DNA from: Candidatus Saccharimonadales bacterium
Lineage (GTDB): Bacteria > Patescibacteriota > Saccharimonadia > Saccharimonadales > JBGTLD01
NCBI GenBank assembly: GCA_041744275.1
Contig: JBGTLD010000026.1
Span: 1-50,553 of the forward strand
Reading direction: 5' to 3'
DNA length: 50,553 bases
Part shown: one piece after another, positions 1 through 50,553 of the stretch
How positions within the stretch are numbered: position 1 is the stretch's first letter
Layout: each line of letters begins with the position of its first letter
Notes under the pieces: generated by a model
What the model was told of the DNA's origin: nothing
The model's database searches: none
The model's input: only the letters and a program-made list of their open reading frames with translations
Program-made: the position numbers and the translations under genes

Positions 1-1
1 A

Positions 2-3000
2 GGAACTATCATTCCAGACAGCTTATCAATAGATAATCTTAATCAGAGCTTAGGAGACAATGCTGTTCGAGTTACCTGGCAACAATCTGACCCAAACACT
101 GATAATTTTTATATAGAACCGCAAGCTACGAATGAATTTGCAGTGAACAATATAGATAGTTTGAGGTCAACACCGGGCAACTATCGTATTGATGTCTTTA
201 TTGCAGTGCGACCAGTGATTGAACACAATACAATTGTTCCTGGTACGGGTTCACGATTTCAATGTAGGGCATCTGATGCTTCAGGTAATTTCCAGTCAAC
301 GTCCAGTAATGCCGGAACAAACTGCCCCGTTATTGAACCCGGCTTTATCATTAACTTCAATGTTCCGACACCTCCACCAAATCAAGCCGGGATACAGGGG
401 ATACACGTAGCTACTAATGGTGCGACACTGCCGAACAATGCTACTGGCATGCGTACAACCGTGAGTGGCGTTGCAGCAGCTAATACCAACACTACGTTTG
501 TATTTGGTGGTATAGGTACGGGAACTAAAACAATCACTGCGGGTACTGCGGTTCCACCAACTATTACGACTGGTGGCGTAACCTACACTTTTGCTGGTCA
601 TACGTTCTGTACGCTACCAATACAACAGACGTCGTGTCATGATTCTATGACAAGGCAGCCAGGTCGTTCATTTACTCGTACATTGAACCCAAACCAGACA
701 ATCGATGTTCGTTGGTACTATGATCCGCCTGCACCGGGTGCGACATTAAACGTTAACGTTGCTGGTATTACCAATAAGAATCAAAATATGACTTTCGCAG
801 TCGAACATCATGCAGCGGGAGACTGTGGTGGATCTGTAGTTGTATCGGGCACCAACACGAGCCGTACCTGCGTATCGAGCCCTGGACTTGGCATTGGCTG
901 GCATGATCATGGCTTTGGTCGCGGCGGCCTGCGATTAACCGCACCAGCAACGACTGTTCAAAATGGCGTTACCTATAATTTCACAGGCTGGACAGGCCAT
1001 AACGGCAACGGAGTAGGCGGTGAGCCAGGCATACACTGCTCTAGTGCATGGAGTGGTGCGAGTACGCAACGGTGTATTAATGTAGAACCAGGCCAAACAA
1101 GGTCAGTGACGGCTAATTACGTACAGCCACCACCGCCACCTCCCGGCTGTACAAGTTATAGCCCGTATACCTCATTTGCTGGCCCACTCTTCCGGACGGT
1201 TAACCTACCTGAAGGTGGTATACCTGGACCAAGTTATGGATCAGCAAGTGAAGTTTCGCGAAGCGGATGGTCAGGTAGTCCAACGGCGGCAAGTAATGCA
1301 GGATTTTCTGGCCCAAGTCCTTTCACCGGTACGGGTACAAGGTCTACTAGCCGAACCGTTACGTTTACGCAGACACGTACAGTCAGACGCACTATGACCT
1401 ACCATATCTATTTCAGGTCTGGTGGACAGATCGAAACAAGGTTACGCTCACCGAATCCAGTGCAAGACATTTACTGGAATACCGTGGGCAATCAAACCAT
1501 TAGAGTTGTATCGGGTACAGGCACGAACAGTTCAGTACAGCTGGACTACAATGATATGTTTGATCGGTTCCCATACGACCGTCATTCTCCGCGAGTGTTT
1601 TACCAGTCACGTTACGCTACCTACACAGTAACGCAAACTAGGACTGAGTCACGTTCAACAAACCGGACGCAAACCGGTACATGGAGTAGATCAAGCATCA
1701 CCGCTCCCTGGCAGCTTACTAAGAATGCATATCCAACACCATCCACATTTGTAGCATCCCCAGGTTGGAGTTCTACAAGTGACTGGTCGCCAACTGCACC
1801 AAGTGCGACGTCAACTAGCCCGCTTCCTAACTCTACACTTCAATCAAGTAATAACTGGGGTACCATGCAAAACACTGGCGACTCGGCACCATTCATGCCA
1901 CCTTGTTTCCCAAGGATCTACACCTCATCGATAACCCCTGGCGCAAATGACATGACGGGAACCCGTGAGTCACCAGGAAATGGCACAGCATCGTATACAA
2001 TAAATGTTAACTTTAACGTGCCAGCATCCCATAGCTCTTCACCATCGACGATGCGTCAGGCTCATAGGGTAAGGTTGCCGTATTCAGTGCAGCCACAAGT
2101 TTTGCGCGCCAACAACACACGAACAGACATAGGTGGAGTTCAGACGCAAACAGCCGTCATTAATAGTAGCAACTTAAACCGTGTCAGTACCGGAAGCTTC
2201 ACTGCAAACTCTTCTAATACACCGTCACTGCAGCAGAATGCCTCTAACCTTGAGCCAGGAGACCGACTGTGTTGGGTATTTACGATTTATGTGCCTAATA
2301 CTGGTAGTCCTGCATCACCCAATTCGTCACGTTACCGCTGGATATCAGGGAGTGGGCCAGTTAATGTTGGTGGCGTGGATCCACATGGGCTCATTAACAC
2401 AACACACTTTAGTAATCCATTTAGTGCTGGTCAGATACAAATAGATTCGTGTACTCCGCCTCGGGTAAACTGGCCATATTTGAAAGTGTTTGGCAATGAT
2501 GTTGTTGCTGGTGGTGCTATCGGAAACTGTAGTGCAACAACCGCAGGGTCAATTCGAACAACCGGAACGGCGACGCGTGGGTCTTCGGTTCAACATGGTG
2601 CGTTTGTACTCGGTACTATTCTGACAGCGAATTCGGTTGCTTCTCAGCGTAATTTCATTTCTGCAGAATTAAAAACTGCTAGCACACAACCAACTAGAGG
2701 GCAGGGGATGATACTCGGAAATATAGGTTCTCTAGGTAACTACACCCCTACTGATAATTATGCCTGTATGCCTGACTACCTGAATGACCGCCCGGAATCC
2801 CGAGGAAATGTGACGCAACCACTCGCAGCCGATTCTATGGCTATAAGGAATGCACTACGTACAAGTAATACAGATGTACGAAGACTTGAATACTATCAAG
2901 TGACTGGCTCGGTAGACTACACCCCTAACACAGGTGCAGGTTGCCCAGGAATCGGCGATGTAGATGCTCCAAATGGCGCGCGCAAGGTTGTGTATGTAAG

Positions 3001-3577
3001 CGGCACGCTTACGATAAGTAATAACTTTAGTACATGTAGCCGTTGGTCTAATCCAGATGAAATTCCAGCAGTAATGTTCGTTGCTAATAACATTGTTATT
3101 TCACCAAATGTAACTCGGATCGATGCAATATTAGTTGCTCGCGATACTCTGAGTACTTGTACGACAACTCCAAATGGTGCTTCGTCGTTGACGCCTGCGT
3201 CTCCAAGCGGTCCACTGCAATCAATTGTCCCTGGAGGTGGAACTGCTATTAATGATCCGAGCCAAAGATACAACCTCTGTCGCAATCCGCTTACTATTAA
3301 TGGTGCGGTATACGCTCGAACAGCACAGTTCCTACGAACAGGTGGGAGCTTAAGGAATGCTGTTGCACGCGAAGGTGTGAATGCTGCTGGTACTTGCGCA
3401 AACGGCGCAGGTGGCGTGCGTCGTCAGGTTGGTGCATCAACAAACGTAAATCAGTTTACATGTGCATCAGAGGTCATTAACTTTTCACCAGAGTTCTTCC
3501 TCGTCTTCTCACGCACAATCGCTCAAGAACAAACATATAATCCTGAGGCAATTATTGAACTGCCTCCAAACTTGTAG
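2..3577 (+). CDS. Large secreted Thr/Gly/Ser/Pro-rich protein, putative pilus-associated adhesin (5'-truncated by window)
   Basis: Frame is open from base 2 through the listed 143..3577 ORF; beta-rich low-complexity sequence with many Cys pairs; lies directly upstream of pilM. Confidence 0.7.
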   Translation, partial: GTIIPDSLSIDNLNQSLGDNAVRVTWQQSDPNTDNFYIEPQATNEFAVNNIDSLRSTPGNYRIDVFIAVRPVIEHNTIVPGTGSRFQCRASDASGNFQSTSSNAGTNCPVIEPGFIINFNVPTPPPNQAGIQGIHVATNGATLPNNATGMRTTVSGVAAANTNTTFVFGGIGTGTKTITAGTAVPPTITTGGVTYTFAGHTFCTLPIQQTSCHDSMTRQPGRSFTRTLNPNQTIDVRWYYDPPAPGATLNVNVAGITNKNQNMTFAVEHHAAGDCGGSVVVSGTNTSRTCVSSPGLGIGWHDHGFGRGGLRLTAPATTVQNGVTYNFTGWTGHNGNGVGGEPGIHCSSAWSGASTQRCINVEPGQTRSVTANYVQPPPPPPGCTSYSPYTSFAGPLFRTVNLPEGGIPGPSYGSASEVSRSGWSGSPTAASNAGFSGPSPFTGTGTRSTSRTVTFTQTRTVRRTMTYHIYFRSGGQIETRLRSPNPVQDIYWNTVGNQTIRVVSGTGTNSSVQLDYNDMFDRFPYDRHSPRVFYQSRYATYTVTQTRTESRSTNRTQTGTWSRSSITAPWQLTKNAYPTPSTFVASPGWSSTSDWSPTAPSATSTSPLPNSTLQSSNNWGTMQNTGDSAPFMPPCFPRIYTSSITPGANDMTGTRESPGNGTASYTINVNFNVPASHSSSPSTMRQAHRVRLPYSVQPQVLRANNTRTDIGGVQTQTAVINSSNLNRVSTGSFTANSSNTPSLQQNASNLEPGDRLCWVFTIYVPNTGSPASPNSSRYRWISGSGPVNVGGVDPHGLINTTHFSNPFSAGQIQIDSCTPPRVNWPYLKVFGNDVVAGGAIGNCSATTAGSIRTTGTATRGSSVQHGAFVLGTILTANSVASQRNFISAELKTASTQPTRGQGMILGNIGSLGNYTPTDNYACMPDYLNDRPESRGNVTQPLAADSMAIRNALRTSNTDVRRLEYYQVTGSVDYTPNTGAGCPGIGDVDAPNGARKVVYVSGTLTISNNFSTCSRWSNPDEIPAVMFVANNIVISPNVTRIDAILVARDTLSTCTTTPNGASSLTPASPSGPLQSIVPGGGTAINDPSQRYNLCRNPLTINGAVYARTAQFLRTGGSLRNAVAREGVNAAGTCANGAGGVRRQVGASTNVNQFTCASEVINFSPEFFLVFSRTIAQEQTYNPEAIIELPPNL

Positions 3578-3682
3578 ACAATGCTTATGCTTGTAGGGTA
3601 TACTTCGAGCTAAGATGAACATAAACAAAATAAGTGGGCACTCTGTAATGTTTCATGAAAATTATCACCAAAAGGTTGCGCT

Positions 3683-4723
3683 ATGAGCTTAGTAAGTGGT
3701 ATTCGTGATTTTTTTGGTCTTGATATAGGGAGTACAACTATCCGTGTTGTGCAGCTCTCGCACTCTGGAACTACCAAAAGTCTTCTAAAGTACGGCTATA
3801 TGCCTGTCGTAGGTAACATCGCCGAAAGTGATTCTCCTGCTGATAGGCAAAAATTAGCACAGTCAATCAAAGAGCTTATTTCGAGTGCTGGTATTTCTAC
3901 TAACAACGTTGCGGTAGGTTTACCATCTAAAAGAGTGTTTACAACAGTAGTAGACATTGACAGGCTCAGTGAGTCAGAAATATCACAAACAATCCAACTT
4001 CAAGCTGAGTCAATCATTCCAACACCGCTTTCAGAGTCAAAAATTGACTGGGCAGTTGTAGGGGATTCGCCGCAAGACCAAGGCAAAGTAGAAGTGCTAC
4101 TCTCAAGTGTGTCCAATTCGTACGTTGAGTCTCGTCTAGATATGCTCGAGTCAGTGGGGCTGAACGTCATCGCATTTGAGCCAGAAAACCAAGCAATTTC
4201 ACGATCACTCATGCCAGCTGAGTCTTCAGCCATGACGCTTATACTTGACATAGGTCACACATCGACAGACCTCGTTATATCTCTCAACGGTGCACCAAGG
4301 CTTACGAGAAGTATCAGTACAGGTATGCAAGCTATCGTACGGGCAGCCATGCAAAACTTAAACATAGACGACAAGCAAGCTGAGCAGTTCGTACTAAAAT
4401 TTGGATTAAGTAAGGACAAGCTTGAAGGCCAAATACACAGTGCAATTATCGGCACAGTTGATATTTTGGTAGGAGAAATTGAAAAATCTATAAAGTTCGT
4501 CGTAGCGCGCTACCCTAATGTAGCTGTAGAAAAAATTATAGTCACAGGCGGGGCTGCAACGTTACCTGAGTTTCCTGTATACCTAGCTAACAGACTTAAT
4601 ATTGCGATTGAGATTGGTAACGCATGGAGAAATGTTGCGTTTCCTCCTCAACAACAAAATGACCTGCTCGCGGTATCGAATCACTTTGCAGTCGCAGTAG
4701 GACTCGCGGAGCGAAACGAATGA
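3683..4723 (+). CDS. pilM: Type IV pilus assembly protein PilM (actin-like ATPase)
   Basis: FGLDIGSTTIRVVQL, ILDIGHTST and IVTGGAA motifs; first gene of the pil cluster. Confidence 0.95.
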   Translation: MSLVSGIRDFFGLDIGSTTIRVVQLSHSGTTKSLLKYGYMPVVGNIAESDSPADRQKLAQSIKELISSAGISTNNVAVGLPSKRVFTTVVDIDRLSESEISQTIQLQAESIIPTPLSESKIDWAVVGDSPQDQGKVEVLLSSVSNSYVESRLDMLESVGLNVIAFEPENQAISRSLMPAESSAMTLILDIGHTSTDLVISLNGAPRLTRSISTGMQAIVRAAMQNLNIDDKQAEQFVLKFGLSKDKLEGQIHSAIIGTVDILVGEIEKSIKFVVARYPNVAVEKIIVTGGAATLPEFPVYLANRLNIAIEIGNAWRNVAFPPQQQNDLLAVSNHFAVAVGLAERNE

Positions 4724-5427
4724 TTCAGTTCAATCTCTTACCAGACATTAAGCTTGCATACATCAGAGCAGCGCGTACGAAACGAATTTTTTTGAGCATT
4801 TCTGTGATTATAACTGTTGTTGTCCTTTTTGTCGTTGGGTTGATTGCAACATCTGTTCTGGTATTCCAGCGGCAACATATTTCAAATCTTGATAACGATA
4901 TTGCCGCAAAAACAAAAGAGCTCACCGAAACACAAGACATTGACAAAATATTAACCGTACAAAATCAACTTAATGTGTTGCCAGGTCTTCATGAGCGAAA
5001 GCCTGACGTCACCAGACTATACGAGTACATTCGGCAAGTTACTCCTGCGAGTGTGACACTAACAGACCTTGACATAGACTTTATTGAAAACACTATGCTA
5101 ATTAGCGGAAAGTCATTGTTGCTTGCTGATATAAATAAGTATGTCGACACGCTCAAATTTACTCGTTATTTTGAGTCATTTCCTATCGTAGATGACATCT
5201 TACAAGAATCATCAGATCCAGTACCAGCATTTAGTTCGGTAGTATTACAAGAGTTTGATAAAAAAGATGGTGATCAATTTGAGTACAGTATATCGCTAAT
5301 CTTTGATCCGGTAATTTTCGAGAACAGCCGAGATATTACATTGTCAGTACCAAATCAAATATCTACTCGTTCCGAAGTTGAGAAACCGGTGTTCGATGCT
5401 ATCAGGAGGGATAATAATGCCGAATAA
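4720..5427 (+). CDS. pilN: PilN-like pilus alignment protein
   Basis: N-terminal QFNLLP motif then TM helix and coiled coil; 4-bp overlap with pilM. Confidence 0.85.
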   Translation: MIQFNLLPDIKLAYIRAARTKRIFLSISVIITVVVLFVVGLIATSVLVFQRQHISNLDNDIAAKTKELTETQDIDKILTVQNQLNVLPGLHERKPDVTRLYEYIRQVTPASVTLTDLDIDFIENTMLISGKSLLLADINKYVDTLKFTRYFESFPIVDDILQESSDPVPAFSSVVLQEFDKKDGDQFEYSISLIFDPVIFENSRDITLSVPNQISTRSEVEKPVFDAIRRDNNAE

Positions 5428-6154
5428 AAAAATATCCGTAAAGCACATACAAATCGACAAGGCTAACCAAGCGGTCATTATTGCGTGTGCTGTTGCATCC
5501 GCTGTTTTAGTACTCGGTGCGTTTACAAGCTATGCGCTACTTAAGCTTAATGCACATCAAGGCCGTGTAATTACTGAAAACGAAAAAACACTCGCCCAAT
5601 TAGTTGAAAATATTGCGATTAAAGAAGACATCGTACAGTCATACAATTTATTCACAACTACTGAAAGAAACGTACTGGGGGGCAGTACCTCTGGTCTGGC
5701 CGAGGGTGATAAAGACGGAGATAATGCTCGACTCGTACTTGATGCACTACCAAGCAAGTATGACTTTCCAGCTCTTGCGACAAGCATCGAAACGCTTTTA
5801 ATAAGAAACAATTTTTCACTGACATCCTTTGACGGGGCAGATGATGAAATCAATCAGCAAAGTCAATTATTGGGTATTCCGATAGCAGATGCCGCTGAAA
5901 CGATTGAAACACCAGAGCCATCAGAAGGTGCAATTCCTGGAGTGATCGAGATTCCATTTGAGGTGACTGTAGAGAAGCTCACCTATCAATCTTCAGAGAT
6001 TCTCCTGGGGCTACTGTATCAGTCTATACGACCGTTTAATATTAATAGAATCCAGTTGTCCGGTTCTGATTCAGAGCTAGACGTTTTAGTGAGCGCTCAT
6101 ACGTACTACCAGCCATCAAAAACCATAAACATTAGTGAGAAGGTCATAGAATGA
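5417..6154 (+). CDS. pilO: PilO-like pilus alignment protein
   Basis: TM helix, coiled coil, then ALP..YDFPAL motif; start placed at ATG 5417 after AGGAGG. Confidence 0.7.
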   Translation: MPNKKISVKHIQIDKANQAVIIACAVASAVLVLGAFTSYALLKLNAHQGRVITENEKTLAQLVENIAIKEDIVQSYNLFTTTERNVLGGSTSGLAEGDKDGDNARLVLDALPSKYDFPALATSIETLLIRNNFSLTSFDGADDEINQQSQLLGIPIADAAETIETPEPSEGAIPGVIEIPFEVTVEKLTYQSSEILLGLLYQSIRPFNINRIQLSGSDSELDVLVSAHTYYQPSKTINISEKVIE

Positions 6155-6405
6155 AATCAAAAGACATCGCTATAATAATTGCAGTTGCTGGCTTTAGCGC
6201 TATACTCGCGTATGTCTTATCAAGTACATTCATTACCAGTGATGATGATCTACGAACCACTGTGAAAGTTGTTGAACCTTTATCACCTGAGTTTACAGCT
6301 GTTGATACGCGTTATTTTAATGAAAATGCGAATAATCCTACCAAATTAATTAATATTGGATCAAACGATAACAATAGTCCGTTTCTGACTGAAACAGAGC
6401 AGTAG
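6151..6405 (+). CDS. Small membrane-anchored pilus-cluster protein
   Basis: 84 aa with one N-terminal TM helix; translationally coupled between pilO and pilB. Confidence 0.75.
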   Translation: MKSKDIAIIIAVAGFSAILAYVLSSTFITSDDDLRTTVKVVEPLSPEFTAVDTRYFNENANNPTKLINIGSNDNNSPFLTETEQ

Positions 6406-6408
6406 CAT

Positions 6409-8214
6409 ATGAGCGTTTTATCTTCTGCAAATCAAAAGCAAGTCGAAGAGATATTAGTCAAAGACAAGCTTATCTCGGCTGAAGCACTCGCGATGATCCA
6501 AAAAAAAGCTGAGTCTGTCCACAAGCCTCTCTTCTCGCTACTACTCGATGAAGGTAACATCACAAATGAAGACCTAACACGCGTAATTGCTGGAGTTATC
6601 AAGGTACCGTATGTAAAACTCATGGGTACTCGTGTAGATCCAAAAATGTTTGACATTCTTCCTAAGGAAATTGCTGAAAGGTACATGTCTGTACCAATTG
6701 GTGAAATGCAAAAAAAGCTTGTTGTGGCTATGCTCGATGCTGATAACATTCAGGCCGTAGACTTCCTGACCAATAAAATTGGTCGTCCCCTAAAAGTCTA
6801 CATGGCAAGCGAAGAGGGAATACATAGTGTCTTGCGCCAATACGATCAAACCATAAAGAAAGATGCCTTTGGTTCATTGATTGACCAGCAGGAAGAAGAA
6901 GCTGCCGCTGATTCAGCTCAGAAAAAAGGCAAGAAAAAAAATGCAAAAGACGACATAAAAGTTCTCGTACAAGATTCTCCTATCAGTAAGGCACTTTCAA
7001 CAATTCTTGAATTTGCTGTTCGTAATCGTGCATCTGATATACACATCGAATCACTCGAACATGAGCTCAAAATTCGATGTCGGATAGACGGGGTTTTGGC
7101 GGAAATTATGAAACTACCTAAATCTACCGAAGCACCACTTATTTCTCGTATAAAAATTTTGTCTAACCTCAAAATCGATGAGCATCGTATACCACAAGAT
7201 GGTCAATTTACAGTAGCTCTTTCCGACAAGGCGGTGGACCTACGTATTGCAATCTCCCCAGTGGTATGGGGCGAGCAGGTAGTTATTCGTTTGCTTGATA
7301 AGTCTGGCACGACACTAAAACTTGAAGAAATGGGATACAAGGGAAGAGCTCTACGTACAATCAGAAAAGGCCTTACAAAATCTAACGGTATGATACTTAC
7401 ATCTGGACCAACCGGTTCTGGTAAGTCGACCTCACTGTATGCTTTGATTCAAGAAATCATGGATGATTCCATAAATATTGTGACGCTTGAAGATCCTGTT
7501 GAATACAAAATGGACGGCATTAATCAAATTCAGGTGAACTCAGAAGTAGGACTCACCTTTGCATCGGGGCTTCGTTCGATATTGCGTCAAGACCCAGACG
7601 TCGTGATGGTTGGTGAGATTCGCGATAAAGAAACAGCACAGCTCGCAGTACAAGCTGCACTGACGGGTCACCTTGTGTTTAGTACTCTTCACACAAACTC
7701 TGCAGCCGGTATTTTGCCACGATTGCTTGATATGGGTATTGAGCCGTTCTTGATTGCAAGTACTGTGCATACTGTTATCGGACAACGTTTAGTAAGAAAA
7801 ATCGCCGACGAAGGAAAAGAGTCATACCAGTCTGATGCGGCTGAAACAGAGGCAATTCGAACTACAATCGGTGACCTACTACCAAAGACTGAATCAGAAA
7901 AAGAAGAGCTCTCAAAAGATATAGGTCATGACAATTTACCCCTCATCGCTGACAGTAACTATACGTTACATAGAGGTGTTGATGGCCCGGAAACGCCAGG
8001 AGGGTACAAAGGGAGAATGGGTCTTTATGAAGTATTCGAGGTTACCGAAGAGATTAGAAGCCTTATTTTGAGCCATGCTACCAGTAGTGAGATTCAAAAA
8101 AAGGCTCAAGAACAAGGAATGCTTACAATGAGACAAGACGGATACCTAAAAGCCCTCGATGGTCTGACAACAGTAAACGAAATAAACAGAGTCGCATCAG
8201 CGGACAGTGCGTAA
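6409..8214 (+). CDS. pilB: Type IV pilus assembly ATPase PilB (GspE/PulE family)
   Basis: ASDIHIE, Walker A GPTGSGKST, LRQDPDVVMVGEIRD, TGHLVFSTLHTN; N-terminal T2SSE_N domain. Confidence 0.95.
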   Translation: MSVLSSANQKQVEEILVKDKLISAEALAMIQKKAESVHKPLFSLLLDEGNITNEDLTRVIAGVIKVPYVKLMGTRVDPKMFDILPKEIAERYMSVPIGEMQKKLVVAMLDADNIQAVDFLTNKIGRPLKVYMASEEGIHSVLRQYDQTIKKDAFGSLIDQQEEEAAADSAQKKGKKKNAKDDIKVLVQDSPISKALSTILEFAVRNRASDIHIESLEHELKIRCRIDGVLAEIMKLPKSTEAPLISRIKILSNLKIDEHRIPQDGQFTVALSDKAVDLRIAISPVVWGEQVVIRLLDKSGTTLKLEEMGYKGRALRTIRKGLTKSNGMILTSGPTGSGKSTSLYALIQEIMDDSINIVTLEDPVEYKMDGINQIQVNSEVGLTFASGLRSILRQDPDVVMVGEIRDKETAQLAVQAALTGHLVFSTLHTNSAAGILPRLLDMGIEPFLIASTVHTVIGQRLVRKIADEGKESYQSDAAETEAIRTTIGDLLPKTESEKEELSKDIGHDNLPLIADSNYTLHRGVDGPETPGGYKGRMGLYEVFEVTEEIRSLILSHATSSEIQKKAQEQGMLTMRQDGYLKALDGLTTVNEINRVASADSA

Positions 8215-8229
8215 GAAGGGATTAATACA

Positions 8230-9297
8230 GTGGCTACACAACCAAGAATAGAAATTTTACTCGAAGAAGTTATAAAGAAAAAAGCATCAGACCTTCACTT
8301 GCAAGTAGGCTTGCCTCCAATGCTACGAGTTGACGGAAAGCTCATAAAGGTGACTGGCTCAGAGGCGCTGTCAGATGACCACTTAGAGTCGTTATTATTT
8401 GCGCTTCTCGATGACGACCAGAAACAGATACTGCTCAAGGACAAGGAGTTTGACTTTAGTTTTGCGTTTGGTGATCTCGGACGGTTTCGTGTAAATGCCT
8501 TCCATGAACGGGGTAACCTCGCTGCAGCATTTCGCCTCATTCCAAATGAGATAATTTCCGTAGAGCAGTTGGGGTTACCAAATATCGTAAATAAATTTGC
8601 TGATTATCCAAGAGGGCTTGTGCTTGTAACTGGTCCAACAGGTTCGGGTAAATCAACCACGCTAGCAGCACTGATTAACAAAATTAATCACGAGCGTGAA
8701 GCGCATATTATTACCATTGAAGACCCAATTGAGTTTACACACCGATCAGCAAAATCAGTTATTGTGCAACGTGAAGTACATTATGATACGTATTCTTTCT
8801 CTGCAGCGCTTCGCTCAAGCCTCCGCCAAGACCCAGATGTGGTACTTATTGGTGAGATGCGTGATCTTGAAACCATCGCAGCTGCTATTACCATCGCAGA
8901 GACCGGTCACCTAGTGTTTGCAACGCTACACACAAACTCTGCGGCACAAAGTATTGACCGTATGATTGACGTGTTTCCACCACATCAACAATCACAAATT
9001 CGAGCCCAACTTGCTAACATTCTTGCGGCAATTTGTGCACAACGACTCGTGCCAACAATTGGCGGTGGGCGAATTGCAGCCGCAGAGATTTTAGTGGCTA
9101 CCCCTGCAGTAAGAAACATCATACGCGAAGGTAAGAGTCATCAGCTAGATGCGGTGATTCAGACTGGTGCTGAGTTCGGTATGCAGTCACTCGATAAAAC
9201 GCTTGTAAACCTTATTCATAACGGGACAATCGCGTACGAAGAAGCAAGAAACTACGCTGTTGATCTAGAAGAATTAGATCGGATGATGAGGAACTAA
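8230..9297 (+). CDS. pilT: Type IV pilus retraction ATPase PilT
   Basis: GPTGSGKSTT, EDPIE, AETGHLVFATLHT and AIRNLIRE-like AVRNIIRE motif. Confidence 0.95.
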   Translation: MATQPRIEILLEEVIKKKASDLHLQVGLPPMLRVDGKLIKVTGSEALSDDHLESLLFALLDDDQKQILLKDKEFDFSFAFGDLGRFRVNAFHERGNLAAAFRLIPNEIISVEQLGLPNIVNKFADYPRGLVLVTGPTGSGKSTTLAALINKINHEREAHIITIEDPIEFTHRSAKSVIVQREVHYDTYSFSAALRSSLRQDPDVVLIGEMRDLETIAAAITIAETGHLVFATLHTNSAAQSIDRMIDVFPPHQQSQIRAQLANILAAICAQRLVPTIGGGRIAAAEILVATPAVRNIIREGKSHQLDAVIQTGAEFGMQSLDKTLVNLIHNGTIAYEEARNYAVDLEELDRMMRN

Positions 9298-9299
9298 AC

Positions 9300-10517
9300 A
9301 TGATCAACTATAAATTTACGGCACGCAACCCACAGACTGGCGAAAAAATTCAGTCGCAAGTACAAGCAGACAGCGTCTCTAGCGCATCTAGCCTCATTAA
9401 GCAGCAAGGTTTTGTGCCGATTGATATAAAAGTCATGAGCGAAGGTTCAAGTCCATTATCTAAGTTTAAATCACGTATCAAGACGAAGGATAAGGTGATT
9501 TTCTCTAGGCAGATGTCGACGCTTATTGCGGCAGGCTTGCCACTTGTACAAAGTCTCCGAAACGTACTTAATCAAACACAAAACAAAGCTTTCAAGATCG
9601 TTATTTCCAAGATTGTTGCAGATGTAGAGTCTGGTAAAGCATTTTCAGAGGCGCTTTCAAAGCATCCAAAGGTGTTTGATAACGTGTTCGTAAACCTCGT
9701 CGCAGCAGGTGAGGTGTCCGGTACACTCGACGCTTCACTCGAGCGACTATCCGACCAGCAAGAAAAAGATGCAGAAATCGTGAGCAAGGTAAAAGGCGCG
9801 ATGATTTATCCGCTGATAGTTATGCTTGTGATGATTGCCGTAGTTATATTTATGCTTGTAACGGTACTTCCACAGGTTGAGATTCTATACGATGGTCTTT
9901 CCGGGGCCGGTGAATTGCCGATATTTACAAGAGTATTGCTATCTATTTCAAAATTTATTATTAACTTCTGGTATATTGCACTCATCGTTATTGGTATTTT
10001 GGCGTTTATAACAAGTCGCTGGATGAATACTATTGGCGGTAAATCTATTATGGATCGCGCCAAACTTAAGATGCCACCTATTGGCTCGCTCTTCACAAAG
10101 CTATACATGGCTCGTTTTGCACGAACTGGCACAACTATGGTTGCAAGTGGTGTGCCACTCCTTAAGATGCTTGAGGTTGTAGCTGAAGCAGTAAACAACG
10201 TTCATCTCAAGAAGTCGATTATGTCTGCCGCTGAAAAGGTAAAAGGTGGTAAGGCACTATCTGACTCTATAAAAGACGATGATAACTTCCTGCCTCTTGT
10301 GTCTGACATGCTTCATATTGGTGAAGAGTCAGGCCAGGTAGAAAGCATGTTAGAAAAAACAGCGACATACTATGAGAAAGAAGTTGACAACCAGATCAAG
10401 GCCATCTCCACGATAATTGAGCCGGTGATGATGGTACTTCTTGGTGTTACGGCTCTTATTATTGTTGCAGCAGTACTTATGCCTATTTATGGACTTGCCG
10501 GTCAAAACGTATTTTAG
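9300..10517 (+). CDS. pilC: Type IV pilus platform protein PilC (GspF family)
   Basis: FSRQMSTLIAAGLPL, GEVSGTLD, GEESG; two T2SSF domains. Confidence 0.95.
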   Translation: MINYKFTARNPQTGEKIQSQVQADSVSSASSLIKQQGFVPIDIKVMSEGSSPLSKFKSRIKTKDKVIFSRQMSTLIAAGLPLVQSLRNVLNQTQNKAFKIVISKIVADVESGKAFSEALSKHPKVFDNVFVNLVAAGEVSGTLDASLERLSDQQEKDAEIVSKVKGAMIYPLIVMLVMIAVVIFMLVTVLPQVEILYDGLSGAGELPIFTRVLLSISKFIINFWYIALIVIGILAFITSRWMNTIGGKSIMDRAKLKMPPIGSLFTKLYMARFARTGTTMVASGVPLLKMLEVVAEAVNNVHLKKSIMSAAEKVKGGKALSDSIKDDDNFLPLVSDMLHIGEESGQVESMLEKTATYYEKEVDNQIKAISTIIEPVMMVLLGVTALIIVAAVLMPIYGLAGQNVF

Positions 10518-10592
10518 ACTTGCATTGCTGTGATATAAAGGTATATTAATAACCATAAGTATAATTAAAAAACGCAAAGGGGCACTTGCAAT

Positions 10593-11084
10593 ATGAAATC
10601 AAAACAACTAAAAGAAGAAAAAGGCTTTACAATCATCGAAGTCTTGATTGTGCTGGCAATCGCTGGTTTGATCATGCTCGTTGTGTTCTTGGCAGTTCCT
10701 GCCTTGCAGCGTAACTCCCGCAACACGCAAAGGACTTCAGACGTCAGTTTAATCAGCTCTGCAGTAAACGAATGTCTTAATAATAGAAACGGTAGAATTG
10801 CTAGCTGTAACACAACAGCACAGATATCACCGACATATATTGATGCATCTGCCACTGGAACTACGCTTCGTCAGCTCAGGACAATTGTTTTTAGTACAAG
10901 TTTTCCCGCGGATAATGCTGCAATAGCGCATGTTGCCATGGGTACTGGCACTACACCTGGCTGGAAATGTACAGCCGATGGCGGTGATGTAACACAAACA
11001 GGAGCATCGCCTCGAGCAATCGCTGTCCTTTACAAAACCGAAGGTACTGCTGGACAGAACATTCAACGCTGCCTCGATATATAA
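10593..11084 (+). CDS. pilA: Type IV pilin, probable major pilin
   Basis: Class III signal G|FTIIEVLIV; own promoter-like upstream region and a terminator downstream. Confidence 0.85.
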   Translation: MKSKQLKEEKGFTIIEVLIVLAIAGLIMLVVFLAVPALQRNSRNTQRTSDVSLISSAVNECLNNRNGRIASCNTTAQISPTYIDASATGTTLRQLRTIVFSTSFPADNAAIAHVAMGTGTTPGWKCTADGGDVTQTGASPRAIAVLYKTEGTAGQNIQRCLDI

Positions 11085-11099
11085 TAGTATTAAAACTTC

Positions 11100-11130
11100 A
11101 AAACAGCTCGGTAAAACGGGCTGTTTTTTG
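11100..11130 (+). terminator. Intrinsic terminator after pilin
   Basis: AAAACAGCTCG-gtaaaa-CGGGCTGTTTT followed by T run. Confidence 0.8.
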
Positions 11131-11144
11131 TTATTATAGTTGTA

Positions 11145-11933
11145 ATGCTTATTTTTATACTTATGCTTGGGCTTTGCCTCGGTAGTTTCGTAAATGCGCT
11201 CGTATGGCGCGTTCATGCAAAGCGAGATTGGGTAAAAGAGCGCTCTGAGTGTATTCAATGCCACCACGGACTCTCAGGTTGGGACCTTATACCGGTTTTT
11301 AGCTGGCTGAGCCTGAAGGGCAGGTGTCGTTATTGCTCAAAATCAATTAGCCCACAGTATCCGGTAGTAGAACTTACGACATCTGTACTGTTCGTGATCT
11401 CGTATTTTTACTGGCCTACTGCTATCGTTGGTGTGCAAACGGTTGTATTTATAAGTTGGTTGGCTCTATTGACGACTTTGGTGGCCTTGGCTTTATATGA
11501 TTTCAAGTACATGCTTCTACCAAATAGTATGGTTAAGGTTGCTGGGGTTTTTGTGGGAGCCATAACATTGCTTCGGATGCTCGATTCGTCTGTATTATCT
11601 GTGCTTTCTGGCGCTGTGCTCGGTCTGGTGTTTTTTGGAGGCTTATTCTACGTGTTGTACCAGATATCAGACGGGAGATGGATAGGTGGTGGCGATGTGA
11701 AGTTGGGGTTCGTGCTTGGTTTTCTCTTAGGCGGTGCTGTAGAAAGCCTGCTGGCTATTTTTATAGCTTCATTTGTAGGTAGTTTATTTGCGATTTTATA
11801 CGGTACGAAGCGTACAGCTTATGCTAAAAAAATAATTCCGTTTGGACCGATGCTTATTCTTGGGACGTTTGTAGTCTATATTTTTTCTCATCGTATTTTC
11901 GAGGCCTACTACAATTTTGTCGGGTTGCAATAA
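11145..11933 (+). CDS. pilD: Prepilin peptidase/N-methyltransferase
   Basis: GSFVNALVWR, two CxxC motifs, DLIPVFSW, GGGDVKL, IPFGPML. Confidence 0.95.
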   Translation: MLIFILMLGLCLGSFVNALVWRVHAKRDWVKERSECIQCHHGLSGWDLIPVFSWLSLKGRCRYCSKSISPQYPVVELTTSVLFVISYFYWPTAIVGVQTVVFISWLALLTTLVALALYDFKYMLLPNSMVKVAGVFVGAITLLRMLDSSVLSVLSGAVLGLVFFGGLFYVLYQISDGRWIGGGDVKLGFVLGFLLGGAVESLLAIFIASFVGSLFAILYGTKRTAYAKKIIPFGPMLILGTFVVYIFSHRIFEAYYNFVGLQ

Positions 11934-11981
11934 CTACCATATTGCTTGTGGTATACTTGAAGAATATTCAGGTGGATTAAC

Positions 11982-12815
11982 GTGAAACATATAAAAAGCC
12001 AAAAAGGGTACACCATAGTCGAGTTACTGGTCGTTACGGCTATTGCTGGGTTTACGGCAATAGCCGCCTTTACTGCTGTAAGTGGGCAAACCGAGCGCAA
12101 TGAGTTCGAGAGTGCTATTCGTAACTTTGAATCACGCTTACTCGATATTGCAAATGATGTGAGCAAAGGGGTACATCCTGGCGCCACAACGGGCTGTAAT
12201 GTGCTTAGTACAAACGGTGCATTGTCATTTAGTGGTAGCAGGGCTAGAGGATCAAGTCCAGAGTGCATATTTGCTGGTAAGGCTGTAAAATTTAGTGACC
12301 CTTCTGCAACAGAGCAAACAATGACATTCCTAACACTTGCTTCAAGGCGTGTGAGGGGCTATTCGGCAGCTGCAGATGCTAATCGTCCTGTCACAGATAT
12401 AAGTCAATTGAGTACTGGTCAAATTGCAGTCGTTCCAGGACTAAATGACACTACCACACTCACGAATGGTATAAGAGTTTTATCTGTCAGGCATGTTGGT
12501 GGATCGACTGGTGGTATGGTATTTTTGACATCTTTTGCAAACAGGGGTGATGGAGAAGTCACATTAAGTGGGTCACCCCAAATAGATTTGTTTGGGATGC
12601 GCCCTATAACGGGCTTGCGTATGACTGACGATATTGGAACAACGCCAGGTGCACTTAGGGTAGTGAGTAATTATCAACGCCCTAACAGTACTGGTGTAGC
12701 CGTTTGTGTTCAGTACCGTAGCAATGCTCGCACAGCGGTTATTACCTTTGGACAGCAGGGTAGTCAAACGACAACAGCGGTTGATTTAAGAAGTCGGACA
12801 AATCCATGCAACTAA
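11982..12815 (+). CDS. Minor type IV pilin
   Basis: G|YTIVELLVV prepilin motif. Confidence 0.85.
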   Translation: MKHIKSQKGYTIVELLVVTAIAGFTAIAAFTAVSGQTERNEFESAIRNFESRLLDIANDVSKGVHPGATTGCNVLSTNGALSFSGSRARGSSPECIFAGKAVKFSDPSATEQTMTFLTLASRRVRGYSAAADANRPVTDISQLSTGQIAVVPGLNDTTTLTNGIRVLSVRHVGGSTGGMVFLTSFANRGDGEVTLSGSPQIDLFGMRPITGLRMTDDIGTTPGALRVVSNYQRPNSTGVAVCVQYRSNARTAVITFGQQGSQTTTAVDLRSRTNPCN

Positions 12816-13348
12816 AGAAGCTTAATAATGCTGGCGAGACAATCATAGAGGTGTTGTTATGTTTAAGTATTTTGGGCCTCATATTGGGTGTCGCTTATGC
12901 AACAACAAGTAGAAACCTGCAGGCCACGAGAGATTCACAGGAGCGATTGCAGGCGCTGCAATACGCCGAAAGTATTACGGAGTCTATCCGTGCGTATGCA
13001 ATCAAAGATCAATCATCAGCAATACCAAACCAATCACTTTTTCCTGGTACTACGGGCGCAACACCATTAATTGGGGCAACCCGTACATTTTGTATTAGTG
13101 TAAACCCTACAGATTATTCGTCAGCAGCACTACCTATAAGTAATGGGGCTGGTAGTGCACGCTGTCAGCGACCTGGTGACACAATATACAGGCATACTAT
13201 AGTTGCACACAACCTCGGTAGATTAGGGGGGTCTCAAAATGCCAGCTTCCGCTACGCAATAACTGTAAACTGGCAAGGGTTATCCAGTGGTACACTACAA
13301 AACGCCTCAACCACATATGTATGGACACGAGCAAATGAGAGACGCTAA
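12806..13348 (+). CDS. Minor type IV pilin (PilV-like)
   Basis: G|ETIIEVLL prepilin motif; C-terminal ITVNW. Confidence 0.8.
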   Translation: MQLKKLNNAGETIIEVLLCLSILGLILGVAYATTSRNLQATRDSQERLQALQYAESITESIRAYAIKDQSSAIPNQSLFPGTTGATPLIGATRTFCISVNPTDYSSAALPISNGAGSARCQRPGDTIYRHTIVAHNLGRLGGSQNASFRYAITVNWQGLSSGTLQNASTTYVWTRANERR

Positions 13349-13984
13349 ATGAAACAGTATAAAAATGTTCAATCAGGTTTCACAGTCGTAGAGCTTTTGA
13401 TTGCCACTACCGTATTTGGCGTAGTGTTGGTCATAGCGAGTACTGCTATCTTGGGGCTGAGTAGGCAGTATTACAAAGGCATCGTACAGACAAGAACACA
13501 AGAAGTTGCCCGCCAAATAAGTCAAGAGATTGCCAATAACATCAAGTTTTCTGTAACAAGTCCTACATTGGCATCAAACGGCAATGTACAGGTGCTCTGC
13601 GTATCGAATAGGAGGTACATGTACCGAACTGGCGTAAAACTAGGCGATCCAGGCGTACCAGCGGTGTTAGTACAAGACAGTGGTTGTGGAACAGCCATTC
13701 CCGCAACGCTTGCAGCTGCAGTTCCACCCGCTCGGCGTGAATTGATAGGGCAAAACATGCGCCTTGCTGAACTTCGTATTGATTCTAATGGTCCTCTATA
13801 CTCTGTAACCGTTAGGATTGCGTACGGTGATAATGATTTATTATGTAGTCCTGGCGCAGGTGATTGTGGCAGTGTGACAGCAACGGTAAACGCTGGTGCA
13901 GGCGATGTACAGTGCAAGGGTGGGAAGGGTGCTCAATTCTGCGCAACCGCAGAGACGAGCTTAACAGTTGTGAGAAGGCTGTAA
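13349..13984 (+). CDS. Minor type IV pilin (PilW-like)
   Basis: G|FTVVELLIA prepilin motif. Confidence 0.85.
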   Translation: MKQYKNVQSGFTVVELLIATTVFGVVLVIASTAILGLSRQYYKGIVQTRTQEVARQISQEIANNIKFSVTSPTLASNGNVQVLCVSNRRYMYRTGVKLGDPGVPAVLVQDSGCGTAIPATLAAAVPPARRELIGQNMRLAELRIDSNGPLYSVTVRIAYGDNDLLCSPGAGDCGSVTATVNAGAGDVQCKGGKGAQFCATAETSLTVVRRL

Positions 13985-13997
13985 AAGGGGTACTATA

Positions 13998-15062
13998 ATG
14001 CTAATGGATAAACCAAAACTACTGAGTGACCAATCTGGGTTAGGTGCGATAGTAATTGTATCAATTTTTGTATCAGTTGTTACGATGATAGTCTTAGGCT
14101 TTAGTACTGTTGTCAGAAGAGAGCAACGACAATCACTGGATCAGCAACTTAATTCGCAGGCACGGTTTGCAGCCGAATCAAAAATAAACGAGTTGTTAGC
14201 GCTCTATAGAGAAAACCCAGCCCATCCACTGTTTGCTACAAGTACACCTTTTGGCTCGTGTGGCGACGCCACCGGTGCCGTTGAGTCTTCCCCTGATTTT
14301 GATATTGATATTACCTGCGTGCAGATAAACAGAAGTCCTAACTCGCTCGAATTTTCAAATGTCTCAACTGAAGAGTCAACTGTTACATACATTCAGCCAG
14401 ATGCTACCCCAATAAACCGTATTGTTATCAGCTGGGATATACCGCCACCTAGTGCGAATCAACAGAGTACGTGCCGCACTGCAAGTTACGCGTCTGGTAA
14501 TATCTTTCCATCAACACTTGGTGGCAGTACTGAGGTTGGTATGTTGCGTTTTGACCTTGTGCCACTTGGGGGGTCACTTGATCGTCTTTCATTGAGCGAG
14601 TCGCAACTGTCTGGTGTGCTTATTCCTTCAACAACTGGTACGGAAACAATCACGTATAGCAGTGCGAATACCATTTCAACAAAACCTGTACTAGCAGGCA
14701 GGTGCTTTACTGGAGCCGGTCCATTTACCGTGTTTGGACAAGATGTGTACCGAGCGAGGGTAGTTATCAATGTACCAAATGCCAATACTCCCTATATGCT
14801 TAGGCTTAAGAGTATGTACAGACCAGTGCAAAGAGTTAAGGTTAATGGTGTAAATTCATCTAATGACTCTGTGCAACTTGCAAGAGAGCAAATTAGCGTA
14901 GAAGTAACCGCACGCTCTGCTGACGTTTTGTCTAAGGTGAATGCTCGGTTTGGGCAATTTTCTGCTGCTGCCGAGCTAATACCATCAAGTGCAGTTCATG
15001 TTATCAATGGCCTCTGTAAGGACATGACGACTGAACCGAACGGCACTCAGTCGAGTTGCTAG
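13998..15062 (+). CDS. PilX-like minor pilin
   Basis: QSG|LGAIVIV lacking Glu5, then QARFAAES typical of PilX N-termini. Confidence 0.75.
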   Translation: MLMDKPKLLSDQSGLGAIVIVSIFVSVVTMIVLGFSTVVRREQRQSLDQQLNSQARFAAESKINELLALYRENPAHPLFATSTPFGSCGDATGAVESSPDFDIDITCVQINRSPNSLEFSNVSTEESTVTYIQPDATPINRIVISWDIPPPSANQQSTCRTASYASGNIFPSTLGGSTEVGMLRFDLVPLGGSLDRLSLSESQLSGVLIPSTTGTETITYSSANTISTKPVLAGRCFTGAGPFTVFGQDVYRARVVINVPNANTPYMLRLKSMYRPVQRVKVNGVNSSNDSVQLAREQISVEVTARSADVLSKVNARFGQFSAAAELIPSSAVHVINGLCKDMTTEPNGTQSSC

Positions 15063-15982
15063 TCTTCTTTACGGTGGAATTTTTCGTGGATTGATTTGAG
15101 GTGTGGGTCGGTGACGTGAGTGTAAATCTGTGTAGTTGATATGTTGCTGTGGCCAAGCATGGCTTGTACTGAGCGCAAGTCAGCACCGTTCATGAGTAAA
15201 TCAGTCGCGAATGAGTGGCGTAGTGTGTGTGGGCTTACGTGCTTTGTGATGCCTGCGAGCAGGGCATAGCGGGCAACCATACGCTGTACACTTCGTGCAG
15301 TAAGCCGATGGAAATTACCAGATAAATCTACAGTTTTGCGGCCGCTGTAACGAATAAATAGTGGTTTGGTGTTGTCAGAACGTTTATCGATATATTTTTG
15401 TACCCACTCGGCTGCGTCGGGGCTTACAAATATAGGCCGGTCTTTCTGACCCTTACCACGAACCATAAACTCTCGGCGCTTGAGATTGATGTGGTCTTTA
15501 TCCAGTCCTACAAGTTCCGAAACACGGAGCCCAGAAGAAAACAGAAGCTCTAGGATGGCTCTATCACGCAAGCCTTGCTCGGTGTCTATATTAGGCTCTG
15601 CAAATAGCCGTGCAAGCTCTTCGGGGCCTAGAAACGTCACTTGTTTACGTACTGTTCGCGCAAGTTCTATCTTGTCGGCACTTATAACAGGCAAGTCACG
15701 CTTGGCGCAGTATTTCAAAAAACTGCGTAGCGCTATTAAGTGGTAGTTCTGTGTTGTTTTTTGTAGTTCATCGCTTGTGTTGGTGCCAAGCCTGTTAAGC
15801 CATAGCCGCCATTTGCGTACCATGTCTGGGTCAATATCACTGACGGTGATGTCGCCAGCAAAGTCGACGAGTCGGGTGAGGTAATGGTCGTAGTTGGCGA
15901 TGGTTTTTTGTGACCTGTTTTGCTCGATTTCTAAATATTCTAGAAAGTCTGTTTTTGTTTTTGAAAATAGTGGTGCGCTCAT
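15059..15982 (-). CDS. Tyrosine recombinase XerC/XerD family
   Basis: RDRAILELLFSSGLRVSEL, GKGQKDR, HTLRHSFAT, LGHSNISTTQIYTHV; start at ATG 15982, 6 nt after TACAAT. Confidence 0.93.
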   Translation of the reverse strand: MSAPLFSKTKTDFLEYLEIEQNRSQKTIANYDHYLTRLVDFAGDITVSDIDPDMVRKWRLWLNRLGTNTSDELQKTTQNYHLIALRSFLKYCAKRDLPVISADKIELARTVRKQVTFLGPEELARLFAEPNIDTEQGLRDRAILELLFSSGLRVSELVGLDKDHINLKRREFMVRGKGQKDRPIFVSPDAAEWVQKYIDKRSDNTKPLFIRYSGRKTVDLSGNFHRLTARSVQRMVARYALLAGITKHVSPHTLRHSFATDLLMNGADLRSVQAMLGHSNISTTQIYTHVTDPHLKSIHEKFHRKED

Positions 15983-16067
15983 GCATACATTGTACGACAT
16001 AAGCGGAAAAAGCCATGTGTAATCTGTTATACTAAATGAATACAAAAATAGTAGAAAGGAATGTAAC

Positions 16068-16601
16068 GTGGAGAAAACGTTAGTTGTACTGAAGCCTGAT
16101 GCTATACAACGTGGTGTGGCTGGTGAGATTGTTACACGATTTGAAAAAGCGGGCCTTAAAGTCATTGCGCTTAAAATGATTGAGCCGAACATAGATCACT
16201 ACTATGAGCACTATGAAACCATTGGACAGGTGATATCCCGCCGTGGCCAAAAGGTGTTTGATGATAACCTAGAATTTATGCAAGCAGGGCCTGTCGTTGC
16301 AATGATACTCGAAGGCGTAGAGGCTGTGTCGCTCGTACGGAAAATGGTTGGAGATACCGAGCCAAAATCATCGAGCCCAGGAACGATTCGCGGTGACTAC
16401 GCTCACATGAGTTATGGTCATGCAAATGATCACGGCGTCGGTATACCGAATTTAATCCATGCATCTGGTGATGTAGACGAAGCCAAGCTCGAAATAGCCC
16501 TCTGGTTTAGTATAGAAGAGCTACACAGCTATGAGACACTCCACGAGCGCTTTATGAACGCAGAATCTATGAAGCGTGCCCACAGTAATAAAAAGAAATA
16601 G
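16068..16601 (+). CDS. ndk: Nucleoside diphosphate kinase
   Basis: EKTLVVLKPDAIQRG, PGTIRGDY, NLIHASGD. Confidence 0.95.
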   Translation: MEKTLVVLKPDAIQRGVAGEIVTRFEKAGLKVIALKMIEPNIDHYYEHYETIGQVISRRGQKVFDDNLEFMQAGPVVAMILEGVEAVSLVRKMVGDTEPKSSSPGTIRGDYAHMSYGHANDHGVGIPNLIHASGDVDEAKLEIALWFSIEELHSYETLHERFMNAESMKRAHSNKKK

Positions 16602-16666
16602 TTTGCTGTTAAGGGTGTAATTCGGTCATATATTTTTAGATTGACCGAATTACAAACCCTTAAGAA

Positions 16667-16735
16667 TAGTTTGCCCCGGCAGCTCAACTGGCCCCGATAG
16701 GGAAGAATAGTGCACATAGCTCTATCCAGTTGAGC
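16667..16735 (+). repeat. Duplicated 5' end of tRNA-Arg plus inverted copy of its D-arm
   Basis: 16667-16691 matches 16771-16795 (24/25); 16719-16735 is the exact reverse complement of 16786-16802. Confidence 0.85.
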
Positions 16736-16776
16736 CACAAGGTGATGTTAAGCTAAGATATAGTAAACGTTAGTTT

Positions 16777-16853
16777 GCCCCGGTAGCTCAACTGGATAGA
16801 GCAGATCCGTCCTAAGGATAAGGTTAGGGGTTCGACTCCCTTCCGGGGTACCA
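16777..16853 (+). tRNA. tRNA-Arg(CCT)
   Basis: Cloverleaf GCCCCGG...CCGGGGT-ACCA; anticodon loop GT-CCT-AA; TTCGACT T-loop. Confidence 0.93.
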
Positions 16854-16910
16854 AGATATAATCCGTAGTTTTGAATCTCATCACGCTCACGCTAAAATAG
16901 GCAGTACCAT

Positions 16911-17447
16911 ATGTCAAAAAAATACTTTGAAGACCAGTTTGATGACGAAGAGGTGAGGTTTGTATTTCGCAAGCACCCGGTTATTATGCGAAAAGGACTT
17001 ATCCTCTCGATGTTTGGTATTCTTGCTGGACTTGCACCAGGGCTTATTACACTAGAGTTTAGTTGGTTTTATGGTGGTATTGCTGGCGGTTTTGTTCTTG
17101 GGGCGCTTCTTTTTTCGCCGTGGTACATCGCGTGGTATTTCAGCGTGTTTATTGTCACGAACCAGCGGTTTATTCAAATTACCCAGAAGGGTTTATTCCA
17201 TCGTTCGGTATCAGATCTGGGGCTGCAGCATATCCAAACAGTAAACTATGAAATTGCCGGACTTGAGCAAACAATGCTCGGGTTTGGTACAATAGTGGTA
17301 CAAACGTATATGGGTGATCTTGTGGTGCATAACGTGCATCATCCTGCTAAAATCCAGAAGAAGATCGTATCGGTACTTAGAGATGAGTCAATCATACCCG
17401 ATGATATACCGCTTGCAATGAAACAGGAACAACTATCTGATGAATAA
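16911..17447 (+). CDS. Bacterial PH-domain membrane protein
   Basis: RKHP, two TM helices, FIVTNQRFIQI..GLF and FGTIVVQT motifs. Confidence 0.75.
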   Translation: MSKKYFEDQFDDEEVRFVFRKHPVIMRKGLILSMFGILAGLAPGLITLEFSWFYGGIAGGFVLGALLFSPWYIAWYFSVFIVTNQRFIQITQKGLFHRSVSDLGLQHIQTVNYEIAGLEQTMLGFGTIVVQTYMGDLVVHNVHHPAKIQKKIVSVLRDESIIPDDIPLAMKQEQLSDE

Positions 17448-18534
17448 AGCAAAAAAAGTACTACATTCTGTAAAAAATCGTCGTGCCAAGAAAAACGGCG
17501 TTAACGAAGATGTGCCACGCATAACCAACAAAACGCTTGCTGAGCACCGAGAGCAGGTGCTGTCGGGCGCGCGTAAGTATGTTCTGCCTGTGCATTCTAA
17601 AAACCGAATCGTCTTGTTATCAGTCAGTATTTTTGTTGCGACGCTTGTCGTGTTCTTTACATATTGCACACTGGCGCTGTACCGTTTTCAATCTAACTCA
17701 GGATTTTTATACAAGGTTACGCAGGTGATACCATTTCCTGTTGCAAGAAGTGGTACACAGTTTATCGCATACGAAAATTACTTGTTCGAAATGCGGCACT
17801 ACACTCATTACTATGAAACACAGCTTGATATAGACTTTAGTAACGAAAATGAGCGTCTTCAGCTAGAGCAGTTTAAACGCCGGGCACTCGACAAAGTCGT
17901 AAACGATGCATATGTAAAACAGCTCGCAGACCGTGAGGGTGTGACGGTGTCTGATCGAGAAGTCGATGATCAGATTACCATTGCACGTAATCAGCAGCGT
18001 TTTGGCGCTACAGAGCAGTCACTAGAAGATGTTATTAGCGACTTTTGGGGCTGGACTATAGATGATTTCAGGCGAACACTCCGCCAGCAACTACTAGCCC
18101 AAAAAGTTGCCGAAAAGCTTGATACAGAGACTCGCCAGCAGGCCGAAGCAGCACTTGCTGAACTACAATCAGGGGCTGACTTTGCAGAAGTAGCGCGTAA
18201 GTACTCAGACGACGAAGCAACCAAGGAAAACGGTGGTGAGTTTGGCTTTGCAGTCGATAAAATGAGCAGGGAGCTCAGCCCGCAATCAGCAGATATATTG
18301 TTTGATCTTGAGCCAGGAGCTTATTCTGATATCGTCAACACAGGATATAGTCTAGAAATAGTCCGCAATATCGAAACAAACGACAATAAAGTTCGAGCCG
18401 CGCATATTGTGTTCAATTTTGAGCCAATAGAAACGCACTTAAATGACTTAAAAGCTGAAAAGCCGTACACCGTATATGTTCGCCTTCCAGAAGTCCCAGA
18501 ATTCCAGGACCCTGACGAACTAATAACTCCATAA
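17440..18534 (+). CDS. PrsA/SurA-like peptidyl-prolyl isomerase (parvulin)
   Basis: TM anchor, SurA_N-like helical region, ADFAEVARKYSDD..NGGEFG rotamase motif. Confidence 0.85.
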   Translation: MNKAKKVLHSVKNRRAKKNGVNEDVPRITNKTLAEHREQVLSGARKYVLPVHSKNRIVLLSVSIFVATLVVFFTYCTLALYRFQSNSGFLYKVTQVIPFPVARSGTQFIAYENYLFEMRHYTHYYETQLDIDFSNENERLQLEQFKRRALDKVVNDAYVKQLADREGVTVSDREVDDQITIARNQQRFGATEQSLEDVISDFWGWTIDDFRRTLRQQLLAQKVAEKLDTETRQQAEAALAELQSGADFAEVARKYSDDEATKENGGEFGFAVDKMSRELSPQSADILFDLEPGAYSDIVNTGYSLEIVRNIETNDNKVRAAHIVFNFEPIETHLNDLKAEKPYTVYVRLPEVPEFQDPDELITP

Positions 18535-18677
18535 CTATTAGATCATAAAACCATCAATGTTACTTTTTTAACAGACTATGCCACGTTATTTGTTTAGAAT
18601 ATAAAGCATACTAATGCTGTGTGAAAGGGCGGCGTCACTACTTATAACTACCAATTTCTAACAAGACAGGACATTAC

Positions 18678-19409
18678 ATGAACGACGGATTTAACATAGG
18701 AAACTCACTTGAGCGTGGTGTAGATAGATTTTTTGAATACCTACCACAAGTACTCGGGGCACTATTCATATTACTTATTGGATACATTGTTTCTATAATC
18801 CTCCGACGTATTACACGACTAGTACTCGATAAGCTCAACTTTGACAAAGCATTGCAATCTTCTCCGGGGGGTACACACCTAAACCGAATTATCGAACGAC
18901 CATCACACTTTGCAGGTCAGGTAGTCTTTTGGTTTGTGTGGATAGGGTTTATATCACTTGCAGTATCGGCGCTCAATCTCCCAACACTTAATGCTTTTGT
19001 AGCAGCAGTCTACAGCTATGTGCCTAATGTTATCGCAGCTATACTTATATTCTTAGCAGCGAGTGCAATATCAGCTGGAGCGGCAGCATTTACGCACCGA
19101 GTAATGGGTGATTCACCTACTGCACGAGTGATCAAAACTGTAATTCCTGTCGTGACCCTGAGCATCGCAGGTTTCATGATTCTGAACCAACTTCGTATTG
19201 CGACAGATATTGTTAACATTACGTATACCGCAATCATGGGATCACTCGCACTTGGTCTTGCGATAGCATTCGGTTTCGGTGGTCGTGACGTTGCCGCCAG
19301 AATTCTCGAACAAGCGTATGAATCTGGTAAACAGAACACAGATCAAGCAAAAGCTGATCTAAAGCGCGCGAAAGAGAATACGAAACAAGAGATTCGTAAG
19401 CGACGTTAA
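18678..19409 (+). CDS. Conserved TM-helix repeat protein (MscS-related)
   Basis: Two YLPQVLGA/YVPNVIAA repeats; LAIAFGFGGRD. Confidence 0.8.
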   Translation: MNDGFNIGNSLERGVDRFFEYLPQVLGALFILLIGYIVSIILRRITRLVLDKLNFDKALQSSPGGTHLNRIIERPSHFAGQVVFWFVWIGFISLAVSALNLPTLNAFVAAVYSYVPNVIAAILIFLAASAISAGAAAFTHRVMGDSPTARVIKTVIPVVTLSIAGFMILNQLRIATDIVNITYTAIMGSLALGLAIAFGFGGRDVAARILEQAYESGKQNTDQAKADLKRAKENTKQEIRKRR

Positions 19410-19427
19410 GTCATAGCTCTCTTAAAC

Positions 19428-19463
19428 AAAAGATCCTGTCACATGACAGGATCTTTATTTTTT
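19428..19463 (+). terminator. Intrinsic terminator
   Basis: AAAGATCCTGTCA-c-a-TGACAGGATCTTT plus T run. Confidence 0.8.
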
Positions 19464-19632
19464 TTGCGAAGTTATCTTAGATTGTTTTATTTTTAGCTCC
19501 TTGGTCCATTTACTTAAACAACAGCATCTGACTTAGCAAAACTTAAAACCTATGTTTTAGGTGTAATAATTCTAACTACTTAAACATATCCTTCTTGATA
19601 TAATAGTAATACTAAATACAGGAGAAAATACC

Positions 19633-19698
19633 ATGGGAATTATCTGGACAGTCTTAGCCGTTATCGGACTAATTGTAGTTCTTCAATTTGTATTTTAA
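19633..19698 (+). CDS. 21-aa single-TM small protein MGIIWTVLAVIGLIVVLQFVF
   Basis: AGGAG SD before ATG, TGaTATAAT extended -10 upstream, fully hydrophobic peptide. Confidence 0.65.
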   Translation: MGIIWTVLAVIGLIVVLQFVF

Positions 19699-19769
19699 CC
19701 AGCTGAAGTCGTGTTGCAATAACGCTCTTTTAATTGGTTTGCTAGAGACGTTTGCTCTAAGTTAAATAC

Positions 19770-19803
19770 ATAAAAAGTCTCATCAATTGATGAGACTTTT
19801 TAT
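19770..19803. terminator. Bidirectional terminator-like hairpin
   Basis: Perfect palindrome ATAAAAAGTCTCATCAATTGATGAGACTTTTTAT. Confidence 0.75.
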
Positions 19804-19804
19804 C

Positions 19805-20186
19805 TGGGGCTCGACCGGAGAAAGCACATCTGGCAGCCCATGCTCGAAGCAAGCTCCTGCGCGTGGCTTTGATGACCGAACCGGCAATCTTGCATCTTCA
19901 CTAAAGCGAATCTGCGATCACTGTTTCAAACCGGATCGAAACCTGACCAAATAAAATACCCCTGACAAGCAGAGGCACTTTATTTGGCGGGCTCGACCGG
20001 GTTCGAACCCGAAGAGTGCCTGTGGCACTATGAGTTCACACATAGAATAACCTCTCATTACTAAAAAGCTCATAACGGATCTGTAAATACGATTCCTTTC
20101 ACATAGTGCTGAGGTTCGAATCGCTGAGCTTGCTCAGCGCGCAATCAAAAACCTCCCTAAAAAGGGAGGCTATTGGTTGCGTACTC
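19805..20186 (-). repeat. Two tandem tRNA-Asp-linked units, each ending in a copy of the tRNA 3' end
   Basis: 19985-20009 equals the tRNA-Asp 3' 25 nt; degenerate copy at 19805-19818; units of 180 and 202 bp. Confidence 0.8.
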
Positions 20187-20262
20187 TGGCGGGCTCGACC
20201 GGGTTCGAACCGGCGATCTCCTCCGTGACAGGGAGGCGTGATAACCACTTCACTACGAGCCC
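20187..20262 (-). tRNA. tRNA-Asp(GTC)
   Basis: Reverse complement GGGCTCG...CT-GTC-AC...GGTTCGAACCC...CGAGCCC-GCCA. Confidence 0.95.
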
Positions 20263-20324
20263 AAATTATCTAGAAGACCAGCAAATTCTATCAGATGTAA
20301 GGAGTCAGTGCAAGTAAATACAGG

Positions 20325-20756
20325 TTACTTTATGGTAGTATTTTCGCGCTTTGCCTGCCAGAGAGCTCCAAAGCCGAGGCCTATGAAGATAGCATCTTGC
20401 ACTAAAACCCCAATATTGAGTGGCTGCGGGAAGTAGCTACCAAAACAGCCGCAGTTTGGTACATCAATACCACGAATCAATGCTTGAGCTGCGAGGAATG
20501 TCCAGAATATGGCCACGATAACTCCACACAATATGAGCTCTCGCCGAACGCCTTTTGCGAACTGGGGTGTCAATGCACCTAATGCACCTAATGATTCAAA
20601 ACCAATGATAAGGAGCGCGAGTAGTGAGCTGAGTGATCCAGATGTGACGCCGTAGGTATCAATAGCTTGCACGAATTCGCCGTAACTCAATGTTTGCCCA
20701 ACAACCATCGCCGCAAGTAGAAGTCCAAAAATGCCAGTAAAAGGGATTCGTTTCAT
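20325..20756 (-). CDS. MauE/DoxX-family membrane protein
   Basis: Four TM helices with RGIDVPNCGCFG motif; start at ATG 20756, 6 nt after TACTAT. Confidence 0.8.
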   Translation of the reverse strand: MKRIPFTGIFGLLLAAMVVGQTLSYGEFVQAIDTYGVTSGSLSSLLALLIIGFESLGALGALTPQFAKGVRRELILCGVIVAIFWTFLAAQALIRGIDVPNCGCFGSYFPQPLNIGVLVQDAIFIGLGFGALWQAKRENTTIK

Positions 20757-20844
20757 AAATGTATAGTAGCTGATTTTACTCACTTTCAAAACGCTGTTTT
20801 CGTGATCTGGTTACTATATGCGTTAATTTTGGTACGGAACGAAG

Positions 20845-20931
20845 TTAAGATGTAACGATTTTTTGGGCTTTCACGCCTCTTGAACCGTTAAATTCCCATC
20901 GCACGCGGTTGGATTTGTTTGCTTGTTTCAT
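20845..20931 (-). CDS. Putative 28-aa basic small protein MKQANKSNRVRWEFNGSRGVKAQKIVTS
   Basis: AAAGGGA SD-like sequence upstream of ATG and a -10-like element further upstream; below ORF-track cutoff. Confidence 0.4.
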   Translation of the reverse strand: MKQANKSNRVRWEFNGSRGVKAQKIVTS

Positions 20932-21076
20932 ATTGATTTCCTTTAAGTGTCTCTATAATACTAAGTGTTAATGGTTTCTGTCTGAGAAATAAATTACATT
21001 TCTGATGTTTTGGTATACTACAGAGCAGTTTGCTTAAGGAAAACACGAATGTTCGTGAGTAAATTGCTGTTATTTT

Positions 21077-21136
21077 GCCAATATAGCTCGTGTACGGCTT
21101 TCGTACAGTGGGGGTCGAGTCTCACTATTGGCTCCA
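21077..21136 (+). ncRNA. 60-nt tRNA-Thr-like mini/pseudo-tRNA lacking a D-arm
   Basis: Acceptor stem GCCAATA/TATTGGC plus TCCA; T-arm-like GTGGG..TCGAGT..CTCAC; single internal hairpin TGTACG/CGTACA. Confidence 0.6.
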
Positions 21137-21190
21137 TTTTTTTGTAGCGTTACTTTAAACTTTTACGATTAAGACTTACACTGAGGACAG

Positions 21191-21544
21191 ATGCATATCC
21201 CTAAAAATTATTTTCATGACCGTATCGTACTATTGTTGCTCAGCATCAATACATTTTTTGTATTGCTTTGTACGACGTTAATACTCCTCAAGATAGATTT
21301 TGGTCGTAGCGATGGATATATTGTGCAGTATCGTTCAAGCCTCGGTTTGGACGCGTTTAAAAGCGGTGGGGCAAGCAGAATCTTTGCGTTTGTTCTTTTT
21401 GCGCTGCTTATTTATGGTCTACACACGCTGATTAGTATGAAAGCGTATCACAAGAGGCGGCACTTCTCGTACGTCGTGCTTGCTATGTCGATACTGTTTT
21501 TGAGTATTGCAACAATTGTGAGTAACGCATTGTTGGAGGTGTAG
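21191..21544 (+). CDS. Hypothetical three-TM membrane protein
   Basis: 117-aa ORF with hydrophobic segments; 1 bp before the GT2 gene. Confidence 0.8.
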   Translation: MHIPKNYFHDRIVLLLLSINTFFVLLCTTLILLKIDFGRSDGYIVQYRSSLGLDAFKSGGASRIFAFVLFALLIYGLHTLISMKAYHKRRHFSYVVLAMSILFLSIATIVSNALLEV

Positions 21545-21545
21545 C

Positions 21546-23156
21546 GTGAAACGTATCGAAATCCCATACGTACATGAAAGAGGCCGAAGATATCGGTTCT
21601 TTGAAATGCTCCCTGGGCTGTTGAGCTGGTCGCTGTTATTACTGCCACTCACGCTGTCATTGATTGATCCTCGGCTTACCGTCACGTTCATCATCGCCTA
21701 TATGCTGCTTTGGTTTGTGAAGGCGGTGGGCTTAAATGTCCGTGCGATTCAAGGCTTCAAGAATATGGATCTTCATAAGTCTTTGCCATGGCAGCAAATG
21801 CTGAGCGAACTGAGCGAATCAAAAGTAGGACAGCCGCATAAGCACATACCATCGTGGCACTATGAGAACATTTTACGTGTTCAGGAAAATCCCACCCCTG
21901 TAGATCCAGACAATATTGTGCACGCAATCATCATCGCAACCTACAATGAGAGTAGGGAAGTGCTCGAGCCAACTGTTCAGTCAGTCATGAAGTCTGTCTA
22001 CGACATGAAAAAAGTTATTCTCGTGCTCGCATACGAAGAAAGAGGTGGGCCTCAGGTAGAAAAGCAAGCCAAGGAACTCATGCGTGAGTACAAAGATCAG
22101 TTCCAGCACACAATGGCCGTCAAGCATCCGAAGGATATGCCTGGAGAGGTGATTGGGAAGGGTGGTAACATCACATACGCTGGTCGTGAGTTGCAGAAAT
22201 ACGTAGAAAAGCAGGGTATTGATCCCTTGCACGTCATTGTGACCACGCTGGACGCCGACAACCGACCACACAAACACTATCTCAACGCGCTGAGTTATTT
22301 GTATTCAGTCACCCCAGACCCGCTTACAGTCTCGTACCAGCCGATACCGGTTTTTACGAACAATATATGGGACGCACCAGCACCAATGCGGGTGATAGCT
22401 ACAGGTAATACGTTCTGGAATGTCGTGCTTTCTATTCGCCCGCACATGATTCGTAATTTTTCATCGCATGCTCAGAGTTTGCAAACACTTATCGATACCG
22501 ATTACTGGAGTGTGCGGACTATTGTCGAGGACGGGCATCAGTTTTGGCGAACCTACTTTCGCTACGATGGCAACCACGAGGTGTATCCAATTTATCTGCC
22601 AATTTACCAGGATGCAGTACTGTCATCGACCTACGCAAAGACGTTAAAGGCGCAGTTTATACAGATACGGCGCTGGGCGTGGGGTGCATCGGATGTCGCG
22701 TATGTGCTAGAAAAGGGATACTTTACACCGAACAAACTTCCAAGGCTCGATTTATTGTTCAAGTTTTCTCGTCTTCTTGAGGGTCATGTGAGCTGGGCTA
22801 CCGCGCCGCTTATTCTGGCTTTTGCAGCGTTTATCCCAGTCCTTATAAATCCGCTCGATTTTGCATCGGTTCAGCTGCCAGAAATCGCAAGTCGTATCCA
22901 GAGGATTGCCCTTGGCGGTATTTTAATTACGCTGTTCTTGAGCCTTCGTTTGCTTCCACCAAAACCGGCGCGCTATAAAAAGCACCGTTCTGTGTTTATG
23001 GTGCTTCAATGGGTGTTGCTGCCTATAACCACAATCGGGTACAACAGCTTAGCGGCACTTAATTCCCAAACACGATTGATATTTGGGTGGTATCTCGGCA
23101 AGTTCGACGTCACAGACAAAGCCGTTATAACAGAAGACAAGCGTAGAATAACGTGA
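21546..23156 (+). CDS. Membrane-bound family 2 glycosyltransferase
   Basis: TYNES, KGGN, TTLDAD, VED and QIRRW (QxxRW) motifs with flanking TM helices. Confidence 0.88.
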   Translation: MKRIEIPYVHERGRRYRFFEMLPGLLSWSLLLLPLTLSLIDPRLTVTFIIAYMLLWFVKAVGLNVRAIQGFKNMDLHKSLPWQQMLSELSESKVGQPHKHIPSWHYENILRVQENPTPVDPDNIVHAIIIATYNESREVLEPTVQSVMKSVYDMKKVILVLAYEERGGPQVEKQAKELMREYKDQFQHTMAVKHPKDMPGEVIGKGGNITYAGRELQKYVEKQGIDPLHVIVTTLDADNRPHKHYLNALSYLYSVTPDPLTVSYQPIPVFTNNIWDAPAPMRVIATGNTFWNVVLSIRPHMIRNFSSHAQSLQTLIDTDYWSVRTIVEDGHQFWRTYFRYDGNHEVYPIYLPIYQDAVLSSTYAKTLKAQFIQIRRWAWGASDVAYVLEKGYFTPNKLPRLDLLFKFSRLLEGHVSWATAPLILAFAAFIPVLINPLDFASVQLPEIASRIQRIALGGILITLFLSLRLLPPKPARYKKHRSVFMVLQWVLLPITTIGYNSLAALNSQTRLIFGWYLGKFDVTDKAVITEDKRRIT

Positions 23157-23163
23157 GAGTTAG

Positions 23164-23562
23164 CTACAGCGGGTGATAGGCGGTGTAGTGCGTAAAGGCA
23201 ACCGAATCAAACCTCTTGAGTACCGCACGACACCCCACGATTACGTGTTCTCGGCTGATACTTCCCGATTGTTGCCGTAAAAGTTCTGTAATGATCGTGT
23301 CAACAAGTGCCGTAGCGTCGTCTAGGGCGGTTTTTCTATGCCGCAAGCTCTCATAAACGCTTATAAATAAAACATCGCGTGAAAACGGCTCTAAATCATG
23401 CAGAGCTTTGTACTTTATTGATTGTGAGAGGTCTACAGACTCAGTCGTGCTGAACAATGCACCGCACGACTGGCAGTGCCTACGCCGCCAAACACTATTG
23501 GTGCGTTTTTGTGGACGGGAATTCGTAACACGTGTTTCTGACTGACAATAAAGACAAACCAT
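23164..23562 (-). CDS. NrdR-like transcriptional regulator (Zn ribbon plus short ATP-cone-like region)
   Basis: MVCLYC..TRVTNSR..RRRHCQSCGALFSTTE; C-terminal LKRFDSVAFTHY. Confidence 0.75.
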   Translation of the reverse strand: MVCLYCQSETRVTNSRPQKRTNSVWRRRHCQSCGALFSTTESVDLSQSIKYKALHDLEPFSRDVLFISVYESLRHRKTALDDATALVDTIITELLRQQSGSISREHVIVGCRAVLKRFDSVAFTHYTAYHPL

Positions 23563-23720
23563 GACAACATATTGACATGACGCTATTATAAACACAAGTG
23601 GAAAACTTGTGCAGAGCTGTGGGAAACACTTGTTTTCACCTCTCAACTGGAGTTCTTACTCTGTAAATCTTGCAAAAGTGTAGTACTGCGTACATAAGAG
23701 GGGAATAAGCTAAAAAAATA

Positions 23721-23746
23721 AAAACACCGGCCTTATGACCGGTGTT
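23721..23746 (-). terminator. Intrinsic terminator of the small minus-strand ORF
   Basis: AACACCGG..CCGGTGTT hairpin with T run on the minus strand. Confidence 0.7.
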
Positions 23747-23764
23747 AATCACTCGCTGTATCTG

Positions 23765-23878
23765 TTACTTTGTAACAGTTCTGCGTGTGCGTCGTATGCG
23801 ACTGATTGATTTCGATGAAGGATGAAGCTCTTCGTAGAACAGCTTAAATCCTTCGAGCGAATTCTTTTTGGTACTCAA
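23765..23878 (-). CDS. 37-aa basic small protein MSTKKNSLEGFKLFYEELHPSSKSISRIRRTRRTVTK
   Basis: TTG start after GGGAGG SD, promoter upstream and terminator downstream. Confidence 0.6.
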   Translation of the reverse strand: MSTKKNSLEGFKLFYEELHPSSKSISRIRRTRRTVTK

Positions 23879-23908
23879 GTTTGAGCGCCTCCCAAAATTA
23901 ACTTCGCA

Positions 23909-23937
23909 ATCTTACCAGCCATTATCGATACTGTCAA
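23909..23937 (-). promoter_or_regulatory. Sigma70-type promoter
   Basis: TTGACA-17 bp-TAAGAT on the minus strand, with TG extension. Confidence 0.75.
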
Positions 23938-24459
23938 ATGAGAATTCTCACAATTGGTCCACCATAACAGATACAAAGAAATTAGAATAAACAGTCATCA
24001 CAAAATATTGTACGACGTCTTATCTTTCGCTCATTAGGTGTGACACGGAGTGGATACGTATGTATGAAAGGAATTTTATAAATGGAGTACATGTTGCTGA
24101 GATCAGGAATGTTTCGTGCAGATGCGCAGCCTAAGCTGATAGTCAGATACTGATGTAATTAAAGAATGCATTTTCACAATGCATCGTAGGGCCATTTAAA
24201 GTGAGATAACAACCATAATTATAAGAGTGTTCATGATGACTGACTCAAGTATTCATGAACTCATGAATTCCACATGGGTTTAATGATACGTAAAACAAAT
24301 GGTGTTACCGGGTTCGTTATCGCTGAGTGTATCTATGTATGCGTCCAAAGCCAGTTACTTCTTGATTATCATAGTACGCGTATCTGTAAGAATATATGTT
24401 CGTAATCAGTTAAGGACTACTCACTACCTCTGTCACTAAGGTTCGATCTGAATATAAAT

Positions 24460-24536
24460 TGGTGGGCAATATAGGATTCGAACCTATCACCTCCACAACG
24501 TCAATGTGGCGCTCTAGCCAAATGAGCTAATTGCCC
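24460..24536 (-). tRNA. tRNA-Val(GAC)
   Basis: Reverse complement GGGCAAT...CCACA-TT-GAC-GT-TGTGG...GGTTCGAATCC...ATTGCCC-ACCA. Confidence 0.95.
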
Positions 24537-24612
24537 AGAATCGGATCTAACAAGTCAGATTATACCTTGCGTAACACCGCTGTGCAAATACTTGTATCTG
24601 TTTATGACCCAT

Positions 24613-24652
24613 AATATTTCTATTTTACGCTATAGCTTGAAATAGAAATATT
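24613..24652. repeat. 40-bp near-perfect palindrome, copy 1 of the 42-bp repeat family
   Basis: AATATTTCTATTTTACGCTATAGCTTGAAATAGAAATATT; shares TACGCTATAGCTTGAAATAGAAATATTTT with 28228 onward. Confidence 0.9.
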
Positions 24653-24944
24653 TTATTTGGGCTTGGAAAAGAAAGGTATATCAGGAATGATATAAAAATA
24701 TAGTTAAGAATATTGTGTAAAAAACAATATAAAAGTACTAGCATCATACGGCTAGTATGCTATTATTAGTGCAGGTTGAGTTTTGGGAGAGGTTTTACCT
24801 CCCCTTTCCATGCACAATAAAACATCTTTGCGAGAGTGTTTTATTGTGCTTTTGTTTGTTTTGATTTGTGTGTATACTAATTACTAAGTTACTGAAAAAA
24901 GTATTCAGAAAACTAAAACAAACATCTTAAAACCAAAAGAAAAA

Positions 24945-27473
24945 ATGCTACAAAAATCGTTCTCGCAACGAATTAAATCTTTGTACAACCGGCAATTATT
25001 TTTAATAACCGGTGTCTTTTTATTTGTTTTGGTACCATTTATTACAGTTGTATATACATATACGCGCCCAAACCTTTCAACTGTCTCAGCCCAAGTTCCC
25101 GCCACTCTCAACTTCCAAGCTCGCCTTACCACTGGCGCTGGTGCCATCGTCCCCGATGGCACCTACAACGTAGAGTTCAAACTCTACGATGCCCTCACAG
25201 GTGGTACAAACCTCTGGACTGAAACCCGTCTCACTACAGACGCAGCTGCCTTGCGAGTTGTTGTCCGTGCCGGCTACCTCAGCGTTTACCTTGGTGACAA
25301 GACTCCGTTCGGTAGTATCAACTTCGGACAACAACTCTACCTCACCATGAACATTGGTGGTACAGCTGTAACCCCAACCTGGGACGGAGAGATGACACCA
25401 CGACTACGACTCACCAGCGTTCCATATGCCTTCAACACCAACCAACTCAACGGCCGAACCAGTGACCAATTCGTCCAACTTGATCCAGGAGCTACTCCAC
25501 AAACCACTAACACTACCAACAGTGCTATTGCCGTGAACCAGCAGGGGACAGGGAATATACTGCAGTTGCAGAGTAATGGTAACAACGCCCTCTTACTCCA
25601 AGCCAACGGTAACCTGACCATTGACCCGAATGCAGGCACTGATCCAACTTTCTTTATCGATGCAGTCAACAATAGGGTCGGCATCGGCACTGCCACTCCC
25701 GTAGCCCGCCTCTCGCTCGCTGGTAGCGGCTACGGTAACGGACTTGTCTTCAATAATTCACTTAGTACTGCTATTGGCCTAGAAGGCACAAATATACTAT
25801 CTGTTCTCAATAGCAACACAGGAGGCTCCATACAGGTCGCAGCTCAAGACTTTTTCAGAGTCGTTACTAACAGTAGCGAACGTCTCCGTGTTACCCAAGC
25901 CGGCAACGTCGGCATCGGCACTGCCAGCCCTAATTATCCACTTCATGTTCAAAGGAACTTTACTAATACAAATAATACTCACCAGATAGTCGTAGACCCT
26001 ACTTATACCTTTAATACCAACGGTGGTTACTTTAACTCGGGTATACAGTCGTACACAACGCTTGCCGGCACGGCCAATAATACTTTCAATTCATTAGGTA
26101 TGTACGCAGCAATAGACAACAGAAATACTGGCACATCTGCCAATGTAATCGCCGGGGCGTTTGAGGTTTATAACTATGCAGCCAGTGGCACCATTACCAA
26201 GGCTACCGGTGTAAATGGCTTCGTTGGCAACTTTGCCGGCGGCACAATCCAGGATGCTTATGGTGTATGGGCAGGTGTAGATAATGCTTTGGGTACGATT
26301 AATAACGCCTATGGTGTTTATATAGACGGCATACAAGGCACAAATACCTGGGGTCTTTACCAAGCTGATGCTACTGCCGATAACTACTTTGCTGGCAACG
26401 TTGGCATCGGCACTGCCACCCCAGACTTCAAGCTCGACGTCCGAGGCACCACACTCCTCTCGACTGGTGGTACTGCTCCTTTCGGGACTGCTTTTAACGA
26501 TCCAAGTACCGCTCTACTCCTCTATAGTGACTCTTCTTACTCTTATAATCTTATATTCGCTGACGGTTCAGCTGGCGGCTTTGTCGCCAATGATCTAACC
26601 TTCGGCTTTAAAAACCCTTCAGGTATATTCCAGGACGCATTCAGTCTCCTTCAGGAAACAAATGACTCAAATAACGTCGCCACTCGTACCTTCAGTATCT
26701 TTGACCCTGTAGCCGGCGCAAGACGCCTCAGAGTACGAGCAAATGGTAATATCGGCATTGGTGCTGGCGCCGTTACAACTACTCCAATCCCGAGTGTCCT
26801 GGCTGTTAGCGAAGGCCGGATAGGTGAATACATCACTACCCTTAGGAACACCAGTGCGACTGGTAACGGCCTATTGGTAGAAACCCAAGGTAACGCCACC
26901 ACTAACTTCGCTCTTCAAGTCAGAACAAACATTGGGGGTACCCCAATCGATGCGTTTACAGTACGCAATGACGGCCGTGTTGGCACCGGCACCACCACCC
27001 CAGGAGCTCGACTACACGTACAAAACACGAGTGCTGCAACCGTTGGATCTATTATCCAGGGGGCGGCTAGTCAGACGGCAGATTTGTTGCAGATAAAAAA
27101 TAGTGCTGGCGCTAATCTGGTCGTGGTGAATGCTGCTGGAAATGTAACGATTACGAACAATCTGACAGTAAATGGCTCGTTCACCCTGGGCGCTTCTGGC
27201 ACCCCACTTACCCAAATGCGGGTGTATACGCCAACACTTAATCCAGGATCAGTACCAGCAAGCTCGGCTGTAGAGCAGACCTATACTGTTACTGGACTTG
27301 CAGTTGGTGATATCGTGACCATTAATAAGCCTTCGCAAACAGGCAACTGTATAATCGGGAACGTGCGAGTTAGTGCAACGGATACACTTGCAGTTACGTG
27401 GGCAAACCCAGGTGCAATTGTCGCTTGTGACCCACCTTCAGAAACGTACATAGTAATGGCAGTACGGTCATAG
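24945..27473 (+). CDS. Membrane-anchored fibre/adhesin-like surface protein with GNVGIGT repeats
   Basis: N-terminal TM helix, LNFQARL..DGTYNVEFKLYD domain, repeated (G/N)(N/R)VGIGT modules typical of trimeric beta-fibres. Confidence 0.8.
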   Translation: MLQKSFSQRIKSLYNRQLFLITGVFLFVLVPFITVVYTYTRPNLSTVSAQVPATLNFQARLTTGAGAIVPDGTYNVEFKLYDALTGGTNLWTETRLTTDAAALRVVVRAGYLSVYLGDKTPFGSINFGQQLYLTMNIGGTAVTPTWDGEMTPRLRLTSVPYAFNTNQLNGRTSDQFVQLDPGATPQTTNTTNSAIAVNQQGTGNILQLQSNGNNALLLQANGNLTIDPNAGTDPTFFIDAVNNRVGIGTATPVARLSLAGSGYGNGLVFNNSLSTAIGLEGTNILSVLNSNTGGSIQVAAQDFFRVVTNSSERLRVTQAGNVGIGTASPNYPLHVQRNFTNTNNTHQIVVDPTYTFNTNGGYFNSGIQSYTTLAGTANNTFNSLGMYAAIDNRNTGTSANVIAGAFEVYNYAASGTITKATGVNGFVGNFAGGTIQDAYGVWAGVDNALGTINNAYGVYIDGIQGTNTWGLYQADATADNYFAGNVGIGTATPDFKLDVRGTTLLSTGGTAPFGTAFNDPSTALLLYSDSSYSYNLIFADGSAGGFVANDLTFGFKNPSGIFQDAFSLLQETNDSNNVATRTFSIFDPVAGARRLRVRANGNIGIGAGAVTTTPIPSVLAVSEGRIGEYITTLRNTSATGNGLLVETQGNATTNFALQVRTNIGGTPIDAFTVRNDGRVGTGTTTPGARLHVQNTSAATVGSIIQGAASQTADLLQIKNSAGANLVVVNAAGNVTITNNLTVNGSFTLGASGTPLTQMRVYTPTLNPGSVPASSAVEQTYTVTGLAVGDIVTINKPSQTGNCIIGNVRVSATDTLAVTWANPGAIVACDPPSETYIVMAVRS

Positions 27474-27567
27474 TAAAAGTGTCATTTGGAATATATATGT
27501 AGATACAGGGCTTTAATCTCAGGTTAAATCCTTTCACTCCACAACTGTTCATTGCGTGGATCTCTAC

Positions 27568-27609
27568 AAATATTTCTATTTCAAGCTATAGCGTATAATA
27601 AAAATATAA
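27568..27609 (+). repeat. Left 42-bp inverted repeat flanking the PaaX/Cas2-like gene
   Basis: AAATATTTCTATTTCAAGCTATAGCGTATAATAAAAATATAA is the exact reverse complement of 28214-28255. Confidence 0.95.
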
Positions 27610-27641
27610 ATTCCGTACCTTATGAGCACGGAGGCTAACTA

Positions 27642-28214
27642 CTACTTGAGGTTTAGGTGGGCGAATTGACGAAATAGTGCTTGTTCGTTATTTATGAACG
27701 AAGTTTCTATATAGGTAATGTACGACTCAAGCTCGTGGCTTGACGCGATCGTCTCGATGATTTCTTTGCAAGGGAAGGGGTGCAGCCATACGCTGCGCTG
27801 CAGCTGATAACAGCCTAGTTCACGGAGCTTTGAAGTCAGTGCATCTCGCCCGGCCTTGTGCTTTTCAGGTATGTCGTAGAATACGATTCGCCACTGCTTG
27901 TCCCAGCAGTCTGGTTGGTCGATTGCGAGTTCGTCAATGCTCCGCTGCGTTAGCCGCTCCCGAGCCTTGTCTGTAATCTCTAGTCCATGCTCGTAGCTTC
28001 CACTTACAAGGCCGTTGCTACGCATATAGGTTGTGAGCCTTTTAAGTTCGCGCTGCTTTCCGCGATCATCGAGTTTTGAGAAGTAATCTCTCAGCGGCTT
28101 GTCGAGTAGCTGTAGTGCATTCGGAGTAACTAGCATCGTAGCCGCCAGGCCGCCCATAGCTGCAACCCGGAGTAATCCATCAACTATAGGCGATATTTTT
28201 GTGCTTTTTGGCAT
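27642..28214 (-). CDS. PaaX-like protein (wHTH-like N-part plus Cas2/VapD-like ferredoxin domain), 190 aa
   Basis: WDKQWRIVFYDIPEKHKAGRDALTSKLRELGCYQLQRSVW motif; start at ATG 28214 (MPKSTK). Confidence 0.8.
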   Translation of the reverse strand: MPKSTKISPIVDGLLRVAAMGGLAATMLVTPNALQLLDKPLRDYFSKLDDRGKQRELKRLTTYMRSNGLVSGSYEHGLEITDKARERLTQRSIDELAIDQPDCWDKQWRIVFYDIPEKHKAGRDALTSKLRELGCYQLQRSVWLHPFPCKEIIETIASSHELESYITYIETSFINNEQALFRQFAHLNLK

Positions 28215-28255
28215 TATATTTTTATTATACGCTATAGCTTGAAATAGAAATATTT
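28214..28255 (-). repeat. Right 42-bp inverted repeat, abutting the start codon
   Basis: Exact reverse complement of 27568-27609; contains TATAAT 9 nt before the ATG. Confidence 0.95.
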
Positions 28256-28320
28256 TTATTGATATCTGATAGAAGGCGGTGATGTTGCAGAAATCTGAGA
28301 GGTGTTGGTATACTTTATAC

Positions 28321-28485
28321 GAGTGCTGATGTAGATTCACTACCTATGGAGCTTCGCTGGCATAACTGATGCGTGCGTTATCGCGATTAGTACAAGTAAA
28401 AGATTTCGGTGGAACCGCCTGGGGTAATCCTTGGGCCCGAAACGCGCAATACATATCTTATTTGATATACATAAGCGCGTTTTTT
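28321..28485 (+). promoter_or_regulatory. T-box riboswitch leader of thrS (short Stem I)
   Basis: T-box motif TTTCGG-TGGAACC-GCC with downstream GCCCGAAA partner; competing terminator AAACGCGC..GCGCGTTTTTT; Thr codons ACT/ACC in the 5' stem-loop; TGgTATACT -10 upstream. Confidence 0.75.
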
Positions 28486-28520
28486 ATATTTATAACTACT
28501 ATAAACAAAGGTTACATACC

Positions 28521-30365
28521 ATGTCAGACAACACAGACAATTTACATGCGATGCGGCACAGCTTGGCACACATTATGGCAACTGCGGTAACGACGATTTG
28601 GCCAGAGGCCAAGCTTGGTGTAGGGCCAGTGGTAGAAAACGGTTTTTATTACGACATAGATTTGGGTGACGTGAGTATTTCGGAAGATGATTTTCCGAAG
28701 ATTGAAGCCGAAATGAAGCAGATCATAAAAGCAAAGCAGGCATTTGAGAGAAGTGAAATGGCGGTTGATACAGCAATTGCCTGGGCAAAAGATTCTAACC
28801 AGCCGTATAAAGAAGAGCTACTCAATGACTTGAAGCGTGCTGGCACGACAATAGCAAAAGACTTAGATGCTCGCGAGCTCGGCACTATTACAGACGGTGA
28901 TAGCCAGGTAGAGAATGTGTCTTTCTATACGAACGGTAATTTTACTGACCTGTGCCGCGGTCCGCACGTTGAGCACACTGGCAAGGTAGGGGCGTTTAAG
29001 CTCATGCGAGTGGCCGGTGCATACTGGCGCGGGAATGAAAAGAATCCACAAATGCAGCGACTCTACGGCGTTGCGTTTGAAACTCCCAAGGAGTTACGGG
29101 CACACTTAGAGATGCTAGAAGAAGCTAAAAAGCGTGACCACCGCAAACTTGGTGTAGAGTTAGATTTATTTATATTTTCTGACATGGTAGGGAGTGGGCT
29201 TCCATTGTTTACGCCACGCGGAACTGTACTTCGTGAAGAATTATCAAACTACTCTAACGAGCTCCGTGAAGTTCAAGGCTTTCAAAAAGTTTGGGTACCT
29301 CACGTTACAAAGAAAGATTTATATGAAGCCTCTGGGCATTGGGCCAAATTTGGCGATGAACTTTTCCAGGTAAAGAGCCAAGAAACAAGTGACGAGCTGG
29401 TCATGAAACCTATGAACTGCCCGCACCACACACGTATTTATGCGAGCCAACAGCGTAGCTACCGAGATCTTCCGATACGTTATCTAGAAACGACGACAGT
29501 TTACCGAGACGAAAAATCTGGCGAGCTAGGTGGTTTGAGTCGGGTACGATCAATAACACAAGATGACAGTCACGTATTTTGTCGTGATGATCAAATAAAA
29601 GAAGAAATAGACAAGCTATTGCAGGCTGCTATAGATTTGTATAGCACTGTTGATATGAAGCTGAGAGTGAGACTGTCTTATCGCGATGACAGTGATGCAT
29701 ATTTGGGCGCAGAAGAACTATGGGAAAGCGCGCAGAAGCAGCTGAAGCAGGCAGTAGTTTCTAATGGTATGGACTATTTTGAAGAGGCTGGCGAAGCGGC
29801 ATTCTATGGACCAAAGATAGATTTCATGGCTACTGATGCAATTGGCCGAGAGCATCAAGTCGCGACAGTACAGCTAGATTTTGTACAGCCAGCTAGATTC
29901 GGGCTTGAATACACAGATGAACAAAACAATGCGATTCAACCTGTGATGATACACTGCGCGCTGCTCGGTTCAATCGAAAGGTTTTTGAGCGTATATATTG
30001 AGCATACAGCAGGGAAGTTTCCGGTATGGCTGGCACCTGAACAAGTACGGCTAATTACCGTGAACCAAGAGGAAAGTACCGTCTTGTTTGCAGAAGCTGC
30101 AAAGAAAAAGGCAAAAGAGCTAGGCTTGCGAGTAACTGCAGATAACTCAAACGAATCAGTTGGTAAAAAGATTCGGAACTCAGTGATGGATAAGGTGCCG
30201 TACACCGTGGTTATTGGCGAAAAAGAGATAGCTACAAATGAGCTTGTGCCGCGTGTGCGACCAGACCTAGAAGTCAGTACCGAGCACGACTCGATTAGTT
30301 TTGATAACTTCTTTGGGACAGTGGCAAATGAAGCCAAAGCGCGAGTCAGTAAGACCTCGCTGTAG
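28521..30365 (+). CDS. thrS: Threonyl-tRNA synthetase
   Basis: MRHSLAHIMA, DLCRGPHV, RDHRKLG, KPMNCPHH, AAFYGPKID; start at ATG 28521. Confidence 0.97.
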   Translation: MSDNTDNLHAMRHSLAHIMATAVTTIWPEAKLGVGPVVENGFYYDIDLGDVSISEDDFPKIEAEMKQIIKAKQAFERSEMAVDTAIAWAKDSNQPYKEELLNDLKRAGTTIAKDLDARELGTITDGDSQVENVSFYTNGNFTDLCRGPHVEHTGKVGAFKLMRVAGAYWRGNEKNPQMQRLYGVAFETPKELRAHLEMLEEAKKRDHRKLGVELDLFIFSDMVGSGLPLFTPRGTVLREELSNYSNELREVQGFQKVWVPHVTKKDLYEASGHWAKFGDELFQVKSQETSDELVMKPMNCPHHTRIYASQQRSYRDLPIRYLETTTVYRDEKSGELGGLSRVRSITQDDSHVFCRDDQIKEEIDKLLQAAIDLYSTVDMKLRVRLSYRDDSDAYLGAEELWESAQKQLKQAVVSNGMDYFEEAGEAAFYGPKIDFMATDAIGREHQVATVQLDFVQPARFGLEYTDEQNNAIQPVMIHCALLGSIERFLSVYIEHTAGKFPVWLAPEQVRLITVNQEESTVLFAEAAKKKAKELGLRVTADNSNESVGKKIRNSVMDKVPYTVVIGEKEIATNELVPRVRPDLEVSTEHDSISFDNFFGTVANEAKARVSKTSL

Positions 30366-30368
30366 ATT

Positions 30369-30680
30369 ATGGACGCATCGTTCAGAAATAAAGTAGAATC
30401 GCTTGTGGCTCAGATTCCAAAGGCTAGGGTAATGACATACGGTCAATTGGCAGCACTCTGTGGAAATGCGAGGGCGGCACGGATTGTTGGCGGTATTGCT
30501 CACTTCGGAGATGCGGACTTGCCTTGGCATAGAGTTGTGAACAAACAAGGTGGCCTTGCATCCGGGTACCCTGGGGGTAGACAGGCACATGCAGTACATC
30601 TTGCGAACGAAGGTATAATTGTAGATTCTAAATACAGAGTTAATATAGAAGAGCTACTGTGGTGGCCGGATAACGTATGA
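30369..30680 (+). CDS. Alkyltransferase-like (ATL/YbaZ, MGMT family) protein
   Basis: IPKARVMTYGQLA and PWHRV, with Trp replacing the catalytic Cys. Confidence 0.88.
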   Translation: MDASFRNKVESLVAQIPKARVMTYGQLAALCGNARAARIVGGIAHFGDADLPWHRVVNKQGGLASGYPGGRQAHAVHLANEGIIVDSKYRVNIEELLWWPDNV

Positions 30681-31552
30681 TGAGTAACCCGACCTTACCA
30701 TTAGTTGTCATTGTTGGTCCGACTTGTTCAGGCAAGTCTGCGTGTGCAATGCAAATTGCCCAAGAACATAACGGCGAGATAATTTGTGCCGATTCACGGA
30801 CGGTTTACAAGTATCTTGATATTGGAACAGCCAAGCCATCGCACTTAGACCAATCAGCTGTGCCGCACCATATGATTGACTTGGTTGAACCTGACACAAA
30901 TTTCAATGCATCCGAGTTTAAGCGACAAGCCGAAGCGCGTATTACTGAAATCAGAAATCGCAAAAAGCTTCCGATACTAGTTGGTGGAACCGGGTTGTAT
31001 GTAGATGCAATATTGTACGACTACACATTTTCAGGACCGTCCGACCCAGAACAACGAGCAAGTTTGAGTACGATGTCTGTACCAGAACTCCAAGCCGAGA
31101 TTACACGCTTGGACTTGCAGATGCCGCTTAATCAACAAAACCCAAGACATTTAATGAGGACTATTGAAACAGGTGGTGTAGCGAATACGTCTTCTGCAAT
31201 ACGCAGTGATGCGATTGTTTTTGGTATTACTGTTAACCGAGAGCAAATTAGGCACAACTCACAAATACGAACAGAAAAGATGATACATGACGGACTTATA
31301 GCAGAAGCCGAAGCAATGAGTGCTACATACGGATGGGACGCACCGGGACTACAAGCACCGGCTTATAAAGTTCTAAAAGAATACTCATTAGGTTCACTAA
31401 AGAACATGGAGATTGTTGATAAAATCGTATTGAAAGACGTACAACTCGCCAAAAGACAGAAAACCTGGTTCAAGCGAAATAAAAGTATTCATTGGTGTGA
31501 AAACATCGGTGAAATTGTAGATTTATTAACAATAAAGTTGAACAAATCGTAG
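30677..31552 (+). CDS. miaA: tRNA dimethylallyltransferase
   Basis: GPTCSGKS, DSRTVYKYLDIGTAKP, VGGTGLY, AKRQKTWF. Confidence 0.95.
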   Translation: MMSNPTLPLVVIVGPTCSGKSACAMQIAQEHNGEIICADSRTVYKYLDIGTAKPSHLDQSAVPHHMIDLVEPDTNFNASEFKRQAEARITEIRNRKKLPILVGGTGLYVDAILYDYTFSGPSDPEQRASLSTMSVPELQAEITRLDLQMPLNQQNPRHLMRTIETGGVANTSSAIRSDAIVFGITVNREQIRHNSQIRTEKMIHDGLIAEAEAMSATYGWDAPGLQAPAYKVLKEYSLGSLKNMEIVDKIVLKDVQLAKRQKTWFKRNKSIHWCENIGEIVDLLTIKLNKS

Positions 31553-31587
31553 ATGTAAATAGACCCATCGTCTGCTACAATGAATAC

Positions 31588-32220
31588 ATGATTGAACAAC
31601 TATTTGGATCCAAGACTCGTGTGAAGCTTTTGCAACTTTTTTACAGCAATCCAAATCGTTCATTTTACGTTCGTGAAATAACGCGGAAAATTGATGAGCA
31701 AATTAATTCAGTGAGGCGTGAGCTAGGGAACTTACTCAGCATTGGCATTATTTCATCCGAAAGTAACAATAATAAGCTTTACTACGAGGTCAACCAAAGT
31801 TATGAGTTTTATGGGCCATTAGTTACTGTCTTTGGTGGTGACGTAAACACGAGCCCTAAGGCGACAGTTGATTCGATTATGCCTTCACAGGGTCTTGCAT
31901 CTGTTGGTAACGTTGAACTTGCGTTGCTAACTGGTCAGTTCACTCGAGATGATTCAAGTGGTATTGATCTGCTTGTGGTAGGCGATGTAAACCAGACTCA
32001 GCTATCTAAATACGTTGTTGAACTCGAAAGTAAGGAAAATAAAGAAATTCGGTATACTGTTATGGAGCCGAGTGAATTTATATATCGGAAACAGGTCAAT
32101 GATCGATTCTTGTCGCTGGTGCTTGGTTCAAAAGTACAGGTGCTTATTGATAAGAACGGTACATTTGACGATACTGACACTACTAAAGATGATGCGGTTG
32201 ACGCTGAGGAGGAAGCATAA
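31588..32220 (+). CDS. wHTH protein with a nucleotidyltransferase-like C-terminal domain
   Basis: LFGSKTRVKLL..YVREITR..NSVRREL HTH; IDLLVVGD. Confidence 0.7.
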   Translation: MIEQLFGSKTRVKLLQLFYSNPNRSFYVREITRKIDEQINSVRRELGNLLSIGIISSESNNNKLYYEVNQSYEFYGPLVTVFGGDVNTSPKATVDSIMPSQGLASVGNVELALLTGQFTRDDSSGIDLLVVGDVNQTQLSKYVVELESKENKEIRYTVMEPSEFIYRKQVNDRFLSLVLGSKVQVLIDKNGTFDDTDTTKDDAVDAEEEA

Positions 32221-32840
32221 TGGATATTCAATATTACGGTGCGAATTGTATTAAAATCACGACGAAAACAGCATCAATTGTTATAGATGATAATATAGCC
32301 GATCTTGGACTAAAGTCAGTTACTAAAGATAAAGATATAGCCTTGTGTACGGGCGCACATGCAGATACTGGCGCAAGGATAACCATCGATACCCCTGGTG
32401 AGTACGAAGTTTCGGATGTATCTATCAGGGGGTTGGCTGCTCGTGCACATATAGACGAGAAGGGTCAGACAACCGCGACAATTTACCGACTCATAACGGA
32501 TGATATACGTATTGCCGTCGTTGGTCACATATACCCAGAGATTAACGAAGAGCAACTTGAGGCACTTGGTACGATAGATATACTTATAGTACCAGTTGGC
32601 GGCAACGGATACACACTGGACCCAGTGGGGGCACATAAAGTTATTCGAGCGGTAGATCCTAAATTAGTTATACCGACACACTATAATGATTCAGCGATAT
32701 CATACCCAGTTCCTCAGAAAGAATTCGAAGATTTTAAGGGCGAGCTTTCACTCGATGCAATTGAGCCGGTCGCCAAGTTTAAAGTGAAACCTTCTGAATT
32801 TACTGAAGCTATGCAGGTCGTTCTACTAGAAAGACAATAG
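32220..32840 (+). CDS. MBL-fold metallo-hydrolase-like protein
   Basis: PGEYEV, DILIVPVGG and VIPTHY motifs. Confidence 0.8.
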   Translation: MDIQYYGANCIKITTKTASIVIDDNIADLGLKSVTKDKDIALCTGAHADTGARITIDTPGEYEVSDVSIRGLAARAHIDEKGQTTATIYRLITDDIRIAVVGHIYPEINEEQLEALGTIDILIVPVGGNGYTLDPVGAHKVIRAVDPKLVIPTHYNDSAISYPVPQKEFEDFKGELSLDAIEPVAKFKVKPSEFTEAMQVVLLERQ

Positions 32841-32862
32841 GGTCGCGTACATAGCGTAAAAT

Positions 32863-32893
32863 AAAATAACCTCTGAAATTCAGAGGTTATTTT
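32863..32893. terminator. Bidirectional terminator between convergent genes
   Basis: AAAATAACCTCTGAA-a-TTCAGAGGTTATTTT. Confidence 0.8.
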
Positions 32894-32911
32894 ATGTAGA
32901 AGATAGAAGCC

Positions 32912-33106
32912 TTAGGCTGCAATGATTCCTTTTTTCTTGAGCGTTCGTATTGCTTGAGTACTCAGTTTCATCTTGACCTTTTTTCCATCAACAACGATTG
33001 TTTTTGATTGGAGATTTGGCTTCCAGACTTTCTTGGTGTGGCGCTGAGAAAAGCTGACATTACTGCCGTATTGCTTTCCTTTACCAGTTAGTTCGCATAT
33101 TTGCAT
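32912..33106 (-). CDS. rpmB: 50S ribosomal protein L28
   Basis: CELTGKGKQYGSNVSFSQRHTKKVWKPNLQ. Confidence 0.95.
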   Translation of the reverse strand: MQICELTGKGKQYGSNVSFSQRHTKKVWKPNLQSKTIVVDGKKVKMKLSTQAIRTLKKKGIIAA

Positions 33107-33215
33107 AGTATATCCTTTAGATTCAGTGTCTTATTCTACGTTTTTTACTCTGTAAAGTCAACAATGCTCGCGAATCTCTTTAGTAGAGAGTAAACACAGG
33201 GTATAATTAGTTGGT

Positions 33216-33842
33216 ATGTTTGAAGTTACACCTCTATTTATTGGCGTCGTTATCGCCTCGGTTCTGATATCGATAACCCTACACGAAGCAATGCACGCGT
33301 TTGCCGCACATTGGCTTGGTGATGATACCGCCCAGATGCAAGGGCGATTAACGTTAAACCCACTTAAGCACATCGACCCTTTTCTTACTATTGGTATGCC
33401 GGTACTTCTGTTTATTGCTGGTGCACCTCCACTAGGGGCTGCAAAACCAGTACCTTTTAATCCTGCAAGAGTTAAATATGAAGAGTTTGGTGCAGCTATC
33501 GTAGGTATTGCGGGGCCACTAACAAACCTTGTTCTTGCGCTTGTTGGTGCGTTTATGTTCCGTGTTCTTGGAGGCGCTCCGGAAATTTTCTTGCAAACGC
33601 TCGTATTGTTTATTGTGGTCAATATCAGCTTCTTTGTATTTAATATGATTCCATTCCCACCACTCGACGGGTCGCGTGTATTGTATGCCTTTGCACCCGA
33701 GCCGCTGCAGCGCGTTATGGCGCAGATAGAATCTTTTGGTCTTATGGGTTTTGTGGTCTTTTTCTTCCTCTTTTACCAGTACATCGCTTCGTTTGTAGGA
33801 GGTATTATCCAGTCTGTCCTGAGGGTTCTTCTAGGCATTTAA
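33216..33842 (+). CDS. Site-2 protease (M50 family)
   Basis: HEAMH, AGPLTN and NMIPFPPLDG motifs. Confidence 0.92.
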   Translation: MFEVTPLFIGVVIASVLISITLHEAMHAFAAHWLGDDTAQMQGRLTLNPLKHIDPFLTIGMPVLLFIAGAPPLGAAKPVPFNPARVKYEEFGAAIVGIAGPLTNLVLALVGAFMFRVLGGAPEIFLQTLVLFIVVNISFFVFNMIPFPPLDGSRVLYAFAPEPLQRVMAQIESFGLMGFVVFFFLFYQYIASFVGGIIQSVLRVLLGI

Positions 33843-33891
33843 GCTGGTACTAAGTCCAGCGTGAGTTTGATTCGTATAGTATAATGAGCAA

Positions 33892-34031
33892 GCGCTGGAC
33901 GCGAAAGTTAGCTTAATGATAATCTGAATAATTATCATTCGGGAGATCAATATCCGTGTAAGACTGCGGTCTTATCGTGAGAACACCCACCTGGGATTAC
34001 TTGCCAGGTTGTCATGCTAGCTGTCCAGCGC
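33892..34031 (+). ncRNA. ssrS: 6S-like RNA (about 140 nt)
   Basis: Rod hairpin GCGCTGGAC/GTCCAGCGC, AGTTAGC/GCTAGCT, ATGATAATCTG/CAGGTTGTCAT with central bubble, GGGAG..CACCCACCTG motifs; TATAAT at 33880; terminator at 34035-34064. Confidence 0.7.
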
Positions 34032-34071
34032 AACAAAAAAACGACTAGATTCAGTCGTTTTTTTCATATTT

Positions 34072-34235
34072 TGGTCAGGGTGAGAGGACTTTTCTTGTAG
34101 TGCTCGTTCAAGAGCTAAGTCATTTCACTCGGCCAAGCACGGAAAACTTAAATAGCCACTGGCTATTTTCGCCTATAGGTTCAAATCTAAACTAAAAAAA
34201 TCTCTAACACCCCGCTGAAGCGGAGTCTCAGAGAT
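34072..34235 (-). repeat. tRNA-Pro-linked unit ending in a copy of the tRNA 3' end
   Basis: 34072-34091 is identical to 34236-34255; internal hairpins; 164-bp unit. Confidence 0.8.
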
Positions 34236-34311
34236 TGGTCAGGGTGAGAGGACTTGAACCTCCGCTCTCACGACCCCCAGCCGTGCGCTTTACCAACTAA
34301 GCTACACCCTG
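34236..34311 (-). tRNA. tRNA-Pro(GGG)
   Basis: Reverse complement CAGGGTG...CACGG-CT-GGG-GG-TCGTG...GGTTCAAGTCC...CACCCTG-ACCA. Confidence 0.93.
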
Positions 34312-34383
34312 ACAACACAAACCAGTATAACGTATTTTGTATAAACGATAAGATTTGAAGTTGATCTCTGTTACACTAGTCTT

Positions 34384-35058
34384 ATGTGGAAGAAAACAAA
34401 CAATCAACTATATAAAAAATTTGTATTTAAAGATTTTGAGCAGGCATTTGCATTTATGCAAGCTGTGGCGCAGATTGCAGAGCAGCGAAAGCATCATCCA
34501 AGATGGCAGAACGAATGGAATGTCGTTGAAATATGGCTACAAACACATGACGTTGAAGACGTTACAGATAAAGACAACGCGCTTGCGAAAGCAATTGACG
34601 AGTTAATTGAACCATCGAAAGATGAATCGGCTAACGAACAACAGTCAGAAGTGGATGTAAAATTATTTACTGATGGTGGTTCAAGGGGTAATCCAGGGCC
34701 TTCTGCGCTTGGGTACGTCGTACTTTCTATGCAAGATGAAGTGATAGTAAGACATGGCGTCTACCTTGGCGTAACTACGAATAATCAAGCAGAGTATCAA
34801 TCCCTAAAGTATGGTTTACAACACGCGCTGAAGATTGGTGCAAAAAATATTTCGGTGTATATGGATAGCATGCTCGTGGTCAACCAAATGAAGGGTATAT
34901 TCAAGGTTAAAAATCGTGATCTTTGGCCAATCCACGAAGCAATAAAAGAAATTGCCGCAAAATTCCAAACAGTAACGTATACACACGTACCAAGAGAGCT
35001 TAACAAGCTTGCTGATGCCGAGGTGAATAAAGTGCTCGATGCAGAAAAAAGTACATAA
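34384..35058 (+). CDS. Fusion of pterin-4a-carbinolamine dehydratase-like domain and RNase HI
   Basis: N-part FKDFEQAFAFM..HHP..THD; C-part FTDGGSRGNPG, TNNQAEY, MDS, HVPRELNKLAD. Confidence 0.85.
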   Translation: MWKKTNNQLYKKFVFKDFEQAFAFMQAVAQIAEQRKHHPRWQNEWNVVEIWLQTHDVEDVTDKDNALAKAIDELIEPSKDESANEQQSEVDVKLFTDGGSRGNPGPSALGYVVLSMQDEVIVRHGVYLGVTTNNQAEYQSLKYGLQHALKIGAKNISVYMDSMLVVNQMKGIFKVKNRDLWPIHEAIKEIAAKFQTVTYTHVPRELNKLADAEVNKVLDAEKST

Positions 35059-35087
35059 AGGAGCCCATCGCGGTGTATAATTGGTGT

Positions 35088-35430
35088 TGTCAGGTTATTG
35101 GCTAGTCGCTTGCCGTAATAGGTGAGAGGAAAGTCCGGGCAGCGCAGGGAAAGACAGTCGCTAACGGCGACCAGGGGCAACCCTAGGGAAAGTGCCACAG
35201 AAACGAAACTGCCAGAATTTATTTTGGTAAGGGTGAAACGAGTGGGGTAAGAGCCCACAGCCTGTATTGGTGACAATATGGGGAGGTAAACCCTGTCTGC
35301 TGCAAGGAGATGTGCTTGCATACGGTTTCCCGCCGCGAGTGCATCATAAAATCCGCTTGAATCTGCGAGCAATCGTAGAACAAGATAGATGATTAGCTAA
35401 AACAGAACCCGGCTTACGGATAATCTGACA
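35088..35430 (+). ncRNA. rnpB: RNase P RNA
   Basis: GAGGAAAGTCCGGGC, AGTGCCACAGAAA, GGGTGAAACG, ACAGAACCCGGCTTA; P1 closing helix TGTCAGGTTAT/ATAATCTGACA. Confidence 0.96.
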
Positions 35431-35433
35431 CAT

Positions 35434-35467
35434 AAAAAAACCTTCTCTAGACTGAGAAGGTTTTTTT
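35434..35467. terminator. Bidirectional terminator (rnpB/rplT)
   Basis: AAAAAAACCTTCTC..GAGAAGGTTTTTTT. Confidence 0.85.
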
Positions 35468-35477
35468 GTAACAAGAT

Positions 35478-35822
35478 TTATTTTTCAGTAGCTTTGACGA
35501 CTGCTGAAAATGCTGATGGCTCGTTTACGGCAAGTTCACTCATGATCTTACGGTCAATCATGATACCGGCAGTCTTCATAGCAGCAATAAGTTTACTGTA
35601 AGTGGTGCCGTTTAGGCGAGCTGCTGCATTGATACGTGTATTCCAGAGTGCTCTGAATGTTCGCTTGCGGTTACGGCGATCTCTGTACGCATATACGAGT
35701 GACTTTGTAACTGCTTGTTTCCCACGCTTATAGCTTGAACGGTTTGACTTGGTCATACCCTTTGTGGCTTGCCTGATCTTCTTGTGTTTTTGGTGCGTTG
35801 CTACACCGCGCTTAACTCTCAT
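35478..35822 (-). CDS. rplT: 50S ribosomal protein L20
   Basis: MRVKRGV, YAYRDRRNRKRTFRALWNTRINAA. Confidence 0.97.
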   Translation of the reverse strand: MRVKRGVATHQKHKKIRQATKGMTKSNRSSYKRGKQAVTKSLVYAYRDRRNRKRTFRALWNTRINAAARLNGTTYSKLIAAMKTAGIMIDRKIMSELAVNEPSAFSAVVKATEK

Positions 35823-35823
35823 A

Positions 35824-36021
35824 TTATTTTGCTCCGAGTCTCAATTTAATGTTCTTTGCAGATTTACCAGTAACGGTAGTAGCAGTGTTGATGCGTCGCT
35901 TTCGAGCAGCACTCTTCTTCTCTAGAAGGTGATTACCCATTGCTCGGCCGTGAATCACTTTTCCGTTCTTGGTTATCTTGACACGGTCTTTTGTACCGCT
36001 ATGCGTCTTTAGCTTTGGCAT
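35824..36021 (-). CDS. rpmI: 50S ribosomal protein L35
   Basis: MPKLKTHSGTKDRVKITKNGK; lies between infC and rplT. Confidence 0.95.
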   Translation of the reverse strand: MPKLKTHSGTKDRVKITKNGKVIHGRAMGNHLLEKKSAARKRRINTATTVTGKSAKNIKLRLGAK

Positions 36022-36529
36022 GTTGATTGCTCCTTATGACAAAATTTAACTGTTTACCTGATAGTTGTGGTTGTTGATCGACTAAAATGGTTTCACCAAA
36101 GCCCTGGATTACTTTGTCTGCTAATTTAAAGCCGAGATCTTTATGTGCCATTTCACGTCCCCGGTAAAAGACGGTGATCTTCACTTTATGTCCAGTTTCG
36201 AGAAAATCTGTGACTTTCTTAAGCTTTACACCAAGGTCATGATCGCTAATCTTCATCCCGAAACGCATTTGTTTCACTTCCAATGCTTTCGCGTTCTTCT
36301 TGTTTTTCTGAAGTTGCTTTGTGCGTTGGTAGTTGTACTTACCCCAATCGACAATTTTGACGACTGGAGGATTGGCACCGGGAGATATTTCAACTAAATC
36401 CAGCTCACGGCTCTGGGCCATGCTGAGCGCTTCGTTGCGGGTCATAACACCGAGCTGTTCACCTTCGTCATCAATGACGCGTACATTTGCTGCCCGAATT
36501 GCTTCATTCAGGCGTATTTTCTTGTCGAT
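35999..36529 (-). CDS. infC: Translation initiation factor IF-3 (non-canonical ATC start)
   Basis: LDLVEISP..PPVVKIVDWGKY; frame extends upstream (RLNEAIRAANVRVID) to ATC 7 nt after AAGGAG. Confidence 0.93.
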   Translation of the reverse strand: MDKKIRLNEAIRAANVRVIDDEGEQLGVMTRNEALSMAQSRELDLVEISPGANPPVVKIVDWGKYNYQRTKQLQKNKKNAKALEVKQMRFGMKISDHDLGVKLKKVTDFLETGHKVKITVFYRGREMAHKDLGFKLADKVIQGFGETILVDQQPQLSGKQLNFVIRSNQHAKAKDA

Positions 36530-36607
36530 GGAATGACTCCTTTACGAAACGTTAGCTGATTCGACACATTGTAACAGATTACTGAACAGGGGTCAATAAA
36601 ATTTCAG

Positions 36608-38125
36608 CTAAAAGTCTACTCTTTGTGACTGTCGTCTATATTGTAGCGCCTCACTAATGTGTGCAGTCGATACGATAGGACTTTCTTCAAGATCAGCTAT
36701 TGTTTGTGCAACCTTGATAGCTCGCATATAACTTCGTGCCGATATACCTAAGCGTTCGGCGGCTTGATCGAGAAGGGTTTTAGCATCTGGGTTGATTTTT
36801 AGTGCTTTGATGTCTTTGTTTGTGATTGTTGCGTTGCTTTTTAGGGGGTCACCATAGCGTTTCGATTGAATTGCTCGAGCATTTTCTACGCGCTTTCGTA
36901 TTGTCTGGCTAGATTCAGCTGAGTTTTTACCGAGAAGGGAGCTGTGCTTTACTTCCTCGACGTCAACGTACAAATCAATCCTGTCGATGACAGGACCCGA
37001 TATCTTCTTTTGGTATTTCTGTACCTGGAACGGCAGGCAAGAGCATTCTTTTTGGCTGCCATAATAACCACATGGACACGGATTACTCGTTGCAACCAGT
37101 ATGAAGTTAGCAGGGAACGTTAATGTGTCTTTTGATCGAGCAACTGTGATAACTCTATCTTCTAATGGCTGGCGTAAGGCTTCAATGGTGCTCCGGTTAA
37201 ACTCAGGAAATTCGTCGAAAAATAACACCCCTCTGTGGCTCAGGCTTATTTCGCCTGGTCTTGGATTCTGGCCACCACCAATGATAGAGGTGCTGCTTGC
37301 AGTGTGGTGGGGTGCTCTGAATGGGCGTTCATATATAATCTTGTCATACTCTCTGCTTGCAAGACTGTGCAAGTGCGTTACTTCGAGTACTTCTTCAAGA
37401 GCCATTGGAGGAATAACACCCGCAAAAGCCTTTGCAAGCATACTTTTTCCAGCCCCAGGAGGGCCGTTGAGCATGATGTTGTGCATACCCGCTGCAGCTA
37501 TTTCCATTGCTCGTTTTGCTCTTTCTTGTCCTATGACTTCAGAAAAATCATGGAGGCCTTCGGCTTGCTCGGTTTGGTTAAGTATTCCCGATCCTGTGTG
37601 AATTGGCGATATTTCTTGTGTGTTTGTAAGGTGGAGGTATAGTTCTTTTAGTGCTTGAACAGGGTATATCGTGATATTAGGGATAAGTCTTGCTTGCGGC
37701 AAGTTTGCTTTTGGAATATAAAAAGAGCTATAACCAAGTTCACGCGCGCGGAGCAATCTCCCGATTATTCCTCGTATTGGCCTGACTGATCCATCGAGCC
37801 CGAGTTCTCCTAGTACCAGTGAGTCTGAGAGCCTATCACCTGGTACCTGGCTGCTTGCGCTTAGTATGGAGAGTGCAATTGCAACATCAAAGCTAGATCC
37901 ATCTTTAGGTACATCACCAGGAGCGAGGTTAATAGTAATCCGTTTTTTAGGTAATATTATTTCGGAGTTTGTGAAAGCACTGCGAACTCGCTCTTTCGCT
38001 TCGTCAATGGACTTACTCGCAATGCCTACAATAAGAATACTGGGCAAGCCATTTGATATATGGCACTCAACATCAATGATTAACCCTTGATTACCAGAAT
38101 CCATGATGGTCTTAACGTAAGTCAT
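36608..38125 (-). CDS. comM: ComM/YifB Mg-chelatase-like AAA+ ATPase
   Basis: ITINLAPGDVPKDGSSFD, GPPGAGKS, PFRAPHH, PGEISLSHRGVLFFDEFPEF, NPCPCG. Confidence 0.93.
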   Translation of the reverse strand: MTYVKTIMDSGNQGLIIDVECHISNGLPSILIVGIASKSIDEAKERVRSAFTNSEIILPKKRITINLAPGDVPKDGSSFDVAIALSILSASSQVPGDRLSDSLVLGELGLDGSVRPIRGIIGRLLRARELGYSSFYIPKANLPQARLIPNITIYPVQALKELYLHLTNTQEISPIHTGSGILNQTEQAEGLHDFSEVIGQERAKRAMEIAAAGMHNIMLNGPPGAGKSMLAKAFAGVIPPMALEEVLEVTHLHSLASREYDKIIYERPFRAPHHTASSTSIIGGGQNPRPGEISLSHRGVLFFDEFPEFNRSTIEALRQPLEDRVITVARSKDTLTFPANFILVATSNPCPCGYYGSQKECSCLPFQVQKYQKKISGPVIDRIDLYVDVEEVKHSSLLGKNSAESSQTIRKRVENARAIQSKRYGDPLKSNATITNKDIKALKINPDAKTLLDQAAERLGISARSYMRAIKVAQTIADLEESPIVSTAHISEALQYRRQSQRVDF

Positions 38126-38164
38126 TTAATGAAGAGTATAAAGTATATCAACGGCTAATAATAC

Positions 38165-38328
38165 AAAATAAATAACCGCCCCTGGTTGCTACTATGGGCG
38201 GTTATTTCGGCGTTTTTTGATTTGGAGAATCTTTGTTGTTTGTCATTTTTTTATGGAACAACGGCTTGCGAGAAGCCGTTGTTACAAAGTGTCTTTTTTG
38301 TTTTTGAGCACTTTTTTTATTCAGTGCT
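38165..38328 (-). ncRNA. Putative A-rich sRNA or leader upstream of comM
   Basis: TTGACA-17-TAAGAT promoter (38363-38335), hairpin 38257-38283, terminator 38170-38207. Confidence 0.45.
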
Positions 38329-39127
38329 ATTTGTATCTTAAATGACCACTTATCCACTGTCAACAACGATTATGTTTAATGTTGGTAGATACCTGTGTAT
38401 AAGTACGCCCGTAAGACTGGTTTATAGGTGGTTGACCTGCTGTTGTGCTAGTTATACCAATATTAAATTACACAACAACCTACAAAAGACTAGTATTGTG
38501 TAGGAATTTACTGCGGATGCAATAGCTTTAAACTACGACCTTGTGCATACCAAGTGCTTAAATCAATGGTGCTAGCTAAAAAACTTGAGATTTAGACGGT
38601 AGCTACAAGTTTACGTCATGCATGAAGCGTACGGGTGGTAGCTTTTCCTAGGGTCTATAGAAGTGTGTGATTCTCATGATGTCCGTTTAATTTATAGCTA
38701 CACGGTTTTACGTACGAGATTCAGGGCAAAAAATTATGGTAATTGTACATGAATGATTAGAGGCATCAGGACCAACATTTAGCGTCTAAATCAGAAATAT
38801 AAAATTCCTTAAGCTAAATCAATAAGGACGAATGCCATCGTTAAAATCCAGAAATAGACCGTGAAATAGCGTACATAATAGCTTATGTGGTATGTTTTTT
38901 CTGACAAGAATATTGAACAAAGCTTAAAGTCAAAACAGAGAGTTTGAGGCGAATATCATGGTCTCATTACTGCAAAAAAAGAGTGTATAAATTAATAAAC
39001 TAAAATAATATTTACAACATTATATTATAAATTAATTAAGAGTACATATTAGTTTATATCTATAATGTAGTTATTATAACAATATAAAAGCCTTGACACG
39101 ATTAAGCATAAATAGTATACTGCTGTT

Positions 39128-39318
39128 AGTAAATTGAAACAAAAATTTACAAAAACGACGGATTAATTCCGATAACGCTCTCATTATGAGAGCGGTCAGT
39201 CAAGCCTAAGACGGTAAGCGCTAAACAGTAATTTACAATGCGGATTTACCGTCTCGGCTCCAAAGCATTTTTACCGACTACTCAGTGCCTGAATTGGTAT
39301 TGAGTAGTTTTATTTTTT
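39128..39318 (+). ncRNA. Putative structured sRNA
   Basis: TTGACA-17-TATACT promoter (39093-39121), stem 39203-39259, terminator 39277-39318. Confidence 0.5.
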
Positions 39319-39339
39319 GAAGGGTATACTACATACATA

Positions 39340-39687
39340 ATGAATAAAGACTTACGCAAGATAGCTTTATATGCTTTGACATACGCCTCACTGCCTTTAT
39401 TTTTGATGCTTACAAGTCCACGTGATTTACCGATTGTGGCGCTACTCGTTCCTTTTTTGTTATTTTTTATAATTCTATTCTTTACATTCACGATACTTAT
39501 TCGTGTTTTTTCATCTGGTGTAACAGTACGAAAAAGACGTATTACTGCCGGAGCAATGGCGATGTTCCCGGTACTGCTATTGTTACTTCAGTCAATAGGT
39601 CAGCTTAGTTTACGTGATGTGACTATTGTGATTGCATTGATGACTATCATTGTCTTCTACGTAATGAGGTCGGATATCGTCAGGTAA
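39340..39687 (+). CDS. Hypothetical four-TM membrane protein
   Basis: Hydrophobic 115-aa ORF, QSIGQLSLRD motif. Confidence 0.8.
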   Translation: MNKDLRKIALYALTYASLPLFLMLTSPRDLPIVALLVPFLLFFIILFFTFTILIRVFSSGVTVRKRRITAGAMAMFPVLLLLLQSIGQLSLRDVTIVIALMTIIVFYVMRSDIVR

Positions 39688-39733
39688 GTGGTGTTACGAA
39701 AAGACTTCAACTGGTATACTTGAGATAACTATT

Positions 39734-40144
39734 ATGGATAATCAATCACCAGAACTACCTCCGCTTGCTCCACAGAATCAGCTAAACCAAGAAATGGTTT
39801 CACCTGTGCAGCAAAGCTATGGTGAGGCACAATCATCACGGGCTTTAGAAACGAACAGTCAGGGACCAGTAGCGCAAAATCCTCAGCCTGCTGTTATGCC
39901 CAACCCTCAACCCGGCTCTCCACACCAATCGCAGCCCACACACGATCCGTCGCTCTACACTCAGCATGGCAATCCAGCTATCGCCGACGACGCCGACTTG
40001 ATAGAAAAAGAGTGGATAGTAAAAGCCAAGAGTATCGTAGAGCACACAAGAGGTGACCCCTATACTCGAAACCGAGAGATGAACAAAGTAAAAGTCGATT
40101 ACTTAAAGAAAAGATACAATAAAGATATTAAGATAACCGAATAA
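39734..40144 (+). CDS. Hypothetical protein (Pro/Gln-rich N-part, helical C-terminal domain)
   Basis: ADDADLIEKEWIVKAKSIVEHTRGDPY; 3 bp before the ATPase gene. Confidence 0.8.
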   Translation: MDNQSPELPPLAPQNQLNQEMVSPVQQSYGEAQSSRALETNSQGPVAQNPQPAVMPNPQPGSPHQSQPTHDPSLYTQHGNPAIADDADLIEKEWIVKAKSIVEHTRGDPYTRNREMNKVKVDYLKKRYNKDIKITE

Positions 40145-40147
40145 ACT

Positions 40148-42955
40148 ATGTCTACAATCCTAACTATATTTGTTTCGTTCCTTGTAGTACTCAGTATCGG
40201 TGGGCCAATTGCGTATATTCAGATGAGACGGATATTCCGAGAACAAAAGAATATTGAACGTGGCCTTAAAATGGTGCCGTTACTTATACAACTCCCACCT
40301 TCTAGCGATGATACCGATGGTGGTGGCAGGGACGCACGAGATGTTGTCGATGAAAACATATCTAAGGCGCAGATTCTCTACAATATCATCAATAGCACAG
40401 TTCAAAAGGGCCTTAAGAGCCAGTTTTATGGCCAAAGACACTTTAGTTTTGAGATAGTTGGATACAACGGCTTTGTGAAGTTTTACGCATCTGTGCCTGT
40501 CTCACTTGTAGACGTTGTGCAGCAAGCAATTGTGAGTGCGTACCCATCGGCGCGACTCGAAGAGGTAGCTGAACACAATATATTTAGCCCCGTAGGGAAA
40601 ATCACTGGTACAACTGGAGGGGAGCTGACACTCAAGGAGAACTACGCGTACCCAATTGCCACATACCAAGATCTGAAAAGAGATGCGATGCAATCTCTTT
40701 TGAATGCACTCTCTACTCTCGATAAAGAAGATGGGGTCGGGATTCAGATTCTGATGCGACCCGCAAACTCAGGGTGGCGCAAGAATGCAACAAGCTATGC
40801 GAGTAAAAAGCGCAAAGGAAAAGACGGCAAGGGTGGTCTAGCACTTGGTCAATGGACGAAAGACCTTGCTATGGCCGCTGTGAAGCCTCCCGAAGACAAG
40901 GGTAGTGGCGGATCACAGGATAAGCCGCCACTCTCTAGCCTAGATCAAGCGATTGTCGATTCTATAGATGAAAAAACGCGTCACCCTGGCTTTGAGACGC
41001 TTATTCGGGTTGTTGTGTCTTCAAACATATCTCAGCGGTCACAAGCGATTCTTAGTAACGTTGTGGCAAGTTTTGCTTTATATGATGCACCAGGAAGGAA
41101 TGGCTTCAAGTTTACGCCAGCCAGAGACATGGAAAAGTTCTCGACTGCGTATATTATGCGTCTATTTCCCCAGGAAATGAACCAGAGCATATTAAATTCA
41201 GTTGAGCTTGCAACACTATTTCATTTTCCTGATCAGAAAAATATTCCTACCTCACAATTAGAGCGTCAAGCAAGTAAGCAGGTTGACGGTCCCCGTAATA
41301 TGCCTGAGGATGGACTGCTTCTTGGGTACAACGTTTTCCGTGGTGTCAAAAAGCCTGTTCGTCTAGCCCTAGAGGACCGCCAGCGCCACATGTATGTTGT
41401 TGGTCAAACCGGTACAGGTAAGTCGACGTTCTTAGAAAACCTCGCGTTGCAAGATATGCTAAACGGCGATGGTTTTGCCTATGTCGATCCACACGGTGAC
41501 ACCGCAGAAAAGCTCATGTCGCTTGTGCCAAGGGAGCGGGTGGAGGACGTCGTATATTTTTGTCCATCCGATATGGACTACCCCTTAGGGTTGAACATGT
41601 TCGAATTTCACACACCAGAGCAAAAAGACTTCTTGATTCAAGAATCGCTCAACATGCTTTACAAGTTGTATGACCCGCAAAAGCAAGGAATCATAGGTCC
41701 ACGGTTTGAGCGTATTTTTACAAACTGCGCGCTATTGCTCATGGCAGACCCAGCCGGCGGTACATTTGTTGATGTACCAAAGCTACTTATTGATCCTGAG
41801 TTTATGAAAGCAAAGTTGAAGTATGTGAATGACCAAAATGTACTCGACTTTTGGACGAAAGAGTGGCCAAATTCACAACGTTCTAACGAGGCTGGAGAAG
41901 TGATAAGTTGGGTCGTAAGTAAGTTTGGTGCATTTTTGAGTAATGAAATGATGCGAAATATTATTGGCCAAACAAAGAGCTCGTTTAACTTACGTGACAT
42001 TATGGATAACAAGAAGATATTGATTGTTAATTTGAGTAAAGGTAAGACCGGCGACCTTAACTCTAAGCTTCTTGGTATGATTTTTGTCATGAAATTTCAG
42101 GCTGCTGCAATGAGCCGTGCGAACATACCTGAGTCTGAGCGTGTGCAATTTTGTTTGTATGTTGATGAGTTCCAGAACTTTTCTACCGATTCATTTGCAA
42201 CAATTATGTCTGAAGCCCGTAAATATCGCTTGAATCTCATTGTTGCGAACCAGTTTACGACACAGCTCTCAGAAGAGATACGTGATGCTGTCGTGGGTAA
42301 CGTCGGTACGATTATTGCATTTCGTATTGGGCAGAATGATGTTGAATTATTGTCCCGATACTTTCAGCCACTCTTTTCGGGTGATGACTTATTAAGAATC
42401 CCAAACTTTAATGCAATTGTTCGGACATTAATTTCAGGTGTGCCTACTCAGTCATTTAGTATGTCTGCATTGATACCACTGGGTACTCCTAACGAGAATA
42501 TACTCCAGGCACTGAAGCAGTTATCTGCGGCTAAATTTGGGAGACCCAAAAAGACTGTCGAAGCTGAAATATTTGAGAGGCTTGCAACCAAAGAGCCTGC
42601 GAAGCCTGCAGGTGCAAATCCATTCGGGGCTGGACCTTCTAGGCCTCTACCTCCACAAACACGTTCTACGGGTGCTCCGGGCGCGTCTGGTGGCTCATCA
42701 TTTCTTGATGAGTGGCTTTCGAAGCGGAAACAGTCGGGCGCCGCGAAACCATCTGTTCCGTCTGGAGCGCCCCAGGCTGCTCAAGGTCTACCTGCCACCA
42801 AGTCCGCCACACAACCCGTCAATAATCAGCCCTTCACTCCAGCCCCTCAATCTACAAAGCCACTTGTTGCATCGCCTGCACAAACTCAAAAGATAGATGA
42901 CGATACGATACATATAGATAAAGATGGCACACTACACCTTAATAACCGAAGGTAA
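40148..42955 (+). CDS. VirD4/TraD/HerA-like membrane-anchored ATPase
   Basis: RHMYVVGQTGTGKST Walker A, VDPHGD, LYVDEFQNF Walker B, SEARKYRL, ANQ. Confidence 0.88.
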   Translation: MSTILTIFVSFLVVLSIGGPIAYIQMRRIFREQKNIERGLKMVPLLIQLPPSSDDTDGGGRDARDVVDENISKAQILYNIINSTVQKGLKSQFYGQRHFSFEIVGYNGFVKFYASVPVSLVDVVQQAIVSAYPSARLEEVAEHNIFSPVGKITGTTGGELTLKENYAYPIATYQDLKRDAMQSLLNALSTLDKEDGVGIQILMRPANSGWRKNATSYASKKRKGKDGKGGLALGQWTKDLAMAAVKPPEDKGSGGSQDKPPLSSLDQAIVDSIDEKTRHPGFETLIRVVVSSNISQRSQAILSNVVASFALYDAPGRNGFKFTPARDMEKFSTAYIMRLFPQEMNQSILNSVELATLFHFPDQKNIPTSQLERQASKQVDGPRNMPEDGLLLGYNVFRGVKKPVRLALEDRQRHMYVVGQTGTGKSTFLENLALQDMLNGDGFAYVDPHGDTAEKLMSLVPRERVEDVVYFCPSDMDYPLGLNMFEFHTPEQKDFLIQESLNMLYKLYDPQKQGIIGPRFERIFTNCALLLMADPAGGTFVDVPKLLIDPEFMKAKLKYVNDQNVLDFWTKEWPNSQRSNEAGEVISWVVSKFGAFLSNEMMRNIIGQTKSSFNLRDIMDNKKILIVNLSKGKTGDLNSKLLGMIFVMKFQAAAMSRANIPESERVQFCLYVDEFQNFSTDSFATIMSEARKYRLNLIVANQFTTQLSEEIRDAVVGNVGTIIAFRIGQNDVELLSRYFQPLFSGDDLLRIPNFNAIVRTLISGVPTQSFSMSALIPLGTPNENILQALKQLSAAKFGRPKKTVEAEIFERLATKEPAKPAGANPFGAGPSRPLPPQTRSTGAPGASGGSSFLDEWLSKRKQSGAAKPSVPSGAPQAAQGLPATKSATQPVNNQPFTPAPQSTKPLVASPAQTQKIDDDTIHIDKDGTLHLNNRR

Positions 42956-42965
42956 CGTGTAGGCT

Positions 42966-43523
42966 CTATTTGCGGCGTAGAGATTTTATGAGTATCTCTG
43001 CACATAAACCACCAAAATAACCTATAAATACCAGTGCAATGAAACTTGTGTAGTTGTAGACGTATCCGTACTGTCTAGACAAGTAAAGAAGTACAAAGCT
43101 ACCAACAAATGCACATACACCGGCACCAAGAATACCCGATGCTCGAGACACTGTTTTGGCTGCCGCATTACTGATTGACTCGACTTGAGGCTGATGAGCT
43201 ATTTTACTGAGTGTGCGCTCTGGAGCTGATAGACGAGATTGTACTCGTTTTACCGTATCTTCATATGTTTTTGCTTTGTGCGCTCGATGTTCGGAAAAGT
43301 GTGTTGGATTGGAATCCGGCTCCTTGTCATTACTCGTGAGTTCAGCAGAAGTGACTGCTACTTCTTTCGCATTAGCTTCAAGTGACTCAACATCGGCCTT
43401 TTCAGCGGGACTTGCCGCTTCAAGTGCTTCACGGCGAAGTGCTTCAATGCGCTCGCTCGCTTCTTTACCTGCGTCTTCTAAATGAAACTTTTGTTCGTGG
43501 CCTGTGTTGAGTTTCTCTGACAT
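42966..43523 (-). CDS. Hypothetical protein with two C-terminal TM helices
   Basis: 185-aa ORF, coupled to the upstream secreted-protein gene. Confidence 0.8.
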   Translation of the reverse strand: MSEKLNTGHEQKFHLEDAGKEASERIEALRREALEAASPAEKADVESLEANAKEVAVTSAELTSNDKEPDSNPTHFSEHRAHKAKTYEDTVKRVQSRLSAPERTLSKIAHQPQVESISNAAAKTVSRASGILGAGVCAFVGSFVLLYLSRQYGYVYNYTSFIALVFIGYFGGLCAEILIKSLRRK

Positions 43524-43524
43524 A

Positions 43525-45201
43525 TTAGTATGATCCAGACGTCGTATAATCGTGTTTTACAATATCGAGTTCTTTGGCGTAGAGACGGCTTCTTGCAAAG
43601 AAATATCCTGCAGTCATGGTAAATGCAACTGCGAACAATGTACTACTCGTGGGGCCAGTATTTGGGAGTACTTGCACGACTTGCTCGGTAGTTTTGGCGA
43701 TTGATCCTGGCAGTGTGATGTTCGTGCTGTTTCCGTACACATTTGTCATAACGAGATCGTATGTTCCGGGGTTTGATGCCGGTATTGGTGTTTGAGGAAT
43801 GGGGTCTTTTACTCTCACGGTAATTGTTTTGTTTATGGACCTGCCAGGGTTGATTGTGACGGGTCGCCAGCGAACAATATTGTCTTCGCCAAGAGTACCA
43901 CCATGTAGGTTTACAACATCTGCGTATTCTAAGACGTCTGCGAGTGGTTCCTCGATAACATAGTCGGAAACTGCGATTTTACCATCATTTGCCGTACGTA
44001 ATGTGTAGATTATGACGTCATTCGCGTTAGCCATTGTGCCGTTTGCATCGTCAATGTTCTGGGTACGGTTTCGTACTGTCTTACTGAGGGCAATACAGGC
44101 GATTGTGTCTGTATCATCATTTGATTCAGCGCATGGCTTGCATTCTTCTGGGCTGCTTTGCACACCGCGAATGAGTGGGCACACGTCGCATTCACTTAGA
44201 GTCAGTTGGATACCTTCAACGTCAGGGCATCTGTCAACCGGCTCGGGCGTTTCTGGAGGGGTTTCTTGAGGCGCTTCAGTTGGTGGTATACCTTCAATTG
44301 ACACAGTGGTTACACAGGTGAGCGTGTTCGGTCGATATGACCTGTCTGGCTGTCGTATTTCAGCAGAAATTGATGCACGAATTGTGTAGGTACCGGGCTC
44401 ATCATAGGTGTGTGTGACTGATACTGTACGCCTGGATGTATTCACGGTTCTACTCTCGCCGTCACCAAATGTGAACGTGTAGCTTTTCACTCGGTAAAAA
44501 TCACCACTGGTTACGGCCTGGAAGCGATATCGAAGCCTCTGGATTCTCGTTGGATCAAGTCGTTCGCATAGTGCTGAACCTGCCTGAAGAGGGCGAGGAT
44601 CTGGTGTCGGTGCTGGTGTCGGCGTTGGAGTGGGAGCGGGAGGCGGAGTCTCAACGATTGTTAAGTTACCGCAGTTATACAAGATGATAAATGGCATACC
44701 ATTAGCGGTACGACCTACAAGCGACTGATATGTAGAGAACGGTCCACTATCCCAGGCCCACAGATATCGCTGATAATAGGTTTTTCCTTGAATGGTAACT
44801 GGTCTTTCTCCCGCTTTCCCGAAGGGTAATCGGCCCATAGAGAGTAGCTTACGGTCATAATCGGTTGAACGGACATTTTGCGTGTTTGCTCTCGCAACAT
44901 CATCACAAGTTATCCCGTAATGTTCAAGAATTGTCCGAAATTCATGATTATTGGAAGCACAATGGCTGTTGGCTTGAGAATGTGAGCTAAAACCGCCGGG
45001 GATAATGTCGTTCGGTGAAGCAGCTAGACTCGACTCGGGCCGGCTCAGCCCAGCAAATACCTGAACAACCATTGCAAGAGCCACAAACACAAGGCCAAGC
45101 CGTCTCAGCTTTTCTTCGGCGTGAATTCGACTCGCATAAAAAGAAACTTGCCCAATAAGACTGGGATTGTAGGGTAGATTACTCAGTAACTTTTTGTACA
45201 T
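43525..45201 (-). CDS. Surface protein with PKD-like domain, DUF11-like domain and LPxTG-type sorting signal
   Basis: YTFTFGDG..HTYDEPGTYTI, PT linkers, DRCPDVEG, C-terminal LPNTG plus TM plus basic residues; start at ATG 45201. Confidence 0.78.
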   Translation of the reverse strand: MYKKLLSNLPYNPSLIGQVSFYASRIHAEEKLRRLGLVFVALAMVVQVFAGLSRPESSLAASPNDIIPGGFSSHSQANSHCASNNHEFRTILEHYGITCDDVARANTQNVRSTDYDRKLLSMGRLPFGKAGERPVTIQGKTYYQRYLWAWDSGPFSTYQSLVGRTANGMPFIILYNCGNLTIVETPPPAPTPTPTPAPTPDPRPLQAGSALCERLDPTRIQRLRYRFQAVTSGDFYRVKSYTFTFGDGESRTVNTSRRTVSVTHTYDEPGTYTIRASISAEIRQPDRSYRPNTLTCVTTVSIEGIPPTEAPQETPPETPEPVDRCPDVEGIQLTLSECDVCPLIRGVQSSPEECKPCAESNDDTDTIACIALSKTVRNRTQNIDDANGTMANANDVIIYTLRTANDGKIAVSDYVIEEPLADVLEYADVVNLHGGTLGEDNIVRWRPVTINPGRSINKTITVRVKDPIPQTPIPASNPGTYDLVMTNVYGNSTNITLPGSIAKTTEQVVQVLPNTGPTSSTLFAVAFTMTAGYFFARSRLYAKELDIVKHDYTTSGSY

Positions 45202-45326
45202 GTAACTTTTTCGTTTATTTTTATTATGCTTATCTTTATTCAACCATAAAGTTATGTGTTCACGCAAGCTGATATGCATTGATGAGGGTGGATAAATCAG
45301 CTATAATGAATTTTAGATTATTCTAA

Positions 45327-47312
<1,986 letters not shown>

Positions 47313-47313
47313 T

Positions 47314-49812
47314 ATGGATGATAAAAATACAACACAAGACGACAAACAACAGATCGTAAATCCGGCCAACGCGTCTAAAACAACGATTTATCGTAGTGTC
47401 GAAAATGAAATGGAGACAAGCTACCTCCAGTACTCTATGAGTGTTATCGTAGCCCGAGCACTTCCTGATGTACGTGATGGAATGAAGCCAGTGCACCGAA
47501 GAATTTTGTACGTTATGGATAAGAGCGGCTTGCGCTCAACTGGTAAGCACACGAAAAGTGCACAGATAGTCGGTGAAGTTATGGGTAAGTACCACCCTCA
47601 TGGTGATACCGCAATTTACGATTCAATGGTTCGTTTGGCGCAACCATTTTCTACTCGATACAAGCTTGTAGACGGGCAGGGTAACTTTGGTTCAATGGAT
47701 GGGGACCCAGCTGCTGCGTATCGATATACCGAAGCACGTATGACACGTGCGTCCGAGGCGCTACTTGAAGACATCGATAAAGACACTGTTCCGTACAGGG
47801 ACAACTTCGATGGCTCGCTTCAAGAGCCAGAAGTACTACCTGCAAAGCTCCCTAACTTGCTGCTTAACGGACAAATGGGTATCGCAGTCGGTATGGCGAC
47901 GAATATCCCACCACATAATTTAAACGAACTTGTTGACGCATCAATTGCCCAAATTGACAATCCAGAGATCCATGTCGATGAGTTGATGGAGCATATCAAA
48001 GGACCTGACTTTCCGACTGGTGGCATAATTTACGGTAGGGAATCAATCAAAGCCGCTTTTAGTACCGGTAGGGGTGGAGTCGTGGTGCGTGGTGTTGCCA
48101 ATGTCGAGGAAAACGGCAAGAAGCAACGCATTGTCATTACAGAAATTCCATTTCAGGTTAACAAAGCTGGTCTTGTTGAAAAAATTGCGGCACTGGTGCA
48201 TGAGAAGAAGCTGAATGGTATTTCATATATTGGTGACGAGAGCTCGAGAGGGTCTGTTCGTGTCGTCATTGACTTAAAGAAAGATGCCTACCCTAAGAAG
48301 CTTCTCAATCAGTTATACAAATTAACTCCATTACAAACAACGTTCCACTACAACATGTTGGCACTTATAGATGGTATTCAGCCACGTGTGCTTGGGCTTA
48401 AAGACATTATTGCTGAGTACATCAAGCACCGTCAGAACGTCGTACGACGACGAACGGAATACGAGCTTAGGAAAGCCAAGGAACGGGCACACATCTTAGA
48501 AGGACTCAAGATTGCGCTTGATCACATTGATGAAGTTATCGCGACTATTCGTGCATCCCAAACAACCGACGAGGCACAAACCAACCTTATTGCGAAGTTT
48601 AATCTTTCTGAAATTCAAGCTAAAGCAATCCTTGCTATGCAACTAAGAACACTCGCAGGACTAGAGCGTCAGCGTATTGAAGACGAGCTTGCCGAGCTAC
48701 TTAAAACAATTGCAGGACTTGAAGCTATATTGGCCGATGTCCAGAAAATTCTCGATATCATCAAAGAAGAACTGCTCGATATGAAAAAACAGTTTGGTGA
48801 CGATCGCCGAACACAGGTTGTGCCTCAGGAGTTAGGAAAGCTGGGTGATGAAGATTTAATTCCTGATGAGCAGGTGGCAGTCACGCTTACGAGTGCGAAC
48901 TACATCAAGCGAAGTCCACTTGCAGAATATAAGCGTCAAGGGCGCGGTGGTAAGGGCCGGAGAGGTATGACCACTCGTGAGGAAGACGTCATTGAACATG
49001 TTGTAAATGCGAGTACGCATGATTACCTGCTGTTCTTCACAAACAGAGGTAGAGTATTCAGATTGAAAACATATGAGATCCCTGCAACTAACTTAAACGC
49101 AAAAGGCGTTGCCATAGTGAACTTATTGCAGCTACAACCTGAAGAGATTGTGAGCTCAGTAATTGCCATCAACAAGACACTGGCAGGCAACCTACTTATG
49201 TGTACCGTTCGAGGTGTCGTCAAGAAAACGCCATTTGAACAGTACAAGAACGTTCGTCAGAGCGGCTTGATTGCCATAAACCTTGATGAGGGTGACGAGC
49301 TGAAGTGGATCCGGCCGACAACCGGTAATAATGAGGTTGTTATTTCAACACAAGCAGGTCAGGCGATTCGCTTCCACGAAAAAGACGCACGCCCTATGGG
49401 CCGTGTATCACGTGGAGTAAGAGGCATTAGACTCCGTGCTGGGGATGAAGTTATCGGCATGGACATCGTCGAAGAAGGTAGCAGTATATTCGTCATAAGT
49501 GAACAGGGCTATGGTAAACGAACGAAGATAGCTCAGTTTACAGCACATGCTCGAGGTGGCGTGGGTATACGGTCTGCAGTTGTGAATACGAAAACCGGTA
49601 AGCTTGTAGGTGTGAAAGCCTTGTCTGGTGATGATACACAAGAGGTCATAATAATATCCCAAAACGGCCAAACAATCCGCTTGGGTATCAAAGATATCCC
49701 TCAATTAGGTCGTGCAACACAAGGTGTGCGTATCATGCGTCTCGGTGATGATGATAGAGTCGTATCACTGGCTATGGTAGAGAAATCCGTGGTTGAGGAA
49801 GACGACGAATAA
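47314..49812 (+). CDS. gyrA: DNA gyrase subunit A
   Basis: [29 protein letters not shown]; GyrA-box QGRGGKG. Confidence 0.97.
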
Positions 49813-49873
49813 CAGAATTAACAGATTACCCTGCACATATTTGTTGTAAATTTGTAATCGTCAAAAAAATATC

Positions 49874-49903
49874 TTGACAGTACAACCGCAACAGATGTAC
49901 TAT
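49874..49903 (+). promoter_or_regulatory. Probable rRNA operon promoter
   Basis: A-rich UP element, then TTGACA-18-TACTAT. Confidence 0.6.
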
Positions 49904-50066
49904 TGTACGAGTCTTTTGGAGTTATATTAAACTGTCTTCAAATTACTATGAACGTTAAAAACTTACATAGTGCAAATCAACGTCAGTTCATTTTTGAATT
50001 GTTTTTAAATTAAGTCAGTGTGGTCTTCGGATCACATGTTCGACTGAAGCTAATGATAGATTCTTT

Positions 50067-50553
<487 letters not shown>

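Follow-up and report, generated by a model that had tools for sequence, protein, structure and literature searches.

What purpose is served by a long near-palindrome that occurs three times within a few kilobases, twice tightly around a small gene for a PaaX-like protein and once more beside a tRNA-Val gene, on the far side of a gene for a putative surface fibre? The first-pass annotation of this locus had offered two answers, an operator of the PaaX-like protein that would control a host-attachment protein, and recombination sites permitting inversion or excision of an adhesin cassette. The locus lies in the window, by which we mean the whole stretch of DNA analysed, 50,553 nt of contig JBGTLD010000026.1 from a Candidatus Saccharimonadales bacterium (assembly GCA_041744275.1). 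To our knowledge, ultra-small (CPR) bacteria possess very few recognisable regulators. The PaaX-like gene is referred to here as mini-PaaX and the palindrome copies as c1, c2 and c3. The features of the locus are as follows.

24460–24536, minus strand: tRNA-Val (GAC), from the tRNA search and Rfam
24559–24588, minus strand: sigma-70-like tRNA-Val promoter with 10 of 12 consensus matches, located in the interval from the tRNA to c1
24613–24652, no strand: c1, the most symmetric 40-bp palindrome, a solo copy in the divergent spacer between tRNA-Val and the fibre gene
24653–24944, plus strand: structured spacer or leader of 292 nt from c1 to the fibre ATG, with a long hairpin and then a U-run
24945–27473, plus strand: fibre-like ORF of 842 aa between c1 and c2, with a membrane anchor at its N terminus
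27568–27607, no strand: c2, flanking the 3′ end of mini-PaaX in the convergent spacer between the fibre gene and mini-PaaX, inverted relative to c3
27612–27632, minus strand: intrinsic-terminator-like hairpin of the mini-PaaX gene, directly before c2
27642–28214, minus strand: mini-PaaX gene, 190 aa, with a predicted winged helix and a Cas2-like PaaX_M domain and without the PaaX C-terminal domain
28214–28255, no strand: c3, flanking the 5′ end of mini-PaaX
28431–30365, plus strand: thrS ORF, divergent from mini-PaaX, read as threonyl-tRNA synthetase from its translation

The repeat beside tRNA-Val is a genuine third copy of the palindrome that flanks mini-PaaX. The repeat search recovered the near-palindrome, 40–50 nt long, in three copies in the window against a chance expectation of 0. 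The geometry given by the first-pass annotation, a 40-bp c1 with two mismatched pairs, about 80 bp from tRNA-Val and about 290 bp from the fibre gene, was reproduced throughout: c1 consists of 20 + 20 nt that are 90% complementary with 2 mismatched pairs, it lies 76 nt from the 5′ end of tRNA-Val on one side and 292 nt before the ATG of the fibre ORF on the other. Its orientations were also verified, with c1 direct to c3 (50 nt, 90%; 29 consecutive identical bases counted on the sequence) and inverted to c2 (40 nt, 95% complementary), so that the fibre ORF is indeed enclosed by inverted sites. Between c2 and 28214–28263, which contains c3, the inverted repeat extends over 50 nt at 94% complementarity. 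In a weight-matrix scan c1 obtained the top score (62.6 bits) and c2 and c3 scored 59.7 bits each. The last of the three touches the mini-PaaX start codon, the A of the ATG being position 28214. In the arm of c3 that faces the gene, a consensus −10 hexamer stands 9 nt ahead of this ATG; the outer arm faces thrS.

Based on the Pfam scan, PaaX_M (PF20803; 2e-21, 76.3 bits, cut-off 24) is the sole family found in mini-PaaX. The C-terminal effector-binding domain PaaX_C is absent, the protein ending at residue 190, and no N-terminal PaaX family was listed at E 0.01 or better. The profile of mini-PaaX aligns, weakly (E 0.041), to residues 58–171 of PaaX structure 8a39, recognition helix included. 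In the AF2 model (pLDDT 90.1), a helix and then a two-strand wing at residues 50–80 precede a ferredoxin-type fold, and the best Foldseek matches of this model are PaaX 8a39 and Rv0674 3kfw, followed by Cas2 chains with a probability of 0.95–0.99 and E values of 0.03–0.16. Residues D114, S141 and W104 are invariant across 40 mini-PaaX homologues, and D114 would correspond to the catalytic aspartate of Cas2. A homodimer prediction with two mini-PaaX copies and the homologue alignment scored 0.11 against a mark of 0.42 and counts neither way. The family comprises 4057 cluster representatives (50% identity; E 1e-10 or better), and our literature searches returned no description of a palindrome-flanked mini-PaaX module.

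Within the class, mini-PaaX is patchily distributed: homologues occur in 64 of the 401 genomes, representing 44 of the 187 genera, with up to 5 matches in a single genome. Of the 43 homologous loci compared, 26 have the flanked layout, in which both gene flanks carry a common element of 17–43 nt (score 16 or more; the best of 20 shuffles per locus reached 13 or less). The type of palindrome differs from lineage to lineage, so that, taken locus by locus, the site varies along with the protein. The upstream palindrome has an in-frame ATG 16–21 nt from its centre in 11 of the 26 flanked loci and a −10-like hexamer at its positions 6–11 in many of them, and the centre of the downstream palindrome lies 15–53 nt after the stop codon in 25 of the 26.

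When the four half-sites of each of these 26 loci were compared, the fraction of loci in which all four are identical was 0.73–1.0 at positions 1–5 from the centre, 0.31–0.58 at positions 6–9 and 0.62–0.88 at positions 10–17, and it had fallen to 0.08 or less by positions 20–22. This conservation in three blocks resembles the footprint of a bound protein.

The explanation that we favour, at a rough probability of 55%, is that mini-PaaX is an autoregulated repressor and the three repeats its cognate operators, c1 being a solo site. The sequences show the repeats and how rare they are, the domains of the protein, the recurrent flanked layout, the overlap with the promoter and the conservation in blocks; that the protein binds, dimerises and represses, and that it influences the fibre gene at all, are steps that we infer. 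With a predicted winged helix and a Cas2-like dimerisation domain, mini-PaaX would sit as a dimer across the palindrome of about 40 bp. Copy c3 spans the predicted mini-PaaX promoter from about −35 to the start codon, the mRNA being predicted to be nearly leaderless, and protein bound there would stop its own synthesis, in parallel with the autorepression of Escherichia coli PaaX at the Px promoter. Copy c2 is the second half of the family-wide layout in which the gene stands between two copies of its site, and may act as a DNA-looping partner or halt transcription that converges on it from the fibre gene.

Some observations are counted against the operator reading. No protein residue clearly tracks the palindrome centre, since mutual information over 31 labelled sequences singled out no clear column, only the most variable ones. 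The signal on the protein tree is weak, the centre type requiring 16 changes against 16–22 in 300 label shuffles. The palindrome copy c2 lies between converging gene ends, as do the solo copies G038:C17 and G318:C3, and there is consequently no promoter to control at these three places. Additionally, where the two copies differ, the change appears symmetrically in both arms at several loci, which a dimer site does not require. Template-switch correction of near-palindromes could produce such mirrored changes. The solo palindrome of genome G356, described below, and the lack of a common function among neighbouring genes are counted on the same side.

The last point emerged from the scan of the whole genome (859,789 bases, about 860 kb, in 54 contigs; completeness 95.5%). 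The 22-nt core with up to 3 mismatches gave 4 matches in the window, which are 3 sites with the first found on both strands, where 100 dinucleotide shuffles gave an expectation of 0.00. Across the genome it gave c1–c3 and 2 further sites, and the reversed control pattern gave 0. The weight matrix found 7 sites in total, every one between ORFs. Three of these belong to the present locus and four lie elsewhere, away from any fibre gene, including two sites on contig C30 that are 1294 bp apart with two genes between them. The neighbours of the 7 sites are thrS, tRNA-Val, the fibre gene, an MgtE-like pair, an epimerase-like gene, a coiled-coil protein, a 173-aa membrane protein and metG/tatD, and no function is shared among these adjoining genes. 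The genome-wide scan proposed in the first-pass annotation places three of seven sites at the mini-PaaX and fibre locus. Palindrome copy numbers are similarly low in other genomes, with 3–4 in G038, G027 and G047, and hence 3–7 per genome in the four genomes counted.

What the operator reading implies for the fibre gene is a separate matter. The fibre ORF matched no Pfam family in the Pfam scan and contains a glycine-rich motif repeated three times. Homologues of its N-terminal domain adjoin mini-PaaX genes at two other loci (L027 and L044). Comparison of its leader with those two loci and with a paralogue on C23 gave only chance-level matches of 10–15 nt. A third copy enclosing a neighbour gene was found at only one (L012) of the 25 other flanked loci, and the neighbour genes differ among flanked loci and show no conservation. 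The RNA of the spacer between c1 and the fibre gene folds at −74.1 kcal/mol (z −4.58), and none of 200 shuffles was equally stable. The fibre gene may be repressed through c1 and c2. The distance of 292 nt to the ATG and the terminator-like hairpin between are counted against control of the fibre gene by c1. The position of the fibre gene between two copies is probably explained simply by its adjoining a self-contained module, mainly as the converging neighbour. The earlier proposal of an operator finds comparative support in the flanked layout (26 of 43 loci), the overlap of c3 with the promoter and the footprint-like conservation; control of the fibre gene stays a possibility. On its other side, the centre of c1 would lie about 80 nt upstream of the inferred transcription start of tRNA-Val. 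An Rfam search of 23000–30000 and two distal loci at E 1 or better returned only the tRNA, with no T-box before thrS.

A possible but less probable alternative is that the palindrome–gene–palindrome unit is a cassette gained and lost in the manner of REP/RAYT elements, with the palindromes as substrates for entry and exit, brought about by the encoded Cas2-like protein or by host recombination. This would be compatible with autoregulation; solo copies, c1 among them, would then represent scars or landing sites in place of operators, and enclosed DNA such as the fibre gene would be exchangeable likewise. It draws on three same-genus comparisons, in all of which the unit is present or absent in conserved gene order. 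Relative to L023, genome G356 has 972 nt replaced by 191 nt that contain one solo palindrome of the same type, with matching outer flanks, and no second homologue was found in G356 at E 1e-10 or better. Relative to L029, 1331 nt are replaced by 195 nt in G318, and relative to L025, about 900 nt are replaced by about 25–30 nt in G120. The patchy occurrence and unconserved neighbours described above point the same way, as does the strand of the gene, which by mechanical ORF calls runs against both neighbours in 10 of 25 loci and with both in 3. Solo copies between converging genes, the C30 site pair enclosing two genes, and the aspartate invariant in 40 sequences that we take to be catalytic in Cas2 are also in its favour.

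However, the genome contains only 7 copies, compared with the tens to hundreds known for REP, and a Y1/HUH transposase was not found in this 95.5% complete genome. The flanking copies are inverted in 17 and direct in 9 of the 26 loci and hence are not uniform terminal inverted repeats, and site conservation is block-wise, not even along the stem. Moreover, loss by recombination between the repeats together with ordinary horizontal transfer would give an equal pattern without any dedicated mobility. The genome studied here is the only member of its family among the genomes searched. It is improbable, in our judgement, that mini-PaaX, with its invariant Cas2-type aspartate, drives a gene-cassette system of ultra-small bacteria not described before, recognising the palindrome and cutting or joining DNA there, with the unit entering and leaving solo palindromes and neighbour genes such as the fibre gene as cargo.

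It is very unlikely that the palindromes work simply as hairpins in RNA or DNA, for example by terminating transcription in both directions or by stabilising transcripts, independently of the neighbouring protein. Copy c1 forms a good DNA hairpin (−8.9 kcal/mol, z −6.0 against shuffles), the C15 and C30 sites also fold well (−7.3 and −5.0 kcal/mol; z −3.4 and −4.1), some copies lie between converging genes, and the mirrored arm changes would suit a hairpin. In contrast, c2 (−1.8 kcal/mol, z −0.16) and c3 (−2.0 kcal/mol, z −0.07) fold no better than shuffled sequence, an argument against a role that is structural only. A separate terminator-like hairpin of the mini-PaaX gene precedes c2, and c1 and c3 lie between divergent genes with nothing there to terminate. 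Symmetry falls at positions 6–9 from the centre, and the hairpin reading would not explain why each type of palindrome goes strictly with its own protein gene.

A phase-variation switch, in which the copies would serve site-specific inversion or excision of the fibre (adhesin) gene, is likewise very unlikely. In its favour, the fibre gene has inverted copies (c1 and c2) and direct copies (c1 and c3) around it, and a tRNA gene is adjacent. Against it, turning the entire gene round with its upstream region included would alter nothing obvious, and palindromes of this type are found at four further places without a fibre gene. No recombinase adjoins the repeats; the sole tyrosine recombinase in the genome is Xer-type (15062–16192), 8.4 kb away and separated from the locus by ordinary cellular genes, and two serine recombinases are on contigs C34 and C6. 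The contigs of one DNA run contained no alternative joints at the copies, which is weak evidence against inversion because contigs drop rare variants and cannot exclude them. One of these contigs crosses c1 with both flanks as in the window, and others stop inside c2 and c3, where breaks would be expected at repeats so long. The recombinase search and the contigs thus gave no direct support to the earlier suggestion of inversion or excision. In relatives, however, the mini-PaaX unit is itself a palindrome-bounded insertion or deletion, so the repeats may still mark exchangeable DNA.

If mini-PaaX and its sites are a repressor and its operators, a small regulon would become readable from the sequence of each genome, and it may include surface proteins for host attachment. 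If the unit also moves, or mediates exchange of the genes that it flanks, it would be a new minimal mobile module derived from a relative of CRISPR Cas2.

Comparison with known systems places the module between several of them. PaaX (PDB 8a39 and 3l09) is a phenylacetyl-CoA-responsive repressor of E. coli and Pseudomonas. The review PMC9493321 gives the E. coli operator as a long-span inverted repeat, TGATTC(N27)GAATCA, and describes PaaX as blocking RNA polymerase and so repressing its own promoter. Mini-PaaX shares with PaaX a Cas2-like middle domain, preceded by a predicted winged helix, 8a39 being its best Foldseek and profile match, and a long-span inverted-repeat site. It differs in its length of 190 aa without the C-terminal ligand-binding domain, in retaining Cas2-type aspartate and serine motifs where the aligned stretch of E. 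coli PaaX has no aspartate, in a site with a conserved centre and two outer blocks, and in the position of the gene between two of its own sites. Furthermore, the 20 site-adjacent or nearby ORFs scanned here include no paa-type Pfam family.

REP sequences and their associated tyrosine transposases (RAYTs), in genomes with tens to hundreds of REP copies, resemble the module in that a small gene is flanked by a palindrome also found solo between genes, and in that the palindromes are lineage-specific. Unlike RAYTs, mini-PaaX is no Y1/HUH enzyme (Y1_Tnp was not listed for it, and PF01797 had 0 matches in the genome), the genomes counted hold only a handful of copies, and the upstream palindrome doubles as the promoter of the gene. 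With Cas2 the protein shares the ferredoxin-type fold, a conserved aspartate after strand 1 and a serine motif, whereas its domain is fused to a putative winged helix and its repeats flank genes, not spacers. Cas1 (PF01867) had 0 matches in the 95.5% complete genome; in the control search it was found in 7 of 14 reference genomes. Finally, two-sided operators with DNA looping are familiar from lambda CI at OL/OR, lac and gal. Like them, the module has at least two copies of one putative operator, hundreds to thousands of bp apart, around a regulated unit; the difference is that the enclosed unit here is the tightly flanked putative repressor gene itself.

The repeat beside tRNA-Val is real. 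The first-pass annotation had described a third palindromic copy there, direct to the copy at 28214 and inverted to that at 27568, and both the copy and its orientations are borne out by repeat comparison. The three near-palindromes measure 40-50 nt. This copy, c1, has two arms of 20 nt with two mismatched pairs; it matches c3 over 50 nt at 90% in direct orientation, and c2 matches c1 (40 nt, 95%) and c3 (50 nt, 94%) when inverted. The claimed spacing also holds, with c1 lying 76 nt from tRNA-Val and 292 nt from the 842-aa fibre ORF. Within the window the 22-nt core occurs only in c1, c2 and c3, against an expectation of 0.00 (100 shuffles).

Features of the module and its palindromes
24613-24652, c1, near-palindrome of 20+20 nt with two mismatched pairs
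27568-27607, c2, near-palindrome, inverted to both c1 and c3
27632-27612, terminator-like hairpin of the mini-PaaX gene, just before c2
27642-28214, minus strand, mini-PaaX ORF, 190 aa, PaaX_M at 2e-21
28214-28255, c3, near-palindrome, direct to c1

The assembly (859,789 bases in 54 contigs, rated 95.5% complete, the window being C26) was scanned for further sites and their adjacent genes, as had been proposed. The core pattern found two extra sites, on C15 and C30, and the reversed control pattern found none. A weight matrix built from ten half-sites with a cut-off of 14 bits gave seven sites above 14 bits in the 859,789 bases: c1, c2, c3, C15:9454, C30:5927, C30:4633 and C29:11153. All seven are intergenic. 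The distal sites adjoin an MgtE-like pair, an epimerase-like gene, a coiled-coil protein, a 173-aa membrane-anchored protein and metG/tatD, and no common function was seen among the genes next to the seven sites. On C30, 1294 bp separate the two sites (about 190-230 and 1485-1525 of locus L005), and the two genes between them, one epimerase-like and one encoding a 136-aa coiled-coil protein, make up another enclosed unit in this genome in addition to the fibre gene. As DNA, c2 (-1.8 kcal/mol) and c3 (-2.0 kcal/mol) fold no better than shuffled sequence (z about 0), whereas c1 and the C15 and C30 copies are good folders. We regard c1 as the third of seven predicted cognate palindromes of a self-flanked mini-PaaX module.

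Just before c1, 24610-24612 is the reverse complement of ATG, the same triplet as the mini-PaaX start beside c3, and on the minus strand it opens a 21-codon frame running into the tRNA-Val promoter; the arrangement suggests that a promoter-plus-start fragment was copied, or it may be due to chance. That sigma-70-like promoter, placed between c1 and the tRNA, is the tRNA gene's own. Between the NrdR-like gene and tRNA-Val, about 800 nt (23650-24459) hold no ORF of at least 50 aa (longest 46 aa) and no Rfam family at E <=1; this gap, long for an 860-kb genome, may be what is left of a decayed gene or may encode an RNA not yet described. The roughly 260 nt before thrS (28256-28520) carry a short motif reminiscent of a T-box, with no T-box or other leader in Rfam at E <=1. 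Elsewhere in the window, 13349-13981 encodes a protein with a pilin-type N-terminal methylation motif.

Mini-PaaX lacks the C-terminal PaaX domain, and PaaX_M is the only Pfam family matched in it. The structure predicted from 40 homologues (pLDDT 90.1) would comprise helices and a two-strand wing followed by a ferredoxin-type domain; structure search and sequence profile both rank E. coli PaaX (8a39) first, Rv0674 (3kfw) second and Cas2 proteins third. The alignment covers 40 family ORFs out of 43, without two short ones (L014, L021) and one on a very long branch (L047). Two hallmarks of Cas2 are invariant in all 40, a serine motif and the aspartate that follows the first strand; this aspartate is missing from the aligned part of E. 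coli PaaX. Profile searches found neither Cas1 nor a Y1 transposase in the 95.5% complete genome. This large family counts 4057 cluster representatives (50% identity) at E <=1e-10. The nearest relative of mini-PaaX in a set of 5.8 billion proteins is 57% identical, and homologues occur in 8/41 order-level genomes, 64/401 class genomes and 44/187 genera, at up to five matches per class genome. A description of the module was not found in literature on PaaX with Cas2, Saccharibacteria, Patescibacteria or the candidate phyla radiation (CPR); titles and abstract openings of "PaaX-like" papers point to none on CPR bacteria, and for Cas2-like domains with a winged helix the one match is a paper on the HEPN superfamily.

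At 43 loci, the 270 nt before the start was compared with that after the stop (+1 match, -2 mismatch; pass at >=16). The flanks share an element scoring at least 16 in 26, the window locus included, and twenty shuffled controls per locus reached at most 13, below the cut-off. The other 17 include the most distant homologues, L042-L049, and a locus of genome G318 (L023, score 11) where a palindrome scan nonetheless finds one copy on each side of the gene. This element, about 30-48 bp long, is palindromic, and its sequence is lineage-specific; three other genomes searched carry it 3-4 times each, one or two of these in addition to the flanking pair. In 31 sequences no residue of the protein proved predictive of a base of the palindrome. 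The flanked layout is a trait of the mini-PaaX family.

Measured from the centre of the upstream palindrome, 11/26 flanked loci have an in-frame ATG at 16-21 nt and many of the 26 a -10-like hexamer at positions 6-11; at the window locus the -10 hexamer matches the consensus and stands 9 nt before the ATG at 28214. Based on this spacing, the upstream palindrome spans roughly -35 to +1 of the mini-PaaX promoter, and the predicted mRNA would be nearly leaderless. For each of the 26 loci, we also superimposed the four half-sites, counting positions outward from the centre. All four are identical in 0.73-1.0 of loci at positions 1-5, 0.31-0.58 at 6-9, 0.62-0.88 at 10-17 (peak at 13-14) and at most 0.08 at 20-22. 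The predicted site is three-part, with a centre and two outer blocks, a pattern unlike that of an evenly paired stem; the loosely conserved stretch coincides with the -10 hexamer. Promoter overlap, footprint-like conservation and the flanked layout favour the operator branch of the first-pass reading, and an autoregulated repressor with these palindromes as its operators is, at a probability of roughly 0.55, the best-supported mechanism.

Several features count against a simple regulator. No conserved gene neighbourhood surrounds the module across flanked loci; ORFs called mechanically place a converging downstream neighbour beside the mini-PaaX gene in 18/26, with both neighbours on the opposite strand in 10/25 and on the same strand in 3/25; and solo copies in G038 and G318 sit between converging gene ends. 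Furthermore, the whole unit is missing within otherwise conserved gene order in three same-genus comparisons. G356 has 191 nt where its relative G318 carries 972 nt, and keeps one solo palindrome of the same type (contig C1, about 2494-2534 of locus L062) exactly at the palindrome-gene-palindrome position of G318, its outer flanks matching those of G318's two copies; since G356 has no second mini-PaaX homologue at E <=1e-10, this copy appears orphaned. In the other two, 195 nt in G318 replace 1331 nt, and about 25-30 nt in G120, without a palindrome, replace about 900 nt. From these absences, the unit comes and goes as a whole, with its own palindromes as the boundaries. That the palindromes serve such a gain-and-loss cassette is a serious rival, rather improbable in our estimation and partly overlapping the repressor.

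The fibre ORF (842 aa) has a membrane anchor and glycine-rich repeats and matches no Pfam family. Homologues of its N-terminal domain adjoin mini-PaaX genes at two other loci (L027, L044), and a further copy in the same genome, on C23, has no palindrome site nearby. Among the 25 other flanked loci, covered to about 1.5 kb on each side, a third palindrome past the downstream neighbour occurs only at L012, enclosing a 207-aa membrane protein. The 292-nt spacer from c1 to the fibre ATG (24653-24944) has an RNA fold of -74.1 kcal/mol (z -4.58), with a long hairpin then a U-run; any transcript begun in c1 would need to pass this hairpin. The spacer could function as a leader of the attenuator type or as a small RNA, and nothing similar precedes the related genes at L027, L044 and C23. 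The other branch of the first-pass reading, in which the fibre gene would be switched by dedicated inversion or excision, is highly unlikely: the sole tyrosine recombinase of the genome (15062-16192, Xer-type domains) lies 8.4 kb from c1 with ordinary genes intervening, and both serine recombinases are on other contigs. The contigs of the single sequencing run that covers the locus, one crossing c1 unchanged and others ending inside c2 and c3, contain no variant joint, a result that would fit a locus with or without rearrangement. That tyrosine recombinase gene is about 600 nt from tRNA-Arg(CCT) (16777-16853).

The proposed autoregulated repressor has a counterpart in E. coli PaaX, which, according to a review (PMC9493321), has the operator TGATTC(N27)GAATCA and represses its own promoter by hindering polymerase. 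The mini-PaaX palindrome shares the scale and logic of that operator and differs from it in block spacing.

Follow-up and report, generated by a model that had tools for sequence, protein, structure and literature searches.

The window, the whole stretch of 50,553 nucleotides that was analyzed, contains a compact locus in which a single PaaX-like gene of 190 codons (27642..28214, minus strand), identified by its PaaX_M match and its alignment to Escherichia coli PaaX, lies between two copies of a long repeat. The copies, at 27568-27609 on the plus strand and 28214-28255 on the minus strand, form an exact inverted repeat of 42 nt, which extends to 50 nt at 94% identity (27560-27609 and 28214-28263) when mismatches are allowed; 100 dinucleotide-preserving shuffles yielded no match at ≤3 mismatches. 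Gene and repeats are closely fitted. The A of the ATG, at 28214, is the final base of the upstream repeat, homologs share this start position, and the TAG stop codon occupies 27642-27644 on the minus strand. The upstream copy (28214..28255), a near-palindrome centered on GCTATAGC, exactly matches the downstream copy, belongs to a seven-site family (nhmmer E value of 1.9e-10), and, adjoining the start codon, is presumably the promoter/operator of the gene. It carries a -10-like TATAAT hexamer (28224..28229, minus strand) 9 nt 5′ of the ATG, from which a transcript nearly devoid of a leader would be made. A consensus sigma-70 scan called a promoter in neither gene-flanking repeat, because the -35 region is poor. 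The downstream copy (27568..27609) sits between the convergent 3′ ends of the PaaX-like gene and of a gene for an 842-amino-acid protein with no Pfam match, and its own TATAAT (27594-27599, plus strand) faces antisense into the PaaX-like gene. In the 32-nt gap between the stop codon and this left arm lies a terminator-like hairpin of 8 pairs, 4 of them G-C (27612..27632, minus strand), whose T-rich tail consists of the first bases of the downstream repeat.

Each copy is in fact a stand-alone, near-palindromic site of ∼44 bp and not a one-sided end, a property that the initial annotation of this DNA had missed, together with a third copy in the window and four more on other contigs, which bring the genome to seven. 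The third copy (24612..24653) is identical to the others at 39 of 42 positions (3 mismatches) and is the best palindrome of the window's three. It lies 76 nt upstream of a tRNA-Val gene (minus strand) and ∼290 nt upstream of the gene for the 842-amino-acid protein (plus strand), which it brackets together with the downstream copy at 27568-27609. As RNA, it folds at -17.6 kcal/mol (z score of -5.9); the gene-flanking copies form a weak hairpin of -4.6 kcal/mol, equaled by 35 of 200 shuffles. The neighbors of the sites in this genome have no common theme: a cyclase, an epimerase, a coiled-coil protein, an MgtE-like protein, TatD, MetRS, tRNA-Val, ThrS, and the 842-amino-acid protein. The core GCTATAGC was counted 20 times against 12.3 expected, which rules out restriction-site avoidance of the core.

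The 190-amino-acid protein matches the Cas2-like PaaX_M domain with an E value of 2e-21 (76.3 bits, cutoff of 24), as do 47 of 47 family members. It terminates ∼14 residues past PaaX_M, without the C-terminal PaaX domain, and it reaches only 24.2 bits with the PaaX equivalog model TIGR02277, against a cutoff of 264.55. The Pfam PaaX N-terminal domain matched none of the 47 members at an E value of ≤0.01; a profile-profile alignment (hhalign) with E. coli PaaX covered residues 54 to 172, including the last helix and the wing, at 87% probability. Matches of the protein to Cas2 were below threshold with Pfam (12.5 versus 23.8 bits) and with TIGR01573 (18.5 versus 24.5 bits), and its best PADLOC hit, at an E value of 4.8e-4, was likewise a subthreshold Cas2; a PHROGs search gave nothing, and we reject a defense or phage protein on these grounds. 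Comparison by sequence with solved structures yielded only weak Cas2, TubR, and MarR-like matches, all with E values of ≥0.026. Residue D114, conserved in 149 of 151 sequences, aligns with the beta-1 Asp of Cas2; E. coli PaaX has a Glu at this position and lacks the DIPE motif. This conservation hints that the domain may have a role beyond dimerization. No Cas1 was matched in the genome, which is 95.5% complete, and no tandem repeat array occurs in the window, results that lead us to reject a CRISPR remnant. The initial annotation was accurate on the anatomy: the exact inverted ends, the one enclosed gene, the inward-facing TATAAT of both copies, that of the upstream one followed by the ATG 9 nt farther on, the PaaX central domain, and the lack of cas1 and of a CRISPR array were all borne out.

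The PaaX-like family is very large and phylum-wide. It comprises 1127 clusters (50% identity, E value of ≤1e-30) and is present in 43 of 201 genomes of the order and 100 of 401 of the phylum, each of which carries from 1 to 8 or more copies. Its genes are flanked by repeats at 62 of 78 loci: the flank repeats exceed those of all 66 control ORFs at 39 of 50 order-level loci, and the same score was attained at 23 of 28 loci belonging to other lineages of the phylum (none of the 66 control ORFs reached a score of 10). The palindrome differs from locus to locus, and paralogs within one genome have different palindromes. Across the family, the palindromes span 36 to 46 bp and have distinct outer arms; the site center lies a median of 27 nt from the ATG (interquartile range, 19 to 37) and, downstream, a median of 21 nt from the stop codon (interquartile range, 18 to 42). 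At many loci, repeats and ORF meet exactly, within -6 to +2 nt of the ATG and of the stop codon; at many, too, the better palindrome of the two is the downstream copy, which begins at the stop codon. A -10-like hexamer is found 6 to 7 nt 5′ of the start in 20 of 78 homologs versus 10 of 139 control ORFs, and a Shine-Dalgarno-like motif in 10 of 78 versus 34 of 139. The two copies are inverted at 15, direct at 15, and indistinguishable at 15 of the 45 scorable loci, and such random orientation is expected for a symmetric binding site. In a literature search to which supplementary files were external, we found no description of such proteins or palindromes in these bacteria and no paper combining "PaaX" and "Patescibacteria"; we could not find the palindrome-bracketed arrangement described before.

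The palindromes also occur away from their genes; six genomes contain 7, 17, at least 11, 5, 4, and 3 copies. All 17 copies in G075, the one genome examined for position, are intergenic (6 between divergent, 6 between tandem, and 5 between convergent genes); 13 of them are identical over 36 nt, with sharp borders, and most of those adjoining a gene end lie 9 to 35 nt past the stop codon. The sites are tied to the gene. Among 201 genomes, a 14-mer core reaches three or more occurrences in G000, G075, and G121 alone, each of which has a homolog with this core, and is found at most twice in the others; within one genus, each palindrome is confined to the genome that holds its gene. A 36-mer is identical in two genomes whose coding DNA is just 66 to 78% identical. 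In a pair of related genomes, we saw a site in one that the other lacks, and G121 additionally contains an 8-copy palindrome, "family B." The 74 ORFs adjoining sites in five genomes show homology across genomes among PaaX_M genes only, and we therefore reject a conserved regulon. Identified neighbors are housekeeping genes or of unknown function, and no paa genes came to light around the sites that we inspected.

Based on these results, we propose that the gene encodes an autorepressor, a reading that leads the field but to which we give somewhat less than an even chance. The product would be a "mini-PaaX," a PaaX repressor reduced to its winged-helix and Cas2-like dimerization modules, with no C-terminal domain, and its dimer would bind the long palindrome of ∼36 to 46 bp, with outer half-sites about three helical turns apart, like those of the E. 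coli PaaX operator. The upstream copy would overlie the core promoter, its center ∼17 to 30 nt 5′ of an almost leaderless start codon, so that binding there would repress the gene. Directly past the stop codon, the downstream copy may act as a second, often more perfect operator, either as a loop partner or as a roadblock, and in the window it may also give the terminator its T-tail. The few extra intergenic copies, whose positions are not conserved among genomes, would be additional binding sites, and concerted, symmetric change would keep both the palindromy and the identity between copies. We infer binding, repression, and looping from the homology to PaaX, the operator-like geometry, the flanking repeats, and the tie between sites and gene. 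The autoregulated, self-recognizing unit that the initial annotation had put forward is the leading interpretation, and a check that it proposed succeeded: the homologs do come with flanking palindromes of their own, different at each locus.

PaaX is a repressor of phenylacetate catabolism, and the structure of a Jannaschia homolog is available (PDB 3L09, as cited in PMC9493321). According to the same source, the 39-bp E. coli operator has the form TGATTC-N27-GAATCA, autorepression by PaaX works through a block to RNA polymerase at its promoter, and the C-terminal domain of PaaX is the part that binds the inducer, phenylacetyl-CoA (PMC9493321). In PaaX, a winged helix precedes a Cas2-like middle domain, and the protein studied here appears to be built likewise. 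The two have WDxxW, S, and P motifs in common, and the ∼39-bp E. coli operator is long and two-fold symmetric, like the sites described here. The differences are that the protein studied here has no C-terminal domain (190 versus 316 amino acids), keeps a Cas2-type FDIPE/R motif absent from E. coli PaaX, and has an extra N-terminal hydrophobic stretch, and that its site has a second copy past the stop codon and up to 17 dispersed copies.

In the lac (O1/O2) and gal (OE/OI) systems, a promoter-proximal operator is accompanied by a second operator a few hundred base pairs downstream, which permits looping. The pairing of a promoter-proximal putative operator with a downstream one is analogous here, except that the downstream site follows directly on the stop codon family-wide and that the sites are ∼40 bp long and also occur elsewhere without conserved targets. 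To our knowledge, few regulators are known in the ultrasmall bacteria of this phylum, whose genomes are small. A cognate DNA site that can be read from the flanks of each member would map protein-DNA pairs for barely culturable organisms, and the same rule would supply orthogonal 40-bp operator/repressor pairs for engineering.

Several observations sit poorly with an autorepressor. The 5 G075 copies between convergent genes have no promoter to control, no target gene is conserved across the five genomes, and the site is palindromic throughout, including its center, which in the E. coli operator is N27. The identity of 13 of the 17 G075 copies over 36 nt, the conserved D114, and the lack of a promoter call in the repeats point the same way. 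Moreover, the similarity of palindromes does not track that of the proteins overall (Spearman coefficients of -0.01 for the arms and 0.09 for the core, values matched or exceeded in 118 and 18 of 200 permutations, respectively). By eye, outer-arm words are common to the close pairs L006/L007, L037/L038, L039/L041, L028/L045, and L011/L013 and differ in L098/L109; unrelated palindromes flank two homologs of 78% identity whose putative recognition helices are almost the same, and L015 and L095 have a 12-nt arm in common at an N-terminal domain identity of just 17%. Outside the window's own genome, we counted 14 symmetric double substitutions against ∼18 one-arm changes, a frequency for which a protein dimer alone is an insufficient explanation. 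Close homologs with unrelated palindromes, together with a chromosomal slot held by several lineages (see below), favor two explanations in which the palindromes, or the gene with them, are moved or copied.

In the first of these, which we consider unlikely, the protein would be a single-copy putative Cas2-fold, metal-dependent nuclease or strand-transfer protein that recognizes the flanking palindromes as hairpins or cruciforms and copies or homogenizes them, in the manner of the RAYT proteins and their REP sequences, the dispersed copies being nonautonomous offspring. Exact, sharply bordered copies in every type of intergenic region, a copy number ranging from 3 to 17, neighbors that are not conserved among genomes, and the presence or absence of a site between related genomes are all in line with such copying, as are the symmetric changes, which preserve pairing. 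D114, R123, and S141, which are common to Cas2, are near-invariant in the family, and Cas2 profiles match 20 of 47 members at an E value of ≤0.01. RAYT/REP (REPIN) systems of proteobacteria likewise have a single-copy, mostly vertically inherited gene flanked by its own extragenic palindrome, which is dispersed intergenically, and different paralogs pair with different palindromes. The fold and the chemistry are nonetheless unrelated: no HUH/Tyr transposase of the IS200/IS605 type, or other known transposase domain, was found in the protein or its family, which gave PaaX_M and weak Cas2 matches only. REPs are described as palindromes of 20 to 40 bp, typically in more than 100 copies and up to hundreds, with, in Stenotrophomonas, a GT(A/G)G head and a noncomplementary middle, and the RAYT-flanking copies as always inverted; the sites described here are unspaced perfect palindromes of 36 to 46 bp, far fewer and not consistently inverted. 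The weak folding of the gene-flanking copies in the window also argues against this explanation, and so does the divergence of the seven copies of this genome, where 38 one-arm changes stand against 3 symmetric ones.

A broader version of this idea, to which we likewise assign a low probability, would be that of a phylum-wide Cas2-fold family in which every protein would maintain, copy, or recombine a long palindrome of its own, forming a REP/RAYT-like or cassette-like repeat-gene-repeat element with seeded solo copies that works without Cas1 or a known transposase, the protein being a free-living relative of the CRISPR adaptation protein and acting on palindromic repeats. By sequence, the protein and Cas2 have in common a ferredoxin-like fold, the beta-1 Asp, an alpha-1 Arg, and a Q.S(V)(F/W) motif, and the locus resembles a CRISPR layout in that a unit lies between two partly palindromic repeats of similar length. 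It differs in that the protein falls under all Cas2 thresholds, without a Cas1 match in its genome or an array in the window, and in that the "spacer" is the gene itself and the repeats are dispersed, not arrayed. If these proteins did spread or recombine palindromes, they would represent a second, independent invention of the REP/RAYT lifestyle and would tie the Cas2 fold functionally to palindromic repeats beyond CRISPR.

The second explanation, a relocating cassette that modifies the mobile-unit idea of the initial annotation, strikes us as rather doubtful. The ORF with a palindrome on each side would move among palindromic "slots," by recombination between copies or by insertion with target duplication, and solo palindromes would be empty sites or scars. 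The exact abutment of repeats and ORF, seen in the window where the ATG shares its A with the repeat, and the patchy distribution of the family fit a cassette of this kind. In five genomes, an intergenic slot between the gene for a XerC-like recombinase and ndk is occupied by family members that belong to different lineages, and a single clade for these occupants is rejected (delta lnL of 238, p-AU of 1.9e-58). In G075 and its relative G585, this slot contains a solo palindrome only, and the sister of the G075 gene occupies it in another genome (100% SH-aLRT); G585 gave no PaaX_M match (fragmented assembly of ∼600 kb). In addition, two genes of one genus with 76% DNA identity have unrelated flanks and unrelated palindromes. 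Yet slot labels are clustered on the tree overall (14 changes, against an average of 20.2 after shuffling; none of 200 shuffles gave so few), and neighborhoods are mostly passed on vertically. Near-identical paralogs were seen in none of the genomes examined, the window's own genome has no second copy or paralog of the gene, and the palindromes of one genome were not found as empty targets in two relatives of the same genus. Target duplication or conservative integration also predicts direct repeats, against the inverted pair of the window and the even split across the family, and no target-site duplication is visible beyond the repeat in the window sequence.

These data bear on the idea, raised in the initial annotation, of an IS-like mobile or invertible unit. 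A classical insertion sequence with terminal inverted repeats is rejected, given the missing second gene copy, transposase domain, and outer duplication; the mixed orientation across 45 loci and the 5 further stand-alone copies in the genome do away with the repeats as IS-like ends. A functional flip-switch is unlikely since inversion between the arms regenerates the same arrangement. Mobility fared better in one respect: the single gene copy and the mostly vertical neighborhoods speak against an actively mobile unit, but comparison of loci supports some relocation of the gene over evolutionary time, which keeps the term "mobile" in play.

An RNA-level device seems improbable to us. The palindromes would act as transcript hairpins, stabilizing or terminating at the 3′ end and regulating at the 5′ end, and the Cas2/VapD-like protein would bind or cut them and so control its own and a few other mRNAs. 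A downstream copy that is often the more perfect and begins at the stop codon, the placement of most gene-end copies of G075 shortly past stop codons, the symmetric compensating changes, and the stable fold of the third window copy would suit such a role. If our reading of the -10 element is right, however, the transcript of the gene does not include its upstream copy. Among the 17 G075 copies, 6 have divergent genes on their two sides; hairpin formation by the window's gene-flanking copies is weak, and the N-terminal half of the protein aligns to a DNA-binding winged helix. No RNA run was listed as containing the stretch, a blank from which we conclude nothing.

Slightly more remote is a membrane-tethered, site-specific DNA anchor along the lines of Noc or of centromere-binding proteins, in which an N-terminal hydrophobic stretch would hold the dimer at the membrane and the palindromes would tie chromosomal loci to it, regulation of neighbors not being the main role. 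A hydrophobic window (Kyte-Doolittle, 19 residues, ≥1.6) occurs at residues ∼10 to 38 in 32 of 47 members, compared with a maximum of just 1.09 in E. coli PaaX; the sites are few, near-identical, and scattered regardless of gene orientation, and a profile match to the centromere-binding TubR was weak and not significant (E value of 0.31). The stretch nevertheless coincides with the first helices of the PaaX winged helix and may be buried core, P0001 itself has a maximum of only 1.54, and a subfamily of 160 amino acids lacks it.

An assembly artifact or a chance repeat has a negligible probability and is rejected on the shuffles and on the equal architecture at most family loci, in genomes assembled independently. 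In an independent assembly (Logan) of the sole public run that contains the stretch, contigs break at both repeats and none bridges them, part of the PaaX-like gene is not covered by contigs, and no joint was seen, so that the orientation of the inner segment is without independent confirmation; metagenome contigs gave no exact match to a 32-mer of the window or to one of G075. In the same run, the repeat sequence itself is present on three separate contig ends.

Of the features described in the initial annotation, the exact 42-nt inverted ends and the single enclosed 190-aa gene are present at 27568-27609 (+) and 28214-28255 (-) of the window, and the inverted repeat reaches 50 nt at 94% identity. 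No match to the 42-nt repeat with 3 or fewer mismatches occurred in 100 dinucleotide-preserving shuffles. The sole ORF between the arms, which runs on the minus strand and encodes the 190-aa protein P0001, opens with an ATG whose A (28214) is the final base of the repeat and closes with a TAG at 27642-27644. This start position is common to the P0001 homologues and is often found 1 to 5 codons past an in-frame stop. Inside the 32 nt after the stop codon lies a terminator-like hairpin (27632->27612, minus strand), the T-rich tail of which is formed by the first bases of the downstream repeat. As read from the sequence, a TATAAT precedes the ATG by 9 nt, and the TATAAT of the downstream copy faces the gene from behind; a consensus promoter scan called neither, because the -35 region is poor. 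Only one public run contains the stretch; when that run was assembled independently, three pieces ended at 27597, 28255 and 28226, and the window repeats were seen and none was bridged. In agreement with the earlier remark that the window contains neither cas1 nor a CRISPR array, a Cas1 search of its genome of origin (GCA_041744275.1; 859,789 bases, 95.5% complete) was negative, and no tandem array was found in the window.

P0001 matched the PaaX_M model with an E value of 2e-21, which upholds its initial assignment to the PaaX central domain, and fell below threshold against the Cas2 and full-length PaaX models. Among 47 aligned members of the family, i.e., the PaaX_M-domain homologues of P0001 across Patescibacteriota, all 47 matched PaaX_M and 20 matched Cas2 (E<=0.01). 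In a profile-profile comparison with E. coli PaaX, residues 54-172 of the two proteins aligned with each other (87% probability), a region comprising the end of the winged-helix domain (its last helix and the wing) plus the middle domain; the C-terminal PaaX domain is absent from the family protein. At least 148 of 151 sequences conserve each of W104, D105, W108, D114, R123, S141 and P146. The WDxxW motif, the S and the P are common to the family and E. coli PaaX, and F-D-I-P-E and R123 are common to the family and Cas2, whereas E. coli PaaX has SEGL in place of F-D-I-P-E and does not share R123. Since the equivalog test failed, P0001 is not PaaX proper; judged from its sequence, it represents a novel, truncated form of the PaaX type.

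Of the genomes sampled, 43 of 201 in the order (E<=1e-3) and 100 of 401 across the phylum (E<=1e-10) carry homologues of P0001, 1 to 8 or more each, and a family profile search returned 1127 cluster representatives at E<=1e-30. The check proposed initially, whether homologues are flanked by their own repeats, succeeded. Each locus was scored by the best gap-free repeat shared by its two 100-nt flanks, one preceding the start codon and the other following the stop codon. An inverted-repeat score of at least 10 was reached at 39 of 50 order-level loci (43 when direct repeats were also counted) and by none of 66 neighbouring control ORFs, whose maximum was 9; in other lineages of Patescibacteriota, 23 of 28 loci also passed. 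The flanking palindromes measure 25-52 bp and vary in sequence from locus to locus, with cores that include GCTATAGC, GCGATCGC, CGGCCG, CACGTG, CATATG, CCATGG and GCAATTGC. Under a stricter centre-aligned criterion (70% or higher identity between the flank copies across 24 nt or more), 45 of 78 loci were retained, 15 with inverted, 15 with direct and 15 with indistinguishable orientation of the copies. The median distance is 27 nt from the upstream site centre to the ATG, 21 nt from the stop to the downstream centre and 626 nt between the two centres; the downstream copy, which often overlaps the stop codon, is often the better palindrome. A -10-like hexamer 6-7 nt before the start was present in 20/78 homologues versus 10/139 controls, and a Shine-Dalgarno-like motif was rarer in homologues (10/78 versus 34/139); both features are consistent, at the level of sequence, with little or no transcript leader.

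The sites are not confined to the flanks of the gene. A third copy, with 3 mismatches, lies at 24612-24653 of the window, and a profile built from the copies detected exactly 7 sites in the genome (E<=1.4e-9; next match, E 0.18). Aligned on their centres, these form a two-fold symmetric element of ~44 bp, in which AT-rich arms stand on either side of a GC-containing core around GCTATAGC. All 7 are intergenic on the ORF maps (3 divergent, 3 tandem and 1 convergent, the last being the copy downstream of the P0001 gene). Pairs of sites bracket further genes, namely, an 842-aa gene (24945-27473, +) and two genes on contig C30. We found no common theme among the genes adjoining the sites and, by tblastn, no P0001 paralogue in the genome (next match, E 0.65). 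Unspaced palindromes of comparable quality numbered 6 in the whole genome versus 0 in three shuffles, and two of them belong to the P0001 site family. What is new, in our view, is the rule that the gene is placed between two palindromes of its own while solitary copies occur at other positions. Searches of full texts, mostly from outside subscription journals, yielded no description of PaaX-like proteins or of such palindromes in these bacteria, and no paper among these texts contained both "PaaX" and "Patescibacteria".

We tentatively favor, at slightly less than an even chance, a role of P0001 as an autoregulated site-binding protein. According to PMC9493321, E. coli PaaX combines a winged helix with a dimerisation motif and a C-terminal domain, binds TGATTC-N27-GAATCA and represses its own promoter by impeding RNA polymerase; this operator, self-repression and build make a dimer on a symmetric site the most economical reading. 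A P0001 dimer would bind the 36-46-bp symmetric site covering its own core promoter, and the copy after the stop codon would act as an auxiliary operator, as loop partner or roadblock, and in the window would double as the terminator tail. The random relative orientation of the flank copies is consistent with a symmetric binding site. However, autoregulation leaves unexplained why as many as 13 copies are exactly identical, as well as the sites between convergent genes, the lack of a conserved target, the frequent symmetric double changes, the palindromy right through the site centre, the near-invariant Cas2-type Asp, and the unrelated sites of 78%-identical proteins, along with the finding that similarity between proteins shows no correlation overall with similarity between their sites.

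All these points would fit a process that copies or homogenises the palindromes, as for REP elements and RAYT genes, the layout of which is as here in the parts of PMC2817692 and of a bioRxiv preprint that we draw on; the RAYT protein, however, is unrelated to P0001, and we regard this explanation as unlikely. 

Dispersed copies also occur in other genomes. The sampled genome G075 has a perfect palindrome of 36 bp in 17 copies, of which 13 are identical across all 36 nt, all are intergenic (6 divergent, 6 tandem, 5 convergent) and two flank its sole PaaX_M gene; the palindromes belonging to G038, G149 and G027 occur 4, 5 and 3 times, respectively. Apart from PaaX_M genes, no cross-genome homology was found among 74 site-adjacent ORFs of five genomes. 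The 14-mer core TACGCTATAGCGTA (<=1 mismatch) occurs at least three times only in G000 (3), G075 (17) and G121 (11), each of which carries a homologue with this core; the other genomes among the 201 have at most 2 copies, and the reversed control pattern at most 1 per genome. In a same-genus comparison, each of two palindromes was present only where its gene is carried. Variant copies often show symmetric double changes that preserve the palindrome: outside the genome of P0001 we counted 14 versus ~18 one-arm changes, counts that include duplicate G038 rows from overlapping loci and omit one G149 copy. G585 has the G075 36-mer exactly, with coding DNA only 66-78% identical to that of G075; one of its copies, between a XerC-like recombinase gene and ndk, is orthologous in place, and another follows ligA, where G075 has a different gene and no palindrome. 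The sequence is therefore tightly held while positions turn over.

Relocation of the PaaX_M gene between palindromic slots would accommodate the same points, and we consider it improbable. The XerC-like/ndk slot houses PaaX_M members of different lineages in 5 genomes, and a tree holding these members together, a group fixed before the tree was built, was rejected (p-AU 1.9e-58). The sister of the G075 gene occupies this slot in another genome, where G075 has a solo palindrome only, and two same-genus genes with 78% protein identity have unrelated flanks and unrelated palindromes. The genes next to family members have housekeeping functions (yidC/jag, aminoacyl-tRNA synthetases, recO, mnmA, ndk and the XerC-like gene), and neighbourhood labels are clustered on the family tree (14 changes, whereas shuffled labels averaged 20.2 and none of 200 shuffles reached so few), which indicates mainly vertical descent.

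Readings at the RNA level or of a membrane-anchored protein are more doubtful still. As RNA, the copies on either side of the gene have a weak fold (-4.6 kcal/mol, z -0.9) and the third window copy a strong one (z -5.9), so that the 42/42 identity reflects identity from copy to copy and not hairpin selection. The hydrophobic stretch at residues ~10-38, with a Kyte-Doolittle value of at least 1.6 in 32/47 members (1.54 in P0001, 1.09 in E. coli PaaX), may either anchor the protein in the membrane or form the first helices of the domain, buried inside it; E. coli PaaX and a 160-aa subfamily are without it.

Some further observations were made. The hydrophobic stretch of P0001 and its homologues is Gly/Ala-rich and ends in a conserved (A/L)PN motif. 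The XerC-like tyrosine recombinase/ndk gap repeatedly holds a PaaX_M gene with palindromes or a solo palindrome (L012, L017, L045, L053, L055, L074 in G075 and L142 in G585). G121 (91% complete) has a second palindrome family of 8 copies of 44 bp (L116-L119, L121-L124), several at contig ends, with the 14-nt core of the gene-flanking family and different arms; none of its three PaaX_M genes was found flanked by it. In two related genomes, a conserved non-coding element of ~80 nt 3' of ligA (L134, ~4998-5090; L144, ~5601-5690) is 77-78% identical within otherwise unalignable intergenic DNA and may be a small RNA. The 842-aa protein, whose gene lies between the sites at 24612-24653 and 27568-27609, is Gly/Asn/Thr-rich, with an N-terminal hydrophobic segment and no Pfam match. 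A perfect 34-bp unspaced palindrome at 19769-19803, built like the sites (specific arms, A/T run, CAATTG core), lies beside tRNA-Asp in a stretch without ORFs of at least 80 aa (19410-20186), and no cognate PaaX_M gene was found in the genome. Between a 160-aa gene (23164-23646, -) and tRNA-Val, ~800 bases (23647-24459) have no ORF of at least 60 aa and no Rfam family at gathering score. The window also contains a complete class A RNase P RNA (35090-35432) and, cut by its end, the first ~410 positions of a 16S rRNA gene (50067-50553).
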